A DNA stretch of 16,843 nt. Source: Candidatus Thorarchaeota archaeon. GTDB taxonomy: Archaea; Asgardarchaeota; Thorarchaeia; Thorarchaeales; Thorarchaeaceae. Where the stretch lies: positions 1 through 16,843 of the forward strand of contig JBHLQH010000054.1 in NCBI GenBank assembly GCA_048884965.1, given 5' to 3'. Of the stretch, positions 1 to 16,843 are shown in pieces. The first letter of the stretch is position 1, and the number at the start of each line of letters is the position of its first letter. Position numbers and translations under genes: made by a program. Below the pieces are notes generated by a model. The model was not told the origin of the DNA and searched no databases. It saw only the letters and a list, made by a program, of their open reading frames with translations.

Positions 1-386
1 TCCAAGTTGCTAATCGCGATGACATATCTCCCTTCACTTTCAGCTTCAAAGAAAATCCTGCAAGAGTAATTGTCATGAGTTTTTGATGAAGCAAGATAGT
101 TGTTGGAATAATCAGGGTCCCAGAAATCATACACAGCAAGTTGAAAGTCCGGCCAGCCTGTTGCTCCTTCGAACTCAAGTGCAGAGATATTAGCTTGTAG
201 ATCATAACTTCTCGATCCAATGTTATTGATGACAAAATATTGTGTACTCTCTGGCAAGATGCCTTCGTAGTCATAATCGATTATGTTTATCCCATCTGCA
301 GAGACCTCGTATTGGATAGGACATGAGAAAAGCGAGATGGAGAAAACGGCTAGGAGTATCAAAGATGTTCTGGAGCGAGATGACAT
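1..386 (-). CDS. Secreted/surface protein, N-terminal part only (runs off the left edge); signal peptide followed by a beta-rich, PPC-like domain
   Basis: Not in the ORF track. Manual translation from ATG at 386 stays open to base 1: MSSRSRTSLILLAVFSISLFSCPIQYEVSADGINIIDYDYEGILPESTQYFVINNIG...DFQLAVYDFWDPDY...FEAESEGRYVIAISNL. Strong GGAGGTG RBS just upstream. Basic N-terminus plus hydrophobic stretch plus VSA cleavage-like site. The 'D-F-x-L-x-V-Y-D ... G-x-Y-x-I' pattern resembles PPC domains (inference). Confidence 0.85.
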   Translation of the reverse strand, partial: MSSRSRTSLILLAVFSISLFSCPIQYEVSADGINIIDYDYEGILPESTQYFVINNIGSRSYDLQANISALEFEGATGWPDFQLAVYDFWDPDYSNNYLASSKTHDNYSCRIFFEAESEGRYVIAISNL

Positions 387-419
387 AGCACCTCCCTCCG
401 ACACTGATACATATGGCTC

Positions 420-1016
420 TTATCCTGTTGAATCAGCTGACCCATCAATGTCCTTAACAGTGGTTTCCTGCGTTGGTACCTGTTCCTCTTCGTCCTTGGC
501 ACAGACGAATTCAGGAACTACAAGGATGACAATGAAGAGGATAATGATGATCGCAAACCCTTCTGGAGTTCTGAGGAATAGGCTTACGTTACCTACTGCA
601 GGAATTCTTCCAACGACCACTCCTACAATCTCATCGTAGGTTCGCTCACCTGGGTCGCGCATAGCATTGTTATCGCCTTTTGTATAGTAGTAATATGTGC
701 CATTAACGATCTGAATCTCTACCACCCGATGGACAATTGGCCCATCAGTATGCCACACCGTATCCTGATATACGACGATATCAAGAAGATGAATATCCTC
801 TTGTGCCCTCGCCTGAAGAACGAGAAGGTCTCCTCTATAGAGAGTCGTTTCCATTGACTCACTAGTTACAACAACCAATGGACTCGTCGTGCCCATTACA
901 ACCATGAAAATACCGTATCCTGTAAGTGTGCCTCCGATTACTACCGCCAATAGGAATGCGGTTTTCGCCCACTCTGAGCGGTCATTCCACCTGAGTTTCT
1001 GTCGAACCTTCTCCAT
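420..1016 (-). CDS. sec11: Signal peptidase I, archaeal/eukaryotic Sec11 type (S26B), copy 2
   Basis: N-terminal TM helix, VVVTSESM (catalytic Ser), GDLL, IVHRV (catalytic His), TKGDNN, VVGRIPAVG and a C-terminal TM helix. Confidence 0.93.
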   Translation of the reverse strand: MEKVRQKLRWNDRSEWAKTAFLLAVVIGGTLTGYGIFMVVMGTTSPLVVVTSESMETTLYRGDLLVLQARAQEDIHLLDIVVYQDTVWHTDGPIVHRVVEIQIVNGTYYYYTKGDNNAMRDPGERTYDEIVGVVVGRIPAVGNVSLFLRTPEGFAIIIILFIVILVVPEFVCAKDEEEQVPTQETTVKDIDGSADSTG

Positions 1017-1051
1017 TCATTGTACCCCTTCCCACGTCGGTTTCTAAGGGC

Positions 1052-1059
1052 TAATAAAA
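1052..1059 (-). promoter_or_regulatory. Putative TATA box for the downstream sec11 copy
   Basis: TTTTATTA on the minus strand about 36 nt upstream of ATG 1016, in the 73-nt intergenic gap. Confidence 0.35.
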
Positions 1060-1089
1060 CTGACGTTGCGTCTGGTGGAAGGATACGCC

Positions 1090-1647
1090 TCAGTTTTCTT
1101 CTCCGTCAATATTTCCAGTATTGGTCTTTTGTCTATCCAGTATTTCTGGTACTATCAAAAATACCGTTATGAGGAGAGTGATGACTATGAATATGTTATT
1201 TCGAAGGAACAGACTGATATTGCCTAAAAAGGGAATGCGTCCCACAACTACCCCGATAACCTCATCATTGGTCCTTGTTCCAATATCGTCATCTGGATTG
1301 TTATCCCCTTTAGTTGTGAAGTGATATGTCCCATTAATTTCTTGTATATCTACCACCCTGTGCACGATGCGAGTATCATTCAGCCAAGTCTTATCTTGAA
1401 AGACGATAATGTCCCAGATCTGGATATCCTCAGCGCTCTTCATCTGTATGAGTAACAGATCGCCTGCATACAGATTCGGTTCCATTGAGCCACTTGTTAC
1501 AACAACCAAAGGTGTTGGTGTACCCATCGATATACAGACAATCCCATAGATACCTAGAGACCCACCTATCACGAGTAGTAGTATTATGCCTGATTGAACA
1601 AACTCTGATCTCTCTTTCCACCTCAATCTGCTTAGTATTCTCCCCAT
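1090..1647 (-). CDS. sec11: Signal peptidase I, archaeal/eukaryotic Sec11 type (S26B), copy 1
   Basis: VVVTSGSMEP, GDLL, IVHRV, TKGDNN, VVGRIPFLG. ATG at 1647 (MGRILSRLRW) is preferred over the track's TTG at 1659 because it aligns with the paralog start MEKVRQKLRW. Confidence 0.93.
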   Translation of the reverse strand: MGRILSRLRWKERSEFVQSGIILLLVIGGSLGIYGIVCISMGTPTPLVVVTSGSMEPNLYAGDLLLIQMKSAEDIQIWDIIVFQDKTWLNDTRIVHRVVDIQEINGTYHFTTKGDNNPDDDIGTRTNDEVIGVVVGRIPFLGNISLFLRNNIFIVITLLITVFLIVPEILDRQKTNTGNIDGEEN

Positions 1648-1760
1648 AAGAACAACCAAATAATTTCTGGTTTATCTTTCCCTTAAAGGTAACGAAATTT
1701 CGCAGTAATCGATACGTTAAACAATGATGATACCACATCCAAGAAATAAGGTCGTTAGAT

Positions 1761-2891
1761 ATGAGCAGCATCTGGACGCGTTCCCTAAAGGCAAGCCCTC
1801 AATACGATTGTGGCCTATGTGGTTATCCCAAGTGCTCAAGCTTTACCAGAGCTGCCATTGTTGATTTCACCAGCATTGAAAAATGCCCTCTTCTCAGCCT
1901 TCCCTCCTTCAAGAAGGAGCGGATGGACCTGTTGACCCTTATCTCTCGAAAGACTGGCTTACGATTTAGAACGGCGACAGAGCTTCCTGAGGGCGGAGTT
2001 GTTCTCACGCGTCCATGCAAAGACACGGACCAGAAGGTCATGGCTGAGCTCAGAGTCCATAATGGTGTTGAACCAGGTGACAGGATAAATTTCGGAGTTT
2101 TTGATCCCATCCTTCTATGTGACCTTTCAGATTGCCTTTCCTCTGAATTCGATGAGGTAAAATGTAGTAGAGACTTGGGATATGGGCGTGCTGACACTGG
2201 CGAAATGAGCATCACACTTCTTCAAGATGGTCGCGTGAACATGCGGCGGGTGGATAGCAAGGAGCAGGTGCTAAAGGTCTTCGATAAGATTGAACGAGCT
2301 ATTCTAGGCTCTACGATGTGTAATTGCTGTGGGAATGACTTGATTTCAATCGTGTCGGGATTGGTATCCCATCAAGATGCCCATACTGTCCTTCAATGCG
2401 GCTCTTCAATTAAACTGGATTGTGAAATGCTAAAGCCCAAACTAACCGGAGGTCTTCTTGATCAGGTTTTTGACACACCAGAAATTCGATCTCTATTCGA
2501 TGAAACTGCTGAAGCAATGTTGAAGATGCTAAAATCTCTTTCTGCATCCAATCTTCAAACTGTATTCCATGTTTCAAGCGATCTCAGATGCAAACTAATT
2601 TCGTTAGTCTTGGAGAAAGATGACAAGCATAGACAGACAGTCCTCTTGAGAATGCTAGGATTTGAGTGGATACTTCAAAGCTCTCTTCACGCCCTCGAGC
2701 AACTACATCAACTCGTTGAAGATCTACCATCTAGCGAGATTGATATGAGTGATCAGATTATCAGAACTGCTGCATCAGGACAGGTACCAGTCGTACCTCC
2801 AATTGGGAAGGAATGTCTATACAAGATATTCGCTTTATCCAACTGCTTGGTGAGAGGACGAACCGCAATAGATGAGTGGTTGTCTGGCTAA
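1761..2891 (+). CDS. Fe-S cluster-binding domain protein of unknown function
   Basis: N-terminal DCGLCGYPKC...KCP motif (CxxCxxxxC...CP), the putative Fe-S domain also found in RnfB and CdhE/AcsC. Further Cys in RPC, LCDLSDC, KCS and CNCC. Helical C-terminus. Confidence 0.8.
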   Translation: MSSIWTRSLKASPQYDCGLCGYPKCSSFTRAAIVDFTSIEKCPLLSLPSFKKERMDLLTLISRKTGLRFRTATELPEGGVVLTRPCKDTDQKVMAELRVHNGVEPGDRINFGVFDPILLCDLSDCLSSEFDEVKCSRDLGYGRADTGEMSITLLQDGRVNMRRVDSKEQVLKVFDKIERAILGSTMCNCCGNDLISIVSGLVSHQDAHTVLQCGSSIKLDCEMLKPKLTGGLLDQVFDTPEIRSLFDETAEAMLKMLKSLSASNLQTVFHVSSDLRCKLISLVLEKDDKHRQTVLLRMLGFEWILQSSLHALEQLHQLVEDLPSSEIDMSDQIIRTAASGQVPVVPPIGKECLYKIFALSNCLVRGRTAIDEWLSG

Positions 2892-3347
2892 TCAGTGCCC
2901 ATATCTCTTGGCTGCTTCACCAATAATCTTGATGATCCTATCAGCATCCGCGAGCTTGTCAGGTTTCCATTCTTGGACTTCCTTGACGACATAGTTTCCT
3001 GCTTCCTTTCGCAAGAAGTCTTTGATGATATTCAACTTCTTGGATTCAGCAGCTGCTACGCGCATTGCGTCTTGCGTAGTTGGATATCCGGATTTTGGGA
3101 GTTCTGTAGTACTCATTACATACCATTGATCATTCCCAATCTTGGCGGCAATTATCTCTGCTGGCATCACATCCATGTTCTCTTTGAAGACGATTGTGTC
3201 CCCAACATCAACATGAGTGACCTCTTCGCAAACTGTACCTGTTACTTTTTCACATGTTTCATTGAAATCGAAAAGCACTCTACCAACCGCTTTCCTGAGA
3301 ATATCTAAAGTTGCGAAAACAATTATTCCTTCACTGCTATCGGGCAT
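2892..3347 (-). CDS. Hypothetical protein, 151 aa
   Basis: ATG start with AGGTGA RBS-like sequence upstream. Protein-like composition. Fills the space between two + strand genes, with its stop codon abutting the Fe-S gene stop. Confidence 0.75.
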   Translation of the reverse strand: MPDSSEGIIVFATLDILRKAVGRVLFDFNETCEKVTGTVCEEVTHVDVGDTIVFKENMDVMPAEIIAAKIGNDQWYVMSTTELPKSGYPTTQDAMRVAAAESKKLNIIKDFLRKEAGNYVVKEVQEWKPDKLADADRIIKIIGEAAKRYGH

Positions 3348-3470
3348 GACCTATCACCTGAAACGTTTAGCTCCTTCCGAATTAACCTTTGTCCTTTAAC
3401 AATGTTTTCAAGAAGTAAACCTGATATCTTAAAAGTAGGACCCTTCTCTTAATATTTGGAGTGGCTCTGG

Positions 3471-4844
3471 GTGAAGATAACTACAATCCGGTCTGAAGGT
3501 CTATCACATCTTTCGTACTTTGTGAGTTCAGATGGTGAGGCCATGGTCATTGACCCCCGACGTGATTGTGATGTATATGTGGAATTAGCAACTATAGACG
3601 AGTCTGATATTCTCCACATCTTCGAAACACACCGGAATGAGGATTATGTCGTTGGCTCTCTGGAACTACAGAACCTTGCTCCCTCTGCTAGAATAGGACA
3701 TAGTGCTTCAACGAGCTTCAAATATGGCGATGACAATCTGCACGATGAAGACACTTTCAGTATTGGTGGATTCAAAGTGACTGTAGTTCACACACCTGGT
3801 CATACAGATGATTGTCTTTGCTTCGCCGTACACGACTATGGCTTTAGTGATGACACTCTCCTCCTCTTCACAGGAGACACATTATTCGTTAATGAGGTCG
3901 GACGTACCGATCTTGTTGACAAAAGCAAGCATGAGGAGATGTCAAGGAAGCTCTGGTATAGTCTTCATGAAAAGGTTCTACCCCTTGGGGATGGTGTTAT
4001 AGTATACCCTGGACATGGTGCAGGGTCGGTCTGTGGCGGTGCCATTGGGAGCAGGGATTTCTCTACGATTGGATATGAACGAAGAAATAACGTCTGGCTT
4101 TCAATGGATGAGGAGGAGTTTGTTAGCAATAAACTCAGGCAAAATCTTACTATATCTCCCTATTTTAAGAGATGTGAGAAGTTGAATACAGATGGTCCTC
4201 CACTAATTGCAGATCTTGATCCTATTCGCTTGCTAGATCTTTCTACATTTGAGCACTTGGCTGATGATAGCAATTCGATGATTCTTGATACAAGACCTGC
4301 ATCTGATTTTGCGAGAAACCATATTCCGAAGTCAATAAGCATGGACTTAGACAATATGGGTCTGTTTGCTGGATGGATTCTCTATCCCGAGTATCAGTAT
4401 CTATTTGCCTTGAATTCGCCTATGGATTTGGAGGAAGCCGCAGGTGCACTCTACCGAGTGGGTATTGACTCAATGTATGGATACTTGAATGGTGGATTCG
4501 CAGCTTGGCAAGCATCTGGCAAGCGAACAGAAACGCTACCAATGTACAGCGTAGACTCAATCATATCCGGACTATCAAATGGTACATTTCAGCTCGTGGA
4601 TGTGAGACAACCTCATGAGACAACTAGCTATGGAATCGAAGGTTCATCCTTCATTCCATTGACTACGATGAATGAACTAGGTATGTTGAATCCAAGTCTT
4701 CCTACTGCTACAATTTGTCCTGCTGGTGTGCGAAGCGCAACGGGGGCGAGTATCATGAAACATGCTGGTATCAAGCTCGCTGGTATCTCAGAATATGGAC
4801 TGAAAGAATGGAAATTGCGTGGACTGCCGATGTTACGTGAATGA
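3471..4844 (+). CDS. MBL-fold metallo-hydrolase fused to two rhodanese-type domains (persulfide dioxygenase/CstB-like)
   Basis: SHLSYF, VIDPRRD, ETHRNEDY (variant of THxHxDH), HTPGHT, FTGDTLF..VGRTDL, YPGHGAGSVCG. These are followed by a pseudo-rhodanese domain (LDTRP) and a rhodanese domain (VDVRQ...ICPAGVRS). GTG at 3471 after GGAG is the likely start; the track starts at TTG 3456. Confidence 0.9.
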   Translation: MKITTIRSEGLSHLSYFVSSDGEAMVIDPRRDCDVYVELATIDESDILHIFETHRNEDYVVGSLELQNLAPSARIGHSASTSFKYGDDNLHDEDTFSIGGFKVTVVHTPGHTDDCLCFAVHDYGFSDDTLLLFTGDTLFVNEVGRTDLVDKSKHEEMSRKLWYSLHEKVLPLGDGVIVYPGHGAGSVCGGAIGSRDFSTIGYERRNNVWLSMDEEEFVSNKLRQNLTISPYFKRCEKLNTDGPPLIADLDPIRLLDLSTFEHLADDSNSMILDTRPASDFARNHIPKSISMDLDNMGLFAGWILYPEYQYLFALNSPMDLEEAAGALYRVGIDSMYGYLNGGFAAWQASGKRTETLPMYSVDSIISGLSNGTFQLVDVRQPHETTSYGIEGSSFIPLTTMNELGMLNPSLPTATICPAGVRSATGASIMKHAGIKLAGISEYGLKEWKLRGLPMLRE

Positions 4845-4853
4845 GAACGGAGT

Positions 4854-6449
4854 ATGCATCCTATGTTTTGGAGACGATCGACAGGAAGATCAGATGTCCT
4901 TTCACACAAAGGAATGGTAGCATCATCGCAACCCCTTGCGACTCAGGCTGGACTTGATATCCTGAAGGCAGGAGGGAATGCTGTAGATGCTGGGATAGCG
5001 GTTGCTGCGGTCCTTGATGTTGTGGAACCCTTCAGCACTGGATGTGGTGGGGACGCCTTTGTATTGATTCACATACCAAGACAGAATATTCCTCTGAGCT
5101 ATAATGGTTCTGGCCGATCTGGGTCTCTTGCTACCCTTGACGACCTAACGAATCGAGGCTGGACAGAAATGCCCCTTCGGGGCGGACCTAGTGTAAGTGT
5201 TCCTGGGGCAATGCATCTGTGGTACACCTTGAACAAGGAACATGGTGCCTTGGAGTTCAGTGAGGTTCTAAGATATGCAATCAGGTATGCACGAGAAGGA
5301 TTTCCTGTTTCCCCAGTTATTGCACAGCAGTGGCAAACAGTCGTTTCAGTTCTCAGAGGCGAAGAAGCACGAAGCATCTTTAGCATTGATGGAATGGCTC
5401 CATCAACTGGTGCCTGCATGAGAAATCCCCAGCTTGCTAAGGTCTTTGAGGAAGTTAGCATTGAGGGACTTGATGTCTTCTATAATGGATGGGTCGCCGA
5501 GGCCATTGTGGAAACAGTTGCTGAAGATGGTGGATTCCTATCACTTGACGATCTGGCTGATCACGCTACTGAGAAGACAATCCCCATCTCTTCGGAATAT
5601 AGAGGGGTTGAGGTCTTCGAGCACCCACCTAATGGACAGGGATTCGCAGCGTTGATGATGTTGAATATCATGGAGCGGTTTGATTTCTCATCCTTTGGCC
5701 CTATCTCCGCGGAAAGGTATCACCTAATGATTGAAGCGAAGAAATTAGCATATGACGATCTCCATCGACATAACGCAGATCCTTCTTTCTACGACGTGCC
5801 CTTGAAGACCCTATTATCTAAGGAATATGCTATATCAAGGGCTACATTGATTCAAACTGATACATCTCTTGACACTATTAATTTAGATATGAACTATACT
5901 CATGATACTGTTTATCTCTGTGCTGCTGATGCTGATGGGATGGCAGTATCCTTTATCAATAGCCTTTATAGAGGATTTGGCAGTGGTCTTGTAGCAAAGG
6001 GTACTGGCATAAAATTGCAAAATCGTGCCAACTTGTTCTCACTGGATCCTGACCATGCGAATTGCTATGCTCCCCGGAAACGTCCCTTCCACACAATAAT
6101 CCCGGGAGCCCTGTATCGAGAGAAGGAATTCATGGGTGTCTTCGGAATTATGGGAGGCTCTCACCAAGCACAGGCACACGCCCAATTCGTTAGCAATCTT
6201 ATCGATTATGGGATGGGCCCTCAAGAAGCGCTAGATCATCCTCGCTTCAATCATGAGCAGCTCACTAATACTCTGGGTCTTGAGAATGGGATACCTCCTG
6301 AAGTTCAGGGCGAATTGCGAAGGCGAGGGCATACCCTAGTTCATGAAACGATGTCAGGCTTCGGAGGAGGTCAGGCAATATTGCATGAAAATGGATACTG
6401 GATTGCTGGCTCAGACTACCGAAAGGACGGACAAGCCTCAGGATACTGA
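4854..6449 (+). CDS. ggt: Gamma-glutamyltransferase (Ntn-hydrolase)
   Basis: GMVASSQPLA, GGNAVDA, VVEPFSTGCGGD, VPGA, PPNGQG, HDTVYL (autoprocessing Thr), SFINSLY.GFGSG, LQNR, KRPFHTIIP, GIMGG..QAQ, SDYRKDG. Confidence 0.96.
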   Translation: MHPMFWRRSTGRSDVLSHKGMVASSQPLATQAGLDILKAGGNAVDAGIAVAAVLDVVEPFSTGCGGDAFVLIHIPRQNIPLSYNGSGRSGSLATLDDLTNRGWTEMPLRGGPSVSVPGAMHLWYTLNKEHGALEFSEVLRYAIRYAREGFPVSPVIAQQWQTVVSVLRGEEARSIFSIDGMAPSTGACMRNPQLAKVFEEVSIEGLDVFYNGWVAEAIVETVAEDGGFLSLDDLADHATEKTIPISSEYRGVEVFEHPPNGQGFAALMMLNIMERFDFSSFGPISAERYHLMIEAKKLAYDDLHRHNADPSFYDVPLKTLLSKEYAISRATLIQTDTSLDTINLDMNYTHDTVYLCAADADGMAVSFINSLYRGFGSGLVAKGTGIKLQNRANLFSLDPDHANCYAPRKRPFHTIIPGALYREKEFMGVFGIMGGSHQAQAHAQFVSNLIDYGMGPQEALDHPRFNHEQLTNTLGLENGIPPEVQGELRRRGHTLVHETMSGFGGGQAILHENGYWIAGSDYRKDGQASGY

Positions 6450-6512
6450 GCCCTTTGCATAAATCTAAAACATGTCTTGGGGTAGGGATTGATATCTTAT
6501 TGAGGTGCTTTG

Positions 6513-7958
6513 ATGACTGGCGAATCTGAGGACTATCGAATTGAGAGCGATCTACTTGGACCGCGTGAAATCCCCAAGGATGCTTACTGGGGTGTACAGA
6601 CCCTTCGTGCTCAGGAGAATTTTGGCGTTTCACTGGTCCGATTGTACAAGTACTCGACTCTTGTTCAGACAATGGCCATGGTCAAGAAAGCCTGTACACT
6701 AGCAAATAAGGATCTAAACCATCTCTCAGATCAGTACGCGGATGCAATCATAAAGGCATGTGATGAGGTCATTGACGGAAAGCTGGAGTACGAGTTCGTA
6801 GTTGATATGTTGCAAGGCGGTGCTGGAACCAGTACCAATATGAATGTGAACGAGGTCATCGCTTCTCGAGCAAATGAGATTTTGGGGCACCCTCGAAATT
6901 CGATGGCCCCCATCTCTGCAAACGATCATGTCAACATGAGCCAATCGACCAATGATGTCTATCCAACTGCAATAAAGATAGCTGCCATCTTTGGTCTTCG
7001 TGATCTTGTAATGAATCTGAAGGTACTTGTAGCCGCTCTTGACGAGAAGGCAGAGGATTTCAAGGATACCCTGAAGCTTGGTAGAACAGAGATGCAAGAT
7101 GCTGTTCCAATCACACTTGGCCAAGAATTCTCAGCTTGGTCTGCTGCCCTCAAGCGGGACATGGACCGAATCGTTATTGCAATTAAAGTGCTTGAAACGC
7201 ATAACATTGGGGCCACAGCCATTGGCACATCACTCAATGCAGACCCTGAGTATATCGAGCTCGCTGAAGGACATCTTCGCGATGTCACTGGATTGAAGGA
7301 ACTCACAACTGCTGAGAACCTCATAGACGATACTCAGAACTCCGACGAATTCGTTCATGCATCAGGCCTTCTTAAGGTTCTAGCTACAAATCTTGCAAAG
7401 ATAGCTGGTGATCTAATCATCCTTTCTTCTGGACCCATAGGCGGCTTTCACGAAATCACTCTTCCTCCTGTTCAACCTGGCTCCTCAATCATGCCTGGAA
7501 AGATCAATCCTGTTATTCCAGAGATGATCATCCAAGTTGCCTATCAGGTCATTGGTCATGACCTCACGATTTCACTTGGTGCTCAAGCAGGTCAGCTTGA
7601 ATTGAATGCCTTTGAACCCTTATTAGCCTACAACTTCTTTCAAGCTCTAAAGGTCCTGAAGAACTCCATCCCCATTCTATCAGAAAAATGCATCATTGGT
7701 ATCCGACCAAATCCTATAGGTCTTGATGTAGTGCATAGGAGTGTTGGGTTGGTCACAGCCCTTAACCCCGTTATTGGCTACAAAGCTTCCACGAGGATTG
7801 CCAAGAAAGCTCTTGAATCCGGACGTCCGATTAGGGACCTCGTACTGGAAGAAGGAATCATCGAAGAAGCAACATTGGATAAGCTCCTTTCCCCCCAGAG
7901 AATGACCCGCTCTGGGAATATTGATCATAACCATGCCGGGCGAAAGAAAGATGAATAG
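6513..7958 (+). CDS. aspA: Aspartate ammonia-lyase (fumarase/aspartase superfamily)
   Basis: RIESDLLG, YWGVQTLRA, QGGAGTSTNMNVNEVI, SQSTNDVYPTA, GRTEMQDAVP, signature GSSIMPGKINPVIPE, GQLELNAFEP. GGAGTS and QDAVP favour AspA over FumC. GAGGTG RBS precedes ATG 6513. Confidence 0.92.
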   Translation: MTGESEDYRIESDLLGPREIPKDAYWGVQTLRAQENFGVSLVRLYKYSTLVQTMAMVKKACTLANKDLNHLSDQYADAIIKACDEVIDGKLEYEFVVDMLQGGAGTSTNMNVNEVIASRANEILGHPRNSMAPISANDHVNMSQSTNDVYPTAIKIAAIFGLRDLVMNLKVLVAALDEKAEDFKDTLKLGRTEMQDAVPITLGQEFSAWSAALKRDMDRIVIAIKVLETHNIGATAIGTSLNADPEYIELAEGHLRDVTGLKELTTAENLIDDTQNSDEFVHASGLLKVLATNLAKIAGDLIILSSGPIGGFHEITLPPVQPGSSIMPGKINPVIPEMIIQVAYQVIGHDLTISLGAQAGQLELNAFEPLLAYNFFQALKVLKNSIPILSEKCIIGIRPNPIGLDVVHRSVGLVTALNPVIGYKASTRIAKKALESGRPIRDLVLEEGIIEEATLDKLLSPQRMTRSGNIDHNHAGRKKDE

Positions 7959-7982
7959 GTTCAGTATCTCTAGGTGAGTGAT

Positions 7983-8429
7983 ATGAAATCGATAAACTCT
8001 GATATCGCATCTGAACTTCTTATGATAATGGATGAGCAAAGAGTAGCTGTTCTGACGACTATGGGCAAGCAGTTTCCATATTCGTGCCTCGTATCCTTCG
8101 ACGTTTCTCGAGATATAGATTATCTATTCTTTGCGACGAAGAGGAAACGTCAGAAGTTCGAGAATATCATGAAAGATCCCCGTGTTGCTTTGGTCATTGA
8201 TGATCGAGATAACACTGATTTCAGCCTTCATGGAACAAATGTGATCTCTTTATCTGGAATTGCTGAAGACTATCAAGGAGAGGATTTACAGCTTCTTCTT
8301 CAATCCCTCGAGAAAAAACATCCATACCTAAAGGATTTCCTCAAAAGCGAGGATACATCTTTGATTCGAGTTATGATTGATACAATCTACTTAGTCGATA
8401 ATTTTGAACGAGTAAGACGCTTCGAGTAG
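7983..8429 (+). CDS. Pyridoxamine 5'-phosphate oxidase-like flavin-binding split-barrel protein
   Basis: VAVLTT...PYSCLVSF...LFFATKRKRQKFENIMKDPRVALVID pattern. ATG at 7983 follows a GGTGA RBS; alternative start GTG 7974. Confidence 0.88.
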   Translation: MKSINSDIASELLMIMDEQRVAVLTTMGKQFPYSCLVSFDVSRDIDYLFFATKRKRQKFENIMKDPRVALVIDDRDNTDFSLHGTNVISLSGIAEDYQGEDLQLLLQSLEKKHPYLKDFLKSEDTSLIRVMIDTIYLVDNFERVRRFE

Positions 8430-8772
8430 AGATGAATTCGAGGTTGGGGTGAGGTGCTCCGACAGTTTGAGTAGACGGGTGGCTACTCCTCTCTCTATCT
8501 CCATTCCCCATTTTGCAAGGCTATCGAAGCACCTGACTCGCGAACATCTTGAGAATACCTGAAAGAATACTCTTCGGAAACAACCAACAGTTTTCGGTGT
8601 TCACGAATCCCGTATTCACCCCGGTTCTCTCTCGACTTCTTCCAGTACACTTCCAAAAGACAAAGATGAATTACTCTCTTGTTGTGCTCTTAGATACACA
8701 TAGGCACTGGATATCCCTAGAATTCTTGTCTAGAGGGCTGAAGGTGGGTGTACCACCTTTCATGCCTTTGGA
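8430..8772 (-). ncRNA. Candidate structured RNA (about 340 nt, core 8436-8636) of unknown family; either a 3' UTR element of the NIF3 gene or an independent ncRNA
   Basis: Manual pairing on the minus strand gives GGGGUG/CACCCC (8617-8622 with 8446-8451), a 14-bp helix AGGUGCUUCGAUAG/CUGUCGGAGCACCU (8521-8534 with 8452-8465), a 12-bp helix GAUUCGUGAACA/UGUUCGCGAGUC (8598-8609 with 8535-8546), and nested hairpins. Imperfections in the long helices are G-U on the minus strand. Confidence 0.6.
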
Positions 8773-9726
8773 CTAGATTCGTTTGTGTCTAAACAGCCCT
8801 GAACAAGTGTAGGCTTTCAATCCCCGCTTCTCCAACTCATCAAGAATAAGATTCATTCCAATCGAGTCAGAACTGTCATGACCAGCAATAACAACATAGA
8901 GACCTTCCTCTTCGCATTCTTTCTTGAGGTTCTCTGCCATGTGCATCGTGATGATAGTGCTGATACCCGCACGTGCTAGAACCTTGATAGCCTTGGGTCC
9001 TGGCGAGGTCCCACCGGTGAAGAAGACGAATTTCTCACCAACGCTTCCTGCTTCACTGCCAACTATAATCTCAGGTCCCGCACCGACTTTCTCCGCCTCT
9101 TGATACTCTGGAATCTCAAGGAGTGTTTCAACCAAATCTCCTAGCGTATCTGGTTCCTTATCCTTTAGATAGGACATAAGATACTGATAACCCATTGAGT
9201 CAGCAGGAGTATGAGCACATAGGAATGCCATATCAATCAATCTTGCGGCATCGATGGTTTGCGTGTGATTACTTGGTTTGGTAGCAAGATGAACTTCCTT
9301 CAATCTTGGTGCCATTGCTGATTCTGCCTGAGCGATAGGAACCCCAAAGGTCGCCCATTGTTCTGGTTGAAGCTTCATAACAAAATCCAGATTGGATGTA
9401 CCTATACCATGAGGATGATGGGCGAAGACTAGATCGATCTTGCTTCCTTTGCTTTCCAATATGTCAGCTAAGGCAATTTCTCCTGGGGTGATGTCGATTC
9501 CCGCGAGGACAGAGTTGATTTCTCTCTCTGGTTCTCCATAAAGGAGTCTACAATCAGTGTATGGATTCCAAGCCACATCCTTGTCAGCAAGCTCCTTCTT
9601 TTTGCCTGTCAGTTTCTCAAGCTTGCTCTTGGATTTCTCCAACACTTTGTTGACTTTCTCTTTTCCTCTGGGATCTGCATCTATTCCCAGTTCAACGATC
9701 ATTCGATAGATTTCCCCGAGTTTCAT
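8773..9726 (-). CDS. NIF3/DUF34-like (NGG1p-interacting factor 3) metal-binding protein
   Basis: MKLGEIY...GIDADPRG N-terminus, NPYTD, GIDI, AHHP (metal His pair), HTPAD, TGGT, MHM, AGHDSSDSIGMN. ATG 9726 is the likely start; the track's extension to 9798 overlaps the divergent intergenic region. Confidence 0.87.
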   Translation of the reverse strand: MKLGEIYRMIVELGIDADPRGKEKVNKVLEKSKSKLEKLTGKKKELADKDVAWNPYTDCRLLYGEPEREINSVLAGIDITPGEIALADILESKGSKIDLVFAHHPHGIGTSNLDFVMKLQPEQWATFGVPIAQAESAMAPRLKEVHLATKPSNHTQTIDAARLIDMAFLCAHTPADSMGYQYLMSYLKDKEPDTLGDLVETLLEIPEYQEAEKVGAGPEIIVGSEAGSVGEKFVFFTGGTSPGPKAIKVLARAGISTIITMHMAENLKKECEEEGLYVVIAGHDSSDSIGMNLILDELEKRGLKAYTCSGLFRHKRI

Positions 9727-9825
9727 ATGTTTTTGCAATCCAAGCATCACTTTGAACCTTCCGGACCACGCTGCATGAAGACTTATCTGGCAGAACATTG
9801 CTGCTTCTTCAAAGGTGTATCAATC

Positions 9826-10680
9826 ATGAACGATGATGAGAAACGTGGCGGTCGGACCATCTACAGAATGCTCGCACAGGATCTTTATAGGACGAACCTT
9901 CATGGAGATGAGGTTGGGATAAGGCAAGTGGAGCAGTGGCGCTCACGTAGTAGACAGTTTACCAAGGATGCTGATATCATAGGTAGTATTTCCGAAGCTC
10001 GAATCAAGTCCGAAGGTGAACGTCTACCACCTATGGAGAAGTCAGGCTTTATCATATTGCGACAATCTATGTGGCGAGATGAACCAACAGAGATGCAACG
10101 AAGATTTGTTATCAAGATGTTCACGGAGTCTGGAGGATGGTTAGCAACGATGGAAGAGATGGTTGCGGACTCTCTTGCCATGAGCTTTGCAATGGATGAA
10201 TCTGTTCTCAATTTCGCTATCATGACACAGGAGAACGAGCTGGTCACCTATATCCGCCAGATGTATAGGGGGGGTCTCGCCACAGAAACCTATGGTTTCT
10301 ATCTAATAGGTCCTGATGGTAACTTTGAGGTATTCAGAATAGAGGGGAAGCGAGCTACTGCAGGCGACGACTTCAAGGTCATTCTTCTATCACGCAAGAC
10401 TGAGGTTGCTGAGATTGATAGTAAGTTTGGAGATATCGGTGGCGAGTTCGTGGTTAAAATCAAGGATGAGATACTAGCGCGAAACGATTGGTTCTGTAGG
10501 ATTCTCCAATGCTTCTCTATTGTGATCAGGTTCCGACTTGAGATACGAGAACGCATGAAGAAACGACTGGAAGGCTGGCAGAGAACCGGTGAAGGGCATC
10601 CTCAGCATCGTTACGAGCTCTCCTTGCTCGCAAATCCAAGGAAGTTAACCCTTAATAGAGCAGAGTTCGAAGAGGTGTAG
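9826..10680 (+). CDS. Hypothetical protein, possibly Tubby C-terminal/LURP-one/scramblase-like fold
   Basis: Likely start ATG 9826 (MNDDEKRGG) after AGGTG. The C-terminal half FRIEGK...GDDFKV...VAEIDSKFGDIGGEFVVKI plus a hydrophobic helix resembles LURP-one/Tubby-C proteins. The fold call is inference. Confidence 0.75.
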   Translation: MNDDEKRGGRTIYRMLAQDLYRTNLHGDEVGIRQVEQWRSRSRQFTKDADIIGSISEARIKSEGERLPPMEKSGFIILRQSMWRDEPTEMQRRFVIKMFTESGGWLATMEEMVADSLAMSFAMDESVLNFAIMTQENELVTYIRQMYRGGLATETYGFYLIGPDGNFEVFRIEGKRATAGDDFKVILLSRKTEVAEIDSKFGDIGGEFVVKIKDEILARNDWFCRILQCFSIVIRFRLEIRERMKKRLEGWQRTGEGHPQHRYELSLLANPRKLTLNRAEFEEV

Positions 10681-10716
10681 TGATTAAATCGCGGGTTTTA
10701 GCGAAAAGACTACACT

Positions 10717-10761
10717 CGCAAAGGTTTTATCTATACACTGACTTAATGACAGAAAGAGGTG
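10717..10761 (+). promoter_or_regulatory. Putative BRE/TATA promoter and RBS of the 10771 gene
   Basis: Purine-rich GCAAAGG immediately followed by TTTTATCTATA (10725-10735), then GAGGTG (10756-10761) 9 nt before ATG 10771. Confidence 0.5.
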
Positions 10762-10770
10762 CGCGTGCCC

Positions 10771-13137
10771 ATGACAAATGGGAGGAGATTAGTACTATCC
10801 ATAATAATGATATCTGTTCTCCTTATCGGACCTACTCTAGGAATTGTCCGCGCCGCATACTTACCATATGCGCACGTGACCCATACCCAGAGTTTCGATA
10901 GGGCAGAAAATAATCACACCTATGTTTACGTAGGTGATAATCAAAACAATTGGTATATGAATAGATTTCTTAATCATGAGGAAGATATTTCATACGACTA
11001 CTATAGCTATGGTAGAACATCTTGGTTTGATAGTTCTGGCAGTTATGATGGACCAGCTGATAGATCGTTCGATTGGTCTGCTGGCGATTCCGCAAGCTGG
11101 GGATGGTATTGTGATTCCCAATTATTACCAAGATTCTACGACTTCACAACTGAACATAGTGATTCCTATATTGGTGCGACACAGTTCTATGAAGTATTCC
11201 CGCTTCCTTTGAATGTAGAAAACACACTTCTAATTCAACCCGGGTACATCTATCTTGGGACATTCAATGTGACTGACGAGGAGTTCTTCCATATGACAGT
11301 CACTAGTCATCAAGATGATCTCGAAATGGGTTGGCTCATTCTTGACTATGAATATAGAGGTATCGCAGAATGGGGACTCGACAATGGTGATATTGAGGTT
11401 ACTGCCTTCCCTTCAATGGGCAATGGTACATATTATGTACTTTTCAGCATGGGCAGTGGTGACCAAGCTCAAGTTCCGATTGATATTCTCATCGAACCAG
11501 TTGTTCCTGAAACTATTGGTTTTGGCGAGATCGTAGAGGGTAATCTACCAGGCTCTGAATACAAGATTACTGAAGATGGCTCTTGGATCTACGAAGAGAT
11601 GCGACCAAATGTTCACACCTATAAATTCAGCACTAATTCAACTGAATATGGCTGCCTTACTTTTGGCATGAACTATCCTGGTGGAATGATGTATTCCTAC
11701 GATTCATTCGCATGGATTACAAGCAACATCTGGTACGATAGCTCCATGGACTATGCATGGGGCTATGATCCAAGCATGCCAAGTGATGTATTCTATTATA
11801 CATCCTTCGGAAATGAAACCTATTACATCACAGTTCAGGGAATGGACAACATCGACTACTACATTATGAATGAGTTAGCGAACATTCCTGAATTACCTGT
11901 TAATGAGGAATTCTTCATTCAGAATTGGCAGAGCATAGATTGGTATCAAAAACCATATTTACTCAATCTTGGACAGGACTCTGTTCTTCGACTCAATAGA
12001 ACCGAGTGGTCCAGTGGTTTTGATTGGCAGTTTTGGACCTTCAAGGACAATGGACTAGTAGATACACTATCAATCGGTGAAGCAGGAACCTTCGAGACAG
12101 CATCAACAATTTATCTCCCTGCTGGAGAGTATTTGGTTACTGCAAGAGCTCAAAGTACAGCAGCAAGCGGTTTGTATGAATTCAATATAGGACCAGTGAT
12201 TGAAGGTGTAGGTAATGTGAATGTGGATAATGGACGTCTTGTTGGAATGAGAGTTCCAGTCGAAACGATGTCGTTCTATCGCAGCAATATCACACTACTA
12301 AACCACGAGAATCTCTCGGTCTTGGTTGATGTGGACTTCATCAATGAATGCGGTCTTAATGAATATGCTACACTTGCTAGTATCGGAAACCAACAGTCTG
12401 GTACAAGCTGGGTTGCATATGGTGTGAATACCACTAGTTGGGAACTTGGACTCTACACTTCAAGCTACACTCAGTTCTGTGAAGGAAATCTCATTATTGT
12501 TGTAGCACCACATGCTATGGCGAACAATACTGGCGGCGGTAGCATTCCATACTATCAACGCTCCGCTGATTTCCGTGTTACTTTCGATGAGGATGCTGAT
12601 AGGATACTAACAGATGAACAATCTGTGAATGTTGGTGACGAACTTGTCTGGGCCAACTTCACACTCGATGCAACTGGAGAGAATGATGAGCTCTATGTCG
12701 TCAGAATGAGTGTTGCAACAGGTGTCTGGATGAATCTATCCATCTATGGTGAGGATATGGATGATTTGGATATCTATCTCTACCAGAACATGGATGGATG
12801 TCCGATCTATCTTCCATGGACAGACCTCGATGATACTCTTACAGGCACTATCACTACTGAAGCTTCAATCCAATTTGGTAGTGCCAGTAGTGAGATTCTC
12901 ATCGTTTTCGATGTGGACCGAACACTTTCAGATGAAGGTAGATTGGATATTGGTATCCAAACCTTCATGACGAACTCCTTCGAGTGGCTACCCATTCCTG
13001 ACTACTACCACTATGGTACTGTACCCGGACCAGCTCCCGCACCCTTTGATCCAGTACTAGCTGTTGGTGCAGTCGCTGTCATTGGCATTGTAGTAGTAGT
13101 TGTTGTGGTCATCCTAAAGAAGAAAGGCACCATCTAG
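10771..13137 (+). CDS. Large secreted, C-terminally membrane-anchored surface glycoprotein with multiple beta-sandwich-like domains
   Basis: Signal peptide MTNGRRLVLSIIMISVLLIGPTLGIVRA. Acidic, Tyr/Trp-rich body with recurring GTYYV/ETYYI/GEYLV strands and many N-x-S/T sequons. Ends in a Pro-rich linker, TM helix and KKK. Confidence 0.88.
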   Translation: MTNGRRLVLSIIMISVLLIGPTLGIVRAAYLPYAHVTHTQSFDRAENNHTYVYVGDNQNNWYMNRFLNHEEDISYDYYSYGRTSWFDSSGSYDGPADRSFDWSAGDSASWGWYCDSQLLPRFYDFTTEHSDSYIGATQFYEVFPLPLNVENTLLIQPGYIYLGTFNVTDEEFFHMTVTSHQDDLEMGWLILDYEYRGIAEWGLDNGDIEVTAFPSMGNGTYYVLFSMGSGDQAQVPIDILIEPVVPETIGFGEIVEGNLPGSEYKITEDGSWIYEEMRPNVHTYKFSTNSTEYGCLTFGMNYPGGMMYSYDSFAWITSNIWYDSSMDYAWGYDPSMPSDVFYYTSFGNETYYITVQGMDNIDYYIMNELANIPELPVNEEFFIQNWQSIDWYQKPYLLNLGQDSVLRLNRTEWSSGFDWQFWTFKDNGLVDTLSIGEAGTFETASTIYLPAGEYLVTARAQSTAASGLYEFNIGPVIEGVGNVNVDNGRLVGMRVPVETMSFYRSNITLLNHENLSVLVDVDFINECGLNEYATLASIGNQQSGTSWVAYGVNTTSWELGLYTSSYTQFCEGNLIIVVAPHAMANNTGGGSIPYYQRSADFRVTFDEDADRILTDEQSVNVGDELVWANFTLDATGENDELYVVRMSVATGVWMNLSIYGEDMDDLDIYLYQNMDGCPIYLPWTDLDDTLTGTITTEASIQFGSASSEILIVFDVDRTLSDEGRLDIGIQTFMTNSFEWLPIPDYYHYGTVPGPAPAPFDPVLAVGAVAVIGIVVVVVVVILKKKGTI

Positions 13138-13141
13138 TTTC

Positions 13142-13192
13142 GAAAGGAAGGGTCTGATACAAAGACCCTTCTTTCTACTTCTTTTTCTATTC
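13142..13192 (+). terminator. Hairpin plus T-rich tract terminator for the 10771-13137 gene
   Basis: GAAGGGTCT-gatacaa-AGACCCTTC perfect 9-bp stem, extendable with GAAAG/CTTTC, starting 5 nt after the stop and followed by TACTTCTTTTTCTATT. Confidence 0.7.
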
Positions 13193-13279
13193 TAATAATT
13201 CAAGGTAACTTTACAGTATGGTAAAATCCGCATCTTACTACCAAGTTATAGGACTTTGTGATTTTTCTAGTCAGTTTTT

Positions 13280-13325
13280 AAAAAATAGGAGGAAGGATAA
13301 TTCCCGTTTTCTCAGGAATTATCCC
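13280..13325 (-). terminator. Hairpin plus pyrimidine/T tract terminator for the beta-helix protein gene
   Basis: Perfect 10-bp inverted repeat GGATAATTCC (13295-13304) / GGAATTATCC (13315-13324), followed on the minus strand by TTCCTCCTATTTTTT, about 18 nt after the stop. Confidence 0.7.
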
Positions 13326-13342
13326 AAGTTTCTAAAGAGATA

Positions 13343-16300
13343 TTATGTTTGTTTCTTCTTCAGGAAGAGTACTACAACAACGATTACAATTGCAGCTCCA
13401 GCAATTCCCGCTACTAGGAGTATCAATCCAACATCAAGAGGTGGTGGTGGTGTTATTTCAGGAATGACCCGTAGTACTGTGATGGTGACAGAATCACTAG
13501 CTGAATTTCCACTACCATCATATACCGTAATGGCAAAGGTATGTGTTCCAATGGTCAAGCCATCCACATTCACAAGAACTCTGCTTCCTCCCCACGGGCT
13601 TTCAACATAGGTAGTACCATTGTAGCTCACAACCAAGTGAGAGGGGTATTCGTCCTCCGCTATCCATGTGATTACATTGCCTGTTTCTCCACGATAGTAG
13701 CTAAAGTCATCTGGGCTGTCTATTGTTGGATCAACATCGTCATCGATGCAGAGTATCTGAACGACATCTTGTGCTGTGTTGCCATCGATATCATAGATGA
13801 TGGTTATGAGAGTATGTTCTCCCTCAGTCATACCATCGACATTGACCACAAGGTTTCCACTTGTCCAGCCACCACTATCCCATTCTACCTCATCGACGTA
13901 GACGATGTAGTTATCTGGATGAAGGTCAGATACTTTCCAGCTCAATGTCTGACCGCTTCCACCGACGAATACCCAAGCATTTGGCGTATTGCTGATATAT
14001 GGAGCGGTACCATCAAAGACATGGATCAGAACTGTGTCCTCAACGGAATTCTGATCAACATCCCACAGAGTCACGATAACCTCGTGGATCCCATATGGAA
14101 GTCCATCGACGTTGATCTTGATACTGGTGTAGTTCCAAGCATCCTCACTCCAAAGAGAGCCATCAATCTCAACCTCCCAATCCCGAAGTGAGTCGTCATA
14201 GGCAAACCACTCGATGAAGTTGCCTTCAGAGCCTTCAGCATAGTAGATATCTTGAGGTTGGCTGATGATTGGCTCTGTAGGAGCATACAACATCGGATAT
14301 CTGTCCTGAGAGCTTCCTGTCCCATAGATATTATATACAGCTGGAGGTGAAGCATCGTCCCACCAATTACCCGTATCAACTCCATCATCCCAGTATTTGA
14401 AGTTAGCATCTCCGCCATTATGATTACGGTTGAGTGCAATTATGTTGTAGTAAACCTCCGAACCAGTAGAACCGGTTAAGTAAACTCCGTAGTTCTCATT
14501 CCATCTGATGCTGTTGTTTCTTATACTAATATAATCACCTGCACTGACCCATATACCATCCTCATTGTTCTCTATAGTATTCAAGGTGATGTTAATATAA
14601 TCTGCACCTGCCTGATTGATCCAAATCCCGTGATCACTGCAATACATTATTACATTGTTATGAATCGTCCAATTATCTGCATTATATGCAGTAATTCCAG
14701 CTGTAGCATTCAGGATTAGATTATCCATAACACGAACATAATTGGTACCTGTGTTCATGACATATATTCCACTTTGCTCAGTGTTGAGAATCTCATTGTT
14801 GGAAATCAAAGTGTCTACAGGTGAATCCAAGAAGATACCATACTCATTTCCTTCAAACAGACAACCATTGATGAACAGGTCCGTTGTATGGAAACCGTAG
14901 AATCCATCAATACTGTCTGCTCTCCTTCCATACTTTATCTCGGAATCTAGAAGACTCATATTTGTACCATAGAGGTTCGCTATTGCACCAGAGTAATCTG
15001 ATCCATGGTGCGTGAAATCTTGGATTGAGACATTGTCTACAAAGAGGAATAGCATGCCATAGTAGTTGCTACTTGTGACAATATTCCAGATATCGACATT
15101 CGCACTAAATGCTGCTTCAATTGGTACTGTCACGAGTCCAAAGGTGTTATCATGGATATCAACCCACGAGTTGTTGACCAGAAAGATTTGTCCATAATCA
15201 CTTGCTAATATGTCAATTCCATTCGCATCTGGATTATAGTAGATTGGAAGGCCATTTACAGTGTTGTTCTCAACAAGATGATAGTATTCAGGCATCGCTC
15301 CATTATCGAAAAAGAACCCGCAATCGGTAAGCGTATTCTCAATGATGACACAATCTAATAGGTTGTCGCCAAATACTCCGATGAGAGGAGCTGAGCCAAT
15401 TGTATTGTAGGAGATTACACCATATATCATGTTTTGAACACTAATTCCTAACTCTCTAGTATTGGTGACAGTATTGCTCTCTACTGTCCCATTATTGATT
15501 GTGAGACCAACAATACCTGAGTCGGCATCATCAATCGTATTACCAATAATCATAACACGCATACAGGTTTGGACATACACACCTTGGTTATCAATTTCGA
15601 AGATTTGATTATTGGAAATAGTGGAGTTGGGTGAACTGTATAGGTTAATGCCTTCGTTTGCGACATTAACGATGTTATTCTCGATAACTGTATTGATACC
15701 AGTATCAAAACTTATCCCCACATTATCCACATATTCGATTACATTGTCCATGATGGTCCAATTGTATGAAGCTTGGAGCTCAATACCTGTCCCATCTACG
15801 TATCCCACGTATGAATTCGTTATAGTACCGTTGTTGCAATTTGTGAGAAACACACCATAATCATCAAACAAGTTGGTTATTGTATTGCCATCAAAAGTGA
15901 CGAAATCGCAATCATCAAAATCATATCCTCTTTCAATAACATTATCCATCGTATTCCCAATCACACTGATATTATTCGAGTTTGAGAAACCGACACCATC
16001 GGTGCCGATATTCTCTATCTCGTTGTCATGGAAGGTGACATTATTCGAAAATGCGAAGCTAACACCGTAATCGTTTGGTGCTGTGATGTAACAATGTGTT
16101 ATTGCGATATTGTCTGTGCTATCAATATCAAGTCCTGGTCCGTCATTGCTATCAAGAATGCAGGATGAAATAATAATATTCGATCCACCTTCGGTTTGGA
16201 TTCCACCTGAACCGTTATTATACATTCCAGTTATGCTCACATCGTAGCTGTATCTAGTATAGAAGGAATATCCTGTAATTATAGTATCATCAACACTAGT

Positions 16301-16843
16301 TGTGCCATTGCAGTATTCAAGATATGCACTATACCAACCATCACTATTATCCCACAGATTACTCTCAAACAAGATATTACTTGAGTAGTAGCCATATATT
16401 CCCCGAAACTCAGAATGAAATTCGTTCCCAGTTAATTGACAATCATATGAATGGAACAAATTCACAGCATAACCATTGACAGTAGCACCGGAGAATATGA
16501 CATTATGATCGAGAATTGTATCATTCGAATTATAACAATATACCCCATCCTTTTGCGAAGTTATTGTGTTGTACTCGACTACTGCTGCTGTTGTGTTCCT
16601 AATATATATGGCATGAGTCGTATCTCCCTGATTTATCCAACAGTCACGAATGATGAATGATGCATATGTATTCTGAATGCTTATCATATACATTCCCAGA
16701 TCTTGCGTGATATTCAATCCCGCTATGATGTAAGGATCCGCAGGTGTGCCAGAGCCTGGCCAGCCCTGCAAACCAAAATCTGCAGTCCCATCTATCTCGA
16801 TGGGGACATGGTCTGTAAGGTCTCCGGGATCAAGTCTTGTACC
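13343..16843 (-). CDS. Large surface protein, 5'-truncated: right-handed parallel beta-helix (NosD/PbH1-type) repeats, three Ig-like repeats and a C-terminal TM anchor
   Basis: The frame stays open from 16771 to the window edge (GTRLDPGDLTDHVPIEIDGTADFGLQGWPGSGTPADPYII), so the true start lies outside the window. Many GIxL..sxNxxIxxNxI coils, GNWWDD/DRYPM cap, three approximately 90-aa repeats, then PPPP-TM-KKK. Confidence 0.92.
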   Translation of the reverse strand, partial: GTRLDPGDLTDHVPIEIDGTADFGLQGWPGSGTPADPYIIAGLNITQDLGMYMISIQNTYASFIIRDCWINQGDTTHAIYIRNTTAAVVEYNTITSQKDGVYCYNSNDTILDHNVIFSGATVNGYAVNLFHSYDCQLTGNEFHSEFRGIYGYYSSNILFESNLWDNSDGWYSAYLEYCNGTTSVDDTIITGYSFYTRYSYDVSITGMYNNGSGGIQTEGGSNIIISSCILDSNDGPGLDIDSTDNIAITHCYITAPNDYGVSFAFSNNVTFHDNEIENIGTDGVGFSNSNNISVIGNTMDNVIERGYDFDDCDFVTFDGNTITNLFDDYGVFLTNCNNGTITNSYVGYVDGTGIELQASYNWTIMDNVIEYVDNVGISFDTGINTVIENNIVNVANEGINLYSSPNSTISNNQIFEIDNQGVYVQTCMRVMIIGNTIDDADSGIVGLTINNGTVESNTVTNTRELGISVQNMIYGVISYNTIGSAPLIGVFGDNLLDCVIIENTLTDCGFFFDNGAMPEYYHLVENNTVNGLPIYYNPDANGIDILASDYGQIFLVNNSWVDIHDNTFGLVTVPIEAAFSANVDIWNIVTSSNYYGMLFLFVDNVSIQDFTHHGSDYSGAIANLYGTNMSLLDSEIKYGRRADSIDGFYGFHTTDLFINGCLFEGNEYGIFLDSPVDTLISNNEILNTEQSGIYVMNTGTNYVRVMDNLILNATAGITAYNADNWTIHNNVIMYCSDHGIWINQAGADYINITLNTIENNEDGIWVSAGDYISIRNNSIRWNENYGVYLTGSTGSEVYYNIIALNRNHNGGDANFKYWDDGVDTGNWWDDASPPAVYNIYGTGSSQDRYPMLYAPTEPIISQPQDIYYAEGSEGNFIEWFAYDDSLRDWEVEIDGSLWSEDAWNYTSIKINVDGLPYGIHEVIVTLWDVDQNSVEDTVLIHVFDGTAPYISNTPNAWVFVGGSGQTLSWKVSDLHPDNYIVYVDEVEWDSGGWTSGNLVVNVDGMTEGEHTLITIIYDIDGNTAQDVVQILCIDDDVDPTIDSPDDFSYYRGETGNVITWIAEDEYPSHLVVSYNGTTYVESPWGGSRVLVNVDGLTIGTHTFAITVYDGSGNSASDSVTITVLRVIPEITPPPPLDVGLILLVAGIAGAAIVIVVVVLFLKKKQT
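13470..14272 (-). repeat. Three tandem approximately 90-aa Ig-like repeats within the beta-helix protein
   Basis: Units start near 14272 (PIISQPQD), 14002 (PYISNTPN) and 13729 (PTIDSPDD). Each shares G-[NQ]-x-[IL]-x-W...D...W......NVDG[LM]xxGxH......D.x.N...D.V.I. Confidence 0.85.

What the first reader, a model, noticed from the sequence alone, without database searches (positions are those of the whole stretch)
8436..8636. Unannotated, densely folded ~200-nt RNA domain on the minus strand downstream of NIF3
Seen in sequence (minus strand, by manual pairing). A closing helix GGGGUG/CACCCC (8617-8622/8446-8451), extended by UCGAG/CUCGA (8631-8635/8438-8442), leads to a three-way junction. There a 12-bp helix (8598-8609/8535-8546) abuts a 14-bp helix (8521-8534/8452-8465), which abuts the closing helix with no unpaired linker nucleotides. 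Each long helix is itself capped by two hairpins. The first carries CGAAAAC/GUUUCCG (8590-8596/8575-8581, one mismatch) and AGAGUAUU/GGUAUUCU (8566-8573/8552-8559). The second carries CCUUG/UGGGG (8516-8520/8506-8510) and GAGUAG/CUACUC (8483-8488/8469-8474). About ten non-Watson-Crick positions are G-U on the minus strand but would be A-C on the plus strand, the pattern expected for selection on RNA structure rather than a DNA palindrome. It lies in the largest intergenic gap of the window, between convergent genes where no promoter for either is needed. Inference: a functional ncRNA, ribozyme or 3' cis-element. I cannot match it to RNase P, SRP, 5S, tRNA, SECIS or a riboswitch I know.
Basis: partly seen in the sequence, partly recalled or inferred. 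Interest (0 to 1): 0.85.

Follow-up and report, generated by a model that had tools for sequence, protein, structure and literature searches.

The report
New structured small RNA in Thorarchaeota
The flagged stretch is a real, previously undescribed ~190-nt folded RNA gene found in two genera of Thorarchaeota (Asgard archaea); its helices are kept by compensating mutations and it turns up in environmental RNA libraries, but its function is still unknown.

Summary

- **Not a known family.** It matches no Rfam family. It is single copy, non-coding, and is not 5S, RNase P or SRP RNA, which all lie elsewhere in the genome.
- **Conserved.** Homologs sit at the same locus in 6 of 7 genomes of the genus and 2 of 2 of a second genus. 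None was found in 15 other genera of the class.
- **Structure supported.** Helix B and the base of helix A covary. In a 4-sequence alignment 97% of cells pair, against 37-54% in slid controls. In helix B, 62 of 62 cells pair across 8 genomes.
- **Variable parts.** Helix A is absent in two genomes and the small hairpins are not conserved. The invariant parts are two purine (GA) tracts and an upstream palindrome.
- **Expression hint.** Four metatranscriptomes from four studies each hold one short contig covering only 8446-8636. This suggests a discrete, stable RNA.
- **NIF3 link is incidental.** The RNA persists where the adjacent NIF3 gene is lost, and NIF3 usually lacks the RNA.

Function is unknown. 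My best guess is a trans-acting RNA or RNP scaffold that works through the GA tracts. This scan has only first-reader notes on this same window and has not found it on other DNA.

The parts
8446..8636 (-). The RNA itself (~190 nt), 5' GUCGAGAGAGAACC... to ...CUCACCCC 3'
   Evidence: The MFE fold gives a three-way junction. One contig in each of 4 metatranscriptomes spans 8446/8453 to 8619/8636 and nothing beside it. CM R1 finds homologs over its full length.
8623..8636 (-). 5' single-stranded GA tract (GUCGAGAGAGAACC); the core GAGAGAGA is invariant
   Evidence: GAGAGAGAA is invariant in 7 of 8 homologs; G007 has GAGAGAGAU. It is unpaired in the MFE of the mature RNA.
8616..8622 (-). Closing helix P1, 5' strand (GGGGUGA); pairs with 8446-8452 (UCACCCC)
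   Evidence: Identical in G000, G001 and G004, reduced to GGGG/CUCC in G005, and not recognisable in G003 or G006.
8535..8609 (-). Helix A domain: a 12-bp stem (8598-8609/8535-8546) carrying hairpins A1 (8575-8596) and A2 (8552-8573)
   Evidence: 3 of 12 stem pairs show double compensatory changes. A2 is missing in G004. The whole domain is missing in G003 and G006 and is a plain 11-12-bp hairpin in genus g2.
8453..8533 (-). Helix B domain: a 13-bp stem (8521-8533/8453-8465) enclosing hairpin B1, the conserved loop tract and hairpin B2
   Evidence: 7 of 13 pairs covary in the 4-sequence alignment. In the 8 basal pairs, 62 of 62 cells are standard pairs in 8 genomes, with 3-4 pair types at positions 3-8.
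8489..8506 (-). Conserved purine-rich junction strand GAAUGGAGAUAGAGAGAG
   Evidence: UGGAGAUAGAGAG is identical in 5 of 6 genus-g1 genomes. G004 has the diverged CUGAAAACAGAAAGGAG, and g2 has GAGUAGAGGGAAC or AAGUAGAGGGAAC.
8469..8488 (-). Hairpin B2 (GAGUAG/CUACUC)
   Evidence: Present in G000 and G001 with one compensatory pair, A-U to G-C. Not alignable in the others.
8507..8520 (-). Hairpin B1 (CCU/GGG), weak
   Evidence: 3 bp in the MFE. Broken by C>A changes at 8519 and 8520 in the contigs of X10 and X17. Only 78% of cells pair.
8680..8701 (-). Upstream invariant palindrome/hairpin AUGUGU-N8-10-(R)CACAAC
   Evidence: Present in all 8 homologs, starting 61-72 nt before the GA tract (measured from the 5' A of AUGUGU to the first GAGAGAG). 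The stem is invariant, so it gives no covariation evidence. It is not covered by the RNA contigs.
8637..8679 (-). Spacer with a candidate weak BRE/TATA (CAAGAGAG-UAAUUCAU, 8664-8679) before the RNA 5' end
   Evidence: The block G(A/U)GUAAU is conserved in 4 genomes. It sits where the genome's own ncRNA and tRNA promoters have their TATA box, 23-29 nt before the mature 5' end. Inference only.
8773..9726 (-). NIF3/DUF34 gene upstream on the same strand (neighbour, not part of the RNA)
   Evidence: Pfam and NCBIfam hits. Orthologs at 70-88% identity across Thorarchaeota. Lost at this locus in G001, G004 and G005.
7974..8429 (+). PNPOx-like gene, convergent; its stop codon lies 17 nt from the RNA 3' end (neighbour)
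   Evidence: A convergent PNPOx or fumarase gene follows the RNA in all 8 genomes.

Best explanation
This is an independent, single-copy gene for a stable ~190-nt structured non-coding RNA, specific to two Thorarchaeota genera. The RNA is a scaffold of covarying helices: a closing helix, an optional helix A domain and a constant helix B domain. The scaffold displays two invariant purine-rich single strands, the 5' tail CGAGAGAGAA and the junction strand UGGAGAUAGAGAGA. I infer that it acts in trans and that the GA tracts are the working surfaces. Most likely they are docking sites for a protein, making the RNA an RNP scaffold or a sequestering RNA. Alternatively they pair with CU-rich RNA. Transcription probably starts at about 8636-8643 from a weak promoter of its own, controlled through the conserved upstream palindrome. 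What is shown: the structure, its conservation and covariation, single copy, non-coding status, no known family, and presence in RNA libraries as a discrete piece. What is inferred: the promoter, action in trans, and the role of the GA tracts.
For: - **Fold.** The structure is reproduced, with z = -2.6 on the minus strand and -1.8 on the plus strand. The sense strand has the lower z in 6 of 8 homologs.
- **No known family.** No Rfam match at gathering score or at E<=10.
- **Covariation.** 97.1% of cells pair, against 37-54% for slid controls. 12 pairs have changes on both sides, against 0-4 in the controls. In helix B, 62 of 62 cells pair across 8 genomes, with 3-4 pair types per position. Many G-U pairs fit only the minus strand.
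- **Synteny.** The syntenic position is the same in 8 genomes, always followed by a convergent gene. In 3 genomes it is directly preceded by a divergent gene, so there it cannot be a 3' UTR.
- **Expression.** Four metatranscriptomes from four studies each hold one 163-191-nt contig at 95-99% identity that ends at the folded domain. The coding flanks have no cover, while DNA assemblies run through.
- **Variants.** Variant positions in those contigs lie in loops or keep pairing as G-U, except in the weak B1 hairpin.
- **GA tracts.** They are invariant while the helices around them change.
- **Promoter.** The conserved upstream block sits where this genome's ncRNA promoters have BRE/TATA. In genus g2 a terminator-like hairpin separates the NIF3 stop from the palindrome.
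Against: - No partner protein or target RNA was identified, and nothing in the neighbourhood co-occurs strictly with the RNA.
- The promoter candidate is far from the genome's own TATA consensus.
- In G003 and G006 only 12-21 nt separate the NIF3 stop from the palindrome. Co-transcription with NIF3 followed by processing therefore remains possible.
- In G003 and genus g2 the 5' GA tract can pair with a CU-rich 3' strand, so it may not be free in all members.
- The contigs cannot show strand, true ends or expression level, and they come from close relatives, not shown to be this strain.
- Only 8 sequences exist, from related genomes, and the alignment used for counting was fitted to the model.
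- The narrow distribution allows for a dispensable function.
Confidence: 0.45

Rival explanations
1. It is a base-pairing regulatory sRNA. The invariant GA tracts are seed regions that pair with CU-rich stretches of mRNAs, for example the CU arms of the GA/CU 3' hairpins common in this lineage, and change their stability or termination.
For: Conserved single-stranded tracts at the 5' end and in a loop are typical seed placements. GA-arm/CU-arm hairpins follow genes in these genomes. One, after a rubrerythrin gene on contig C17, shares 18 nt with the loop tract.
Against: That 18-nt identity is not kept in the orthologous 3' hairpins of relatives. Complements of the tracts have no specially placed matches in the genome; GAGAGAGAA is mostly coding. 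A 190-nt multi-helix scaffold is more elaborate than most antisense sRNAs. No target prediction across genomes was run.
Confidence: 0.22
2. It is a processed 3' part of the NIF3 transcript. It would be a 3'UTR-derived RNA or cis element that stabilises, terminates or insulates transcripts between convergent genes. Where NIF3 was deleted, it would be driven by the old NIF3 promoter.
For: It lies on the same strand directly after NIF3 in 5 of 8 genomes, with only 12-21 nt between the stop codon and the conserved palindrome in G003 and G006. In NIF3-less genomes the GATAAGT motif of the NIF3/P0001 intergenic region lies 24-80 nt upstream of the palindrome. The convergent gene's stop codon is only 15-76 nt from the RNA end, so the convergent gene's transcript has almost no room to end before reaching the RNA gene.
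Against: The RNA is kept in three genomes that lost this NIF3. NIF3 in other genera, and even in the closest relatives, has a simple hairpin or another gene after it. Invariant single-stranded tracts and a 190-nt covarying scaffold exceed what a terminator needs. The RNA-library contigs do not include NIF3 sequence. The scan found no terminator-like site.
Confidence: 0.15
3. It is a self-cleaving or otherwise catalytic RNA whose cleavage produces the discrete ends.
For: It is a compact multi-helix junction with sharp apparent ends at the base of the fold. A conserved upstream leader is absent from the RNA contigs.
Against: No ribozyme family matches even at E<=10. The junction-joining strands vary between close relatives: AAUACG, AAUGAAU, GCUCGC, ACUUAU. 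Helix A and the closing helix are dispensable in G003 and G006. No pseudoknot partner exists for the 5' tail in the mature RNA.
Confidence: 0.04
4. It is a transcribed, structured but functionally neutral remnant, such as a decayed mobile-element end or an expanded terminator hairpin, fixed at this locus in two genera.
For: The distribution is narrow. Large parts are gained or lost between species. The GA/CU composition resembles the local terminator hairpins.
Against: It is single copy, with no repeats in the genome and no match in phage, plasmid or IMG/VR collections. Compensatory substitutions and invariant tracts over two genera imply purifying selection.
Confidence: 0.1

Closest known systems
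5S rRNA (Rfam RF00001), including archaeal 5S with expansion segments
   Same: A small, abundant RNA. A three-way junction is closed by pairing of the 5' and 3' regions, with two arms stacked on it. It is readily seen in total-RNA libraries.
   Different: A canonical 5S gene lies elsewhere, on contig C7 at 63.7 bits. There is no RF00001 hit here even at E<=10. This RNA has a 14-nt 5' tail. Identity within one genus is only 68-79%, and a whole arm is lost in two species, which is unthinkable for 5S.
Protein-sequestering sRNAs (bacterial CsrB/RsmZ type, 6S RNA). Functional analogy from general knowledge, not tested.
   Same: A stable, abundant, structured sRNA whose conserved elements are short purine-rich single strands (here containing GGA/GAG) presented on variable helices.
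   Different: There are only two tracts rather than many. No CsrA homolog is expected in archaea, and there is no 6S-like long bubble helix. No partner is known and there is no sequence relation.
Archaeal housekeeping RNAs of similar size (RNase P RNA RF00373, SRP RNA RF01857)
   Same: Structured, single copy, with its own gene in an intergenic gap, and expressed.
   Different: Both are present elsewhere in this genome. None of their conserved regions is present here, and this RNA is confined to two genera.
3'UTR-derived or processed sRNAs of bacteria and archaea (general class)
   Same: It lies directly after a co-oriented gene in 5 of 8 genomes. It is a discrete stable species shorter than the conserved region.
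   Different: It is kept where the upstream gene is gone. In genus g2 a terminator-like hairpin and a promoter-like block lie between the gene and the RNA.

Membership tests
Any Rfam 15 family (4227 models) | Covariance-model score at or near the family's gathering threshold | tested here: not met
   No match in the window at gathering score. No match in 8380-8820 at E<=10 on either strand.
5S rRNA | Match to RF00001, and being the genome's 5S gene | tested here: not met
   The canonical 5S is at C7:31768-31886, 63.7 bits. Nothing is found here.
RNase P RNA / SRP RNA | Match to RF00373 or RF01857 | tested here: not met
   Both are found elsewhere: C16 at 157 bits and C50 at 84.5 bits. There is no hit at this locus.
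tRNA / tRNA-like | Cloverleaf detected by ARAGORN | tested here: not met
   0 genes in the window.
C/D box or H/ACA guide sRNA | C (RUGAUGA) and D (CUGA) boxes near the ends, or an ACA box 3 nt from the 3' end after a pocket hairpin | tested here: not met
   No C box in any of 8 homologs. CUGA occurs only in G004. The 3' ends read ...CACCCC or ...GCCCUCC, without ACA.
Repeat / MITE / mobile-element end | Multiple copies in the genome, or matches in mobile-element collections | tested here: not met
   One copy in G000 by BLAST and by CM. No match in IMG/VR, phages or plasmids. The syntenic position is fixed.
Small protein-coding gene | An ORF conserved in frame among homologs | tested here: not met
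   The longest ORFs are 46-75 aa. The 46-aa frame starting at 8511 hits a stop after 8 codons in G005 and has no AUG in G004. The 53-aa frame lies in helix A, which is deleted in G003 and G006. Conservation shows no 3-nt periodicity.
Riboswitch / 5' leader | Lies upstream of, and on the same strand as, the gene it controls | tested here: not met
   The next gene downstream is convergent in all 8 genomes.
Archaeal transcription terminator or intrinsic-terminator-like site | A short hairpin and/or a T-run at the gene's end | tested here: not met
   No terminator-like site in 8300-8900. The element is 190 nt long with invariant unpaired tracts.
Known self-cleaving ribozymes (hammerhead, HDV-like, twister, pistol, hatchet ...) | Conserved catalytic core in the junction strands, and a family CM match | tested here: not met
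   No CM match. The junction strands vary between species. Catalysis itself is not testable with these tools.
Structured ncRNA under selection (generic) | Compensatory base changes that keep the helices in homologs | tested here: met
   12 pairs have double changes, against 0-4 in slid controls, and 97% of cells pair. In helix B, 62 of 62 cells pair over 8 genomes.
Expressed RNA | A transcript of the right strand and size in RNA data | tested here: inconclusive
   RNA-library contigs from 4 studies cover exactly the domain and not the flanks. However, contigs give no strand, exact ends or level, and they come from 95-99% relatives.

The most novel reading that the evidence does not exclude
The RNA is the core of a Thorarchaeota-specific ribonucleoprotein. 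A dedicated, still unidentified protein would read the two GA tracts, possibly folded against each other through tandem G-A pairs. The RNP would carry out a cellular function, such as regulation of translation or RNA turnover, with no described archaeal counterpart. The upstream palindrome would be the operator that switches it on.
Probability: 0.12. Interest if true: 0.75.

Novelty: new member of a known kind. Interest (0 to 1): 0.5.

Why it matters
Asgard archaea are central to ideas on the origin of eukaryotes, yet almost nothing is known about their non-coding RNAs. My two literature searches found no described Asgard or Thorarchaeota ncRNA of this kind.

This is a concrete orphan RNA family backed by covariation, with evidence of presence in RNA libraries from several habitats. 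It has defined ends, conserved single-stranded tracts and a candidate operator. It is therefore ready for Rfam-style curation and for pull-down or probing experiments. Its narrow range of two genera limits the general impact unless a partner or function of wider interest emerges.

Tried and rejected
- **Known RNA families.** Rfam at gathering score and at E<=10 gave nothing. 5S, RNase P and SRP RNAs all lie elsewhere. ARAGORN found nothing.
- **Repeat or mobile element.** It is single copy. There were no matches in IMG/VR, phages or plasmids.
- **JGI metagenome contigs.** Two pattern scans gave 0 matches. This says only that this collection lacks those exact patterns.
- **Genome contigs pattern scan.** It returned only the G001 and G004 contigs plus one chance Anaerolineales hit.
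- **Improved models.**
  - The short helix-B model R2 found only its own training sequences and missed the positive controls G004 and genus g2. Its negative result in other genera therefore carries little weight.
  - Its G017 hit (E = 0.056) was not pursued.
- **Closest NIF3 relatives.** Contigs with NIF3 at 81-88% identity (L071-L075) have no RNA downstream. The PNPOx route gave only identical copies of the same population.
- **Coding.** Rejected.
- **Shine-Dalgarno mimic.** GGAG/AGGAG within the loop tract is not kept in G004 or g2, judged by inspection. Rejected.
- **K-turn, C/D, H/ACA, hammerhead and HDV-like.** Motif inspection was negative (and manual reading).
- **Paralog on C17.** The 18-nt identity is a terminator-like GA/CU hairpin, and the identity is not conserved in relatives.
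- **GA tract elsewhere in the genome.** GAGAGAGAA has 124 occurrences, mostly coding, with no shared context.
- **Leader region.** No structure beyond the invariant 5-bp hairpin.
- **Profilin as an Asgard marker.** The search was uninformative; the control rang nowhere.
- **RNA flank cover.** The absence of RNA contigs over the flanks is used only as a hint, together with the DNA assemblies that run through.

Full report
**Observation**

RNAfold returns the same architecture as the minimum-energy structure. A closing helix GGGGUGA/UCACCCC leads to a three-way junction. Helix A (12 bp) carries two hairpins, and helix B (13-14 bp) carries two more. The energy is -68.5 kcal/mol, z = -2.61, and 1 of 200 dinucleotide shuffles folds as well. 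The plus strand scores z = -1.84, and my own shuffles agree. Energy alone is only modest evidence. The weight comes from comparison with relatives.

**What it is not**

- **Rfam:** no match at gathering score in the whole window, and none at E<=10 in 8380-8820 on either strand.
- **Housekeeping RNAs:** the genome's RNase P RNA, SRP RNA and canonical 5S rRNA lie on other contigs. ARAGORN finds no tRNA in the window.
- **Repeat or mobile element:** the sequence is single copy in the 4.09-Mb assembly. It has no relative in IMG/VR, phage or plasmid collections.
- **Coding:** the short ORFs in the gap are not conserved. The frame from the AUG at 8511 stops after 8 codons in G005 and lacks the AUG in G004. 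The frame through helix A is deleted in G003 and G006.
- **Guide RNA:** no C/D or ACA boxes are present.

**Homologs and covariation**

BLAST, a single-sequence covariance model (R1) and a pattern built from conserved blocks together find the element in eight genomes. These are six of seven genomes of the window's genus (G000, G001, G003, G004, G005, G006) and both genomes of a second genus (G007, G022). No convincing match appears in the other 15 genera of the class, which has 87 species genomes.

In the model-guided alignment of four members:

- 97.1% of cells form standard pairs, against 37-54% when the 3' partners are slid.
- 12 pairs have changes on both sides, against 0-4 in the slid controls.
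- 7 of 13 helix B pairs and 3 of 12 helix A pairs covary.

Anchoring the eight basal pairs of helix B in all eight genomes gives 62 of 62 standard pairs, with three or four pair types at positions 3-8. Many pairs alternate with G-U, which fits only the minus strand.

Three caveats apply. There are only eight related sequences. The alignment was fitted to the model. The refined short model R2 missed its positive controls, so its negative results elsewhere mean little.

**Conserved and variable parts**

*Conserved:*
- Helix B.
- The junction strand UGGAGAUAGAGAGA inside it (8489-8506). It is GAGUAGAGGGAAC or AAGUAGAGGGAAC in the second genus and diverged in G004.
- The 5' tract CGAGAGAGAA (8623-8636).

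*Variable:*
- Hairpin A2 is absent in G004.
- The whole helix A domain and the GGGGUG/CACCCC closing helix are absent in G003 and G006, giving a ~100-nt mini form.
- The second genus has a plain 11-12-bp hairpin in place of helix A.
- B1 is weak, and B2 is shared only by G000 and G001.
- The strands joining the helices at the junction differ between species, which argues against a catalytic core.

The family's core, however, is helix B plus the two GA tracts.

**Neighbourhood**

The locus is syntenic. On one side is fumarase, usually with a PNPOx-like gene, always convergent with the RNA. On the other side is a conserved 284-aa hypothetical protein (P0001) transcribed divergently. Between P0001 and the RNA, five genomes have NIF3 on the RNA's strand: G000, G003, G006, G007 and G022. 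G001, G004 and G005 have lost that NIF3 and keep only a paralog at 38% identity elsewhere, yet they retain the RNA.

Conversely, the P0001/NIF3 pair is family-wide. In other genera NIF3 is followed by a simple hairpin and unrelated genes. Metagenomic contigs with the closest NIF3 relatives (81-88% identity) also have no RNA after the gene. The NIF3 link is therefore positional, not functional. Names given by sources to the NIF3 homologs, and the atlas cluster of P0001, place the genome in Candidatus Thorarchaeota.

**Expression**

An index search found the stretch in public runs. I laid four RNA libraries from four studies on 8250-8950: rhizosphere, freshwater sediment, marine sediment and sediment. 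Each holds exactly one contig, 163-191 nt long and 95-99% identical. The four contigs span 8447-8636, 8446-8630, 8453-8624 and 8486-8619. Each contig aligns essentially end to end, with only adapter or a few end letters left over. There is no cover on the PNPOx or NIF3 coding flanks.

DNA assemblies of the same population run straight through. Differences from the window lie in loops (8481, 8516, 8589, an insertion after 8510), keep pairing as G-U (8522), or hit the weak B1 hairpin (8519, 8520).

Contigs cannot give strand, exact ends or abundance, and they come from close relatives. This is a hint, not proof, of a discrete stable ~190-nt RNA whose ends coincide with the folded domain.

**Upstream region**

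An invariant palindrome or hairpin, AUGUGU-N8-10-(R)CACAAC (8680-8701), starts a fixed 61-72 nt before the GA tract in all eight genomes, measured from its 5' A to the first GAGAGAG. No other structure is conserved in between. The RNA contigs do not cover it.

This genome's own tRNA, 5S, SRP and RNase P genes show a clear TATA box (sTTTAAAA-like) ending 23-29 nt before the mature 5' end, preceded by AAG(C/G). At the corresponding place before 8636 lies the conserved CAAGAGAG-UAAUUCAU, a weak match.

In the second genus a terminator-like hairpin separates the NIF3 stop from the palindrome. I therefore favour a gene with its own, probably factor-dependent, promoter and the palindrome as its operator. 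Co-transcription with NIF3 and processing is not excluded. In G003 and G006 only 12-21 nt separate the stop codon from the palindrome. In NIF3-less genomes the old NIF3-side promoter motif GATAAGT lies 24-80 nt upstream.

**Mechanism**

*Shown:*
- A conserved, covarying, single-copy, non-coding structured RNA.
- Its presence in RNA libraries.

*Inferred:* it acts in trans through the two invariant purine tracts. My preferred reading is a protein-binding scaffold or sequestering RNA. The reasons are that an elaborate scaffold with replaceable arms presents short invariant single strands, and no complementary partner stands out in the genome.

The main rival is antisense pairing with CU-rich RNA. 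GA-arm/CU-arm hairpins are common at gene ends in this lineage, and one shares 18 nt with the loop tract. That identity is not conserved in relatives, however. In G003 and the second genus the 5' tract can pair with a CU-rich 3' strand, so its accessibility may differ between members. The cis-element, ribozyme and neutral-remnant readings are less likely, for the reasons listed under the rival explanations.

**Verdict**

This is a genuine new RNA family of narrow range, of the known general kind 'lineage-specific structured small RNA', with function unknown. It deserves curation and simple bench tests. It does not by itself overturn anything.

Noticed in passing
window 9826-10680 (+): P0001 is a ~284-aa hypothetical protein with no Pfam or NCBIfam hit. 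It is present in all 16 genera of the family (52-77% identity) and is always divergent from NIF3 or from the RNA. The atlas gives only weak leads to Tubby C-terminal/LOR/scramblase-like folds. The listed ORF start at 9727 is probably too early: homologs align from about residue 34.
   Followed up: partly
window 8773-9798 (-): The NIF3 ORF is probably over-extended at its 5' end. Homologs are 317 aa and align from residue 23-25 (MKLGEIY, about 9726). The conserved GATAAGT promoter-region motif lies inside the extension, at about 9787.
   Followed up: partly
window 8702-8772 (-): Two hairpins lie right after the NIF3 stop codon: GGUGG-UACA-CCACC-like and CCCUCUAGA/UCUAGGG. They are not conserved in relatives. 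Genus g2 has a GGAGGAGGG.../...CCCUCC hairpin at the same place. They are likely 3'-end structures of NIF3.
   Followed up: partly
G000 contig C17:51600-51700 (locus L003 1470-1530, minus strand): An 18-nt identity to the RNA's loop tract (AUGGAGAUAGAGAGAGG) forms the GA arm of a GA/CU hairpin after a rubrerythrin gene. Orthologs in 5 relatives also end in GA-arm/CU-arm hairpins of different sequence. This may be a lineage-typical 3'-end structure.
   Followed up: partly
G000 contig C4 (tRNA list): A tandem array of at least 17 tRNA genes with very short spacers (His, Trp, Met, Pro, Glu, Gly, Gln, Tyr, Val, Lys, Arg, Asn, Ser, Asp ...). This is unusual for an archaeal chromosome.
   Followed up: no
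G000 ncRNA and tRNA genes: There is a clear promoter consensus for stable-RNA genes of this Thorarchaeon: AAG(C/G)-TTTAAAA (or TTTTTAKG), ending 23-29 nt before the mature 5' end.
   Followed up: no
window 10759-13137 (+) and 13343-16771 (-): The first is a 792-aa protein with an N-terminal signal-like segment, a C-terminal membrane anchor and no family hit. The second is a 1142-aa parallel beta-helix/NosD-like protein with Ig-like C-terminal domains. Both are probably surface proteins.
   Followed up: no
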